Shown here one piece after another: positions 1-64,000 of a stretch of DNA of 64,000 bases. The stretch comes from Lama guanicoe (lineage: Eukaryota). The DNA is taken from positions 6,123,977 through 6,187,976 of the forward strand of contig MU056146.1 of NCBI GenBank assembly GCA_013239625.1. The letters are read 5' to 3'. Within the stretch, counting starts at the first letter, position 1. Each line of letters begins with the position of its first letter. Below the pieces are notes generated by a model that saw nothing but the letters and a program-made list of their open reading frames with translations, ran no database searches and had not been told where the DNA came from. The position numbers were made by a program, and so were the translations under genes.

Positions 1-36
1 TAGTTCCCTGTGCTATACAGTATGAACTTGTTTATC

Positions 37-200
37 AGATTTTGTGAGAATCCTACTGTATTTTGAAGCGAGAGACACTCTGCCAGAGTTCAGTAGGTGT
101 GCTGTGCGATTCAGTGGGTTTGTAGATGTAACTCTTGGTGTATTTGTGGGAAAGGGCGAGCTGTGAGTCTCTCTACTCTGCCATCTTGGCACCTACCCCC
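37..200 (-). mobile_element. L1 5' end fragment
   Basis: CAAGATGGC (YY1-type L1 start motif) at 188-180, followed by laurasiatherian-type L1 5' UTR sequence. Confidence 0.6.
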
Positions 201-579
201 CAAGAATTTTTTTTTTTAAAGAAAAACCTTGCAAGATGAAGGTCATAATATCATCAGTCCAAGTTTTTGAAGGTAGGAGTTAAATATCACCTGGATTAAC
301 AGGATTCTCTGGAATCTTGGGGGTACTGTAGGGGCGATGGTGGGGTGGGGCTGGGATCCAGAAGGAATTAAATTTTCCAAATTCTTCAACATGGTGTATG
401 GAGAGATTCTGTCCCAGGAGGTCATAGTNNNNNNNNNNNNNNNNNNNNNNNNNNNNNNNNNNNNNNNNNNNNNNNNNNNNNNNNNNNNNNNNNNNNNNNN
501 NNNNNNNNNNNNNNNNNNNNNNNNNNNNNNNNNNNNNNNNNNNNNNNNNNNNNNNNNNNNNNNNNNNNNNNNNNNNTGA

Positions 580-1190
580 ATAGAACCTCCAGATCCATTA
601 GCAGTCCCCCTCCTCCCACAGTCCTAGGTGACCACTACTCACCTTCCATTTCTAGCAATTTGTCTAATCTGGACATTTCTTACAGTTGGAATCACACAAT
701 ATGTCCTTTGTNNNNNNNNNNNNNNNNNNNNNNNNNNNNNNNNNNNNNNNNNNNNNNNNNNNNNNNNNNNNNNNNNNNNNNNNNNNNNNNNNNNNNNNNN
801 NNNNNNNNNNNNNNNNNNNNNNNNNNNNNNNNNNNNNNNNNNNNNNNNNNNNNNNNNNNNTGGATTCNNNNNNNNNNNNNNNNNNNNNNNNNNNNNNNNN
901 NNNNNNNNNNNNNNNNNNNNNNNNNNNNNNNNNNNNNNNNNNNNNNNNNNNNNNNNNNNNNNNNNNNNNNNNNNNNNNNNNNNNNNNNNNNNNNNNNNNN
1001 NNNNGTGGAATCACTTGGTCATGTAGTAACTCTATATATAATCATTTGAGGAAATGCCAAACTTTTCCAAAACAGCTGCACCACTTTCCATTCCTATCAG
1101 CAGTGTATCAATTTCTCCACATTCTCACGAAAACTTATTATGTCTTTTCGATTAGAGTCATCCTGGTGGATGTGAAGTGATGCTACTTAT
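580..1190 (-). mobile_element. Old L1 3' region fragment interrupted by Ns
   Basis: Typical antisense L1 phrases (ggaatcacacaatatgtcctttg; tttgaggaaatgccaaacttttcca). Confidence 0.7.
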
Positions 1191-3734
1191 TTTTAATATT
1201 TTAACATATCTTTACATATGTTTTATGTATTTACATACAAATATTAACATGTTTACTATATTTTAGTATTAGTGGAAGCACTTGAAGTATTTCTTCAACC
1301 TATTTTCTTTAGAGTTCCCCAAACTGTACTGAGAGTGTGTCATTGATGTTAGCAGAGTTACTGATGGGTTATGTCTTTACTGGGGTGGGGGTTCAGGGAG
1401 GTGGAAGCTGTGGGGAGAAGAGGTCATGGGGATGGAGAAGGCAGTGTCCCAGATTTACAGATGAAGGATAAAGAATGGACAGATTGTTATACTTTGAACA
1501 AAACATCTATTTTAGGATCATCTATGAAATGTTGATTCCCTGTGAATAGCCTGAGCTTTCTGAGTTGTTTTCCATCCACAAATGCCTCCGGTTCCTTAGC
1601 TGTCAAAGTCTTCACATTCTCTCCCTCCATCAAAATCTACTCTCAGGAAGGAGTCTGATAACTCACGATGAAGTAAATGCCAAACAAGCCTTAAAGTGTT
1701 ATTTTTTTCTTAGACTATCTGCATATTAACAGAAGGTAGGGGGGAGCCACTTATTTAAACAAAACAAAGTCTAGTTATGAAACTGAGAGACGAGAAGAAA
1801 TTGTTAGATGCATGAGTCTCTTCCCAGTATTTAGGAACTTCGATCACATGGGCCACACCGTACCACGACAGTGGGTGAAGCAGCCGAGGTGCCCCTGAGT
1901 TGTGGTTCCTCTTTCATCCACACAACATGGCCTGGTTTACCAGCCACTGAACCAAAAGTTATGGGAAATAGGGATGTGAGCAGAGCTGGGGAAAACAAGG
2001 ATGCGTGACCCAAACCTGGTACTCTCAGGTGGACCAGCAAAGAGAGAAAACAGGGGGTCCCCATCTTAGGGGACACTGAACAGTTTAAGCTCTGTCATCA
2101 CCCAAGGGGCACACCACTGTTTTACTGAAGTTAAGAATAAAACCAACCAAAAAACCATTTCTGATATTAAAAATTGTATCACTTTTTGGGGAGGTAAGAA
2201 ATAAAAGCCATCAAATAATTCTTCACCTCCATTATGTTGAGAGACCAGCAAACATAATTAAAGACTGTATTTGTCATTCTCAAATACAGTTGACCTTCTT
2301 AGGCACCAAGAAACTACAAAGAGTTTCGCATGACAGTGATACAAGGAATTGTAAACATTATCCACCTAGATCAGCAGTAGATGCTGGAAGCTTTTCATTA
2401 TCTGGAATGTCACTGCTTCAAAAAGTTAGAAAAATGTATTTTGGAAAAATTTCCAATTAATTAATATGAAATCCCTGGGACATACATCAAAATAAAAGGG
2501 ACACAGAGATCCTTGTAATTTCCAGTGCACTCTCTTTACTGCTCTTATTTTTTAATTTAAAAAAAAACCTCATTAGTAGTTGCTTTCAGAAATGATCTCA
2601 AATTGCCAGACATAAAAATGGTTATGCCTTATGCAGTATTGATTTCTGTGCCAATAATAGTACAATGTATTTATCATCTGATAGAAGAAATACAGACACA
2701 AATGTCCCATTTATTCACTTCATGTTTAATTACACAAACCCCAGAATTTGTCTAATGACATGCATTTATCTAATCACCTGCTTTAGTGAATTACTACAAA
2801 TTTAAAATAATATAGATAATGGAGTCTTGGGAATTTACTGTGAATAAACATATACTTTTGATGTCTGATTTGCTCATAAGCAATTAGTCAATTATATTTT
2901 CACTGTTCTCATGGGAATGTAGATAGATGTGGGGTTTTTTTTCAATCATTCATTTTCCTGAGTCTTTGTAATTGGGAGGCATCTTGAGCTCTGGGAAATT
3001 TTCTGTCAGGTCTTATATAATTTCCTTGGTTCTTCTTTTCTCAAAACCTGTTTCTCTCTCTTTTCTTTTATGTCACATTGTCTCAGCATTATAGAAGATT
3101 CAAACATTTTTTCATGTCTTGAATTTTAATTTCGTGAAAAACATTTTTAATTTCTAAGAGCTCTTTCTTAATTTAAGATGGAATATCTCCTTGAATCTCT
3201 CTGAGGATCCAAATTGAAATTTTGGAACAGAAAATCCCCTTCTTGACCCTAAGTCATCTCAGCTCTCCTCCGGGTCTTGTTCATTCATCCAGGGCCCGTC
3301 TCTTTTAAGTTGCTGGATTTCTCCTATGTTTGGTGAGCCTTCTTTATTTGTCCCTTTAAAGCATGAAGGAATGTGTAGAATTTTCTAGGCAGCTGGCATG
3401 GTTTCCCCTGTGGTTGGGCAGGTAGACCAGTTGGCCCTTCCTCTGAACGGCGAGGCTGGTGGTGGCAGTTCTGGTGTGTTGGGAGCACTGGTGCCCTGCA
3501 GCTCACCCTGATTCAGGAGCCAACTGTAAACATCTTTCCCCGATGCCATCTTCAGACCACACGTGGGTGACTTGGTATCAGCCATGGTGGGAGTATTTAC
3601 ACCAAGGAAACACCTGGCAAATGTTACTGGACAAGGCTGTGTTCCCGACCGAGAGTCAATTGTTAATATTTGCCAACACATCACTGGTGAAGGGGGTGAC
3701 AGGCAGGTTTCACTTAAGGGGTGTGTGGGTGGAG

Positions 3735-4510
3735 TTTTAACTTGCATTTTTCTAATGACTAGTAATATTGAGCATGTACTTAATAGCCATTTGTATATCT
3801 CTTTTGAGGAAATGTCTATTCAAATCTTTTGCCCATTTAAAAGTTGAGTGTTGGTCTTGTTATTACTGTTGTAAGAGTTCTTCATATATTCTGAATATAA
3901 GTCCTTTATTAGAAATACGACCTGCAGTTATTTCTCCCAAGTCCATTGTTTGTCTTTTAATTCTCTTAATGGTATCTTTTGAAATGTAAAAGTTTTGAGT
4001 TTTGATGAAGTCAGTTTATCAGATTTTTTTTTTTTTACAGATTGTGCTTCTGTTGTCATAGCTATCCTGAGCTATTCAGACATATTCTTATCCTTTTCCT
4101 TTTTCAAGATCACCAAAACTTGCTATTATTTTTTCTTCTATAAGTTTTGTACAGTTCTTCCATGAAGGTCAAATAATCCATTTTGAGTTAATTTTAGCAT
4201 CTGGTGTGAGGTAAAGGTCAAAGTTTATTTTCTGCATATGGATATCCAATTGTCCCAACCGTTGAAAAGATCCTTCTTGTCCCCACTGAATTGCTGTGGA
4301 AACTGTCCAAAGTCAATTGATCATAAATATAAGGGGTTATTTCTGAACTTTCTCTTCTGTTCCATTGACCTCTATCTCTGTTCTTAAGCTAATACCACAC
4401 TCCCTTGATTACATAGTAGCTTTGCAGTAAGTTTTGAAATCTGGTAGTGTAAATCGTCCAATTATGTGCTTCATTTTCAAGATTGTTTTGACTATCCTAA
4501 GCCTTCTGTA
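3735..4510 (-). mobile_element. Degenerate L1 ORF2 fragment
   Basis: ORF 4409..4606 contains RIVKTILKMKHIIGRFTLPDFKTYCKATM, homologous to L1 ORF2 [29 protein letters not shown]. Confidence 0.85.
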
Positions 4511-5349
4511 TATACATATAAATTTTAGATCATCTACAAGAGGAAAGGGGCAGTGGGGGGAATGGAGGAGGAATCTAATTGGCAAGCATAGCATTCTAAA
4601 CACCAATAACGTAATTTTTACATATCAGATTATCTTAAGATCACAGGTTTTTCTGTTTCTTTTATGTTTTCAGTTTCTAACGCTGTAAAATCTCTTATTC
4701 ATATTAAATTCAAGAATCTATAAAGACCTTCTCTACTCAGTATTGTTCTCTAATCTCTGATCAGACTATATTGTGTAAATTTATTTCTTGAGAAAAAGAA
4801 AACACAGGGTGAACAGCACAAACTTAACAAGAGTACAGAGCGCTCCCCGTTGCAGGGTGAATCAGCTTCCCTGAGGCACAAATCCATGTACCAGGCAGGG
4901 AGAAAACCGCGTGCACCGAAGAGAGCAAGTTTAGCAGAAGCAAGGTTGTAAATGAGTAACACGATAGCGTTATTTTGCTCCAAGGTTCACTATACACATT
5001 TCTTTCTAATGATCATGGAAGTCCCACAGTCTCAAAATTATCTCCAATATACATTTATAAAAACGTGTTCTTAATAAAAACTATGTCCTTCCAAAATACC
5101 AATGTGCTCCAGTGACTGATTCAAAGCTTTTCTTTGTGATGACAAGCTATCAAGAACAGCACGACTACTTAAACCCACATTTTGACTTCCATGTTCTGCT
5201 ACGTGGACTTTGGGGACAGAAGGAGAGGAGACAAGACTTGTTCGTTGGGTTTTTCAATCTTCTTCCTTTAACTCTTCTATATATGTGGCTCTATGTATGC
5301 AAGGTTTGGTTTTGGTTTTGGGGGGTGTGTGTGTGTGTTTGAAGGAGTA

Positions 5350-5750
5350 AGTTAATTACCACAGATTTGGTGGTTTAAACAACAGCAATCGTTCTCCCAC
5401 AGATATGGAGACCAGGGGTCTGAAATCAAAGTGCAGCAGGGTCTGCACTCCTGGGGCTTCAAGGGAGAAACCTTTCGTTCCTCTTCTAACTCTGGTGGCC
5501 TCCCGTGTTCCCTGGCTTGTGGCTGCATCACTCCGATCTCTGCCTCTGTCTTCACATTGCCTTCTCTTCTCTGTTTCCTCAAATCTCCCTTTGCCTCCCT
5601 TTTACAAGGATAAGTGTGACTATATTTAGGACTTACCTCAGGAAACCAGGCCCATCTTAACTTACATCCACAAAGAGCCTGTTTCTGTATAACTAACATC
5701 CTCAAGCTCCAGGGATTAGGACCTAATTTAGGGAGGCCATTACTCAACCT
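5350..5750. mobile_element. MaLR solo LTR (MLT1 family)
   Basis: Recognisable MLT1 phrases (taccacagatttggtggtttaaacaacag; cttgtggctgcatcactccgatctctgcctctgtcttcaca). Confidence 0.8.
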
Positions 5751-6137
5751 ACCTCACCTACTGATGTATTTTTTTCCTTCTGCTGGTCAGCCTCCAAGAC
5801 CTTTGCCTCTCCTGGGCAAGGTCATTGGTAGAACATACAGCAACTGAGATGTCACCTCATTGAAACATGTCTGGGGTTGCCACACTTGGGATGGTGGACT
5901 TGGTCTCAAAGTCAGTCACTGACAAGGAAAAACCATCCTAGGTGCACTGTTGTCTGACTGTGGAATTGAGCAGAACTGATGAGAACTGGGGTCTGGTATT
6001 TCTTTGAAGTTGGAAATGTTACTGAAATTTCCAAATCTCCAAATATTTACAGTGTAAAGTGTAAATGTACTGGTAAACTGGACAGTCCTTTGTCAAAAGC
6101 TCATTGTTTACACATTTGTGTGTGTGTGTATTTCATT

Positions 6138-7159
6138 CAGGGCCAGCTACAGCTACATATTTTGTGGAATTGGACTTGGCACAAAGTGAAAATGCAGGAC
6201 CCTTTGTTCAAAAAGCAGGACAAAAGGTACTGAAACATTCAGCATTTTTTCCCTCTAGATATGTCATACTATTTGCTATTTAACACCATTTTAAATAAAG
6301 AAAAAATTACTAGCATGAATTTTACCGTCCATTTTTATATTATGTGATACCAGTTTAAAATGCAAATATAGATGCATTTAATTCACATGTAAAATCCTCA
6401 AAATTACATAATTCATATTTCAAATTTCATATATGCTTATGTTTTATGTTCTGGTGTTTCTACCAGACCAGCAGAAACACTGCATGAAACTAACTCAATT
6501 GTTTCTTTTTCATTTCTGGCCACCTCCTCATTCTACCAACACTCCACCTTTGGTGTCCTGATGAGTAAGGAGGTCAGAAAGGAAAAGGAACTATGTGTTT
6601 CCCTATCTTTCTTCTTCTTCCCATGTCATTGTTTTCCATATAAATTATTGCCTAACACACGGGATTAACACAAGCATAAGAAAGGGTGTGACAGAGTCCC
6701 TTGGTTGTGTTTCTCAGAATGCACTGCCTTCTTTCTGCACGGGGAACAAGTTCTGGTTGGAATAGGAAGTGTGGCCTCTGCGGCTGCCAGCGCCTGCCCT
6801 GCTTCCTTTCACAGACACGGCTCCTTACCTTGTACCCACTCTGGGTCTCTCTGAACTCCCACGCATCACGGGTCCAAGGGTCACAGGTGTTCATGGGCCA
6901 CTGTCAACACAATAGGCCCACGGGCATATACATGTCAGCAAGGCATGGAGGCGGGCGATGAGGGTGGGTACATCTCCACTGCTTATGCTCATGCTCCCAA
7001 TGTCCCATTGGACCTCACTTACGAAACACAAATGCAAAGATAAAATCACTGAGAATTTCTAGACAGCAGCGACAACAGAGCGTAAAACAAAGTACAGGGC
7101 CCTTCTAAGCTTTGGCCTTGGGTGACTGCACAGGTTACATGCCCGTAAAGCCAGCTCTG
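6138..7159 (-). mobile_element. hAT-Tip100 non-autonomous element (MER45B-like), near full length
   Basis: Terminal inverted repeats cagggccagct / agccagctctg; degenerate 8-bp flanks atttcatt / gttttatt. Confidence 0.75.
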
Positions 7160-9589
7160 GTTTTATTTGCTCTCATGAAGTATAAAAGGTGTTTCAGGGT
7201 CAATGGTTCAGTTCAAGTTCTTTATAGTCTCCCAGTCCCAATCTTTCCTAACATCACTGCTAGAAACACACTGGAAATCTCCCAAGCTCTGAAGTCAGAC
7301 AGACCAGATTTGGGATCTCAGTTTTGTTGCTTATTTTGTGTGTAAGTGGGCAGGTTACTCCCGTGTTAGCAAAATCAAGAGGACATTTCTGTTTTAGAGA
7401 GCTTTTCGCCTCTCTGAATGTAGAAACAATACCTTTTCACTATGAAGTGTATTGCAGAATTCTGGAAAAGTACATAGGGAAAAAAATCTAGAGATAACTG
7501 GTGTTCATATTTTACTGTACTTCTTTACAGACTTTTTTTTACACACATAAATTAATGAACTTAGCAACACTGGATCATATCATACACATTGTTTTATAAC
7601 CTCTTCACTCAACCTTATGTCATGGACATTTTTCCATGTCACCACATAGTCTTAAAGTGAATTTTTAATGGCTGCAAGTATTTGACTGTAAAGTTACCAT
7701 GGTTAATTTATTTTCTTTTATTTGGGCCTTTAGGTTGGCTTCTTGTTTGGGGCTATTTTAACAACACTGCAGTAAACACTCTAGTACAGGTATATTTGTG
7801 TCTCGCCAATGAGTTCTCTAGTATAAATTCCTAGAAATTGGAATTTCTTGGTTAAAGGCTATGGAAACAGTTTTAGGCCCTCTTTATACACGTGGCTGAA
7901 TCGCCTTCCAGAAATACTTTTCCCAGCAGTGTATGAAAGTTAAGATGTACTGAACATGAAAAAAAAAATCTCATCAATGCAAGGAGAATATGTAATGTCA
8001 CCACCATCTTAGAGAATCTGTTTCCAAGACTGCCATGGGCACCTACGGATGGCACCTGCCTGTACAGCACGTTATATAGGTAAGTGGCCAATAGCCACAG
8101 GGCACAGCGGATGCCCACTCCCTGGGTGAGAAGCCCTCTGCAGCCAGGTACGACTCTGCTGCCTGCTGCCTGCTTCTTCTCATCCCTCTCATCCTGACAC
8201 CTGATCCTGCACCAACCCGCCACTTCCATTTCCACCGAAGATGCAGCCCACACCGTATTCTATAACAAAGCACACAGCTGCGGCTGTGTGTGTCCTCAGA
8301 GTTGGCTCTGATGCTGGTAACCCCAGGACAGCTGGTAACTAGGCACTGTTTGCTGTAGCGATGTGTCTGTCAGGCTGAGGGAGGGAGGCCGCAGGTGGGA
8401 GGACTTGAGGAGGGATCCAGGCATACCTTTCAGCCCCAGGAAGATGTTTTTAAGTAAGAGGGAGAAGGCAGACAGACTGCACATTTGGCTGGACAGGGAG
8501 CACAGAAGCAAGGCCTCGTCACCTGATCTCTCTAACCCTCAGTTTCATCTCTCTCTATAAACAGGAACATTGATCTGTCCGGGCTGTTGTGGAGGCGGGG
8601 TGGAGGGTAGGGGGTCCCACATGTGGTGTCTAACTAAGGCTACGTAGGTTTTTAACTATTATTTTTCATTGAGTGACTCCGGAATATCCAAAACCCAAGT
8701 GTAGAATTGAAACTGAGTCGAGCACCAGTTCTTGGAGGGACTAAACCTCTCCCTGTCGCCCCCTCCTCCCCGATTTCACCAAATCTTTGTTCCCAGCTAC
8801 TGCAAGAAGCTGCATGGATCACTAAGAAAGAAAACAACTATGATGAAAGGATGACAGAAGGCCTTCTTATCACTGGCTCCAGGAGGCATCTGATTTCAGA
8901 GATGTTTAAATGGGAAAATGTGTGTCTTAGAGTCAGTGAGTGATGACTCACTGTGTTTCACTAGATAATTCTAGTGAAACTTTTGGACTTAACTGGGGTC
9001 GGGAGCACAGGAAGGAGATGGGGGCAGACATGGGGAAGGGGGTGGATAGAGGCAGGTGAGAAGCCCCTGAGCTACAGCCCGGACAAGAGGAGAGACTGGG
9101 CAGTGTGTAATGCATCACACGTGCCCTGCACACCTGGATGTCCTGAGCACGAACTGCGTGTCCACAAGCTCCGTTTCCCATGACACACCCTGAGAGGGCT
9201 GTGGGCTCAGAGACGGAAGCGCAAGGCTTCCGAATATTTTGTCTTAAACCTTCTGACTCTTAAGTTGCCTGTTAACATCTCTAACCTTCGGAAACTTCTT
9301 TTCTGTCTTTTTCAGGGGGACCTGAGAAAACAAAGATTTTTACTCCCAGTGCATAAAAAATTACACTAAGGAGGATTAATTCTTTTGCTCAGAATATTTA
9401 CTGAGCATCTATTATATGAGTCATATTAAAAATGAGAAGCCCTTCCTCTGGTATAACTTGCAGTCTTGTGGGACAGGCTGTGTACACTAACGGGTGACTT
9501 TTGTGTGTTCAGGTGACACGCGAAGAAGAGGAAGCAGTAGGAGGAGCCACACATGTCATATGGGGTCTTAAGAACCTGAGCCAGAAACC

Positions 9590-9760
9590 ACGTTCATCAC
9601 TCACTGACTTTGGCATCTTGGACACCCAGCTTGTGGGGGTCTCTGCGTCTCAGTTCCCTCATGTGTAAAATGGGGCTTCAAATAGTACTCAGGTCTTAGC
9701 ATTAATGTAAGAACTCAATGAGTTAATAAATGCCCACCTGTTATGAGCACTTATTAAATG
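9590..9760 (+). mobile_element. MIR SINE fragment
   Basis: Core tctgcgtctcagttccctcatgtgtaaaatgggg. Confidence 0.7.
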
Positions 9761-10269
9761 TTCATTATTTTAATATTTAGAAGCCATTTTCTAAAATTTC
9801 TTTTTAAACATTAGAATTCAAAATAGTATAAAAGAGAGTACAAAGTCTTCCATCCCATCCCCAGCTACCTGCTTCTCTTCAGAACAGCCAAAGTGTCTTC
9901 CAGAGATAATTTAGGTTCATATATAGGTATACATTATGTATATGTATTTATACATATAGAAATGGGAGCAGACTATATACACCATTCTGCACCTTGGTTT
10001 TTTAAGCTTAAAAGTTTATCTTAGATAGCTTTCCAAATCAGAAATAAGAAACAAAGGTTTCCTATTCATTTTTTTGATGGTGTTGAATTTTTTCATTGTA
10101 TAGATGTATCATAAACTGCCTTATAATCTCCTTTAAAAAAGCACCTTTTAAAAAATAATAAAACACTATTTTAAACTTGAAGAATGTGTATTCTTATATT
10201 CTTTAAAATTTTAATATTCAAAAAGAAATTCTGGATATTCTGATTACTTATGTGGCAATAAATTTTTAA

Positions 10270-11330
10270 AAATATATGAGATGGACAATTCCAGAAAAAT
10301 AGAAATGACATATGGGACTCAAGATAAAAACTAGGATTCAGATTTGCAACAATATAGTGTCTAAAATGTCCAATTTCCAACAAAAAAGTTTGAGACAGGT
10401 GAAGTAACAGGAAAGTCTCACCCCTATCCTCCAGAGAACACAATCAATAAAAACTGACTCTAAACGGGCCCAGAAACTGGATTTCATAGAAAAAATTCTC
10501 TGCAGCTTTTCTAATTGTGTCCAAAGGATTAAGGAAACCATCTTTAGAGAACTAAAGGAAAATACGTTGATACTGACCTAACAAACAGGAAAATAACAAC
10601 AAAGAAATTGAAACTGTAACAAGGAACTAAGCGGAAATTCTGTGATTGAAAAGAACAATAGCCAAAATGAAAAATTCACTAGGTGGATTCAACAGCAGGT
10701 TTGAGATGGCTGTAACTAGCAAAATTATTCTTCAAAAATAAAAGCATAAAAAAATCTCCAGGTAAACAAAGACTGAGGTAGTTCATTGCTATCAAATCTG
10801 CCTTATGAGAAACACTAAACAAAGTCCTTCAGGCTAAAAGGAAATGACACCAGATACTAACTTGAAAAAATTACGAGTGCTGGAAATAGTACATTTAAGG
10901 GTAAATATAAAACACTATATAAGTAGATTTCTTTAATTTTCTACTTTTAATTTCTTTAAAAATGCAATATTATGTAAATCGGTAACTATAACATTATATT
11001 GTTGGGTTTATAACATATACAGATGTAATATATATGACAATTATATAGTGTCAATATACATTTCTAATAATGTATTGCAAAAATAGGGGAGGAAATAGAA
11101 CTATATTTGAGCAAAGTTGCTATATTTTACTGGTATCACATCAGTATTCATCTGAAGCAGATTGTGCTTATTGGAATTCCTAGAGCAAACTCGTAGAAAA
11201 TAACTTAAAATATGTAGTCAAAAATCAACAGAGGAATTACAGTGGTATGCTATAAAATATTTGTTTAACACAAAAGAAAGCAGTAAGGGAGGGAAAGAGG
11301 AGCAAATAAGGACATGAGATATATGAAAAA
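10270..11330 (+). mobile_element. Old L1 ORF1/inter-ORF fragment
   Basis: A-rich L1 ORF1-like phrases (gaaattctgtgattgaaaag...aaaattcactaggtggattcaacagcag; aaagtccttcaggct). Confidence 0.7.
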
Positions 11331-12739
11331 TGAGGTATGTGTAGTGAAACATTGCTCTGTTTTCACTCTCCCAGGGCTGGGGAGGATCTGGTAAAAGCTA
11401 CTGACTTTCCAGGGGGCTCTGGAATCACCCAGGTCTGTGTGTTCAAACTCCAGCTCAGCCACTTACCGGCAATATGACTTTGGGCGGATGACTTGTGCTC
11501 CAGCAGGGCTTCCCATTGGATTTTGCAGACTTATCTGTATAGTGTCCATTCCTGTGTTCTTCTGTCCTTTGCATTGCCTGTCAGTCGGTATTTGGATCTA
11601 GAGGCTTGATCAGATGTAGATTTGGAGTTTTGTTTTTCGCACAGCTGCCTGATAGGTTGCAGTGTATTCTTCCATCCCCAAGTCAGAGAATGTCTTGTGG
11701 GGCTGTTACGATACTCAATTCCATTCACTGATTAGAGGCTGCAAAATAGTGACATTCTGTCTTCATTGACTAACTGGAATAATTCTAATAAGGAAAACTT
11801 GCCCTCGTCCACCGTTTGGTTAGTCCTCAGCACAGTTCGTATAGGGAAAGCGGGCTGAATACTTAACTCCTTTCCTTTAATTACCAGTTTTCAAAACCAT
11901 AACTTAGTTTATGAGCATCCTCCTATGTGACCAATTCACTTTTTTCTTTTTAGTGCCATTATGAATGCATGGATGTACACATATTTGATGGCACGTTGCA
12001 GTAATCATTCCTCCTGATTGTCCCACCTTGGCCAGCGGGTGCCTCCTCAGGCTGATTATGAGTCCTGTTGTCATGACTCTCAAAGTCTTGGATAACTTCC
12101 TTGCTATTTCGTATTATGAGATGTTCCCGACTTGTCTATTTCCTGGCTCAGACATGGAATCAGACCATTCTCCCAGGATCCCTGACACTTTTTGGTTAGA
12201 AATTTGCAAACAACAGTCTGGACACTAAGGATGCTCACTGCTCTGGGTTGGTCACTGGTTTTAGTGGAAGAGTTAGGAAATACATGTCTATAAAGTACTT
12301 CCTACACCTTGAGCTCATAATGCTACTTCCAACTCATATCCAGGAGGGCAGATGTCCAGTCACCTTTCCTGTCTTCCATTTCCACCCCCTTTCCTCCACA
12401 CTGACAAGCCTGGCTTTCAGGACATTTGGACATTCAGGATAGAATTTGAATATCACTCATTACGGCAACATGCCACTTGTGGAATGATCACCTCCATGAC
12501 TGGCCAAGAGCATTTGGACCTGACCCCTGAGCAGTCTGCCCGCTCTCCATTGCCCTCCCGTGAACACTCACAAGCAGGAACCTACGGGCTGGTGCCCCAT
12601 TTTGGGAAGAGAAGCGTTGCCGGGATTCTACCTGTTACTGAGCTGATAAAGCGCCTGCCCAGTGCTCTGGCTTATCTCATTATTCTTCATTGCTTCACAG
12701 TGAGCCACGTAACAGGATGTTTTCAAGGCCCCTCCATGG

Positions 12740-14860
12740 TGTAGCCTGTGTCAACCCTCTGTTCCTTTTTTCACGACTGAATAATATCCCATTGTATGGA
12801 TATACTACATTTTCTTAACCCTTTATCAGGTGATGGACATTTTGGTTTCACTTTCTGGCTGTTGTGAATAATACTGCTATGAATATTTGTGTGCAAGTTT
12901 TTGTGTTTTCAACTCTCTGGCGACATGCATAGTGGTGGCCTTGCTGGAATCAATGTTGAATAGAAGGGACTGGAGCAGACAGCGTTAGCTTGTGTCTGAT
13001 CTTAGGAGAAAGGCGGCCTTTATCAGATTGATGAAGTCTCTTCCAATCCTAGTCTGTTGAGGGATTTTAACATGAAAAGGTGTTGGATGTCATCAAATGC
13101 TTTTTTTCTATGTCTGTTGAAATAATGTGGTTTTGTCCTTTATTCTATTAATATGGTGTCTTACATTGATTTTTGTATGTTAAACCTTGTGTTTCTGGGA
13201 TAAATCCCACTTAGTCATGCACATAATCCTTTTTATTTGCTGCTAGATTCAGTTTGTTAGTATTTGTTAGGAAATTGCTTCTATATTTATAAGGGATATT
13301 GCCCATTTCTTGTAATGTCTTTATCTGGTTATTAGGGAAAAACTGGCCTCATGGAATGAGATGGAAAGTGTTTCCTCCTCTTCTATTTTTTTCGAAGACT
13401 TTGTAAAGATTTGGCATTAATTCCTCTTTAAATGTTTGGTAGAATTCACCCATGAGGTCATCGGGGCCTGGGCTTTTCTTTGGGGGAAGTTTTTGATTAC
13501 TAATTTAATCTCTTTATTTGTTATGAGTCTATTCAGACTTTCTATTTTTTCTTGAATCAGTTCAGTAGTTTGTATCTTTCTAGAAATTTGTCTTTTTCAT
13601 TTAGATTATCAATTATCAATTTAGGTTGCTGATGAGTTGGCATATAACTGTCTGTATTGTTTTCTTATAATTCTGTTAATTTGATTTTCTCTTTCTCCCC
13701 ACCACCTACCCTCTGTCAGTCTAGAGAAAGATTTGTAACTTTTGTTGCTCTTTTCAAAGAACCAAATTTTGGTTTCTTGATTTTTCTCTATTGTTTTCCT
13801 GTTCTTTATTTCATTTTTTCCCCTCTAGTCTTTATTATTTCCCTTCTTCTCCTTGCTTTGGATTCAGTTTGCTCTTCTGTTTCTAGTTTCTTAACATAGA
13901 AGGTTAAAGTACAGTTTCCATGTCTTTCCTTTCCTTAATATAGAAATCCATAGCTAAGAATGCCTCTCTAGGAAATGATTTGGCTGCATCCCGTAAGTTT
14001 TAGTAGCTGTGTTTTCACATGTTCTTGAAAAGAATCGGTATTCTGTGTCTGTTAGGTGGAGTGTATCTAGATATCAATTAGTCCAGCTGCCTGATAGTTT
14101 TGTTCAAATCTTCTAGATCTTTACTTTCTTTCTTCTTCTATAAATGGCTGAGAGTGGAATATTAAAATCTTTGGTAATAATTGTTGAATTACCTATTTCT
14201 TACTCAATTTTGTTAGTTTTTCTTTCATATATTTTGGAACTCTGTGATTAGGTGTGTATACGTTTATAATTGTTACACATTCCTAATGTATTGATCTTTT
14301 TCATCCTCATGAAATATCCCTCTGTTTCTAGTAATGTTGCTCACTGTAAAATTTATTTTGTCTGATATATATACAGGCACTCCAGCTTTCTTATATTTTG
14401 TTTCCATTTTCCAAGGTATAATTTTTTTCATTCATTTCCTTTTACTCATTTGTGATTTTAATCTAAAATGTGTCTCTTGTAGACAACATACAGCAGGATC
14501 TTGCTTCTTTTATCCCATCTAACAATATATGCCCTTTTATTGGAGTATTTAGTCAATTCCCATTTGTGTTTATTGATGTGGCTGGATTGCCATCTGCCAT
14601 TTTGCTCTTTGTTTTCATACTGAATGTCCTTTTTTGTTCCTTTTTCCCTCCCTTTATCATCTGTTAATAGACACTTAAGTTGCTTCCATGTCTTGGCTAT
14701 TGTAAATATTGCTGCTCTGAACACTGGGGCACATGTATCTTTTCAAATTAGAATTTTCTCCAGATATATGCCCAGGAGTGAGATTGCTGGATCATAGGGT
14801 AACTTTACTTTTAGTTTTTTAAGGAACCTCCATACTATTCTCCACAGTGGCTACAACAGG
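12740..14860 (-). mobile_element. L1 ORF2 fragments (old copy plus younger 3' piece at ~14660-14860)
   Basis: T-rich antisense L1. ORF 14458..14724 begins MFRAAIFTIAKTWKQLKC, the L1 ORF2 C-terminal motif. Confidence 0.85.
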
Positions 14861-16469
14861 CTTTTTAAAAATAAAGTGGGATGATGATAAGGACACCCTC
14901 TCAAAGCCCACTAAACTCCCAAGTAAATTTTCACTGAGAAGACAGGAATACTCAGCAAGAGAACTGCTAGTGGCTTGGAACTAGGTTTCTCATTAGGCTG
15001 GGGTCTCCTACGACGTACAAAACACAGCCCATTTGGGGGCGGGAATTGGTAGAACTGGGTGCCCCAATGACACGGCCATACCTCATCACGTGTGTTGCCT
15101 AAAGGCTCCCCGGGTGGGACGAGGTGAGGACAGACCCGGACAGGCTCAGCTGGCTTTGAAAGGACAGGAGCTCCAAGTCCAGGAGATGTTGACGAGCTGG
15201 TAATTCTAGGTGCTCCTACACAGTGTATACTCAGAGCCAAAACTTCCTGGGCTGAGGTGGCCAAAGTCTACAGGCCAAGAAGCACTAGGAGATTCAAAAG
15301 ACAGAGAGAAGACGCTTGAATGAAGTGAGCTGAAATGCTGACAGCAGTTATCTGGAAGGGATGGGGCAGAGAGAGCTGTGGATATTTTATCCTCATTTCT
15401 GTTTTTTAGTATTTCACACATTTTTCTAGGAGCATGTACTGCTTTCCCAATTAGGAAAAAAAGTCTAGATTCTATTTTTGTAAAGAGACAAGGAAAGAAC
15501 AAAGTTGACAGGATTTGCCCAGAACATGACATTGTGACTGAGAAGAGATTATGGGGATAAAATGTCTGAAAATGTAGGAAATCTGTGTTCAGAACCTGGG
15601 GGGGATTCTGCTCTTCATATTTGGAATCTGCCCATTGAAATAAAATGATCATTTTTAGTATTATATATATCACATTTCACTTTAAAAGAGTACAATAAAT
15701 GAAACAACAACATCTTACTTTATAGACTTTTTGTTTTACTACTTTGGAAAGTGTTCCACTTTTTTTCTTGGCCACCAGGATGCTCAGGGCTAAATGTTGG
15801 GCTTAGTCTACATAGTATAGTATAATATACAACCATTTCCTCCCTCCATTCCTTACCTTCCATGATTTTATGTCTGCTTGGATGATTTTACTTAATATGT
15901 CTTTATTGCAAACTCCCTACAATCTTTTTGGGGAGTGGGTGAGACATAATAATAATAAGTGATCTTATTTGAGAGAAAATCTCTGTGAGGTCACAAGGAA
16001 CAGGGATTTCTCTCATTCACAAATGACAAAGCTGATGGGGTTCACTTGAACTAGAACCCAATTTTTCAGACTCCTCAGCCAGTGCTTCTGTCACTGTGCC
16101 AAGCTAAGCAGTGGGACATTATGATGGGTCTCCACAACCTCTCATCAGGGAGGGTGACAGGAGGCGCCGTACTGCTGCCCACTCCTTGTCACTCCCCGTC
16201 TGGAAAGACAGAAAGTAGTTGACTGGTGACATGCCCACATTGCTGTTTATGAAGGACCAGCTGAACAAGATGGACAAAGCCAGTGGTGACAATGAATTAT
16301 TTCCCAATCTTGATTTCAGAGCAAAGGTTAGTTCCTCCAAAGACTTGCTTCCCATCCTGGTTTGGTGACACTTTGGTTCACACTGTTTTGTCCCTGAGGG
16401 TCCTGAGTCTCTGCACACAACTGGGGAAGCCTTTTTATTGCTTTCCCTCATAGCTGGGAGTCTTGCTGG

Positions 16470-16870
16470 GTTAGTTCATTCGGGCTGCCATAACCAGGTT
16501 CCGCAGACCAGGGAGCTTAAACCACAGAAATCTGTTGTCTCACAGTCCTGGAAGCTGGAAGTCCAACATCAAAGTATCAGCAGGGTTGTTCTTTCTGAAG
16601 GTCTTGAGGGATGGATCTGTTTTAGGTCTCTCTCCCTGGTCTATAGACGGCTGTCTTCCCTCTGTGTCTTCCCATCAACTTCCCTCTGTGCGTGTCTGGG
16701 TCCAAATTTCCTCTTTTCACAAGGACCCCATCATATTGAATTAGGGCCTACCCTAATGACCTCATTTTACCTTGATTATTTATATAAAAATCTTGTCTCC
16801 AAATAAGGTCAAATTCTAAGGTCCTTGGGGTTAGGACTTCAACATGAACTTTGAGGGGAACCATGCAGTC
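16470..16870. mobile_element. MaLR solo LTR (MLT1A/B-like)
   Basis: gggctgccataac...tctcacagtcctggaagctggaagtccaacatcaa...gggttaggacttcaacatgaactttgagggga. Confidence 0.8.
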
Positions 16871-17524
16871 CCTAATGCTTGCCCTCCATCTCCTGGTTTG
16901 GACAATAGCTCCCACAGAGACCCCCATTACAAGGTGCCCAGGGCATCCAAGCTGTTCAGGGCACACTCACCCTTCTTGAGCCAGCAGCTGACCTGCCTCC
17001 TGGGTCAGAAAAATCTCAGCTAGAACCCCAGCTCCACTACTGACCACATGACCTTTGGCAATTTCCTCCATCTCCCTGAGGTTTGGTTTCTTCATGTGAA
17101 ACTACCTCCCACCTAATAGGATCATTATAAGGAATAAGAGCCACAGTGTCTGTGAAGTGCTGGCACCAGGAAGAATCAGTGAGGTGAGGCCAAGGCTGAT
17201 ACTTAACCAAACTGCTGACTTTTGCTGGGAGATGCCAGGCCTGTTCTACCTCTGAGCTGCTGGGTCAGTCACACCCAGACAGTCCCTGGGCCTCCTCTCT
17301 GAGGGCCACATCCTCCTCCCCTGAGCACCTTTCAGAGCTCATGTCAATGTCTTGTGTCCAAAGAAAGAAAGAAGTTCTTTCTCAGCTTCCTTCATGCCTG
17401 GTGACCTCAACAACCTAACTGGGTTTGGGTCTTGATTCAGGGACGACACAGCTCCAATGTCTGAGGTTTGGCAATTCAGCCTCATTTCTTCACCTATGGT
17501 TCCCTTTACAAAGCATTAATCTTA

Positions 17525-17905
17525 TGCGTGAGGGTTGATTTTATGTGAGGTTGACTGGGCCACAGGTGTCCAGATATTGGCTAAACATTATTTTGGGTGT
17601 TTCTCCAAGGGTGTTTTTGGATGAGGTTAACATTCAAGTCAGTAGTCTGAGTAAAGCAGATTGCCCTCTCTCATGGGGAGGGCCTCGCCAAATCAGTTGA
17701 AGGCTCGAACAGTACAAAAGGTTGGTCTTCCCCCAAGTAAGACAGTATACTTCCTGCCCGAAAGCCTGACAACAGGGACATCAGCTTCTCTGTCCCCCAC
17801 CCTGCCTTTGGACTCGAAATGAAGCATCAGCTCTTCCTGGGTCTCAGCCTGCTGGCCTTCAGACCAGAACTACAGCAGAGGCCCTCCCAGGTCTGCTTCT
17901 GACTC
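17525..17905 (+). mobile_element. ERVL LTR (MLT2-like)
   Basis: ggttgattttatgtg...gactgggccacagg...ccagatattggctaaacattattttgggtgt...gagtaaagcagattgccct. Confidence 0.8.
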
Positions 17906-18964
17906 ACTCTNNNNNNNNNNNNNNNNNNNNNNNNNNNNNNNNNNNNNNNNNNNNNNNNNNNNNNNNNNNNNNNNNNNNNNNNNNNNNNNNNNNNNNNNNN
18001 NNNNNNNNNNNNNNNNNNNNNNNNNNNNNNNNNNNNNNNNNNNNNNNGACCGCCTCCAGCACAACTGTAGGTGCCACCACCCAAATCTCGACCAGTGGGT
18101 CTGCATTCCAGCAAACTCTGACACCAACTTTAAGGAACTATTGTAACCATTGTTCATGTGGTTCCGAACAAGAGGAAGGCATTCCTCCTCAGCCTCCATG
18201 GTCCCCCTTTAATACATGGTAGGAGATGGTAGGGCTTTATCCCTGACTTGTAGAGGGAGGGACAGAGACTTAACAATAAGCTTGCTCAAGTTGTGTGTGG
18301 ACAAGAAGGGAGCAAGCTACAGACATTGATGCCAAGCCTCTTGCTCAATGTCTGTGCAGCATGACAAGCCCCCTAGACACCTACTGGATGACGCTGGCCT
18401 CATACATACACAGGCTGGGCCAGTCTTGGGCGGGGTGACCCTCCCCTCTCAGTCAGTGTGTGTCTGCCCAGGTGGAGGAGGGGACCCCTGCACCTGTGCT
18501 CCCAGCTGGAGTCTTGACAGTATATCAGCGCCACTAGTCCACACAGAACAGGGAGAGAAAGCAGGACAGAGGACGGGTCTCTAATGGACCAGTCCCCAGA
18601 GTGCCTTCTGTGGGACATTGGTCCTGGGTCACCCTACTGAGAAAAAAACCCTGAGTGCCTCAATCAATGAATTTGGGGAAATACTCCTTAGGAGAAACCT
18701 ATCTTGGGAGCAAAATCCATAAAAAAGGCTCTAGAAGTACCATAGGAATCTGCTTAACTTTATCTTATTAGACCTGTAAACCCTAGCCCTCATCTTTTAA
18801 TTTTATTTCCCCATATTACCAATTAACATCCCACATCCTTTGGAATCAGTAATGTTCCACAGAACATGTGCAGGAAAACACTGGTCAAAACCATTATTGA
18901 GCAAGAATTAATATTGAATTTTCTTTTTCCTCATTTTAGCTGAGTCTTGATTTAAAAAAAAAAG

Positions 18965-19150
18965 GCAACATTTACTTAGAGCTTACCATAAGCTAGTCAG
19001 TGGTAAGTGCTTAACTCTGGTAATCCTCAGGACCACCGAGGTATTGGGAACCATCAGCACCCCCATTTTACAGACAAGACCGAGGCAAAGGAAAGTTAAG
19101 AAACTTGCCGGGTGTCAAACAGCTAGTAAGTGTAGACTGAACTAAGACAC
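18965..19150 (-). mobile_element. MIR SINE
   Basis: cccccattttacagac...gaggcaaaggaaagttaagaaacttgcc. Confidence 0.7.
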
Positions 19151-19844
19151 AATTCACCTCTGGTAGCTTAATTCCCTTGTCTTTTTTCTAGTTGCTCAAA
19201 TCCAAATAATACCATCAAGCTGCAGATTCTATAGTCCAAAGGGAACTGTAATTGGAGTATTTGTCAGATAATTTTCAAATACCATCACTAATCCTAGAAA
19301 GATGCTAAGTTTTAAAGGAGACAGAATAATGAGCTTTGCCCTTGCCCTCTTGCTATTTTTTTGGAGAGCAATTTGGTGAACCGCCGCGGTTTCACTTTTC
19401 TTTATACACTCCTGTACTGCCTGCGTTTTCTGCAAGGTGCAGCTGTTATCTTCGCAAATAGGAAAAAAAATTTACAAAGTGCCCTGGGGTCCAGGTGGTG
19501 GTCAGGGGAAGGTAGACATGGGGAAGGACAAAGGAGATGGTCTCTGCCAAAATGAGGTGGTTATGTCCAAACCCTGGGGGCTGCACTGCTGTTCAGGCCT
19601 GTGCTGGAGATATCTAGAACAGATCTGTCTACCGGGGCGACATACCTGGACAGAGGAGATGGAGCTATCTGACAAATGGCACAGTCCCTCCGATGCCAAA
19701 AGGCCCCACATGGAGGGCAGACAGAGACCTCAGAAAGAGAACATGGATTTAGGGACTTCATGGTCTCTGGAAGTGGAGCACATGCAATTTGCTGGTTAGT
19801 TCCTAGTGAGCGCTAGTTGAAGTAATAGCGCTAGTTAAAGTGCT

Positions 19845-20215
19845 AGTTTCCCACTGCTGCTGTAACAAATCACCGTAACTTAATGCCTTAAAAAGACACA
19901 GGTTTATTATCTCAGACTTCTGGAAGTCAGCAGTTTGAAATCAGTTTCACTGGGCTAAAGTCAAGGTGTTGGCAGGGCTGGTTCCTCCCAGAGTCTCAAG
20001 GAGAGAAGTCACTTCCTTGCCTTTTCCATCCTGGAAAAGCTGCCCATGTTCCTTGGTTTGTGGCCCCTTCCTGCATCTTGCAAGTGCATCAACCCAATCT
20101 CTGCTTCAGTCATTACATCACTTTCTTCTCTGACTCTTACCCCTCCTGCATCTTTCTATCAGGACCACTGACTACATCAGCCTGCCTGGATAATCAAGAA
20201 TGGTCTCCCACTCAG
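19845..20215. mobile_element. MaLR solo LTR (MLT1)
   Basis: ctgctgctgtaacaaatcacc...tcactgggctaaagtcaaggtgttggcagggctg. Confidence 0.8.
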
Positions 20216-20879
20216 GAGACCTACCACTCCAAGGAACAGAGGCTGTTTCCTGTGAATACTAGGCAATGCAAGTGCTAAAGATGTAATCTTGATCCCATCA
20301 GTTGGTGACGAAGGAAATGGAAATGATCAGCAATGATGACCAAGAGGATGGTGGGGTGGACAACAGGACTCACGGCCGAGTTCTCAGGCTGTCCCAAGGC
20401 CAGCATGACCCAGAAACTTGCTTGGTCAGATCGCACTGATCTGGTCGTAAACTAAACCAACGCCAAGAGAATGAATGACAAACCTGCATCCAAATTCTAC
20501 CTGTGCTCATGGGGAACCTCTCCAGACTTGTGACAAGGAAATGGTGACAAGGAGAATGGGGACATGCATACAGCTAGGAGGGAGAAGACCACAGACTGAT
20601 TCAGGGAAAGGCAACTTTGTTAATTTTCTAATCTTGTGAGACCAGCTTGCTGAAAGCAGCACACACTTCACTGAAACACTTGGCAGCATTTGTGTCCCCA
20701 ACTCCAAGCAGAGTTGGGTCACTTTGAGTGTGGAGCTCGAGTGCCACATGCACTCTGCCTGATGCCCAGCTGCGGTCTTGGCTCAGACAACCCCATGAAA
20801 GGCAACAGAGACCCTCCCCACAGTAAGAGCGCATGGCTGGACAGGAGCCAGGACCCGATAGGCAGCATGCAGCCTCGGG

Positions 20880-21690
20880 GATCCCTCGGGCTGCCTCTCA
20901 CAGCCCCCACGTTCTTCTGACCCACCCCCTTTTTCATCCTTGGCAACCACTTGTCTGCTCTGTTTGTATACCTTTGTCACTTCAGGAACGCTATATGAAT
21001 GGAATCGTACAGTATGTCACCTTTTGGGATGGGCTCTTTCCACCCAGCATGGTCTGTGGAGTCACAGGTGTCGCGTGCACCTGTGGTTCCTGCCTGTCTG
21101 TTGCTGAGTAGCACCTATGGCCCGGAGGCAGCACTCTGTTGAAGAGCTTCTTGGAGGTTTCCAGTTTTGAGCTATTACATGTAAAGCTGCTGTGAACATG
21201 TGTGCACGGGCTGTTGTGTGGCTAAGTGTAGGCTCTCATGTCTCTGGGATGAATGTCTAGGAGTGCAATCCCTGGGTTCCATGGTCATCACTTACTTGGC
21301 TTCTTCAGGAAACTCCAAACTGTTTTTTTGCGGAACATCTGCGCCAATTAACTTTCCCACCAGCAATTTACCAGTGACTCGGTTTCTCCATATTGTCACC
21401 AGCATGTGGTGGTGTCACTATCCTCTCCAGCAACACATTTCCCCAAGTCTTTGCCCATGTTCTAATTGGATCGATTTTTTTTTTCACTGTTGAGTTTTGA
21501 GTGTTCTTTATATATTCTAGATACTACTGCTTTGTTGGATATATTGGTTTGCAAGTATTTTCTCCTGGTCTGTAGCTTGTATTTTCATTCTCATAACAGG
21601 GTCTTCTCAGAGCTGAAGTCTTAACTTTTACTTTTTAAATTCAATGTGCCAATTTGTTCTTTTATGGGTCATGTTTTTGTTGTCAAGTCC
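20880..21690 (-). mobile_element. Old L1 (L1M) 3' fragment
   Basis: atgaatggaatcgtacagtatgtcaccttttggga; gttctttatatattctagatact. Confidence 0.75.
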
Positions 21691-22034
21691 AGGCTCCCCA
21701 GTGGCCATCACGGGCAGGACTCTTGCTAGGTCAGCATGGATGGAAGTCCTGCCCTCTTCAGTCCTTTCCTGACACCACCTTGGCAAGTGTGTGGGAGCCC
21801 TGCTCCAGCCTTGAGAGGGTGGGGGTCTAGCTCCCCACCTGGCCGTTGCTGCTGTGGGTGTGGGTGGGGCTGCAGGTTCTTCTGTGGTGTTGGCTTGAGT
21901 AGAGCCATTACTGCCCCAGTTTTTCCTGTCTTGCTATGCTGCCTTTTTTACTTTCCTTTGGCTAAAAAACAGCTTCTGTTCCTTAATTTTTTTAAACTGT
22001 GGTTAAATAGGGTAACATAAAAGTTACCATGTTA

Positions 22035-22146
22035 TGTATGACTGAAGCATTGTGCTGTACTCCAGAAACTGACACAACATTGTAAACTGATTATACTTCA
22101 ATAAAAAAAAATACAAAAACCAACAAAAAAACCAACCAAACAAACA
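22035..22146 (+). mobile_element. Severely 5'-truncated young L1 with 16-bp target-site duplication (TSD), nested in an older antisense L1
   Basis: TSD aaaagttaccatgtta at 22019-22034 and 22147-22162; L1 3' terminus, AATAAA and A-rich tail. Confidence 0.85.
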
Positions 22147-23214
22147 AAAAGTTACCATGTTAAAGTGTATGTTCTGTGGCATTAATTCTATTCACATTAT
22201 TGCACAGTCATCACCACCATCCAGCCCCACAGCATTTTCACTGTGCCCAACTGAAACTCTGGACCAGTTAAGCACTAACTCTCCATTTCCCATTCCTCCC
22301 TCACTCCTTCCAGGCCCTGGCAACCACCATTCTACTTTCTGTCTCTATAAATTTGACTGCTCTAGGAATTTATATAAGTGAAACCACACAGGATTTATTT
22401 TTTTGTGACTGGCTCGTTTCATTGAGCACATCCTCAAGGTTCATCCATGTTGTAGCACGTGTCAGAATTTCCTACCTTTANNNNNNNNNNNNNNNNNNNN
22501 NNNNNNNNNNNNNNNNNNNNNNNNNNNNNNNNNNNNNNNNNNNNNNNNNNNNNNNNNNNNNNNNNNNNNNNNNNNNNNNNNNNNNNNNNNNNNNNNNNNN
22601 NNNNNNNNNNNNNNNNNNNNNNNNNNNNNNNNNTTTTGGGCATATCCCCCCAAAATGGAACTGCTGGATCCAGTGGTAATTCTATGTTTAATTTTTGAGG
22701 AACTACCGTATCATCTTCCACAAGAGCTGCACAATTTTACATTCTTACCAACAATGCACAAGGGTTCCAATTTCTTCACATCCTTACCAAAACTTTTTTT
22801 TTGATAATAACTATAATAATGGGTGCGAAGTGGTATTGATTTTTTTGAGGGGGTCTTTCCCTGTAGTTGTTTCCATGTTGCTGGCTTCTTCACCTCCAAA
22901 TATGGGATCTATGAGGCAAAGAAAGCCGGGGAACTTACCCACTGTATTGTTCTTTGGGTCCCAAGGTCCCTAGCTGGTCTTCTTTCTTCACTTTACCATT
23001 CAGAGTCTTCTTACGTTTGTTTGCTTTTTTTCATGTATAACGTCCAGGGGTTTTAGTTGTATTTAGCACATTATTCACACTTTTCTTTATCTTGTGCTTT
23101 TAACTTATGGTATCTTGACAGAACAGAGATATTAATTCCTTTTTGTGGCTACATAGTACTCCACTCTGTGCACGTACAAAAGTGTGCAAATGATCCTGTT
23201 GATGGAAATAAAAA

Positions 23215-23900
23215 AATTTTTTGATTGAATACCATCAGTTGAATGTGTCATTCATTCATCACTGAAATACCATCAGTTACAATGTGTCAATTTCTGGTGT
23301 ACAGCACAATGTCCCAGTCATGTATATACATACATATATTGATTTTCATATTCTTTTTCATTAAAGATTATTAAGATATTGAACATAGTTCCCTGTGCTA
23401 TACAGCAGAAATTTTTTTAAAAAATCTATTTTTATATATAGTGGCTAACATTTGCAAATCTCAAACTCCCAAATTTATCCCTTCCCATCCCATTTTCCTG
23501 GTAACCATAAGATTGTTTACTATGTCTGCAAGTCTGTTTCTGTTTTGTAGATGAGTTCAGTGTCCTTTTTTTTCTTTTTTTTTAAGATTCCACATGAGTG
23601 ATATCNNNNNNNNNNNNNNNNNNNNNNNNNNNNNNNNNNNNNNNNNNNNNNNNNNNNNNNNNNNNNNNNNNNNNNNNNNNNNNNNNNNNNNNNNNNNNNN
23701 NNNNNNNNNNNNNNNNNNNNNNNNNNNNNNNNNNNNNNNNNNTTCTTTATCCACTCATCTGTCGATGGACATTTAGGTTGCTTCCATGTCTTGGCTATTG
23801 TATATAATGCTGCTATGAACACTGAGGTGCATGTATCTTTTCAAATTAGAGTTTCCTCCGGATGTATGCCCAGAAGTGGGATTGCTGAATCATACAGTAA
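23215..23900 (-). mobile_element. Young lineage-specific L1 3' end
   Basis: ORF 23520..23822 MFIAALYTIAKTWKQPKCPSTDEWIK is the L1 ORF2 C-terminus; 3' UTR similar to the copy at 34995-35440. Confidence 0.9.
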
Positions 23901-23964
23901 GTCTTATTCTCAAATAGAGTTTTAATGCCAAAGTTACTTCAAAACAATTTTCCCAAAGAAGGAA

Positions 23965-24145
23965 TAGGAAGTTTCTGTTTAATGGGTATAGAGTTTCTGT
24001 TTGGGGAGATGAAAAAATTCTGTGGATAAATGATGGTGATGGTTGTACAACAACGAAAATGTACTTAGTGCTACTGAGCTATACATTTAAAAATGGTTAA
24101 AATGGTAAACTGCATGTTATGAATATTTTATCTCAATAAAAAAGA
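23965..24145 (+). mobile_element. L1MA/MB-type 3' terminus
   Basis: tttaatgggtatagagtttctgtttgggg...tggtgatggttgtacaaca...aaaatggttaaaatggtaaa...aataaa. Confidence 0.8.
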
Positions 24146-24157
24146 ATAAGATCTATG

Positions 24158-24300
24158 CTGGTGTGGAGGGTAGAGCTCAGTGGCAGAGCCCCTGCTTAGC
24201 ATGCACGAGGCTGTGGGTTTAACCTCCAGTACCTCCATTAAAAAAAATATATGAAAAAAAAGTAAAAGCTGATTACCTCCCCTCCACACTCATGTACAAA
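24158..24300 (+). mobile_element. tRNA-derived SINE (camelid Vic-1-like) with 10-bp TSD
   Basis: A box agctcagtggcagagc, degenerate B box, tail attacctcccc; TSD aagatctatg at 24148-24157 and 24301-24310. Confidence 0.85.
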
Positions 24301-25739
24301 AAGATCTATGGAAAACATTAAAACATTTACCGAAAAATAGCGATAAACATTTCTCAATGTTAAAAAAAACCCATCTTTTTCCAAACTGCTACTTTAATGT
24401 GTAACTTTGTATCAAAATTAAAATTTTATACAGCAGCTAAATGAAGTTTTTAATTGATGTGAATGTGTTTCAGTGCAGGGTCAAAAGATGTCTTCAACTT
24501 AGGGATGACCCCTTTCTCTACTGTTGTACTTAATGAAGCTGGTCACCTTCCAGACTGAATCTTATCTGACATGAAATCTATATAAATTACTTCCCAAGTT
24601 TAACCATGAGATAGCAAGTTAGCTCTCTCTAGACTTATATTTATCTAACTACATGATGACTTGAATTTTATGGCTTCTGAATGAAGCATTTATGACTAGG
24701 AAATCCAGCTCAGTTGACAAAGGAGACAAACTCTTGGACCCATCTCTGCTGATGTCAGAGTTTATTATCCAGGGCTGGGATGGCAGAAACTCAGGGCAAA
24801 CCTCGATAGAGAATGTTCTCGAGCCTCAAGTCTGGACCTACTAATAAGTGGGCTGCAGATGGCTGAGCATCATTCTTGTGTCTTCTTCATGACCTTGTCT
24901 CCACCTGTAAATTCAACCTTACCCACTGACGGACAATGTCCCAAAGATGCTGAAAGATCCTTGGCATCTGGATGCTCAGGACGTACACAGTATCACGCTT
25001 CCTTTCCTCAAATGGTTATGAAAAAAGCAGCCTTCAAAACCCTTCAAATAGGAAAAATGGCTATTTCATTTCCTGTGGAAAGACTCCTCTTCCTTCCATC
25101 ACTGGAACTGTCTGGGGCTGAGTGACAAGGAACTGACTCACCTGCTGGGGCACAGGGCACACCAGAGGCAGGACCAGTACCTGCAGTCTGAGCCATTGCT
25201 TGGCTGGGGTTCGGGGTCTGTGATGGTGGAGTGCACAGGGAGTGTGTGCACACCTGGCCCCGATGCACTGCTGAGAGGTGACCTCCTTGCCCCGGCGCAG
25301 TCACCTCAAAGGCCAGCAGAGAGATCATCAAGACAGAAGCCTTGATATAGTTGAAGAGGTAAAGACAGAGGTATCACAAGACTACGCGGACTTGTGAGCA
25401 ATAAACAGAATTCAGAGCCAGACACCAGCGCAACAAAGCATCTATCCAAGCCCTCTGGAAGACCCAGCCCCTAGACCTGTCTCTTAAAAAGTAAACCACA
25501 GAAACTTACATAAAGGTGGAGAAACGGGTATAATGAGTCCCCACTGACCCAACCTCAGCTTTAACAATTATCAACATTTGTTAATTTTGTTTCATCTACT
25601 TATCCTCTTCTTCCCTCTCAAGTGTTTTAAAGCAAATTTCATATAACACATTATTTTACCCCCTAAATTTCAATATCCTTCCCCTCTTAGGACTGTCAAA
25701 CAATAAATACCCAATACTCACTACAAGAAAATCAGCAAT

Positions 25740-26879
25740 GTTATTTTTAATACAGACGTGGTACAGAATGTTTAATTACAGCAGGGCAGAGATTCTAGTT
25801 AAATAAAATTAAAAACCTTTATTTTTCCCAAATATAAAATTACTAAATTAATGTCTGAAAAGAAAATATAACATGGTGAAAGCTTTAAATGACACCACTA
25901 TTCACCACAAGATTTAAGATTTACCAATGACAAACTCCACCATTTTGGCAAAAGGATGAAATTTTTAAAACAGTTTATAAACCTAACACAGCAAAGACTG
26001 TATACATCTTCATATTGCACTTTTTATTTACAAGAATAAAACAGTAAAGTCAAGTGTATTGCATATACTAAGAACAGCACAAATCCGTCACAATTAAACT
26101 TTACGCAGAAGCTGATGTGAGCATTAAAAATGTAGAAATGTCATACGTGTATGTACACAACGCCAAGACTGTATCAACAAACTCTATGTACATAACAGCA
26201 TACTGGACTACTTTAAATTTTTAGCATAGTCGTGTTTAATACAGGCCTTTGGTTCTAAACTGCTGGACTAGCTTTAAGCTCACATAGTTTCTTAGGCTTT
26301 CGTATTTTTTTAGTGCAAGTTAGATGAGTATAAAAGCACTAAACCTCCCGGTTCACTGGTACAAAATTACAATGGTCAGTCCCTTTAGGTCATCAAAAAC
26401 TAGTCACAAAAATAGTTCTTGTATTCAACCTGAATGTGCCACAGGAAAAAAAAATATTTTCAAGATTCTCCAGCTTAGCCTAGAGGCAAAAAGTTACCCC
26501 GGCCTCAATTTCAGTGCCACGTACATTCCAGAACACTTGTTTTCTCCAGGCCATTTATTTTTAATACTACTTTGTAAGGAAGAATAAAATGTAACTCCAG
26601 CTTAAGAGTGTCCGCCACACATGTCTGGTAAGACAGAATGAAAATGTTGAATATTGCCAGTGAGATTTAAAAAAATACATATACCCTCTTATGACTCCTC
26701 TAGAAAATCTGCTGTGAAATAACATGGTTCTTTATTTTCCTTTTCTTCGGTTCCCCTCGACGACTTCTCCTTGTGCTTGGTCTCCCCTGTGTCTTGCACG
26801 AGCCTAGTGATTGGCTTTGGAAATCATCCTGAGTTTGCAAATGACAAAGCAAGTCCCCACACTTGGTCCATGAGGCGAA
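25740..26879 (-). other. DOCK9: DOCK9 3' UTR (3' end approximate)
   Basis: AT-rich sequence with no recognisable repeats after the stop. AATAAA at 26028-26023 and 25823-25818; ATTAAA at 25776-25771 and 25751-25746. Confidence 0.8.
25818..25823 (-). terminator. Candidate polyadenylation signal AATAAA
   Basis: tttatt on the + strand, ~1.06 kb past the stop codon. Confidence 0.55.
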
Positions 26880-27002
26880 TCACACCACAGAGGACGAGCT
26901 GGTCATGCCGTGAACCATCGTGCTTGTTGGAGTCCCACTGATGGCGTTGAAGATGTGCAGGGAATTCGGTAAAACGCTCGTCTTCTCCTCCAGGGGGCAA
27001 AT
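26880..27002 (-). CDS. DOCK9: DOCK9 terminal coding exon (ICPLEEKTSVLPNSLHIFNAISGTPTSTMVHGMTSSSSVV*)
   Basis: ccttgag|ATT; TGA at 26882-26880; lies within ORF 26880..27074. Confidence 0.95.
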   Translation of the reverse strand: MCPLEEKTSVLPNSLHIFNAISGTPTSTMVHGMTSSSSVV

Positions 27003-28061
27003 CTCAAGGCACAGAAACACAACGTTACCGAAGCATAATGCCCTGAATGATACTCCTTGTAACTTATCATCCACTGGCCAATGTCACGTGAATGATGGTG
27101 CCCTCAGATAGCTCTGGGTCTGGCAGTTTGCAGAGGGAATGTGTCAGCTCATCTAATAAATGCCTTTTTCAGATCAGGACTTTAAAAAGAAAGTCAAGAA
27201 CAACATGTTTTGTTTCCTTTACAAGTTAGGGAATGGAGAGCCTTTCACACTCACCAGATTATAAGGCACCTTGAAGTCTCTCCTACACATACTTGATGGG
27301 GACACGACCTGGCCATGTCCCTTGGGAAAGTCTTTTTTAAATGAATCTGGAGCATCTGTGTTCTCTACTAGATCCTTTTCTCAGGGTCTTACAGATTCTT
27401 ACAGGTCTTTCCATCCTAGGAGAGACAGAGGGGCTGCCTGTCCAACCCTGAACAAATCTCTCGCACACTCAGTAATGCAGGAAAGAATTCTAAGTGCCAG
27501 ACTGGACCTGTTGCCAGGTGGAAACTGAGAAGAACATGCACACTCAGAGGTTCCCCTGGAAAAACCAAAACCAAGGCTGCTCCAAGTCATGACCCCTTCT
27601 GCTGAAGGGCTCAAATAACTTTAATCTTCATAGTTGTTGAGATTATGGAAAGTTCAGGTGCAATTTAGAGCACAGCACTGCATTGTGTCCATACGATCTG
27701 GGAGTTTATTTGAATACTTTCAGCCCATCATTTTTTTCTACTTTCATCTTTTCCAGTGCCAAATGCTGGCACCCTCTGATCAAGCTCACCATCCTAGAGG
27801 AGTATGGAGGCCCGTAGAAAAGACCTTTCTCCAAAATCTTGTTCCTGTGAGACACTTCCTTTCTGCTCAATTATTCACATATTTATTTCTTTAATCATTT
27901 CCATCTTTTTTCCCTACTTTTCTAAATGCCCAAGAGAGGGCTGCCTTCTTCTGCACATGCACTGTCACTATGCCTAGGTCTGCAGGTGCCCAAACTCAGA
28001 AATAACTTTATGTGAGCCAGTTATCAAGATCCAGAGAAATAAAATTTAAAAATGACATTAC

Positions 28062-28069
28062 CATCCCAT
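28062..28069 (-). CDS. DOCK9: DOCK9 8-nt alternative microexon ATGGGATG (gives ...HEQ-MG-stop)
   Basis: Pyrimidine tract + catgctaacacatgcag|ATGGGATG|gtaatg. Joined to the first A of the last exon it makes TGA. Parallels the recalled human isoform ending EQLG. Confidence 0.85.
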
Positions 28070-28975
28070 CTGCATGTGTTAGCATGGAGGGAAAAAAAAG
28101 CAAGTTAAAGCTGAGACATTTACGTTCGTTTCCTGCAACAGAAACTTCTCAACTAAATCATCACATGTTATGTTAACTGACACAAATGGCCTTGGCTTCC
28201 ATTTTGCAAGAGTGAAGGAAAATAATGTAGGTTTGGAGCAGACAGAAGTAGTTATGTTATCAAGATGCCATCACCAATCATAAAGACTGACACCGTGACT
28301 CGGAAGAGGTCACTGTGGTTGATGAAGAATGGACCCCTCAAAAGCAATAATGGGGAAGCTGCCCTGTGACATTCACCCAGTTGCCTGGGCAGCTGTCGCC
28401 TCTGATGACTGCCGAGCCCACATACATAATCCTACCAGAAGGAATTCACACAGGAGGGCAGTGGGAGCAGTGTAATAAGGAAAGCTGCCCATAAGGACAG
28501 GAATATAGAAGCAGCCTTGAGGAATCCACGGGGGCACTCAGGTCAGCTATGAACAGTCAAAATTGAACAACCTTCCTTTGTTAAATGGCAAAAGACATTT
28601 AATGCAACAGACAATCCCTTAAACCAGGCTGGTAAACCTGGTTTTTTCAAAGGATTGGGTGAATAAAGAAACTTCTAGGAACAGCATTGGTATTTTTTTT
28701 TTTTAATGTGGGTTGTTTCTGAGCTAGACTGAGCCATGAAGAAGAGGAGGGGGCTGCTGTCTTCTGGTCACATTAAACAATGACAGGTGGGCAAGCTACT
28801 AGCCAGTCCCTAGGCACCTGTGGGTAGAAAGTAGCAGCAGTGTAGCATGCTACATTATTCATCAGAGAGCAAAATTCTGGAAGGATGTCAGAGGGCGTAG
28901 GCCGTAAGAGGGTTCACCTGAGACCCAACTGATGCATGCTGTCTAAAATGAGAAGACCCCCAGTGTGGCACTTAC

Positions 28976-29114
28976 CTGCTCATGCATGATTTCCGAAAGC
29001 TCTTTTGCCATTTCCTTGTAGTTGGCCTTCATTTCTTCCTGGTACTCTAACTGGTCCTCTTTGATTAACCGTTCATTTACCGCCAAGGCTTGCCCGCAAG
29101 CTTCCACAAATTGT
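28976..29114 (-). CDS. DOCK9: DOCK9 coding exon ([47 protein letters not shown])
   Basis: tttcag|A ... CAG|gtaagt; 139 nt. Confidence 0.96.
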
Positions 29115-29248
29115 CTGAAATGGTGCGGGAGAGGGAAATCAAGGCGTGTCCAAGAAAACAGAAAGAGTCCAAGGGGTGGTATCTCTTCCTTGAATGAGCA
29201 CAGAAATGATTAATACTTGAAGAGAAAGACATTTCCAGTGTGCCTTAC

Positions 29249-29349
29249 CTGAAAACTTCTTTAAGCAACTTCACTTTATTGTCAGGATATCTTTTTGTGT
29301 TTGTGTCATCTAAGAAAGCTCGGGCATATGCCAGTGGACCAGCATTGAC
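29249..29349 (-). CDS. DOCK9: DOCK9 coding exon ([33 protein letters not shown]+AG)
   Basis: gtctag|GTC ... CAG|gtaagg; 101 nt. Confidence 0.96.
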
Positions 29350-32083
29350 CTAGACAAAGAACAAAGATTTTAAATTGAAATAATGAAGAAAATAGTCATG
29401 ATCACTGAGTTCATTTCCATTGGCATTTGCTAAAAATGCTGTGCGAGTGAGTTAATCATGACCTCTGCCCTCCAGGAACTTAGGACCCAAAGAGAAAACC
29501 ATGAATAAAGCTCATGTGGTTATAAGCTATTTGACTTTATCATCTCAGTCATCCTCAAAGCACTTGTGATGATGGTTTATTTTATGCAATAAGAATCAAT
29601 GCTTGAAAAACTTCAGGACCTGTTCAAGGTCAATCAGCCAATAAGCAAAACAACTGAGATCAGCGCCCAAGTCTTCCAACTGGTATTTGTGCTACACTAC
29701 AATGAGCTAAGAGGTCAATCTGGGGAGCTCAATGAAAACTGTAAAGTACAGTATATGGAACAGTTTAAAAACCCAAGTGTTCACCAAGTGGAATCATGTA
29801 GACAGCCATGGACAAGCTGATTTGCTGTCTTCCAGTGAACCAATCATCTGAGGTGGGCTGGAAGACCAAAGACTCGGGACATTTAGCCACAGGATGAGTG
29901 CATCAGAACCCCACATCTCTCTTTCAATTAGCCAAGAAGAGTTCTCTGAGGTTGGGTAAGTCAGGAAATGCGGGAGTGTGGAGAGAAAGAAGGTGAGACA
30001 CACTGGCTGGGAACGAGAAAGTTCTGGGCACCTGAGGCAGTTTGGGAAGGTCTGGGCCATGTGATTATGGCATGGTTTTTCCTGGGAGATCTAGTGGGCT
30101 TGGAAGGTAATGGGTAGGGAGGGCTGTCTGTCTTCCTGGTCCTTGGTGTGGAGGACTTTCACAGTAACAGCTGGGGAACTGAGCTGTGAACTGAACTCAC
30201 ACCAGAGGTGGGGAGACAGAGGGGCACAGTGGTTACAGGTGGGCCCTCTGAGACAGGAACAACTAGCTAACCCCCTGTGACAACCGGGTATGTCACTGGG
30301 TAAGTGTAGGGAGCTATGTTAATAACCTAAAGATGACCCAAATGAACATTTATCCAAAATGATACAGATGCTCAGTTTTAAGAAGAACTGAAAAGGAGAA
30401 GCTGATGAGACTTGATAAAGTCTGACATAACAAGATCCTGGAGTGGAGTGCAGAGCCACAAAGCCACCCTGATGGCTCTATACTGTACAGTAGCATCCCC
30501 AGAGAGTCTCTTGGTGGAAGAATTAAAGAAACACACAAATAAAATAACAAAGTTCATTTCTCCTGACTCCAACTCTGTTGTTACTCTAGAGGGTGCACAT
30601 GTATAAACTTAATCTCCTCATTTCATTACGGAATTCTTTGCTTTTAAAGATGATCGGGCATTTATAAAACTCTAAGGTCACTGTCAAATGGCCGGGCACA
30701 TTTTGCCCTTTAGAAAGCTCATCCTCTCCAGTTTCACCATTTACTGGCACACACACCCCTCCATTGGCCTTCAGACAGAGGCTGGATGTTCCCAGGCCAG
30801 GCCACGTTACTGAGTGGTTTTGGTTTTAGTTGCAGAATACTGTGGCCTCCGGCCCATTACATACTCACGCACATTGCTGGAGTATTTTATCACATTCACT
30901 CAATAATTCATTTTGGCACATAAGTCTTTGGGGCCAGAAGAGAAGAGGCTGAAAACATCTGTAAATACTTTTGTGGTGAATGACATTTAGAAAAATGGGA
31001 GGTAACAGCTTAGCATGGATCTGGTAAAAAGTTGACAAAAACTGATTTCACAAAATGAAACCGCTATATTGCAATCTACATGTAACTTTCATGAACACAC
31101 ACACCCTTCTTGAAAGAGAAAAGAATTAGATAGAGGAATACACACACACATAAAGCAGGTGCTAGAATTATGTATATACACTTAAAAATAATAAAGCAAG
31201 AAGCATACTGGTCACCAGAGGGAGCAATTTAACATCTACTAATTTCTTAGGAAACCATATAAGTAAAATACCTTAAAAAACAAAACAAAACAAAACCCTT
31301 ATGATTGAAGTGTACTATACAAACATAAAAGTGCATATATTGTAAGTGTATAACTTGATAAACTTTCACAAACTGAACATATTTGTGTAATCAGCACCTA
31401 AATCTAGGATGACTTTATCCATAAATGGTACACATCATTCAAACTGCTATAGGAAAGAAATGTCTTGACCCCTACCAAATGCAAAATCAGATGGACTGCA
31501 GACCTACATAGGAACCCAAACACAGGAGAACATTTCTGAAACAGATTTCTTAAAGAGCACACACACACACACACACAAAATATTACTAGTAAAGAAAAAA
31601 TTTTCATTGGGCTATATTAAAATGAAGAATTTCATTAATCAAAAGATGCGACTAAGAGAGTGAAACTTAAAAGTAACTTTTCAGATATAATTTTCATAGA
31701 AATCAGAAAACAATACTTTTGTATGAAAACCTAGGGTTATCCACACTTCTTTTACATTTGAGAGTCTTGATGCTTCTAATTAAGCACCTAGAATTCCCTA
31801 AATTACAGAAAAACCAGGTTGTTTGGAGTGCCATCCCCTGCCCGGGACACACAGCTTGCTGAGAATGACACATTTGGAGGTTGGGGTGGAGAGACCCTAA
31901 GGCTACTGCAGGCTTTGGAATCAGGAGGAACCACACATCAGGGGAGTTCGCAGGACTGACAGGTAAAGCCAGGGATCTATACCAGCCCGGCCCTTGCTGG
32001 TGTGAGCCACCTGAAGTTCCCAAGGTCTAAAGGAGTGTTCCCTCTGCTGCCCCGTGGTTTGCGCTGTGGGACGCCTGGCTCAC

Positions 32084-32274
32084 CTGGACGCTCACACTGC
32101 CCTGGAGCTTGAGCTGCAGTTTGATCATGTCCACCTCGGCCGAGGAGCACAGCTGCCGGAGCTCGGCCACCTTCTTACTCATCTCGTCAATGGCCACCTC
32201 GATGGGATTCAGGTCCGTGTGGTGCTGGTACATGACGGGGATCCGCTTCTTCACGTATGGAAAGCAGTGTATTG
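32084..32274 (-). CDS. DOCK9: DOCK9 coding exon ([64 protein letters not shown])
   Basis: ccacag|CA ... CAG|gtgagc; 191 nt; DHR-2 lobe C. Confidence 0.97.
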
Positions 32275-32789
32275 CTGTGGAGGAACAGGTCCCGGAATTA
32301 CTGCACACCCTGCATGTAATCCACACATTCTGAGCCAGTCCTGTCTTGACAGGAAAGGAACCCAAAGCTTGCCCAGGTCACATGCCAGTATTTTGTGGAA
32401 CCAGAATACTGTGTCTTCCTTTATCGTTGTGTGTGTTAAATGACAGGGCATCATATAAAGTCAAGAGAGCTGGGTCCCTGTTAACCTTTAATGTGAGAAG
32501 TCTCTCTTTGAAGGAATCACTTTATCATTCCCTGCTCAATGCTCTCATTCATAAACGCCCTGCTGTCCTGGGAATCTGTGAGAGCTGAGTGTGGTAGTAG
32601 GTGTAAGAGGTCCTGAGTCCCTGCTTGTGATGGCAACTGGAGATTAAAAGAGCCAAGGCAGGGGGTAATGATACAGAAAACTCAGAGTCCGTCCATGAGC
32701 TGACCACGTCCGTGTGACCTGGGACTCCCCTCTCCTTGCCTTCCTTGCTGGTGTCGTATCTCCTCTCACTGGGCTCACTTGGCTCCAGC

Positions 32790-33170
32790 CATGCTGGCCT
32801 GCTGGGCACAGGGAGCCCTGGCCTGGCCTTTGCCCTGACAGCTCCTTCTCCCTGCAGATGTTTGCATGGCCCACATCATCACCTCCTTCAAGTCCAGACT
32901 CAAACATCACTTCCTCAATGAAGCCTACCCGGGCCACATCATTTAAACTGCAACCCACCCCCTTCAACCCCACACTTCCAATCCCCTTTTGCTCTTGTCC
33001 ACAACATGTATTACCTCCCGACACAGAAACATTCACCTATTATATTTACTGCTTATCATCTGTCTCCTCCTACTAGAATCTAAGTTGCACAAGCCAGAGA
33101 GCTTTGTTTTGTTGATATGCCAAGCTGGAACATCGCCTGTGCTCGATTAATTTTGTTGAATTAAAGAATG
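32790..33170 (+). mobile_element. L2 3' fragment
   Basis: cctccttcaagtc...ctcaaacatcacttcctcaatgaagcct...tagaatctaag...tttgttgaat. Confidence 0.7.
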
Positions 33171-34407
33171 TATTACCACCCAAACGGTTCAATGGAAAAG
33201 CAAACTGGCCTGGAAGGTGGAAAGTTAGGTGGTAGATTGAGCGAACCATCACGTTACTAACCAACAGCCCACACCAGCGATCTGCAGCCCTTGAGCAGGA
33301 GGATGAGAAGAAACGGCTGTGAAGTGTGGGTGGGTGTGCAGTCTGGTCAGACTGAATATGGGAGAATACTTCCAACCTGAGCAGGAGTCTGGATATGATT
33401 TGGAAGCCTCTGGAATAGTGACTGGGAAGAAACTCCATGGGATGAATTCCATGAAAGAAGGACACAGGGGATCATATTGGGGGGCAGGCTCAGAAATTTA
33501 CACCGGAGGGCCTAGAGGGTGATTATTAGGTTTTCCAAGTGATCCCACAATTGCAGCCAAGTGACTGAATTATTCAGGAAAGGGAGGCTTTCTGGGTTCA
33601 GAGGGCAAGGGAGGGCTGGAGTTTCTCCGTAACTCAGAAGGCCAAAGGTCAGCTCTGAAAAAATACAATGGAAGAAGAACCTAAGGGCTTAATAACACAA
33701 GGGAAAACTCTCAAGTTCAAAGTCTTCAGAATATCCTGGTCTGCATGTCTTTAACTGATGGTTGATACAGTTTACAGGCTTTGAATAGCATTTTTATAAC
33801 TCTCTAAATCTTTACACTGACCAACAACTACCCTTTTGAAATTTTGAGATCTTTCAGGGCAAACCCTGTGCCCCTGTTGGGTGTTTTGGCCCCCTTTTGC
33901 TCCTCATTGACCTCAAAAGGCAAGGAGCTCAATGGTGGGTGAGATGTAGCAAAGTGAAGTACATTCTTTCCCCTCCTGGGAAATTACAAAATTACAGGAT
34001 TTTGTAAAGAATTACAAAATTCTTTAACATGAGATGGATAATATAACTCTCCTTTTACAGATGAGAAAACTAAGGCACAGAGAGGTTAAGTGACCAGCCC
34101 AAGGTCACACAGGGAGGATGGGCTCTGCACTGCCCACACTTCTCAAGGTGGTTATTTCCCGAGTCAGCAGCCCGTGTATCTACTTCACCTCTCTCTGCAG
34201 TGGGGTTACTCCTTGTCCCCTCTGCTCTGGCAGGTCTAGAGCTTTGTTCGTGTCCTTTAATTTAAGATATTTCTGTGACAAAATGGGAAACTGGCCAGGG
34301 AAAACACCCCATGGTAACTGTTCATGAATCAGTATGCTACCTGAGGGGAATAATCCTAATAAAAAAATCCTGACTTTGACTCATCAGTGATCTAGGTTTA
34401 TTTCAAT

Positions 34408-34590
34408 CAGCAGTTCTCAAACTTGAGTGGCACCAGAATCACTTGGAAGACTTGGTTAAACACCACCAGCTGGGCCCCACCCCCAGAGTTCCTGACTCAG
34501 GAAGTCTGGGTGGAGCCAGAGAATCCCCATTTCTAACAACTCTCAGGGGATGCTGATGCTGCAGACCAGGTACAACCTTTGGTAAGCACT
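34408..34590. mobile_element. MER5A (hAT-Charlie MITE)
   Basis: cagcagttctcaaactt...ccagaatcacttggaag...atttctaacaa...gatgctgatgctgc. Confidence 0.8.
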
Positions 34591-34994
34591 AATCTGAGGT
34601 CATCACAGCTGTGGAGATAAACATGTAAGCTGGTAATTCTCATAAAGTGACTCCATCTAGAAGTGTAGTTTTTCACTTGAAAAAAACTTGCTACTGTGTC
34701 CATTAGAAAAATAATTCATTTACATATGGGGAGGGGCTAATGTTTTCCAGGACAATATTATTTGTGCTTTACATATTACCTTATTATTCTAAAAGCAAGA
34801 GCGGAGACTCCCTCTTTAAAAAAATAGAGTTTAGGTTTTTTTTTTTAATTTTAGCTTTTATCTCAGTTCCCTCATAGGAAGAGTGAAAAATCCTCCACAG
34901 TATGCTGTTCTGACCTATTTTATAGTGAACCATGTTATTTCTTTGGTTAACAGCTTTAATCGAGTCATGAATCACACGCCATCCATTTAATGGT

Positions 34995-35445
34995 AAGCCA
35001 GAAAGAGAAAGAAAAACACCACGATATCACTTATATGTGGAATCTAAAAGAAAAGGGACACAAATGAACTTATTTACAAAACAGAGACAGACTTATAAAC
35101 AGAAAACAAACTTATGGTTACCAGCTAGGTGGGAGAAAAGGAGTGAGGAGGATAAATTGGAGGTTCGAGATTTGCAGTTACACACTACTGTATATAAAAC
35201 AGATAAGTCACAACATTGTAAAATGACAATAACTCAATAAAAAAATGTTAAAAAAAAACCAGATAAACTACAAGGTCCTATTGTACAGCACAGGGTACTA
35301 TATTCAATGCCTTGTAATGGCCGATAATGAAAAAGAATATGAAAAGGAACATATACATATGTATAAATAAATCACTATGCTGTATATCAGAAATGAACAC
35401 AACATTGTAAATTGACTATACTTCAATTAAAAAAAAAAAGAAAGA
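34995..35445 (+). mobile_element. Young lineage-specific L1 3' UTR with poly(A), containing a nested L1 tail at ~35207-35258
   Basis: atatcacttatatgtggaatctaaaa...acaacattgtaaattgactatacttcaattaaaaa. Confidence 0.85.
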
Positions 35446-36747
35446 AAGAAAAAAAAGGAAGAGAGGAGGATTTGAAGACATGTATTGAGTTTGTGGTGTC
35501 TAAGGGGCACATGGGGGAGGTATCCTGGCCTGAAGCTCAGAAGGCTCTGACGAAGTGGCAGTTGAAACTCCAGGAACAGATTTAAAGCTACCCAGGAAGA
35601 GAGCAGAGTGTGATGCAAGCTGAAGAATGCCAACATTTGAGAAATGGGCAAAGGTAGGGCAACCCACAAAGCCTCTGGTTAGGCACGTGTATATCTGCGT
35701 GGACAAGAAACAGCTTGGCACCACCCTGCATACTGTCTATCAATAAATTTCATACGGGCAAATAAAAAAAAAGTGTAGAATTCAATGGTGAGAGTGGAGC
35801 CTCACCTGAAATGCTCCATCCTCACAGCCCCTTTCACTAATTATTATAATGTTCCCCATTATCACCCAGGCGGAACACATGACAACACTGACTCCTGGAC
35901 AAGCAATGGGCACTTTCCTGGTTCAACTTAACTCTGGCAGCTCTTTGAAAAATGTGCCTAAATAGTAGATATGGACACACCGGGAATTCTTAACAGCCTC
36001 ACCACTGATCTTTATGTCAAGAAAGCTGACCCTAACCTAAGAGTGATGGGGTCAAGCTCCCCACAAAAATCACTCCCAAGATGACTACACTTGTCAGGAA
36101 CTGGGAGACGATGCCAAACAGAGTTCCGGGATGGGTTATCAATGGCTAAACAGTGGCAAAGGATCAATTAAAACTCTGCCACAGCTGAATGTGCAGCCTC
36201 TGAATGCACTGAGCTTCCTGGGACCAGAGGCGCTCAAGCTGAGGCTGGCCCGCAACTCTCAGAGACGAGGTGGGAGGGACCCAGCCTCGTGTCTCGTTTA
36301 TTCACTCCACCAAAAATCCTTGAGCAGACTCACGCTGGTGCCTATGCGACAGAGATGTGTAAAAGGGTCCCTTCCCACGAGGCAGATGCTGGATGGTGTG
36401 CAGGGGTTCCTGACCTGAGGGCCACAGGCCTAGAGAGGGATCCACATGGGTTTCAGAAAGAGTCTGTAAGTCGCCTGAAACTGTGTGGAGGAGATAAGGA
36501 CACACTGTTCTCATCAGATTCTAAAAAGGGTAAGTGATATGACCTCCCGGACTGTGGCAGACAAAAACACAAACAGATAAATCGAAAAATGTCATGAGTC
36601 TTCAAAAGCATTAGATGCATGTTAAACTGAAATGGGTATGCAGGGAAAGTTAATTGAGCTGGAAGGGCCCTTCCAATTCTAGAAGCTTCTGGAACTCTCT
36701 GGAGAGCTCTTTACCCTGGTGTCGCAGCTGATGGCTGGGAGACGTAC

Positions 36748-36958
36748 CTGTCAGGATGGTGCGCCGTTTGCATTGCTCCTCGACACCACCCTGCCTTTTC
36801 CCGGTCTGGGTGAAGGGCATCTCAAACATGAAGCGGCGTATGTTGTGAGACCTTTCAAACTCCGTTTTCCTCTCTTGCAATTCTTTTTCATCGAAGAATG
36901 GGACCACGTGAGTCACCTGGATATACGCATACTTGGAATCCAGATCCTTGGGGTTGAC
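36748..36958 (-). CDS. DOCK9: DOCK9 coding exon ([70 protein letters not shown]+G)
   Basis: ttcaag|GTC ... ACAG|gtacgt; 211 nt. Confidence 0.97.
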
Positions 36959-37049
36959 CTTGAATAAAGGAAACAGAAGAGGGGTGCTATTTGAAAGCCT
37001 CCTCCAAAGCTACACTGTGTTTTTCCACTTTATATTGGTAAAAGTTTTA

Positions 37050-37570
37050 GAAAATTTCAAGAAAACTGGAAAAAGAAAGTACAACGAACACCCATACCTA
37101 CCACTGAGAACAGTCACCACTACTTTGCTGTATTTGTTTGTTTGTGTCTGTACACACACACACACATACACACACGGACATGTAGACTTTTTTTTAGCTG
37201 AAGCATTTCAAAGTAAGTGATTCACATCATGACACTTCAGCCAGCACCTCCCAAACATGAGGACATTCTCCTCCAGAACTAAAATTCATCATCATATCTA
37301 ACAAAATCAACACTAATTTCCTAAAGCACCCAATATACCCAGTTTAGATTACCTTTCTCAAATGTCCCCAGAATGTTATTTACAACTATTTGCATTTGAA
37401 CCAGAATCTAATCAATGATTTCATTTTACGTTTAGTTGTTATGTCTCTTTAGTCTTGTTTAATCTAGAAGAATTTCCCACTATTTTTTTTTATGACATTG
37501 AATTTTTTGAAGATATGCTGGTTTTCCTCTGGAATGACTTCCCATCTGAATTTGTCTGATTATTTCTGAA
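37050..37570 (-). mobile_element. Old L1ME-type fragment
   Basis: catcatgacacttca...ggacattctcctcc...ttagttgttatgtctctttagtctt. Confidence 0.6.
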
Positions 37571-38113
37571 ACTGTAGTTCAGAAATAGATCTTCAAGAGA
37601 GCAGTATAGCAGAGGACAGCCACTTTAAGCAGAAAGTAGATGTAGTTCGTAGGAAGTCGTTTGTAGTTCGTTCTACAAACGTGCTGACCAGTTAGGTCAT
37701 TCCTTGCTCTGTCTGCCTGTCTATTCATTTGTCCATACATCAAACAACCAGTCAGAAAGTGTCAGGTAATATGCCAGGCACAAGTGCAAACAGAACTTTG
37801 GACCCTATTCTTACAGAGTTTCTAAATAGCTGGACTAAAAACAGCATATTCTTTCAGACTTTAATTATTTTGTAAAAGAATATCTTTTTAAAATTATGAA
37901 ATAAAAGTTTGCTTAATGAAAGCATTCTGGAAAGCACAGAAAGGTATTAAGAAGGGAAAAAAATACATTTGCCACTCAAGGCCAACCATTCTGAACTTTT
38001 TCCGGGTCTCCTTTTTTTGATACACATTTATAAATATATAATATATGATCATCAATCATACATAATCAAAACAATATTATATTGCTATGAAATGTTTCCA
38101 AGCATGGTCATAC

Positions 38114-38260
38114 CTTGCCAGAATCCTGTATCATTTTGACGTTTTCAGAACCAAATTTATCTGAGTACAGTTTAAGGAGTCTCTGAGAAATTTCTGACAG
38201 AGGTGTGAGTTTGGGTTCCTTGTAAATATACTCCTTTCCGTCTTCATCTTCAAAGAATCC
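38114..38260 (-). CDS. DOCK9: DOCK9 coding exon ([49 protein letters not shown])
   Basis: tcacag|GGA ... AAG|gtatga; 147 nt. Confidence 0.96.
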
Positions 38261-39643
38261 CTGTGACATACAGCACATTTAGAGCTATTCCCAAATATAA
38301 GCCCAAGGCTTACCACCCAGGAAGGGTTCTTTTGTTACCAGGATTAAAAAAAAAGGGGGGGGGATGAATATAAAATAAAATCAGGCTTTCTGAATAGGAA
38401 GGAAAATGATAATAATGTGAAGTCTGGGTGCAAAGATAAAGGAAAGACATGAAACTGCAAACTCATTCAAGAATGCTGTCACTAAGTGTGGAGGGAAAAG
38501 AGAGATTGGAGATTCAAGACTGTGTTCTCTCAGTGACGTCTAAGGATGGGATTCAAGCCTGTTTCACATTCCCAAGGAGCAGAACTCACTAACACATGAC
38601 TCAGCAGCCTGCTGTTGGCCTCAAACACACACACATCCCTCCCTGACCTCTCCTGTTTACATGGATTTTATGGCATAAATGGAAGCAATCTGGTCTGGAG
38701 TAGGTTTGGCAAAAGTTATGTGAAGTTGGTATAAATTCTATTTTGCTTTACTGATGAGAAAGATATTTTATTTCTTTTTTTTTTGAGAAAAATATTTTAA
38801 AATGTTGTAGGATAATACTAGAAAAAATTTTCATTATCACCAGTTGTCATCTGTTTCAATACCAATTACATCTGAATACAGCAAGGCTTAGCATTGCATG
38901 GGAAGTGAAAAAGGTTGAAAATTAAAAAGCCCAGGTTGGAGTTAATATTTAAAATACATTTTTTTTAAAGTTTGTTTCGCACCGAAAATAAAAGAGAAAA
39001 TGGTGCCAAAAAACAAAACAACAACAACAACAAAAATCACATTGTATTAAAAAAAATGCAGGCTAACATGAAACAAAAAACACCCACATCAAACTAGGAG
39101 TTTAGATGCAGTAATTTCACTACATTATNNNNNNNNNNNNNNNNNNNNNNNNNNNNNNNNNNNNNNNNNNNNNNNNNNNNNNNNNNNNNNNNNNNNNNNN
39201 NNNNNNNNNNNNNNNNNNNNNNNNNNNNNNNNNNNNNNNNNNNNNNNNNNNNNNNNNNNNNNNNNNNNAATGAATTATAATTTACACTATTTAATCATGT
39301 TAGAGACTTGGAGGTTAAACTTTCAGTTAAATTTAAATGAACCCTTTCCTACTGGATTTCTGAAATATTACAAAGGTAAATCTACTTGCAGAGATATTAT
39401 ATTATAAAAGAAAGAGATACACAAGGACAAAGGAAACCAGAAAGTCTTAATTTTGGTTTAAAACATGCAGTATAGATGTGTAAGGGAACAGGTGATTTAT
39501 TTCTGTAAATGGAATAAAATGTTAATTTTTTTTGGAGTTTGTAATGACTGGACAGATATACATACAGACTTGAAAAGGAAACTTGCAAACCACACTGAAG
39601 TACCAAAGATGCACCAAAGATGCTGCTAAGAGGGAGAACTTAC

Positions 39644-39649
39644 CGCTGC
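39644..39649 (-). CDS. DOCK9: DOCK9 6-nt alternative microexon GCAGCG (Ala-Ala)
   Basis: Long pyrimidine tract, then cttaag|GCAGCG|gtaagt with a consensus donor. Matches the AA of the recalled DOCK9 segment FFGQ-AA-QYQFTDSETDVE. Confidence 0.88.
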
Positions 39650-39857
39650 CTTAAGAAAGTAATAAAGAAAAGACAGGAAGAAAGAAAAAAAAAAAGCAAA
39701 AAGTTTACTACTGAGGAAGATAAGCATCACACTAAATATGACAAATTCATCAAATTAGCATTTATAGAAACAGGAAATTTACAAAATACAACTTTATAGA
39801 GTTTAAATGAGAATAAGGAGGACTTGGGTCAGCCTAGAGAACACAGAGGAGGCTCAC

Positions 39858-39971
39858 CTGTCCAAAGAAGGCCACTCGGAAGTACGTCCCCAGGAGCCGG
39901 CGGCCGGTGTGCATGACCTCGGTCACTTTGCTGTAGGCTCGGTGCAGTGTGTCGTACAGATGGGCCAGCCT
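39858..39971 (-). CDS. DOCK9: DOCK9 coding exon ([38 protein letters not shown])
   Basis: ttgcag|AGG ... CAG|gtgagc; 114 nt; DHR-2 YFRVxFxG motif. Confidence 0.96.
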
Positions 39972-40659
39972 CTGCAAAGCACAACAAAACTCATTTCTCC
40001 CCACTTGTAACGAGGTGAATGAATTTTAAAATAACAATGAAATGAGATCATACAGGTAAAAATTTCTTGGATTTGAGTTAAAAAAAATGCATTTTGACTA
40101 CACAACTGGTAGTGATCATTTTCAGCTGGAACATTTCCTATCCAAGGGGCCATCCTGCATATGGAGGACCCATCAGATTTTCACCGTGCAGTAAGCAAAT
40201 TCTGTTTTCAAGTTAACATGAAATGCCAGAGGTGGTAAAGTCCTCTGGTGACGTTTTTCGTCTTTGCTTTTCCCACTCCATTCCGTAGCACATGCTAAGA
40301 GGAACTGGACAGTCTCCCCAAGCCAGAAAGGATGGAAGGGACACTGCTTTTCCAGGCAGGCAGAATAAGGAAGAGTTCTGAGGGAAGAGGCATGTGGTGA
40401 TTATACAACTCAGTTCCTGGCAACCTTTCAAAAGTGCAGTGCCAGAATTCCCCACCCTTGTAGTTTGAGATTTGGGGTCTGTGTAGAGGGGGGCCTGTGT
40501 GTGCAGACACCTGATGGCTCTGAGGGTGGTGACCTCCAGTGCTATGTGGAGGGTCAGAGACCCCTTCCTCATTGAGTGGCCCGCTTACACTCTCTGCACG
40601 TAAGGATGTGTGTCACTCCACGGACACCTCAAAGAGGAAGAAACAAACCACTAAGATAC

Positions 40660-40782
40660 CTCAAAATCCCTCCGCTTCTCGTAGATGGGGATGATGAGCT
40701 TATAGATGTCGGCGATCAGCTCGTAGCGCTCGGCCTTCCAGAGTCCGTCTGCACACTGTTCCAGGAGTTCCATGAGCACGTC
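40660..40782 (-). CDS. DOCK9: DOCK9 coding exon ([41 protein letters not shown])
   Basis: gatcag|GAC ... GAG|gtatct; 123 nt. Confidence 0.96.
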
Positions 40783-43232
40783 CTGATCAAAGAAGAAGGC
40801 CCCCGGCCCGGACAGAGTATTACAGGGAACCTGACATGGCATTCCTCGCAGAAGGCGTAACTTAAGGCTTTTATAGTTGCCTTTTAACATGTTTCTATCC
40901 TCTTTAATACTGTAAATGAAGGGTAGGACCTGTGTATTTTCATTACCAGCCTAATGTCCCATTACAGCATTAATATCTACAGTTTATAGGACCAAAGAAA
41001 ATAAACATTTTCAAAGCTGTTGTGAATCAACTGACCAGAAAATACTACCTAACCGGCTTAAGCAAACCACTTTAAAGCAAGATATTTAATTGCTATGTCA
41101 TATTTACAACACACAAATCATAAAACCATCATCTGTGTGACTGAAATCTGGACCATGCTTATAAAGAGGTATACCAGTTGTCTCATACTTTTTTCGCAGG
41201 TCTCATTAAGTGCAAAGACTAAAGCCAGATATACACAGTAACAATCATTACAGCTATAGACAAAGAAAAAAATCAGTAACTGTTCTAACACCATATCTTT
41301 TCCTTACGTATTTGTATTACAAAGATGCAAGCCCCTCTCACTTTTCTTAGTTTTGTCTCAAATCTTTTCCACTGGAGAATCTATCCAGGTTAATAACAAA
41401 CTTTTAGGATGTTCTCATGCTCCTCTGATTATAAAAAGCTACATAAAAGAAAAGCATAAAAACAAAACTTGTGAAATGTCAGTCTCAATATACTTACTTT
41501 ATCATATTTGTAAAACTGGGAAATGTAATAAGACGTAACCTAATTTTGTAGTTGTGAGGATCAAACAAAATTTTACTCATCAAAATGCTCTGAAAACTAA
41601 ATGTTGTATGTAATTCATAGGCCAGTTAAACAAACCTTTTACTTAAATCATCACTTTTTACTTTGTATTTTTTTAAATGATAATTTATTTCTACTGGGCT
41701 ATGTAATACCCCACCGTGCCACATATATATTTGGTAGTGAAGAATTTCTTGGATGAATGAATCAGTCTGCATTTTTCTTAGTTTTGGAACAATATTACTA
41801 ATAGTTATCCTTCACTGTAGGGAAATTAGTTAAGAGCCCTTTATCAAAGCCTTGCATTTCTTGTGTATCTTAGATCACAGACACTGCCATTGGATATTTA
41901 CTGAGCCTCTTAATTCTCAGTGGTGCTGTGGAACTACAGCAGAGGTGGACGAATTCTGAGGAGACCCAATTTCCTATCAGGGATGAGAATGTTGTACAAC
42001 CAAGGCATTCTCTTGATAATGAAATAGTCCAAAGGCATGGAAATTTATCCATCTTAATGCTGCTCTTAGGCTTACCTTACAGACTACTCATTTGGCCCCT
42101 TCTGTTCTCACTACCGGGCTTTATTCAAAGTATAGTATTGTCCACACTGTGGATATAGATACACAATGATGACACTCTCTTTATTTTGGATGGGATCAAA
42201 GAGACCTAGAGATTCTTAATTCTATGCCACAGCAGTTACAGCACAGTGGGAATCCAGAGTAACTTTAATGTGATCTCAGAGAAAACTGAAAATTCTTCTC
42301 AAAGAGTTAGAAAAGTTCTAATTAGGCACAGTTACTACCACATCATTTAACTTGATTCTTTCATTCATTCACTCACACATTTTGCCAAGAATTTACTATG
42401 TGCATGGCACTGTGTTTGACACTGGGTTTATAAAATAAATCTATATAAATAAATGTTAGTTATCTGTAATTTGTAAAAATGGCTCTATAGATTTTTACTA
42501 AATGTGCAGCGGAGGTTTGGGGTAGTTTATCAGGTTATGTGGTATACATGAAAGTAGCTTTGAGCAGGAGGCCCTCAAAGACACACAGAGGTTATTATCC
42601 TTTGGAGCAGCTAGAGCTGAAGTACCTAGAGACATATGACCACCAGCTGGAGATGTGACATACATGTTAAGATGCTGAGGACACAGAAAACCACAGTGAC
42701 TTCAAATACATGCCAAACTACAAGGCACAAGGGTAAATGCCCTGAACTGAGAGCAGGAGGGATTTACTGACTTAATAGTCAGTGTGTCTCTGGGTGAACA
42801 CTGCAGAGGCCAACAATCCAGTGGAGAGCACTTCCTGCTCTCACAGAGCTGAGGCTAGTGTGGGCCAGACCCACGAAGAGGTTATAAAAGACAGTGGTGA
42901 GCATGCTGATAAAGAGATGCCAGGGGACCAGGGAGGCTGACAGGAGCAGCATCCATCCAGTGGCAGAGATACAGCAGGGCACGGAAAACTGCAGAAAGTG
43001 AAAACTGAGTCCTCGAGATAGTTAGGAGTTAGTGAGGTGAAGCTGAAAGGCGGGAGTAGGAAGGAAGGGAAGGAAGACATTCCAGAGAAAGGGGACAGCA
43101 TGGGCAAAGACACAGGAGTAATGGCAGCATGGTGCGTGAGAAATCTGTAAGTAGTCTGAGGGGTTGGAGTACAAAATCTGAGTGAGACACGGGCAAGAGA
43201 TGAGGCTGGGGAGAGATTAAATACGTAGATTA

Positions 43233-43364
43233 GGGGAGGGTATAGCTCAGTGGTAGAGCACATGCTTGGCATGCACGAGGTCCTGGGTTCAGTCCCTCGT
43301 ACCTCCACTGAAAGAAAAAAATAAATAAAAAACCTAATTACCTCCCCCCTGCAAAAAAAAAAAA
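43233..43364 (+). mobile_element. tRNA-Ala-derived SINE (camelid Vic-1-like)
   Basis: ggggagggtatagctcagtggtagagcacatgcttggcatgcacgaggtcctgggttcagtccc, followed by the acctaattacctccccc tail and poly(A). Confidence 0.9.
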
Positions 43365-45984
43365 TACATACATACATATAGTACATAGCCACATTCAGTT
43401 TTCCATGTCAAAAATAAATTAGCAATTGAATGTAGATAATTTTATAGAGGCATGAAAATGGACACAGACATACATCAACTACCACAAAAAGGGAGTATTA
43501 CACAAGGAAGATGTTACTTGATTTTAAAATGACCTGTCTACCCTCATAAGGCCTCTGTGTATAGCAGCTTTTCATGTATGTATTAAATGTCCTAGATTTC
43601 ATCACTTAACAAATATATGTCAAATAGACTTTATGGGTAATCTCCTGGACCAAACCTAACTGGGAGATTAAGATTTGAATACTGTTTTTACTCTCATTTA
43701 TCAAACTATAAACACATGGAAAGTTTAATAACAGTGAAACCTGAATTCAAGTAGCATTTCAATACTATGGACAACTGAGTTCATTAGGGAAAAATCTGCC
43801 ATATTTGGAACAAAAAGAGGGACTTCAACCAGGGAAACTCCCCAGAGTGGTTGGACAATTAGGAAGGTTTGATAAAGTGAATAGAGCTTAGTAAATAATT
43901 ATGAAATAACGATCACACTGGATGATACATAAGAAATAGGAAGTAACACATCATCAACCTACATACGCTACTGGGCAGTACTTCACCTTCTCTTATGATT
44001 CCGGAGGCATTCTGGATCTGCAGTTTATCAGTCTGAATATCACTTATTATTATAAAAAATGGCAGTAAAAGTGCTATAAAACATAAAGTATATACAGAAT
44101 TTACCCAATCACAAACTAAAAATGGCTTTTATTTTTAAATAGTTAAGTCCTCCTCTCATAAAGTTAGAGTATGCACTACTGAGCATTAAAGCTTAATTTG
44201 GTAAAGTAAATTATTCAAGCTAATATCAACTCTATACCTAGACGCTTACAGCTGGTGCATCAAGTAATAATTCTCTGAATAGAAATAACCAGCAATCACA
44301 GATAGTTAAGGCTGAGAGAACTTATGTCAACACAAAATTATAAAGAGTCATAAAAATGAAGACCTCATAGTAACTAAACATCAGGGCATATATGAATAAT
44401 ATTCTCAACAGAAATTTCATGTATTAATTTACTTCGAATTCTCAGCAATCACCTGAAAACCAGAACTAATACTGACAATGGTCAGATAGTGGTGACCCTG
44501 AAAGGCAGTCATACAGAAAGTCTGATAGTTTCACCACCTTGTTTAAAATCTAAATGCCAAGTTATTGTTTCTAAATTGTCAATACATGAGAAGAAATGTA
44601 CAAGTAATCACTGGTCAGGGGGAAAAAAAGCTCAAAGAACTTTATGCATCTGGAAAGTAGTACAAATTTTATGATGTCAGACTAGTGTTAAAAAGATCTC
44701 AGTACACTAAGCTCATAAGCCATTCAGGAAGCTGTTTAAAATGCTGTCAGCCAGTCATTTTTAAGTGTGCCACAGCGTCGCAAAATGCAACAGAGGGCAC
44801 CAAGCACATGTGTGTGGAGATGGCTCACTAATACTGTGCATGGGCGCATATATGTGTGTACGTGTGCACACATGTGTGTGCATGGATGTGTACAAGAATG
44901 CCTGTATGAGCCTGTGTATGTGCAGGGTATTCTAACATTTAAATGACATTTGCTCCATCTTAGGATGGGTTTGATTTAATCTAACTTTCTCAAGAAGCAG
45001 GCTGTCTGTTACCTATCATTTGGGAATAACTGTCACGATGTGAGTGGGCTCAAGCAACAATGCACATCATGGCATAATTCACATTTCCACTATATTGTTT
45101 CTCAAGATACAGCCGAGGATCCTTTGTAGCAGCATAATCACTGGGGATGCTTGTTAACATACAGATTCCCAGGCACCACACCCACACGGCTGAACATGTG
45201 GATGGGTCGGGGAGGGGTAGTGAGAACGGAAATCCATATTTGTAACAGGAACCTAAGTAATTCTAAGCACACTCAAGCTTGCAGACCACTGCCCTGGCCC
45301 AGAAATTCTGACGTGGGCACCTCAATCACATATCCCTGAGCAGACACATGGCCCATAGCGAGTTTATGGAATGAATCAACGCATGTAAACATAAATATTT
45401 CCAAGTCAACAAAGAACTCAGACAACTTCCAATTCAGATCCTAAGGGACCGTGGTTTAGGTATCTTTCCTCAATGGGAAGAAAGCATCAAAGCAGCGTCA
45501 TGTGCTGGGGCAGGGACCACCTTTGTCTCTCCAGCACAGGGGAGCTTAGGAAATATCTGCAACGTGAAGCAGGGCCACGTGTCTGGTTTGAGCCAAGGAC
45601 AGAGCAATTAGATAAGTTCCATGGCCACGCTCCCTACTAATATCGTTTCGGAGAAACATAAAAGGAAAGATATGTTACATAACTTTTATGGTCCTGAGAG
45701 CATGCTCGGTCAAGGAAAAGTGGATGCTTGACGACTACGGGGTTACTGACAATCACCAAGCTTGGATAAGATGTAAACAGACAAATCCTAGAATGTGTTC
45801 TGTTGAAAACTCTTTCTTAGCATGTTCTGTAGGTATAAACATTTTAGGTTTGTTACTGGCAGCAGTTTCTGAATAGACACAGCTTGGCTAATGTAAGTCA
45901 GACTTGTCTGGTCAATTTCACATATTCACTGTATGAACCGTGACAGTTGTTTTTCTAGGAGACAATAGGTAAGTGGGCCACATA

Positions 45985-46512
45985 CAGTGATCGTCATTGT
46001 TTTATGATCTCAGGTCAACGCAAACACTGAATTTGTGAATACTGAGCCACCCCTCCAAGGGGAAATACAGGCTTAGGTTCCAGAAAACCTCTGGTAACAA
46101 AATTTTTGACAACTGATGAGTATATAACCTTGCTTTATGTGTGTCTGTGTTTAAGGACACCTGATTAAGTACATATTGTTGATTCATTAACATTGCATTC
46201 ATGACCCAGAGCACTGTAACTCCTGCCTGAATGAACCTTATCTAGCAAGTATGTCCTCTGTGAGGCACATCACCACCTTCCTGTGCTCAGCACCTCAGCA
46301 CCATACTTGGGGGCCAGAGAAGGACCCCTGTTCACAGCAGGAGCTGAAACAAGACAAACGAGTGTTGCTGTTCAGCCTTAGCTGGGAATGTCTGGTTCCA
46401 ACTTTTTGCCACTCTATCCTGTCCCCAAAGGACAGGAAAAGTGCCTCAGTGGGTACTGACTTAGGGGTTACAGAGACATTTTAGCAACTGGGCAAATACT
46501 GAGGATGGACTG
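45985..46512 (+). mobile_element. TcMar-Tigger non-autonomous element (MER82-like)
   Basis: ta|cagtgat ... gaggatggactg termini; internal aacactgaatttgtgaatactgag...ggggaaatacagg. Confidence 0.75.
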
Positions 46513-48244
46513 TGTTTTCCATTTCCCCGCTAGAGTCCCTCTTGCCCCATCCTCCCTCGCTCTGTGCTGTGGGGGCCGAGGCACCAGGACCATCGACCTG
46601 CATGCTAGGCTCAGCTGTGGAGGCTAAGCAGGAGGCTGGCGGGCGGGAGGAGAGTGAAGGTGGGGGGCTGCTCACTGTCTCCTCCCTGCCCAGGTGCCCG
46701 AATTGAGGCCCCCTGTCCAAAGCCCACAGGCCCAGGCAGGTGGGCACTCTGTATAGTTTCTCTCTCTCTCCTCCCTCAGCCCACAGGCTGAGGGGTGGCA
46801 AACCAGCTGTTACCAACCTCAAGGGTTCTGCAGTATTCCTCACTGGTTTTCCTAAACCCTGACCAAACTTCTCAAAGTAGCCCCTATCTTAGACTTTCTT
46901 CAATTTCCCAAGTGCGCTATTTCCTTCTGACTGTATGGGATAATGAGGGGGGAATCTCAAAAACACACAAGCTGCATGGAATTTTGACACTATAGGGAAC
47001 TTAGAGTCCTTCCATCTGCATCGGCTCCAATTCGTGAAACAAAATGCAAACAGGAATGGAATGTTTCTCTTTAATCAAAAGCAGCTCGGAGAGAGTCCGC
47101 TCTCAGATCCGTCAGGGGAGATGGACTGCTACCAACAAAAACTCATCTGCGGCCTCCAGCCGGAAGAACTGTGCCTTTTTAGGTAGCGCCTTTAGAATCA
47201 CGTGGGGAGAGCATCTCAGGCATTTAAACACATCTAGCAATGCAGATTAAAAGGGCAGTGCTTTGTTTTTTCTTTTTAAGCTCTTGTTCTACACCTATTC
47301 CTGTCAGCTTTCCCCAAAAGTCCTCTGGCAGAAATAGGTGACTTTCTCTTTTTCTTGAAACATCTTGAGAGCTAAAGCAAAAACTGCACATGGCAATTTC
47401 TATTTTCGTGGCTTCTGGAACACATTATTTTTGGCTAGTTTCCATTTTTATGTGCAGGGCTTACTTGAGACTTTACAACCCCATGTCACATTCTAATCAT
47501 TACATATCGCCATGTACTCCGGACCTTGTTAAAGATTTACCCACTTTATGTTTCAAGGACAGGGTGGAAAATCCATACTCTGAAAATAACTGATAAAGTC
47601 ATCCCTGTCACATGTTCAGTTACCACTCAGAGTGGGTGCCATTCACACATTTCCCTAATCAAGTCCGCCCTTGCTGACAAGGGCTCGTTCCCTGGACTGT
47701 CCAGACGATTCCAGCCTATTACTCAATCTGATGAGGAAACCTGAATTTCACGTTATCAGCCATGAGGACAGGGTACAAGCACTGTTTACTTCCAAATCCT
47801 GAGTCATCCTTGCCATCACTGCTTTCCTTGTCTAAACAAAGTGCTGTACTCTGGGGGACTGAACGGGCAGTGAGCGGACAAGGGTGGTTTCTCCAAGGGG
47901 ACAATGTGTTCAAGCCTCTTCTCAGGGAACAACCCTGTCAAAACTCTCTTTGAAGTGAGGAGTTCAAATCCACGAGCATGTGAGCCCTTCTGCCTGAGGA
48001 ACAGGCTCATGTTTCAGAATAAAAGATAGAATCACCACTGGTCCAGGCATTTCAAGGTGGAGAGACAGCTGAACTGTTAATATCATGTGATAACCAACTG
48101 GTTTTTTTCTCCTTTCCTTCAGGATACTTATTTTTGTTAAAATTATTTTAATATATAAGTATAAAAATCACTCAATATATTATCCTCCTTTCTCATGCCT
48201 GGTTTTTAATTTAGAGGGTTGTTTGAGACTAGACAGTTTTTGGA

Positions 48245-48709
48245 CAGTGGTTCTTAAACCTTTGGGGCTGAAGATCTCTATATATCATAAAAATTGAGAA
48301 TTCTTTAAAAATAGCTGAGAACTTTTCTGCATATGTGTGTTATCTCTCAATATTTACAGTATTAGCAATGGAAACTGAAAAAATGTAAGAAGATTTATTT
48401 ATTAATTTAATTAAACTAACCATAATAAACATATTATGTATTACCAAAAATAACATTTTTAATGAAAAAATAGCATTAAAAATTTAAGGAGAAGAGTGGC
48501 ATTTTTGCAACTCTATGTCTGACTTTGTAGGAGACGCCTGTATTCCTGTCTCTGCTTCCACATTCAATCTCCTCACGATGCCCCTTCGGATGATGTATAC
48601 AAAGAAAATGCAGCCTCACATAGATACTGAATTTCAAAAGTGAGGACCTCAAAGACTCCCTGTAAGGGTCTCAGGGACCCCAGGAGTCCCAGAACTTTGA
48701 GAACTGCTG
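48245..48709 (-). mobile_element. hAT-Charlie deletion derivative (Charlie1-like)
   Basis: Terminal inverted repeats cagtggttcttaaac / ctttgagaactgctg. Confidence 0.75.
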
Positions 48710-49684
48710 ATTCCTCGTCAACGTCACCAAGTATGTTTGTTCCCGGGCACTGCTTACTGGCATGAACGTGACTACAGTCGTAATAGGAACTGCAGGAACT
48801 TGACATCATAAAAACAAGCGTGGCAGGCGGAAGATAGTGGTTCCTTTCTCTGTTCTTTCTCTGCACATGAAGAAACAGAGAACTTTATTTTTCCTTAAAA
48901 GATGGGCAGGATTAAAAAGCTTTCCTTTGACTGTTCCATGTTGCTCTGAGTTGAGGGGAGGCAGGAACACATGACAAAGAGATATTCGTGAAGAGGAAAT
49001 TCCAGGAACCCATGCAGAAAACTGGCATTTGTTCAAATTCCTAGCTTGATTCCAAAACTCCCCAGTTACAGTTAAGTGGTCGCAAGGTGATTCAGTTTTG
49101 GCAAGAAACTTGCAGAAACTGCTGCAATGATCTAAAGTCAGACTTTCTGGTCTCTCTTGGGGGTAGGATAGTGTGGTCTTATCTGCTTATGGTGAGCAGA
49201 CCCCGGGCGACGGCACTCAAGTGGAGGCAGGAACCAGGCCCCCTGCACAGGGGCTGCTCTGCCCCCAGCCCAGTCTGGCCTCTCAAGGATTTGGCTGTTT
49301 GGGGACTCTGGAGAGGTGTCTCGTGTTGGAGACACCGACTGTAAAGACAGATTAAAACAGCAATAAAACTCATGAACCGGAGAAATTAATTGCCGGAAAG
49401 AATGAGAAACTATGGTCAAAATACCAGACCTTTGACCACCAGTGGTCAAGCTCTAAGCCTTACTCACTATTAATTAACTCCTCCAACTTTCTCTCCAGAG
49501 AAAAGGAGGAGTTCCTAGAAAAGGGAATGGCAGAAGCTTTCACTGTTTTGTTTCAGCCTTCCGGAGAATTCGTTATCTCAGAGCGGAGTGTGTCCACAGC
49601 GGCCGCAGAGAGAAAGCCCTCGCTCAGTGCACTGGTGGGCGGACAGCAGCACTCGAGACCCGCGGGCCTCTGGGCAGCACTCAC

Positions 49685-49791
49685 CTCATTGAAGTGGACA
49701 TCCTGCATACCGACGTCCTCCATCATGGAGGCCTCTTCATCGATGTTCGGGGTGATCACCCTGAAGGCTGAGCATCCTTGTCTGAACATGC
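49685..49791 (-). CDS. DOCK9: DOCK9 coding exon ([36 protein letters not shown])
   Basis: ttctag|GC ... GAG|gtgagt; 107 nt, phase 1/0. Confidence 0.96.
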
Positions 49792-50430
49792 CTAGAATTG
49801 AGAGAGCAGGGGAGAGAGCTGGAGTTACTAACCTGAAAGTGGATGACCCCTGAGGGTGCTTCCCGCGCTGTGTGCTCTCGGAGTAAATGGGATCCCTGAT
49901 TCTGAAATCTCCTGTGTTCCAGGCCAGCATTCCCACAGGGAGCTTGGGGGCCACTGGGCTCTTTTCTTCATTCGCTTCCTCATATTTACCCTTCACCTTC
50001 CTCAATTTGTTTCTCTGTCTCAACCCTTTTGATTTTTCACCCACCTTTATTAAAATGTATGCAATCTTCAAATAAACTAAAATAGGTACTGAATCAGATG
50101 AACAGCAAATAACAACAGTCTGATTTGGTAGGATGACCCACGCTCAGACACCAAGAAAAATAAAGAAGCCAAAGCCAATCAAAGAGGGAGACAGACTCAA
50201 ACACGACTGTTTCCTTCCAGCTGTCATCCCACCCACTCTGGCTGGGGTTATCGGCTTAGACCTTGCCCTTCTCCTGTGGGAAGCTGTCCACCAAGATGGA
50301 ACTCAGCAGCCGTGAGCTGACGGGCTGCCTGAGGGGCAAGGAGAGGCCTCTCCTCCCACAGCTGAAGCGCAGCGTGCACACCTCAGGGTGGAGGCACTCT
50401 GATCCTCTGGGGAAGTGGTGGGGGTTGGAA

Positions 50431-50465
50431 CTGGCATAAATACCTGGCATAAATACCTGGCATAA
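50431..50465 (+). repeat. 13-bp tandem repeat (cctggcataaata, ~2.7 copies)
   Basis: ctggcataaatacctggcataaatacctggcataa read directly. Confidence 0.85.
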
Positions 50466-51156
50466 GGACAAACCCCTTAAGCAACAGTGGCCCACTGGGA
50501 ACCTTGACTCATCCAGGAGTCACCGGGAAGAGTTTTATGTCAGTTAGACAATGTCAGCTGAGTAAAAACGATCAAGTGAAGAAGGATCTGAAAAGTCTTC
50601 CTACTCTACTGTGGTCGCTGTTTACATCAAAGCGAAACAAAACAGAAGTCAAAACTTGAATTGAGACCTCCCATGTTGCGGGGGGAAAAGGAACACAGGG
50701 TGTTTTGAAATCAAGTCTTGAAAGACTACGTCATAGATTCCGAGATGTTCCCGCTGCACACAGGGAAGGCTTCCACACCATTCATGAATTGGGTCACATC
50801 TCTGCCACTGTCCTACTTCAGCCTTGGTCTTTTTTTACAGACAGATTCCGCTGTGAAAAGCAGTGGGCGCTTGAGGATACGTGTGTGAACAAAAAGCAAG
50901 ATGATAAAAGCCAGCTACGCATGTTTCTGGCTACGGAGTACATTGCAATACACAGCTCAGCTCTGGTGGAACAGCTACGGTGGTGGCTCAAGTGCTGTCT
51001 TCTCCTTGCCCACAGGGACAGGCTGCACCAAACCAGAGAAGGGAGGAAAAAGAGGGAGGGCCACGTCCATCCAAGTGGGTGAGAGAGGAAACCCCTACAC
51101 CTCTGAGCGTTGCACGGACAGGGCTGCTGGAGCTCTGGGACCCCCCTCGGCTTAGG

Positions 51157-51234
51157 CTGCCCAGCACCTCCTGTGACTGGTGCAGTGCCTGTAGGGGAGG
51201 TGGGGTGGCTCCGGCTGGAGGGACACATCTGCTT
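51157..51234 (-). other. DOCK9: Homologue of the DOCK9 alternative cassette exon (EADVSLQPEPPHLPYRHCTSHRRCWA), donor apparently degenerate
   Basis: Acceptor gtttag|AAGCAG. The in-phase translation resembles the human insert recalled as EAVQWEPPLLPHSHSACLRRSRG. The expected donor position reads GCAG|cctaag, with no GT. Confidence 0.7.
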
Positions 51235-52059
51235 CTAAACACGAGATGTTCTACCTGACAAAAGGTCTCATGCTGGGAGAGAGAATGTGGAGCCCTTCCT
51301 TGATTTCTTTCTCTGATGTATGACAAGCCTAACTCCCTTAAATTCCATTCCAAAAAGCCAGCTGTGCCAGGAAGATAGAAATTCCCTGGCCTTGCCATCT
51401 GTGACTTTATGTTTCCTCACGTTGTGAAGGTCCTCCTTGTTACTAGAGCTGGTGCTGCCCGGCTCCACACACATGCACACAAAATCAGCTTTTCTAAAAC
51501 ACCATGTTCTCGATTCTGAAGTGTTAACTGGTATTTAATCAGAGGAACCGGCAGAGGACTCATGGCCTGCTAATGTGGGAATAAATGCTCACTCCTGCCC
51601 GCTCCTTCCACGGGAACGCAAGGTTTCCGGGCAGCAGGCTGCCTGCTTACACAACAAAGCCAACTGGGCTGTGCTCCAGAAAATATTGTCTGATGACCTC
51701 CTGTTACAGCTGCCTTTTGATTGATAAACACTTCAAGTGGGAACGATCTTAAGGGAAAATTAAGTCTTTTCAGCTTGCGATTGGCCAGTCAGAGGCTCCC
51801 AGATGCAAAGCTCATTAACTAGTTTTTGCAGGATGGGTTATTAGTAAGAGCTTACATGACAACATGCCATCTACTTCTGTTTTGCATTTCAGCAGTTCCT
51901 ACTGAGTCAAGCAAATATCATGTTAGCAAACAAAACAATGAATATAGTGTGTGCACACACACATCCCTCACCTCCAAATCCTTCCGAATGGCTCTCACTC
52001 ATCTTTGCTGCTTTGTACAATTTTATATTTATTTCATAAAACAAAGGAATATTCCTTAC

Positions 52060-52117
52060 CTTTCCGTGTGAGATATTCTGCCACCAGGGCTGTGACATGG
52101 ACATAGCACATTGCTGC
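52060..52117 (-). CDS. DOCK9: DOCK9 coding exon (AAMCYVHVTALVAEYLTRK+G)
   Basis: ttgtag|GCA ... AAAG|gtaagg; 58 nt, ends in phase 1. Confidence 0.96.
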
Positions 52118-53621
52118 CTACAATGAAAGACACAGGCTTCAGAATCACCATTTATAAAGCATGTCACAATGCTCACAGACAGAAATCCAAAGACTACACA
52201 GACTTAGATGAGATCTCAAGGGATCGACTAGTGTTTCTAATGACTGACATTTTGCCTTTTGAAAAAAGTGGAACAATTCACATAAACTGAAATTCTGAAA
52301 TTGCAAATTGAGATGAATAGCAGTAAATTTGCTAAGACTTGTTTCTATTTAAAATTATTAAATTTTACTGTAAAAGATTTTTCAAAAGCATTTTTTCTTA
52401 CTATAGCTAAAATTTCAGCATTATTTTTCTCAAAGGGAAAAGAGGAGCATTTGAAGAAAAGGCACATGCATTCCTAGATTCTGAGAGAAATGCTCACATT
52501 GCAGGGGCTAATATGTTTTTCTCTTGAACTGAAAAAAAAAGATGAAGTTGTAACTTTTTCAAAAAAAGAATTCTCACTGAAAATTACAATTTGGTGTTAA
52601 ACATTATAGACACCTTAAAATGAAACAAAAAATAAAAATAAGCTCTTTTCACCAAGTTGCCATGGTTTATAAAACATCAAAGGTAGCTGTTGGAAATGAA
52701 CCCAATGTAAGGTTCCAATATCTGATCCCTGTTTTTGTCAGAATGATAGAAAAATTACTACCACTAATAGTATGTAATTCATCTTTATTATGTCTAATGT
52801 ATATTTTAGATTAAACTTATGGTCAAATGGAATGCACTTTGCATAATCAATAGGTAAAAACAGTTACATAAATTTTTCAGATGTGGAACATAATTGTACT
52901 GATGTAGGCAATTTGAGAGGTTTAAAGGTAAAAGCACGCTTCCTTGGTAACACAGTTGATCACACCTCCATGTCTTGGGCATGGACCCCGGACATGGACC
53001 CCGTGGCCATCAGCCCATCCTGGGAGCAAGAAAAGAACCTGCCGTACTGCCCATTGGTTCCCTTAACTTCTTGTTTTATAGATGCGTCACTGAGACCTTC
53101 TGTGGCTCGCTGTCCCAGAGTCAAGGAACATCAGATCCGGGATTCAGTCTGTCTCCAGAGCCCACACCCCCAGCTCCGCCTGGACATGGCTACTTTCCTC
53201 TATCACACGCCCAGACGGAAACAGACTGTCTCAAAGAGGAAAAAGCCACACCCTGTCATGACTTTAATAGTAGGAAAATCTAATTTGATCATAACATAGC
53301 TGCATTTTAGCTCTAGAGAGGGGTTTTGATGCAGAAGCTGAGCGCACCTGAATCAGCACGCACCTAGCTGAGCATGGCCGTTTTCTAACAGCTTTCCAAC
53401 AATGCGTGTTTGGGACAGAGATAGCCCCTGACAATGCTGTAAGCTGTGAAAATGCTTAGACGACAATGAAGCAGACCGGAGCCCAACGCTGTTTAAATAC
53501 TACGTATTTTCAATCATCTGCTCTGGATTACTGAGCAATTTTTCTCAAAACTGGCTTCTTTCAGTGAAGGGGGCATAACTAGCTTTCTCAAAAACTGGGA
53601 TGGAGAGGGCTGCAGGGCTAC

Positions 53622-53837
53622 CTCGGAGAGATCGCCGTTTTTGACGTGGATCCTGGCCATGCTGTCCAGCCACGTCTTCCGGAGCTCGGGAGTGCTCGCG
53701 TAGGACTTGGCCAGGCTGTACTGGAGGTCCACCAGCATCTCGGGGTCGTTCTCGTGCTCCTTCATCTGGGCCGTGGCCATCAGCACCGTGCGGATCCTCT
53801 TGGTCAAGTCCTTCACGTCCGAGGAGAAGGTGGTGTG
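53622..53837 (-). CDS. DOCK9: DOCK9 coding exon, around the start of DHR-2 ([72 protein letters not shown])
   Basis: ttgcag|CAC ... GAG|gtagcc; 216 nt; typical DOCK-C/D motif YxxxPELRxTWL. Confidence 0.97.
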
Positions 53838-53956
53838 CTGCAACGAGGGTGGAAGAGGAACCGGGGCTTTCAGCTGCGCCCTGTCTGTCTGCAGTTGTAG
53901 CAAATGACAAGGCAGAGTCTCAGGGGTAACAAACAGAACGGGACTGGGCCACCCAC

Positions 53957-54070
53957 CTTGATGAGCCTGTCACTGTTGGCGCAGTTGTTGATGATAGACA
54001 AGGACTGCTGGAATCTGGTTCCCCCGATGCCGACGACGTCTGCTATCAGCTGGCTGACGGAAATGATGAC
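53957..54070 (-). CDS. DOCK9: DOCK9 coding exon ([38 protein letters not shown])
   Basis: ccctag|GTC ... AAG|gtgggt; 114 nt. Confidence 0.96.
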
Positions 54071-54589
54071 CTAGGGACACAAACGTGAGCAAGTCAATTC
54101 ACCTTTGGGGAATGCTCCAGCTCGACTCCTGCCTTGGGTTAGGATGTGCATGAGGATGGGGTGGCAGGGAGTCTGTGAGCAGGGATCACGCCAGTGTGGG
54201 AAACGTCTGAGCCATCTTTTCCCCACTTCCAAGAATTATTCCAGAAGGTGACTCTGCTATTCTTGAGTCTTTTGTTTGCACAGCAAAGTGCTAATCAGGA
54301 GAGTGTAGAGGAATGAGAATCAGATAAGCCTGAATCACTTGGAAGGTTACTTACCTACCACTTTCTCTAGTAAAAAGGGAGACCTTATTATTTATCTCTG
54401 TGGTTTCTGGCATGAAACTATATGTATTTAACATTCAATAAGCAGACTATCCTTTGCATTTTTTATTAAAACATATGCATATTAACTATGCATAGGGGAA
54501 CCTGTCTTTTTGGGGGTCTATAAATACCAATGTCTTTACCCAGTTACTCAAGCTAAACTCTGGACCACCCCCCTGGCCTCTTCCTTCAC

Positions 54590-55120
54590 CACACCCAGGT
54601 ACAGTCAATCACTAAGTATTGTCAACTCAACCTCCTCTTCCTTCTAACCTCACCATACCTGACCCAGGACATGATTCTCTCTGGTCTAGATCTGACCACA
54701 GTCTCCCCAAGGTCTCCGTGGTCTCGAAGGTCTTGAATTTCTGATCTATTTTCAGCACTGGAATCCAGGCAATCTCTCCAAATATGCAACGATGCCTCCT
54801 CAACTTGTTCTCACCCATACTCTCAACTCCACTAGAAAAACCTTCTCCACTTCCCTGGATGGGCCCTTCCCCACGGTACATCCTGGCCTGGACCATGCTC
54901 ACTCTCCAACCCCTGTTCATCCTTCATATTCTCTGGGAAGCCCCCTGGTCCCCTCCCTGGTACACTGAAGCTCCTCTGTTCTGGCCCTGGGCATGTGGAA
55001 CAAGGTCTATCTGTCCTCCAGCAGATGACACTCCATGAGGGCCGGAAGAGGGTCCTTGTTTGTTCATGGTTGTATCCATGAATCCTTGCACATAGTTTGC
55101 AAAAAACAAATATTTGTTTT
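54590..55120 (+). mobile_element. L2 fragments
   Basis: cagtcaatcactaag...; ctccatgagggc...tttgttcatggttgtatcc...gcacatagtttgc...aaatatttgtt. Confidence 0.6.
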
Positions 55121-55600
55121 AAAAAAGGCGTAAGTACAGAGATGGAGAAGGCACTCCTCTATGTGTTTGTACAAAAATACGTAAGAATTTTCAGTATCTG
55201 GCATGGTTCGCAGAGAATCTGGGACACTTTCACTCTGGAGAGATGGCAGGTGTGTCAGCAGATGGAGGACAGAACAGAACCACTTTGGGTGTTTTTGGTC
55301 TTACCTAAGATGTTCACTGTGAGGCATCCGCACATAGGGTCTATATGGAATTCAATGGAATTTCAGGCAGTCCACTATTGATTCAGTATTTAAACGTCAA
55401 TTTACCGATAGAAACACATTCTGGGCCCAGATCTTACAATGTGGAGGAAGAAATAAACCAGTAAACCAGTAAACGTTACTTCTGAGTTCTCCATCTCGAG
55501 GCCAGACCGTGTCATACTTATGCTGAGGTAACTCAAAGCTTTCCCACTCAAACAGGATTCCACAGAGCACACCTGTGCTGGAAAGGTGATGCGCACGTAC

Positions 55601-55783
55601 CTGCAAATGTGTCCGGACGAAGGACTTCTTCCCCGTGTAGTCAAAGTTGTTCCTCATGAGGAAGTACAGCAGCTGGGAGGCCTCGGTCCGGATGGAGCTC
55701 AGCTTGGAGTTACAGCACTTGAGAACCTCATAGCACAGCGAGGCACACATGTCCGCCCGCCCCTCGTAGAACGTCGAGGGGAA
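55601..55783 (-). CDS. DOCK9: DOCK9 coding exon ([61 protein letters not shown])
   Basis: ttctag|TTC ... CAG|gtacgt; 183 nt; 109-nt upstream intron. Confidence 0.96.
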
Positions 55784-55892
55784 CTAGAAGGAACACGGGA
55801 GAGCAAAGGAGCCCCAGGAGGGTCAGCGTGTCTTCAAAGGAAAATGCGTGGCCATCAATGGTGGTCACCCCTCCCCTAGTGAAACAACGTAC

Positions 55893-56030
55893 CTTGTAAA
55901 TTAATGACCTTAAGGCAGTGAAGACGTTTTTTAAAGCCGTTTCAGACTGATGTTTTTGAAGAAAACACAGGTAGACGTCAAAAACTTTTTTCATGAGGGG
56001 ATTATGTCCGTGGTCAGCCAGTAGCTGGTT
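55893..56030 (-). CDS. DOCK9: DOCK9 coding exon (NQLLADHGHNPLMKKVFDVYLCFLQKHQSETALKNVFTALRSLIYK)
   Basis: ttttaag|AAC ... AAG|gtacgt; 138 nt, phase 0/0; lies within ORF 55728..56054. Confidence 0.96.
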
Positions 56031-59000
56031 CTTAAAACACACAAGACAACTCATTCAGTGAGACACACCAGACACCGCTAATAGGTTTCATCCAACTCTC
56101 AGCCTCACAGGTTAAATTTTCCAGGTACTAAGACGGCACGTAATTTAAACAACTTTGTCATGAACTCTCCAGGAAAGCGGAGAAGTCTCTTGTAGTACAA
56201 ATAAGCTTATCAATAAATTTATGCTTTGGAGAATTTACTTCTTCCTATTAAGGGAGGGACTACTTACAAAACTTCCCAGTAAACTGTAGTATGGTTTAAA
56301 GGACCACTGTTTCTCAGTACTGACTGGCCTTCTATTTATTCATTTTTACTATTGCCAGCAACTGATACAGAGGTAATATTTATGACATCTTAACTGTGAC
56401 AAAGGAGTGCCATTACATTAGTTTCCAGCTAATTAATGGGCTGGGAAGAATACTGAAGTGAGGTGTATGAAACAGGTCCTCTACAAATGAGGACTGTGTC
56501 TTTTTCCCAGGCTTCTTGGGCACTGTGTTCAGCCATGAATAGCCAGACAGTCTGGTGAGGGGGAAAACTTTCGCACAGGCTCTGCTCAGGCACCCTTTCT
56601 CATGGGCACGTTATTTGCACAGGTCAACTGGGTCTCGTCATGCTCATCTGTGTAACAGCGAGCCTAAAACCGAGCTTGCACAGCAACTGGAAGACTTGAG
56701 GTCAAGGAGAGGGAGCTGAGCCGCCTACACTGATCTAGCTCAGTTAAGTGGTGGCCAGCAGGACTTTAACACGTCATGGATTTCACTTGACAAAACAAGA
56801 CGAGAAGGCCACCATTCATTACTTCTCCTTGTTCTTCAAGATTTCCTCACACCAGCAGCAAATTCGCACTGCTTAAACATCGAGTAAACCTGGCTGGTTA
56901 AAACTCCCAGAGATGCTGAACACGCGTGGTGGGTAGAGGTGTCCCCAGCTAGAGGCCAGCACGTAGCCACTGTGTCTAACGTGGTTGACCGAAGGCCTGC
57001 ATCTTTAAAAACAGGCTCGTGGGAACAAAAGTGTGTGTTTGGGAGAATGGATGCATTCTGCACAGGCAGGCAAAAATGACTCCCATAAAAAAATGTCCAG
57101 AGGCCAGTACCTCAAATCAGTCTTAAAAGTTAGCTAAATGAACAAAGAGAACTTACGTCCAAATAGTTCTGTTGCATAGCAAATTATGGCTGAAGTAATA
57201 GTTTCAAGATTTACCTCATCTTATTGTTAGAGAAAAATTTTTTACTCAAGGAATAAGTCTTGTTTTTTAGGTCCAGTGATTCACAGGAGTATTCACAGCT
57301 GGTCGGACACCTGGCATTCACAGTGATCTTTAGATCATGAAATACTGAGGTACAGTAGTGAATTCCATTATGTGAAAGAAAAGCAACTTAATGAGCAGAA
57401 AATATGACTTAATTAACTGAATAGGGTATAATTTTCAACCATGAGCAGCTGTTCACCAACTGGAAAAATAAAAGAGGCTGTTTCCAGTGTTTGGGGAACT
57501 GCTTACATGGTTTGCTGTCTGTGAGCACTGCTTTTCCCAGGAGCCACAGTCCTTCCTAATTATGGCTGGATTAAGGTTTGGGGGAATCTGAATATGTGCT
57601 TCCATCTTCTCAGGACTCTTTGCTGTAGACACCCAGGAGAGACGGTTTAGCTAAAAATTGCCTTGCACCTGAACTGGCCCTTCTCCAAGTTCTTACCACT
57701 GGCATTGAATCTTCCTTCCTTTCACTCTTTTTGGTTAAGGTTTTTGCTTCCCATTTTCAAGATTTAGTCTTCTAGGGTTCTGACCACAAAATTTGATGAA
57801 GAATGGAGTAAAAATGCACACAAAGATGCAACCCCTCATTTAAAGGGGGAAAGGACCTTTCATTTTGGACACATCCCAGTTTACCAGCTGCCTCCCTTAC
57901 TTTCCAGTCAATTTTCTTCTCTCTCTCTGTGCGCCTCTCTCTTTCTCATTAGAAAGTAATATACACTAAACATTAAATATCTGAACATTTAGGAAGTCCC
58001 AGAGCGGGACGGAAAGCAAAAGAAAAACCACCTTCACTTTTCCAGTCATACATAACCACAGGTAACAGCAGAGTATCTCTCTCCACTTTTATACCCCTGT
58101 AAACTTTTACTGAGGTTGGGAGAATATCATTCGGGAAACTAAATGAGATGTTAGAATAACACAAAAGGCATGACTTATTTCTAGCCATAAGGTGGAGAAT
58201 AGGTTATAAGTAATTCTCAGGAACTGTCTGATGTGGATTCAAGTTTGACTGTCGTCACACAGCTTCCGAAGGGAAGCAGGCCTTTCAGAGAGTCAACACA
58301 CAGAATCAGTCATTTCCAAAGAGACAGGAACAGGAGAAAAACAAACTTAAACTCAGGTGCCAAAATGAGGTATCTGGAACCATGTTATTTACGACAACTA
58401 CATCCTTCTTAGGCATATGGCATTTATTTATATTTAGACATTGATTATAAAATAACTTTAAAAATTGAGTTTTAGAGAAGAGCTGTTTTAGCTGCAGAGG
58501 CTCACCACCACCAAGACCACCCAGACGTCATGTGTGTCTGCAGACCAGGCTCATGGCTGTGTAAACTGGACCACAGACTCCCTAGCAAGGCCCCCATGAT
58601 CCGAGGGCTCTGCGTCCTGTGGTTCATGTTGCTCTTTATCCCCATGGACTGGTCCTCATTGTACAGTTCAAATCAAGAAATGGCTCTACATGAATTACTT
58701 AAAATACACTTTTGGATTAAAATTTTGAGCTCATTAAAAATATTACCAACCATTTAAAGGTCACCAGCCGGTTGGGACTGTACTAACAGACATTTAAAAT
58801 AGCCAAACAATTGTATTTTTCTGCATGTAACTACCTTGGTTTACAGAACAAGCCTTTGATGTATGAAATAACCTATGTGAAAGTGCCCCCACCCAGCACC
58901 AGCATCTGGTAAGTGTGTGATAATTTTCTTCTTTTTTTCTGTATGAGAGATCATTCAACTACCTTGGTATTCACCCAGCTCAGCCCCTCCCCCTACACAC

Positions 59001-60616
59001 ACATACACACACACACACCCGACTTAGTGGAGAACAAGGGATTTGATAGGCCAGGTATGCAGTGATCTTGGGCAAATCTCCTAGCCTGTTTCAGCCTCAA
59101 TCTCCTCATCTGTAAACTGGGGGTAAGAAGACCTATGGGCCAGGCTGTGAAGACTGATGCTTGAGGCACAGAAGGCACTCATTAAACAGCAGGAAGCTAA
59201 TATAATAATAAACCAGAATCAGGGCTTAAATCTTTTCAAACATTTCCTCTCATTAAGAATGTGATTTCTTGATGGCCTTTGGCAATGTATTAGATGCGGT
59301 CAATTAAGAGACTCAGTAACGATGGGGCTACATTCGTGGAAGATGATTTTTCTGCAAACAGTTATGTCAGCTAATCCCATGTAATAATTTAATTTTTCTG
59401 ATATGCTACAATTGATGCCTCAGCTGAGTAAATATTTGCAAAGGGAGATCCTCGTGGCTGCTATGCAGTGGGCCCCTTGGACCTGTGAATCCAGGCTAGG
59501 GAAGCCTACAGCTTGGCATGACATCCCTTAATGCCATAAAATCTGCCCATCTTCCCACTTTAAATGGGGAAGCAGTAGGGATGCTGAGCTTTAAACATCA
59601 AAGATTTTTGCACACAGGCATACAGACCTTGACACTTCAGAGATCACCTCAGCTCTGAAACTCAGTCTTCCCTGTGGGTGTCAGGAATCAGACGCCTTAC
59701 CATAGGACCAGAAAGGCGTGAACACAGGGGAAAGTGCTTACTGCTAAACTAGAATCAACATCTGAGCTCCTATGTCAGCCAGACACAGGGTAGATGTTTT
59801 TGGACACTTCAGTAACAATCCATTATACAGTAGGCATAATTGCTGTTCTAAGTAAGGAAATCAGGGCTTACAGAGGACAAGTAGACCTGCCCAGGGCTTA
59901 ACATCTGGCTAAGGGTGGAGCCAGGAGCTGAAGCCCACGGTGTTTCTGTACACTTGGCTGTTCCCATGTGTTCTGGAGCCTGGCCTGTATAGTAGAGCAT
60001 TTGGCCCTTCCCAGGGTCATCTCACTTTAAACTTACAGCAACCACAGGAGGCAGGTCCTATTTTTTCAATCTTATAGATGAGAAATCTCATCTTACAAAT
60101 GAGAAATCTTAGGTCTGGAAACATGAAATGATTTTCCCAAAGATATTTATCCCACAAATGTTACAATCAGTCTTCAGAGACCGACAGATGCTCATCCTCT
60201 CTTGCATCAGAACCTATTTGGTGGCCAGACACTGGAGATCTGGGAACCTTGACCAACACTCTTTTAATATGAAGCAATTTACCAGAGCCCGAGTAAGACC
60301 CTCAGGCTGTGCAGTAAGGAAACTGTCACTGCTCTCCTGGTGCCGCCGGATCACACCTGTGCTGCCCGGGCCCTCACCTGCCGCTGTGCCAGGCCCATAC
60401 CTCTGTGCAGCCCCAGGGCTTCCTGCTCGTTTACATGCCAGGCCCAGGCAGACAGCAGGCGACAGTGTCCCAACTACTGTTCTGAACTTACAGTTGAACA
60501 GTCAGCACTGCTACAGGTGTAAGGGCAAATACTCACATTAAACTGCCTATTTACATAAGAATTTTGAACTAAAAATCTCCAAAAGAAAACAGACAGAAGT
60601 TTGAAATACGGTTCTA

Positions 60617-60760
60617 GCAGAGCGATGGTTCTCAGGCCCTACTGTTCACGTCTCACTTCCAGAGTCGACTCAGTTGGCCAGAGCCTAAGAACCTGCATTT
60701 CTAACAAGCTCCAGGGCCTGCAGCATCCTCCAGCCTGGGGACCGTAACTGAGGGCCACTA
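60617..60760. mobile_element. MER5-type MITE remnant
   Basis: gatggttctcagg...aacctgcatttctaacaagctcc...ggggacc. Confidence 0.6.
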
Positions 60761-61707
60761 AGAGCAAGGCTCCCTGTAACAGGACACTGCTGCCCTCTGA
60801 CTCATCCTATTAGCACATGCATTTCCTCATCTCTCAACTGGGTTCCTACTTATGACATCTCCTGGGGACATGAGTGGCATGGTTGCTAAGAATGAAGGCA
60901 AATTATAATAAAGCAACCGGAAATGGGTCACCACTTTAAGTCTGTCTAATAAAGAAACATCCTTCATGAGAAGAGAAGATGAGGAAAGCACAGAACGATT
61001 TAGGGTGTTTCCTAAATACCCTTGCAAATAAACACACTGTTTCAGTATTCATTGGATATTAACTGGAAATGGAAGTAGTCATTGACAAAGGATGAGAAGG
61101 GTGGGGTTCCTAATGACGAGAGTGGCTGAAGAGACCATTTCAACTGACTTGAATATTACTAAAACCTAAAAATAAGGCCAAAATCGCTTTTTACTCTTGA
61201 TTCCTGAAATGCTCCTATCATTTAATTTAGTAACAGATCAAAAAAAAAATTAAAGGCGAATGTGTTTTTATGTATTGCTTCCTCTACCTATAAGCATCTA
61301 ATTTTAACCGCTACCATTTTTGGATATGTTTAAAGATAGTAGAGGCAGAAATGCCCAATTAGGTCCCCATATTTATCACCATGGAGGGCACAGCAAAGCC
61401 ACATTCCCCACAAATGCTTCCCTCTGGCCAAGTGTTAACCGCCTCCAGAGACCGTGTCCAGCATTTGCAAGCAGGCCACACGCCCTGGCCAGTTAAGCTG
61501 TACCCTATTTCAGGGAATTCAAGCCATTAACTGTGGAATGGTTTCATTAAGGGAATTTAAGGATTAATGGTTTCCTTACAGGGGCAAAAACAGTAGCTGC
61601 AGTAAAAGTATAACATAGGAAGTTCTTGTTCGTTCGGTTAAATAAGCAATAAGCATATTGAATTTAAACAGTCAGGCTCTGATCACGAACAGCTGCTCGA
61701 TACAAAC

Positions 61708-61823
61708 CTTAAACGCCAGGGTGAATAGAGAGAGGGTGTCCAGAGCTGTGAGGCACACCTCAGTGGCAATATTGGCTTCAAGTAACGACTGGTGGAGCAC
61801 ATCTGCGTCCGAGTGGCCATAGC
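61708..61823 (-). CDS. DOCK9: DOCK9 coding exon ([39 protein letters not shown])
   Basis: Acceptor ctgcag|GC, donor AAG|gtttgt; 116 nt (2 + 38 codons). Peptide recognised as DOCK9. Confidence 0.95.
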
Positions 61824-62074
61824 CTGCAGGAAATCATAGCACAAGGTCACTGCTAGCAGCTGCAGAAGGCAGGCTGGCAGGACAGCAGAGTCACAGTCAA
61901 CTTTTGATTATTTCCAGAAGGCTTCCTTCAGGGCCTTATCTGCCCGTTTTTGTCTTTTTTGAGGGGGGTGGCGGAAAGGGTTCAGTAATAATGTTTCCAT
62001 TCAATGACAACTCCTTTACGACTCTGGAAGAGAAGTCAGAGTGGTAACCATTGTGCGTCTGCAACGCGCCAGCC

Positions 62075-62580
62075 ATGATTCTATGAGCTTCATGTGTATC
62101 ATTTCATTTAAATCCTCGACAGCCTGATGAAGTACATTTGTTATTTAAACCCTTTCTGCAGATGAGGAGATGGAGGCACAGAAAGGCTGGACAGCTTGTC
62201 TTAGGTCACACAGTTAGTAAATGGGGGAGCAGGACAGGCACCTGGGGCCAGAGCCCATCAAAGGAGCCACCCGACTGAGCTGCTAGGATGGGGAAGTGGT
62301 GAAGGAGACAGAGCTCTGGAGCCTCCACACTGAAGGGCGGCAGCACAGCCCAGGGAAAGAAAATGAGCCGAGGGTCAGGCTGCTGGTCACTGAATCCAGC
62401 TCCGCCCCTTACTGGCTGTGTGACCCTGGGCAAGTTCCTCGACCTTTGTATACCTCAGTTTCCTCACCTGTAGAATGGGGATAACAACAGTTTCTACCTC
62501 AAAGGGTTGTGTGAGTATTAAATTTATTCGTCGTTGTGAAGCCCTTAGAATAGTGCCTGGCACAGAGTGAATGCTGCAGA
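62075..62580. mobile_element. Two MIR SINEs in opposite orientation (62075-62230 minus, 62380-62580 plus)
   Basis: cagatgaggagatggaggcacaga; tggctgtgtgaccctgggcaagtt...cctcagtttcctcacctgtagaatggggataa. Confidence 0.8.
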
Positions 62581-63279
62581 AGTCTTAAGCTGATAACTTA
62601 AGATCTGTATTATCAGTAAGAATCAGAAGTGATAACCAAGAGTTGACTGCACTGTGAATGGTATTCTACTTGCTTTAACAAAAAGCATAAAAGCCACTAT
62701 GTCTGAAAGAAATGTTCAAGAAAAGGAAAGAACTTGAAGAATCATAATTTAAATACAAACTTGATACCTTCTGTATGTGGCTATAAAATCAATTTAGTAC
62801 TGACAAAATATAGTTTGACATACAATTTGAGATATTAAATTATGAAATGGTATGCATTAGCAGAAATATATATAGAGATGCAAAGATGTTACAGTATTGA
62901 TCTAGATTACAAAGAAAGACGGCAGTATAATAAAACATCATGTAATGTCTTTCTCCATGGAGCAAAAACAAATCCACACTTACTGTGTAGGTAATTTTCT
63001 TAATACTCCAGAGAGAAGGACATTTCGTACAAAGATCAGGAAAATGAAGTACAGAAAACCTAGAGAATTTTCTTGAGGCCAGTAATGGGGGAAAAAATAG
63101 AAACTACACTCCAAATTCCTTATCCAGGTCACTGTACCATAATCCCTATTGTTAAGATAAAATAAAGTAACTAGTATGATGTTATTCTGACTTTAGTAAA
63201 TGTCAGAGTTAGAGAATGGTTTTTGAAAGGCTACAAAAAGCTTTTTAAAAAAAGGCCGAATTGCTCTTTAAAGTATGAT

Positions 63280-63326
63280 CAAAAACAAAACAAAACAAAA
63301 CAAAACAAAACAAAACAAAACAAAAC
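63280..63326 (+). repeat. (CAAAA)n microsatellite
   Basis: About 9 tandem CAAAA units. Confidence 0.95.
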
Positions 63327-64000
63327 ACTATTAGGCGCTTTCATCCAACTTTGTTTTGCTTTTGAAACAGGGGTTTTGAGTGGCCTGCATTATTTTCACA
63401 CTTCGGCAGAGTAACTGTGTCCTTACTGAGGCTATGTAACAAACACATCTAGCACAATGCTAGTTATGTTTTCTCTTTATTTCTGCTTTTTTGGGGGTAA
63501 GGAATTTAGCAAAAAGAAAGATAGGTTTTTTTTGGTACTAATATTCACTGAACCGTTTTTGTTCATTTGGCAAGGCATTTGAACAAAGGCATTTCCTCAT
63601 TTGGCAGTTTGGTGATATACAGAGTCCTCGAAACAAGGAAACAAACAGATGGATGCTTATTGTTACAGTAATCACAGACCAGGGCAAGAAAGGACAAAAA
63701 AAAAAAACCCACCCCTCAAAATACAACACCTTTTATCAGACCAACCAAAATTATCACACAGGTCAAAAGGACCCTATATTGAGAGCTGCCATTTACCTCA
63801 AATGAAATTTGATAGTCTGGGTTAAACTAGAACAAAGCGCTTGCTTTGGTGATGATATTAATTGTTTTTTTTCTGCACAGAACTATCCTTTTCTTTCTAG
63901 ACAACCCACTGGATAAGTGTCTGCAGGTGTGATCACTACAGATGTGATGGCCTATACAATGAAGAACTTCCTCAGAATTTACTTACACTTGGCTGAAATT

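What the first reader, a model, noticed from the sequence alone, without database searches (positions are those of the whole stretch)
28055..28110. 8-nt microexon that assembles a split stop codon and switches the DOCK9 C-terminus
Seen: on the minus strand a pyrimidine tract, catgctaacacatgcag|ATGGGATG|gtaatg, sits between the ...HEQ exon and the last exon, which starts with A. Inclusion gives ATG GGA TG|A (Met-Gly-stop). Skipping gives a 40-aa tail ending SSVV, a class I PDZ-binding pattern. Because the stop spans the last junction, no junction lies downstream and NMD is not expected. Two UGC triplets sit just upstream of the 3' splice site, the SRRM3/4 microexon signature. A TGCATG (RBFOX) lies ~100 nt downstream at 27961-27956. 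Recalled: a human isoform ends EQLG, so the switch is probably conserved, with Leu>Met here. Inference: a tissue-regulated, probably neural, on/off switch for PDZ anchoring of a Cdc42 GEF.
Basis: partly seen in the sequence, partly recalled or inferred. Interest (0 to 1): 0.75.

Follow-up and report, generated by a model that had tools for sequence, protein, structure and literature searches.

The report
Neuronal microexon deletes DOCK9's ancient tail
An eight-letter optional exon, already catalogued as a nerve-cell splice event in mouse, human and zebrafish, sits in this mammal's DOCK9 gene and would end the protein right after its enzyme domain, removing an ancient tail that is likely a binding tag; the sister gene DOCK11 carries a matching exon predicted to do the same.

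Summary
The 8-nt exon (28069-28062, minus) lies in DOCK9's last intron. Inclusion reads HEQ-M-G-stop; skipping gives a 40-aa tail. The mouse exon has the identical sequence and is annotated and neuronal. The likely human orthologue goes from PSI 0 to 97.6 with SRRM4; zebrafish dock9a/b have srrm3/4-dependent 8-nt neural exons. This scan noted it before in a shark. No reads were laid here. Corrections: Met is the wider-spread residue, so 'Leu>Met here' is probably backwards. The RBFOX role is untested. PDZ binding is unshown, and the last residue is Ala in 27 of 63 distinct tails. Additions: DOCK11 in this genome has an 18-nt candidate microexon in the same intron reading HEQ-L-stop, and a human 18-nt DOCK11 exon switches 0 to 97.4 with SRRM4. 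The deleted tail is predicted disordered. It holds an invariant HIFNAISGT motif plus S-x-[VAL], a pairing also seen in protostome zizimins. Known exon, open function.

The parts
28976..29114 (-). Penultimate constitutive DOCK9 coding exon (139 nt; end of DHR2 lobe C, ...ELSEIMHEQ), donor CAG|GTAAGT
   Evidence: 98% identical to DOCK9 proteins
28070..28110 (-). Microexon 3' splice region: pyrimidine tract, UGC at -33, -15 and -5, CTAAC at -13, TTAAC at -39, 39-nt AG-free zone
   Evidence: these features match the eMIC-target description in PMC8797185 (passage)
28062..28069 (-). 8-nt microexon ATGGGATG (Met-Gly plus TG of the split TGA stop)
   Evidence: identical to mouse chr14_-_121544575_121544583, annotated, cluster Neuronal N1; human HsaEX0020667
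28056..28061 (-). Microexon 5' splice site GTAATG; if it is unused the reading is M-G-W-stop
   Evidence: a vole RefSeq model ends EQLGW
27956..27961 (-). TGCATG (RBFOX consensus, recalled), 101 nt downstream; role untested
   Evidence: 18 such sites on this strand of the window
26880..27002 (-). Coding part of the last exon: 40-aa tail (NSLHIFNAISGT ... SSVV) when the microexon is skipped; 3' UTR when it is included. Acceptor is GAG
   Evidence: tail conservation; predicted disordered in a database orthologue

Best explanation
This is the known 8-nt DOCK9 microexon, which SRRM3/4 likely switch on in this species' neurons as in mouse, human and zebrafish, and whose inclusion would end DOCK9 two residues after the last helix of its catalytic DHR2 domain, deleting a 40-residue tail that is predicted to be disordered and likely acts as a binding tag. 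Shown: the sequence and the two reading outcomes; neural and SRRM3/4-dependent inclusion of the orthologues (published tables); an intact catalytic domain in the short form (2WM9). Inferred: the mRNA escapes NMD because no junction lies downstream of the stop. The tail is likely a two-part linear motif (hydrophobic-F-x-x-I-S-G, then a terminal S/T-x-A/V) that tethers DOCK9 to a partner in non-neural cells, possibly a PDZ domain that tolerates Ala at the end. Neurons and endocrine cells would then release the Cdc42 GEF from that partner without changing its chemistry. DOCK11 likely uses the same switch in the same intron.
For: Mouse exon: identical 8-mer, annotated, 1613 reads, mean vertebrate conservation 3.57, cluster Neuronal N1, not differential in skeletal muscle, heart or adrenal. 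Human HsaEX0020667 (8 nt): PSI 0 with GFP and 97.6 with SRRM4 in HEK293; neural dPSI 65.9. Zebrafish dock9b 8 nt: PSI 63.4 neural, 55.0 endocrine pancreas, 0-6 in the nine other tissue groups with values; dPSI -41.8 in srrm3/4 mutants; dock9a also has an 8-nt neural exon, dPSI -69.6. Short C-termini in 11 of 523 DOCK9-search proteins: MG 7, LG 3, LGW 1, including mouse cDNA BAC32480 and PDB 2WM9. AlphaFold2 of a database DHR2-plus-tail protein: mean pLDDT 90.9, last helix ends at 447, tail 458-490 under 50. 63 distinct vertebrate tails picked without using the motif: HIFNAISGT and Ser at -2 invariant in 63 of 63. The motif plus S/T-x-A end occurs in Anopheles, mite and nemertean zizimins; 21 of 28 deep relatives with the motif end S/T-x-[AVL] against 15 of 121 without. 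DOCK11: 18-nt candidate in the homologous intron, frame 0 L-stop, UGC at -16, -19 and -32, donor GTAATG; human DOCK11 HsaEX0020546 is 18 nt, PSI 0 to 97.4; zebrafish dock11 has a 12-nt neural exon.
Against: No RNA reads were laid for this species, so inclusion here is inferred from orthology. No partner of the tail is known from my searches. The terminal residue is Ala in 27 of 63 tails, and the two bony-fish-like DOCK11-type tails end in LG with no such motif. The deep-relative motif regex was written after looking at the sequences, and the 28 include at least one false hit. One protein search had the tail in its query, which biases towards conserved tails. Bird, platypus and koala short forms are computational gene models. 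Orthology of the human event rests on length, gene and exon order plus the published zebrafish pairing, not on a sequence I saw. In zebrafish most single microexon deletions had no phenotype (PMC12626424, passage), and a review notes no EAE phenotype for DOCK9 knockout mice (PMC8063744, passage).
Confidence: 0.62

Rival explanations
1. One reading: the switch acts only through the last four residues, a class I PDZ ligand (SSVV) that anchors DOCK9 to a PDZ scaffold.
For: Ser at -2 is invariant in 63 of 63 tails and the last residue is always V, A or L. Paralogues end SAEV (DOCK10) and AAEI (DOCK11) in this genome. Protostome relatives end SSTA, SSLA, STFA. SynGAP is a precedent for splicing a PDZ ligand on and off.
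Against: Ala, not V/L/I, ends 27 of 63 tails, including marsupials, monotremes, birds, most reptiles and frog. The internal HIFNAISGT motif is more conserved than the last residue. DOCK9 was not found in a PDZ affinity-map supplement (one file was cut when stored), and no paper in the listings reports a PDZ partner.
Confidence: 0.3
2. The tail is an intramolecular regulator: it docks on another part of full-length DOCK9 (ARM, DHR1/DHR3 or the dimer partner), and its loss changes autoinhibition or GEF output in neurons.
For: The motif is invariant and hydrophobic. DOCK9 autoinhibition between the N-terminal half and DHR2 is reported (PMC13663769, passage). A low-confidence first model placed a helix on the motif (pLDDT under 50).
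Against: In the confident model the tail does not dock on its own DHR2 monomer. Full-length and dimer contexts were not modelled.
Confidence: 0.2
3. The exon mainly tunes mRNA or protein amount (NMD, 3' UTR change or a C-terminal degron: the short form ends in Gly) rather than binding partners.
For: A non-3n exon that introduces an early stop. Gly-ending C-termini can be degrons (recalled, not tested).
Against: The stop spans the last junction, so no downstream exon junction exists and the 3' UTR grows by only about 120 nt. Inclusion reaches PSI about 98 in steady-state RNA. A comparable penultimate frameshifting microexon in Cltc escapes NMD and makes protein (PMC13676984, passages). The DOCK11 form would end in Leu, not Gly.
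Confidence: 0.1
4. The site is a chance or dead splice pattern in this species and is not used.
For: The pattern appears 0.4 times per 63 kb of shuffled sequence. No reads from this species were seen.
Against: The 8-mer is identical to the annotated mouse exon, at the same relative position in the same intron, with both splice sites intact.
Confidence: 0.03

Closest known systems
DOCK9 8-nt microexon: mouse chr14_-_121544575_121544583 (ENSMUST00000040700; PMC7821500 supplementary file 2), human VastDB HsaEX0020667 (PMC7935315 S4 Data), zebrafish DreEX0028047 and DreEX0028031 (PMC12626424 supplementary file 1)
   Same: Same gene and length. The mouse 8-mer is identical and lies in the matching intron (1382 and 950 nt from its flanks; 906 and 1059 nt here). 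The human short protein ends EQLG (2WM9).
   Different: Only the species. The tables give inclusion values; none of my searches found a paper on what the lost tail does.
DOCK11 neural microexon HsaEX0020546 (18 nt) / DreEX0027937 (12 nt)
   Same: SRRM4 switch 0 to 97.4. The 18-nt candidate in this genome lies in the homologous last intron in phase 0, with the same GTAATG donor, and would truncate right after HEQ.
   Different: It is 18 nt with an internal stop (L-stop) rather than 8 nt with a split stop, and the sequences do not align, so common origin versus parallel gain is open. Matching it to the human event rests on length and recalled gene coordinates.
Cltc microexon 33 (PMC13676984, passages)
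   Same: A penultimate non-3n microexon that replaces a roughly 40-aa C-terminus, escapes NMD and yields protein.
   Different: Cltc exon 33 is 38 nt, skeletal-muscle- and rodent-specific. The DOCK9 exon is 8 nt, neural/endocrine and conserved to fish.
SynGAP alpha1/alpha2/beta/gamma C-terminal splicing (bioRxiv 10.1101/2020.01.28.922013, passages)
   Same: C-terminal splicing adds or removes a terminal ligand on a small-GTPase regulator in neurons.
   Different: SynGAP's QTRV-PSD-95 binding is proven and favours synapses. For DOCK9 no partner is known, and the neuronal form is the one that lacks the tail.
DOCK9 6-nt microexon HsaEX0020668 (listed in PMC8627023, table row)
   Same: Same gene, neural, SRRM3/4-dependent.
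   Different: An in-frame Ala-Ala insert inside DHR2 (window 39649-39644); a separate event from this finding.

Membership tests
SRRM3/4 (eMIC)-dependent neural microexons | Length 3-27 nt with canonical AG/GT flanks | tested here: met
   8 nt, CAG|...|GTAATG
SRRM3/4 (eMIC)-dependent neural microexons | UGC near the 3' splice site, long pyrimidine tract and AG exclusion zone | tested here: met
   UGC at -15, -5 and -33; AG-free zone 39 nt; features as described in PMC8797185
SRRM3/4 (eMIC)-dependent neural microexons | Neural-enriched inclusion | tested here: met
   Met for orthologues in published tables: mouse Neuronal N1, human dPSI 65.9, zebrafish PSI 63.4. Not measured in this species
SRRM3/4 (eMIC)-dependent neural microexons | Dependence on SRRM3/4 | tested here: met
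   Met for orthologues: human PSI 0 to 97.6 on SRRM4 expression; zebrafish dPSI -41.8 in mutants. Not measured in this species
SRRM3/4 (eMIC)-dependent neural microexons | Junction reads in this species | not tested
   No reads were laid on this locus; runs holding the exonic parts exist
Class I PDZ-binding motif (x-S/T-x-hydrophobic-COOH) | Ser/Thr at position -2 | tested here: met
   Ser in 63 of 63 distinct tails
Class I PDZ-binding motif (x-S/T-x-hydrophobic-COOH) | Conserved V/L/I at position 0 | tested here: inconclusive
   V in this species; across vertebrates V 32, A 27, L 4 of 63
Class I PDZ-binding motif (x-S/T-x-hydrophobic-COOH) | Located in an accessible disordered C-terminus | tested here: met
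   Predicted only: pLDDT under 50 for residues 458-490 of a 490-aa orthologue model
Class I PDZ-binding motif (x-S/T-x-hydrophobic-COOH) | Measured binding to a PDZ domain | not testable with these tools
   No report found
RBFOX-activated exons | Conserved downstream UGCAUG with RBFOX-dependent inclusion | tested here: inconclusive
   One site at +101, about 6% by chance; intron conservation and dependence not tested; none downstream of the DOCK11 candidate
Poison (NMD-inducing) exons | Stop more than 50-55 nt upstream of the last exon junction | tested here: not met
   The stop spans the last junction; in DOCK11 it is 12 nt upstream

The most novel reading that the evidence does not exclude
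DOCK9 and DOCK11 share one SRRM3/4-driven programme, possibly older than their duplication, that strips the same bilaterian-old C-terminal binding module (hydrophobic-F-x-x-I-S-G plus terminal S/T-x-A/V) from Cdc42 GEFs in neurons and endocrine cells. The module binds an unidentified conserved partner, and the crystallised human DOCK9 construct (2WM9) has the neuronal, tail-less end rather than the one most tissues make.
Probability: 0.4. Interest if true: 0.62.

Novelty: already known. Interest (0 to 1): 0.36.

Why it matters
The exon is in published tables, so finding it again is ordinary. What is worth a specialist's time is the consequence. Two paralogous Cdc42 activators appear to lose the same ancient tail in neurons through switch-like microexons in the same intron, and my searches found no paper on what that tail binds. 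This makes a clean experiment: long versus short DOCK9/DOCK11. It also warns that work built on the EQLG-ending human sequence (as in PDB 2WM9) has the neuronal end, while HEK293 cells show PSI 0; whether published expression clones share that end was not checked.

Tried and rejected
RNA evidence from this species: 24 runs were listed, but none was laid, so they are no evidence either way. First fold (27 close sequences) was too poor to use (pLDDT 47); the second, with 65 of the diverse sequences, was good. No complex was predicted: the monomer model already showed no docking on DHR2, and no PDZ partner is known to test. My first tail tally selected tails by the motif itself; I redid it with a motif-independent filter. 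'Last exon starts with A because the stop needs it' was rejected: DOCK10 and DOCK11 last exons also start with Ile codons. DOCK10's last intron: no candidate in the strict scan; 14 loose AG..GT patterns, 2 with UGC, none convincing, and DOCK10 is absent from both tables. No DOCK11 short-form protein was among the 679 proteins held, but no search was aimed at DOCK11. Text searches: DOCK9+microexon gave 3 papers, none describing this exon in the two I opened (the third not opened). DOCK11+microexon gave 0. DOCK9+GIPC gave 8 unrelated titles, listing only; GIPC as a candidate partner is from recall. 'dock9' was absent from the one held supplement of PMC12868881 and from PMC9482650's six (one cut). 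HsaEX0020667 is not in the TCGA tumour-versus-normal list. Irimia 2014 is not held. Seven of 19 supplements of PMC7935315 were not searched, and bioRxiv supplements are closed; these may hold more on this exon.

Full report
Observation. On the minus strand the window holds the 3' third of DOCK9, a mammalian Cdc42 GEF; tblastn places 15 matching stretches between 61848 and 26901. The last intron runs from 28975 to 27003. Inside it, ATGGGATG (28069-28062) is flanked by ...tgcag and gtaatg. Joined in frame it gives HEQ-M-G-stop with TG|A across the last junction; skipping gives a 40-residue tail ending SSVV. UGC triplets sit at -33, -15 and -5 (the last is the acceptor itself), the AG-free zone is 39 nt, and TGCATG is at +101. 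The splice pattern alone is weak evidence: one hit in the window, 0.4 expected per 63 kb in 60 shuffles. No RNA reads were laid on this locus, so use in this species is inferred, not seen.

It is a known exon. PMC7821500 supplementary file 2 lists chr14_-_121544575_121544583, sequence ATGGGATG, annotated, 1613 reads, cluster Neuronal N1, differential in brain regions but not in skeletal muscle, heart or adrenal (supplement row seen). PMC7935315 S4 Data lists DOCK9 HsaEX0020667, 8 nt, PSI 0 with GFP and 97.6 with SRRM4 in HEK293 (passages and rows seen). PMC12626424 pairs it with zebrafish dock9b DreEX0028047: 8 nt, PSI 63.4 neural, 55.0 endocrine pancreas, 0-6 in nine other tissue groups, dPSI -41.8 in srrm3/4 mutants, human neural dPSI 65.9. 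It lists an 8-nt neural exon in dock9a too (passages and rows seen). I did not see the human exon's sequence; orthology rests on gene, length, exon order and the EQLG end of PDB 2WM9. The DOCK9 microexon listed in PMC8627023 (table row) is a different, 6-nt exon, found here at 39649-39644. The Nova2-regulated Dock9 exons 37a/37b in PMC4633719 (passages) were not mapped to the window. PMC7551865 (passages) treats only first-exon isoforms.

Protein evidence. Of 523 proteins from three DOCK9 searches and two cluster look-ups, 408 have the long tail, 11 the short end (MG 7, LG 3, LGW 1), 69 other ends and 35 no anchor. Named short forms: mouse cDNA BAC32480, mole-rat, platypus, cormorant and eagle (MG); human 2WM9 and koala (LG); vole (LGW, the reading expected if the downstream intron is kept). 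Several of these are computational gene models, and cluster representatives favour long forms, so 11 of 523 is no measure of abundance.

What is deleted. An AlphaFold2 model of a database DHR2-plus-tail orthologue (65 sequences, mean pLDDT 90.9) ends its last helix at residue 447, just before HEQ; residues 458-490 are under 50 and undocked. The exon thus cuts exactly at the domain boundary, and the short form is the one crystallised with Cdc42 (PMC8063744, passages). Among 63 distinct vertebrate tails chosen without using the motif (from 406 of 523 proteins), HIFNAISGT and Ser at -2 are invariant, while the last residue is V 32, A 27, L 4. A profile search over 50%-identity representatives returned 149 new proteins. 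28 have a related motif in their last 60 residues, and 21 of these end S/T-x-[AVL], against 15 of the other 121 (regex written after inspection, at least one false hit). Named carriers include Anopheles, Tubulanus, Tetranychus, Oppia and Sarcoptes; in mites the motif and the terminal SSLA/STFA are adjacent. So the tail is an old two-part module. That a free C-terminal S/T-x-A/V is kept fits a carboxylate-binding partner such as an Ala-tolerant PDZ domain (GIPC-type ligands are recalled to look like this). It does not show it, and the internal motif is at least as likely to matter. No DOCK9 tail partner turned up or 71 (listings; one supplement set).

The paralogue. In this genome DOCK11's last intron (GC-AG donor after ...IIHEQ) holds an 18-nt candidate exon 153 nt before the last exon, with a pyrimidine tract, UGC at -16, -19 and -32 and the same GTAATG donor. 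In frame it reads L-stop, 12 nt before the last junction. It is the only one of six 18-nt AG..GT patterns in that intron with such a context. The published tables list human DOCK11 HsaEX0020546, 18 nt, PSI 0 to 97.4 with SRRM4, and a 12-nt neural zebrafish dock11 exon. Equating them with my candidate rests on length and recalled coordinates. DOCK10 shows no good candidate. A text search for DOCK11 with microexon found 0 papers. The two exons do not align, so shared ancestry and parallel gain are both open. Either way the outcome matches: truncation right after HEQ. This makes the split stop an incidental way to reach that end.

Mechanism. Shown: geometry, reading frames, regulation of orthologues. 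Inferred: SRRM3/4 in neurons and endocrine cells promote inclusion through the UGC/pyrimidine region (features as in PMC8797185, passage). The mRNA escapes NMD, as shown for the analogous Cltc exon 33 (PMC13676984, passages). The protein keeps DHR2 and loses its tail, and so likely loses a partner that positions or restrains it elsewhere. DOCK9's GEF activity supports dendrite growth in hippocampal neurons (PMC3922786, passage). The DOCK11 cryo-EM paper (passages and section 5) says nothing on the tail in what I read. Against a large effect: most single microexon deletions in zebrafish gave no phenotype.

Verdict. The feature is real and correctly described, and the neural/SRRM4 guess is borne out, but by data already in print, and this scan had noted it once before. 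The PDZ claim remains a hypothesis. The DOCK11 parallel and the age of the tail module are the parts I did not find in print. Novelty: already known. Interest 0.36.

Noticed in passing
G000 C5263:977164-977147 (minus); L006: DOCK11 last intron: 18-nt candidate microexon reading HEQ-L-stop, with UGC motifs and a GTAATG donor; likely the orthologue of human HsaEX0020546 (SRRM4 PSI 0 to 97.4). The intron's upstream donor is GC rather than GT.
   Followed up: partly
window 39649-39644 (minus): The known in-frame 6-nt DOCK9 microexon GCAGCG (Ala-Ala) behind a long U-rich tract and an AAG acceptor. The 36-nt SRRM4-responsive exon that follows it in human (HsaEX0020665) was not found in the readable part of this intron.
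   Followed up: partly
window 27005-27003 (minus): The DOCK9 last exon uses an uncommon GAG acceptor; DOCK10's last exon uses AAG. A weak downstream acceptor may affect splicing order around the microexon.
   Followed up: no
window 28069-28058 (minus): If the microexon's donor is not used, the reading is M-G-W-stop; a vole RefSeq model ends EQLGW, and an AATAAA lies at 27887-27882, so a third, intron-retaining or alternative-last-exon form may exist.
   Followed up: no
L006 (DOCK11 last exon): DOCK11 in this genome ends ...PRYAAEI, whereas the human end is recalled as YAEV; DOCK10 ends SAEV.
   Followed up: no
PMC12626424 table, dock9b 8-nt exon: Inclusion in endocrine pancreas (PSI 55) is nearly as high as in neural tissue (63), unlike the 6-nt exon of the same gene (18.5), so the tail-less form is not neuron-only.
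   Followed up: no

Follow-up and report, generated by a model that had tools for sequence, protein, structure and literature searches.

This locus raises the question of whether a cassette exon of DOCK9 that has kept its acceptor and its reading frame can still be spliced into the mRNA. The window, i.e., the whole stretch of 64,000 nt that was analysed, harbors the 3' part of DOCK9 on the minus strand, with 15 coding exons located by tblastn between 61824 and 26883. Over 14 compared exons, the protein encoded in the window and the dromedary record disagree at 1 of 648 residues; the corresponding number is 7-15 for pig, whales, horse, dog, bat, mouse and chimpanzee, and the window is therefore of camelid origin. 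In the translation of the exon starting at 29114 (minus strand), residue 33, at the catalytic end of DHR-2, is K in the window and R in dromedary and eight other mammals. The cassette is flanked by a constitutive exon of 58 nt ending in phase 1 (52060-52117, minus strand; tblastn and boundary mapping) and by a downstream constitutive exon of 107 nt (49685-49791, minus strand), with introns of 825 and 1365 nt in between. A 301-nt stretch around the cassette had a single match in its own genome.

A first, sequence-only reading had described an intact acceptor followed by 78 nt open in phase 1, and this was confirmed. The acceptor (51235-51254, minus strand) retains its AG in gtttag, ending at 51235, and the exon (51157-51234, minus strand; phase 1-1, 26 codons, delimited by tblastn and an insert profile) reads EADVSLQPEPPHLPYRHCTSHRRCWA in phase 1 from 51234 to 51157. 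Since 78 is a multiple of 3, skipping of the cassette keeps the frame when the 58-nt exon is joined to the 107-nt exon. The acceptor is poor in pyrimidines (9/17, compared with 8-15 for 15 other acceptors of the gene), with extra AGs just 5' of it and in-frame alternative AGs before 51231 and 51228. The tandem TAG-AAG-CAG array that had been pointed out is indeed present, but it probably does not set this genome apart, because it follows from the conserved E-A-D codons: mammalian inserts start with E in 44/44, A in 43/44 and D in 36/44 cases. A pyrimidine-rich acceptor (15/17) lies at 51272-51255 (minus strand), 38 nt 5' of the cassette acceptor, with CAG|gtagaa 18 nt further on; the phase-1 mini-exon would carry TGA and is probably due to chance. 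In the intron below the cassette, a 13-nt unit is repeated in tandem at 50462-50431 (minus strand) in two to three copies.

Protein searches and cluster look-ups yielded 336 proteins, and 159 of these carried a 26-aa insert at the cassette point, in 44 distinct versions. Bearers of this insert comprise whales, horse, carnivores, bats, a mole, rodents, xenarthrans, afrotherians and marsupials, and the records obtained for marsupials and placentals contain it in intact form. The optional insert that the sequence-only reading named for human and mouse has 26 aa in mouse, but 23 aa in the primate records (chimpanzee, marmoset, vervet). Other shorter inserts that keep the frame occur in a beaver model (25 aa, using the second AG of the NAGNAG) and in some Myotis bats (25 aa). 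Bird, reptile and fish records contained no homologous insert, and showed only skip forms or unrelated predicted extensions. Skip forms were common (97 of 337 proteins) and include the 2WM9 construct, the crystallised DOCK9 DHR-2, as well as the sole dromedary record seen. The two pig records found were skip forms as well, and no pig, ruminant or camelid insert was present among the matches listed (best 120 of 206 and best 120 of 150; cluster representatives). This absence is not evidence of loss, because the listing consists of cluster representatives only.

A profile of the 44 inserts scored 32.0 bits at the window cassette; among 127,840 six-frame placements in the window, no other scored above -28.2. 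A chance match of the putative cassette to the mammalian insert is excluded by this profile search. By tblastn, the inserts of rat, bat, mole and opossum and one further insert matched within the intron solely at the cassette; the chimpanzee 23-aa insert gave no match within the intron. Neither tblastn nor the profile revealed an orthologous cassette elsewhere in the intron, which left the original assignment standing. The window peptide equals the mammalian consensus insert at 14 of 26 residues. In the insert-bearing record P0241, the insert lies within Pfam PF06920 (DHR-2 lobe A). An AlphaFold2 model of the insert-bearing fragment from rat had a mean pLDDT of 37 and was unusable. On sequence grounds, 51234-51157 of the window is the orthologue of the mammalian 78-nt DOCK9 cassette exon in lobe A of DHR-2.

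Right after the cassette, the window reads CCTAAG (51151-51156, minus strand), which contains no GT, and an in-frame TAA follows one codon on, at 51154-51152. The same sequence was present in two further sequencing runs (X17 and X18, see below). The proposed loss of the 5' splice site was thereby borne out; the vestige of the donor most likely lies one base later than proposed. We scored donors with a position weight matrix (PWM) made from general donor frequencies, which serves as a rough guide; 14 real DOCK9 donors scored between -0.18 and 8.9, with a median of 5.8. Imposing GT at 51156 resulted in a score of 0.1. Reading the CC as a single G resulted in CAG|GTAAGC with a score of 7.2 (gene median 5.8) and an exon of 78 nt. 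In the horseshoe-bat model P0180, the insert is lengthened by 21 residues and ends at the homologue of the GT at 51100. The back-translated end of P0180 aligned to 51169-51101 with a score of 28.9, compared with a mean of 2.8 and a maximum of 23.9 for 200 shuffles, and its first extension codons place the old donor at the present CTAAG (51155-51151). Because of the bat codons and the PWM scores, the lesion most likely consists of a changed +1 G plus one extra base, and the ancestral donor was most likely GT(A/G)AG at 51155-51151. A metagenome scan for outgroup DNA gave 13 loci; the inspected ones, L002-L006, contained no match to the cassette, and among them L002 covers the intron and appears to be of non-mammalian origin.

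It had been claimed that GAG|gtgctg is the sole plausible internal donor, which proved too narrow. An in-phase GT before the stop is present only at 51177 (PWM -6.2), in addition to two weak in-phase GCs, and a downstream GAG|gtgtag (51095-51100, minus strand) marks the point where the extended exon of the horseshoe-bat gene model ends. Other candidate donors scored -0.9 (51167), 0.9 (51188, a GC) and -0.07 (51100, close to the weakest real donor of the gene at -0.18). Continued use as a coding exon in the window lineage would have the very weak GT at 51177 as its sole option, with an exon of 57 nt. The window cassette is followed by no donor that would be usable.

We compared the window over 50850-51550 (701 nt) with contigs assembled from the sequencing runs X6, X17, X18 and X20. 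X6 was identical to the window over this interval and may be a source of the assembly. X17 and X18, which come from two other studies, each gave one contig, and the two contigs shared the same 14 substitutions and the same 2 indels relative to the 701 nt of the window. One indel is an insertion of 1 nt, and the other removes 20 nt within the exon (51184-51203, minus strand; codons 11-18); these 20 nt are kept in the window and in X6. The X17 and X18 contigs are unspliced, have lengths of 2.3 and 1.6 kb, and may be DNA. No difference from the window was seen at 51156-51155 in X17 and X18, and no contig had a GT there, so there was no sign of the consensus error that the sequence-only reading had asked about. 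An assembly error or a private allele is a very improbable cause of the absent GT. Such an origin would be helped by the use of contigs, which drop rare variants, and by the fact that all 14 DNA runs with sequence are flagged as possible assembly sources. Against it, 9 of 24 listed runs (DNA; four organism labels, four studies) contained a share of 1.00 of 257 sampled words, where one changed base costs about three words and would lower the share to 0.99, and X17 and X18, unflagged as sources, have the same lesion. We concluded that the missing GT is not an assembly error, because X17/X18, an about 2% diverged relative, share the broken donor.

As judged from these contigs, an inactivating splice-site lesion is fixed in a lineage. 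The insert persists in whales and horses, so that an origin of the lesion on the camelid line is the simplest account. The loss of the donor would be younger than the separation from whales and horses and older than that of the two lineages compared. The divergence of about 2% of the X17/X18 lineage would fit the split between Old World and New World camelids, which took place about 16-17 million years ago.

The relic also carries signs of later change. Six residues of the window peptide were unseen in the 44 orthologous inserts. When each orthologue was left out in turn, the number of unseen residues was 0 (25 orthologues), 1 (18) or 2 (1), a comparison that favours orthologues with close kin in the set of 44. 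The profile score of 32.0 compares with 64.7 for the weakest orthologue. Between the window and X17/X18, the exon showed 3/58 substitutions, the 20-nt deletion aside, and the flanks 11/623 (Fisher p 0.11); the exon was no more conserved than the flanks, and the rate excess, for one lineage pair, was not significant. Two of the three exon substitutions are silent, and the third changes Q to H on the window side. This residue, position 21, is Q in 42/44 inserts, and since X17 and X18 keep Q, the H of the window arose after the split. The 20-nt frameshifting deletion together with the six unseen residues speaks for later decay of a dead exon.

The regulation of the exon is known from mouse. According to Table 1 and file mmc3.xlsx of PMC9550651, a 78-nt cassette of mouse Dock9 (chr14:121577347-121577424, mm10) is among 39 high-confidence ESRP-regulated exons. 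The same source gives delta-PSI values of 0.40 and 0.32, and an inclusion in epidermis of 0.489 in the control and 0.164 without Esrp. The mouse exon sizes (58 nt for C1, 78 nt for exon A and 107 nt for C2) equal those in the window, and the mouse introns of 730 and 1327 nt compare with 825 and 1365 nt. Among 12 mouse and rat isoforms there was only one optional block of 26 aa. Because of the 58/107-nt neighbours and this sole 26-aa block, the ESRP-enhanced mouse exon was taken as the orthologue. While the mouse exon has a PSI of about 0.45-0.49 in epidermis, the window cassette has lost its donor and meets a stop next; neither GT nor GC, one of which a functional ESRP cassette needs as its donor, is present where the exon would end in frame. 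Judged from the isoform blocks, the Nova2-regulated Dock9 exons 37a/37b (PMC4633719) are a different event from this cassette. A microexon of 6 nt (39649-39644, minus strand; GCAGCG, Ala-Ala) is intact, with the consensus donor gtaagt, and thus another optional DOCK9 exon has kept its own donor. Rodent isoforms contain a corresponding optional AA block, and the background list of PMC9550651 includes a 6-nt Dock9 exon that is probably the same one.

If ESRP still drove the acceptor in epithelia, splicing at 51167, 51188 (GC) or 51100 would lead to a premature stop, NMD and less DOCK9. We consider a poison exon of this kind unlikely. In its favour, the acceptor AG is retained in both lineages, the mouse orthologue is ESRP-enhanced, and a poison exon tolerates indels, hence is compatible with the 20-nt deletion. 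The donors at 51167 and 51188 shift the frame, so that the next exon would be read for 17 codons before a stop, and an exon reaching to 51100 takes in the TAA, with eight further coding exons downstream. If 51188, 51167, 51100 or 51009 were used, a later junction would lie over 50 nt beyond the stop. Against this, the candidate donors are all weak (PWM -0.9, 0.9 for the GC, and -0.07), and the two lineages show no excess conservation (3/58 in the exon and 11/623 in the flanks). TGG motifs downstream of the cassette were not enriched either: there were 7 in 250 nt, and 22 of the gene's 139 bins had at least as many. In the deletion lineage, an exon ending at 51100 would no longer be a poison exon.

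The deletion has a further consequence for this donor. In the window, an exon extending to 51100 has 134 nt and a stop inside; in X17/X18, it has 114 nt (134 - 20), is in phase 1 and open. The deletion would put the 51100 donor in frame and could allow a new insert of 38 aa. The shifted frame is open to 51102, with four substitutions there that create no stop, and the bat model P0180 uses the homologous donor, with an alignment score above the shuffle maximum (28.9 vs 23.9). Even so, such a revival as a coding exon is improbable. By chance, one deletion in three would fall in frame, the donor at 51100 scores weakly, the bat isoform comes from one predicted model, and the dromedary record is the skip form. 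The revival would also need a prior interval as a dead or poison exon. The shifted-frame peptide had no match in 1.84 billion representatives, which is a weak argument, as DOCK9 isoforms collapse at 50%. We give equally little weight to a combined history, in which the exon died and was revived or repurposed, so that epithelia of the deletion lineage would make a 38-aa insert in lobe A, and the window lineage would have an ESRP-driven poison exon through the same donor.

Our preferred explanation, which we hold to be probable, is that the donor was destroyed in a camelid ancestor, so that the exon would be undefined and skipped and full-length DOCK9 would be made with a short lobe A. An exon without a GT for binding of U1 would not be defined, and the 58-nt exon would be spliced in frame to the 107-nt exon, giving the short lobe A of the crystallised DOCK9 DHR-2. 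The cassette is likely skipped in every tissue, and the relic is likely decaying as neutral intron. The predicted outcome is the loss of the ESRP-enhanced epithelial isoform with retention of the DOCK9 protein. With the donor lost and a further deletion in the relative, likely only the shorter DOCK9 protein is made. The one camelid protein record available, from dromedary, is the skip form. The RNA run X20 had a share of 0.05, about that of the two flanking exons alone, and no contig over the cassette; this would fit skipping, but we do not count it as evidence, since such a blank can be false. Against a dead exon one can hold that no splice junction was present in the contigs compared, that the acceptor AG is kept, that the reading frame is intact in the window, and that the weak donor at 51100 falls in frame, without a stop, in the deletion lineage. 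The lineage-specific exon death proposed at the outset is nevertheless supported by the orthology, the lesion shared with the relative, the extra frameshifting deletion and the drift of the peptide.

A related case is known from the same family. According to PMC6812646, the CH1 exon of camelid IGHG2/IGHG3 was lost through a G-to-A donor mutation, the exon being retained in the DNA and skipped in frame through the mutated donor. CH1, however, is a constitutive domain, and a new antibody class came about when some of the paralogues lost it, while in DOCK9 the segment is an optional one of 26 aa in a single gene, skipping is inferred, and no benefit is known. Mammalian cassette-exon losses as described in PMC2231371 are similar in that an optional exon is gone in one lineage and retained in others. 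In the account given there, losses mostly hit rarely included or frame-shifting exons; the DOCK9 cassette, in contrast, preserves the frame, is about half included in mouse epidermis and is kept from marsupials to whales. Lobe A is the DOCK dimer interface and supports catalysis, as stated in PMC10152721; literature searches revealed no function for the 26-aa insert. In a selection scan of dromedaries (PMC11446216, Table 2), DOCK9 is a candidate region in one population, with no tie to the cassette in that table. No report of a loss of the DOCK9 cassette was found in the open-access literature, and PMC4633719, PMC11446216 and bioRxiv 10.1101/2022.06.15.496229, as far as consulted, do not concern such a loss. 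Exon loss through donor mutation is a known process, and the DOCK9 case is apparently unreported.

The finding is a modest result of comparative genomics without a new mechanism, and it would gain weight if the downstream donor proved to be used. If true, it would provide a dated example of a regulated exon decaying in two lineages. Camelids would then be a natural knockout, showing that an insert retained from marsupials to whales can be dispensed with.
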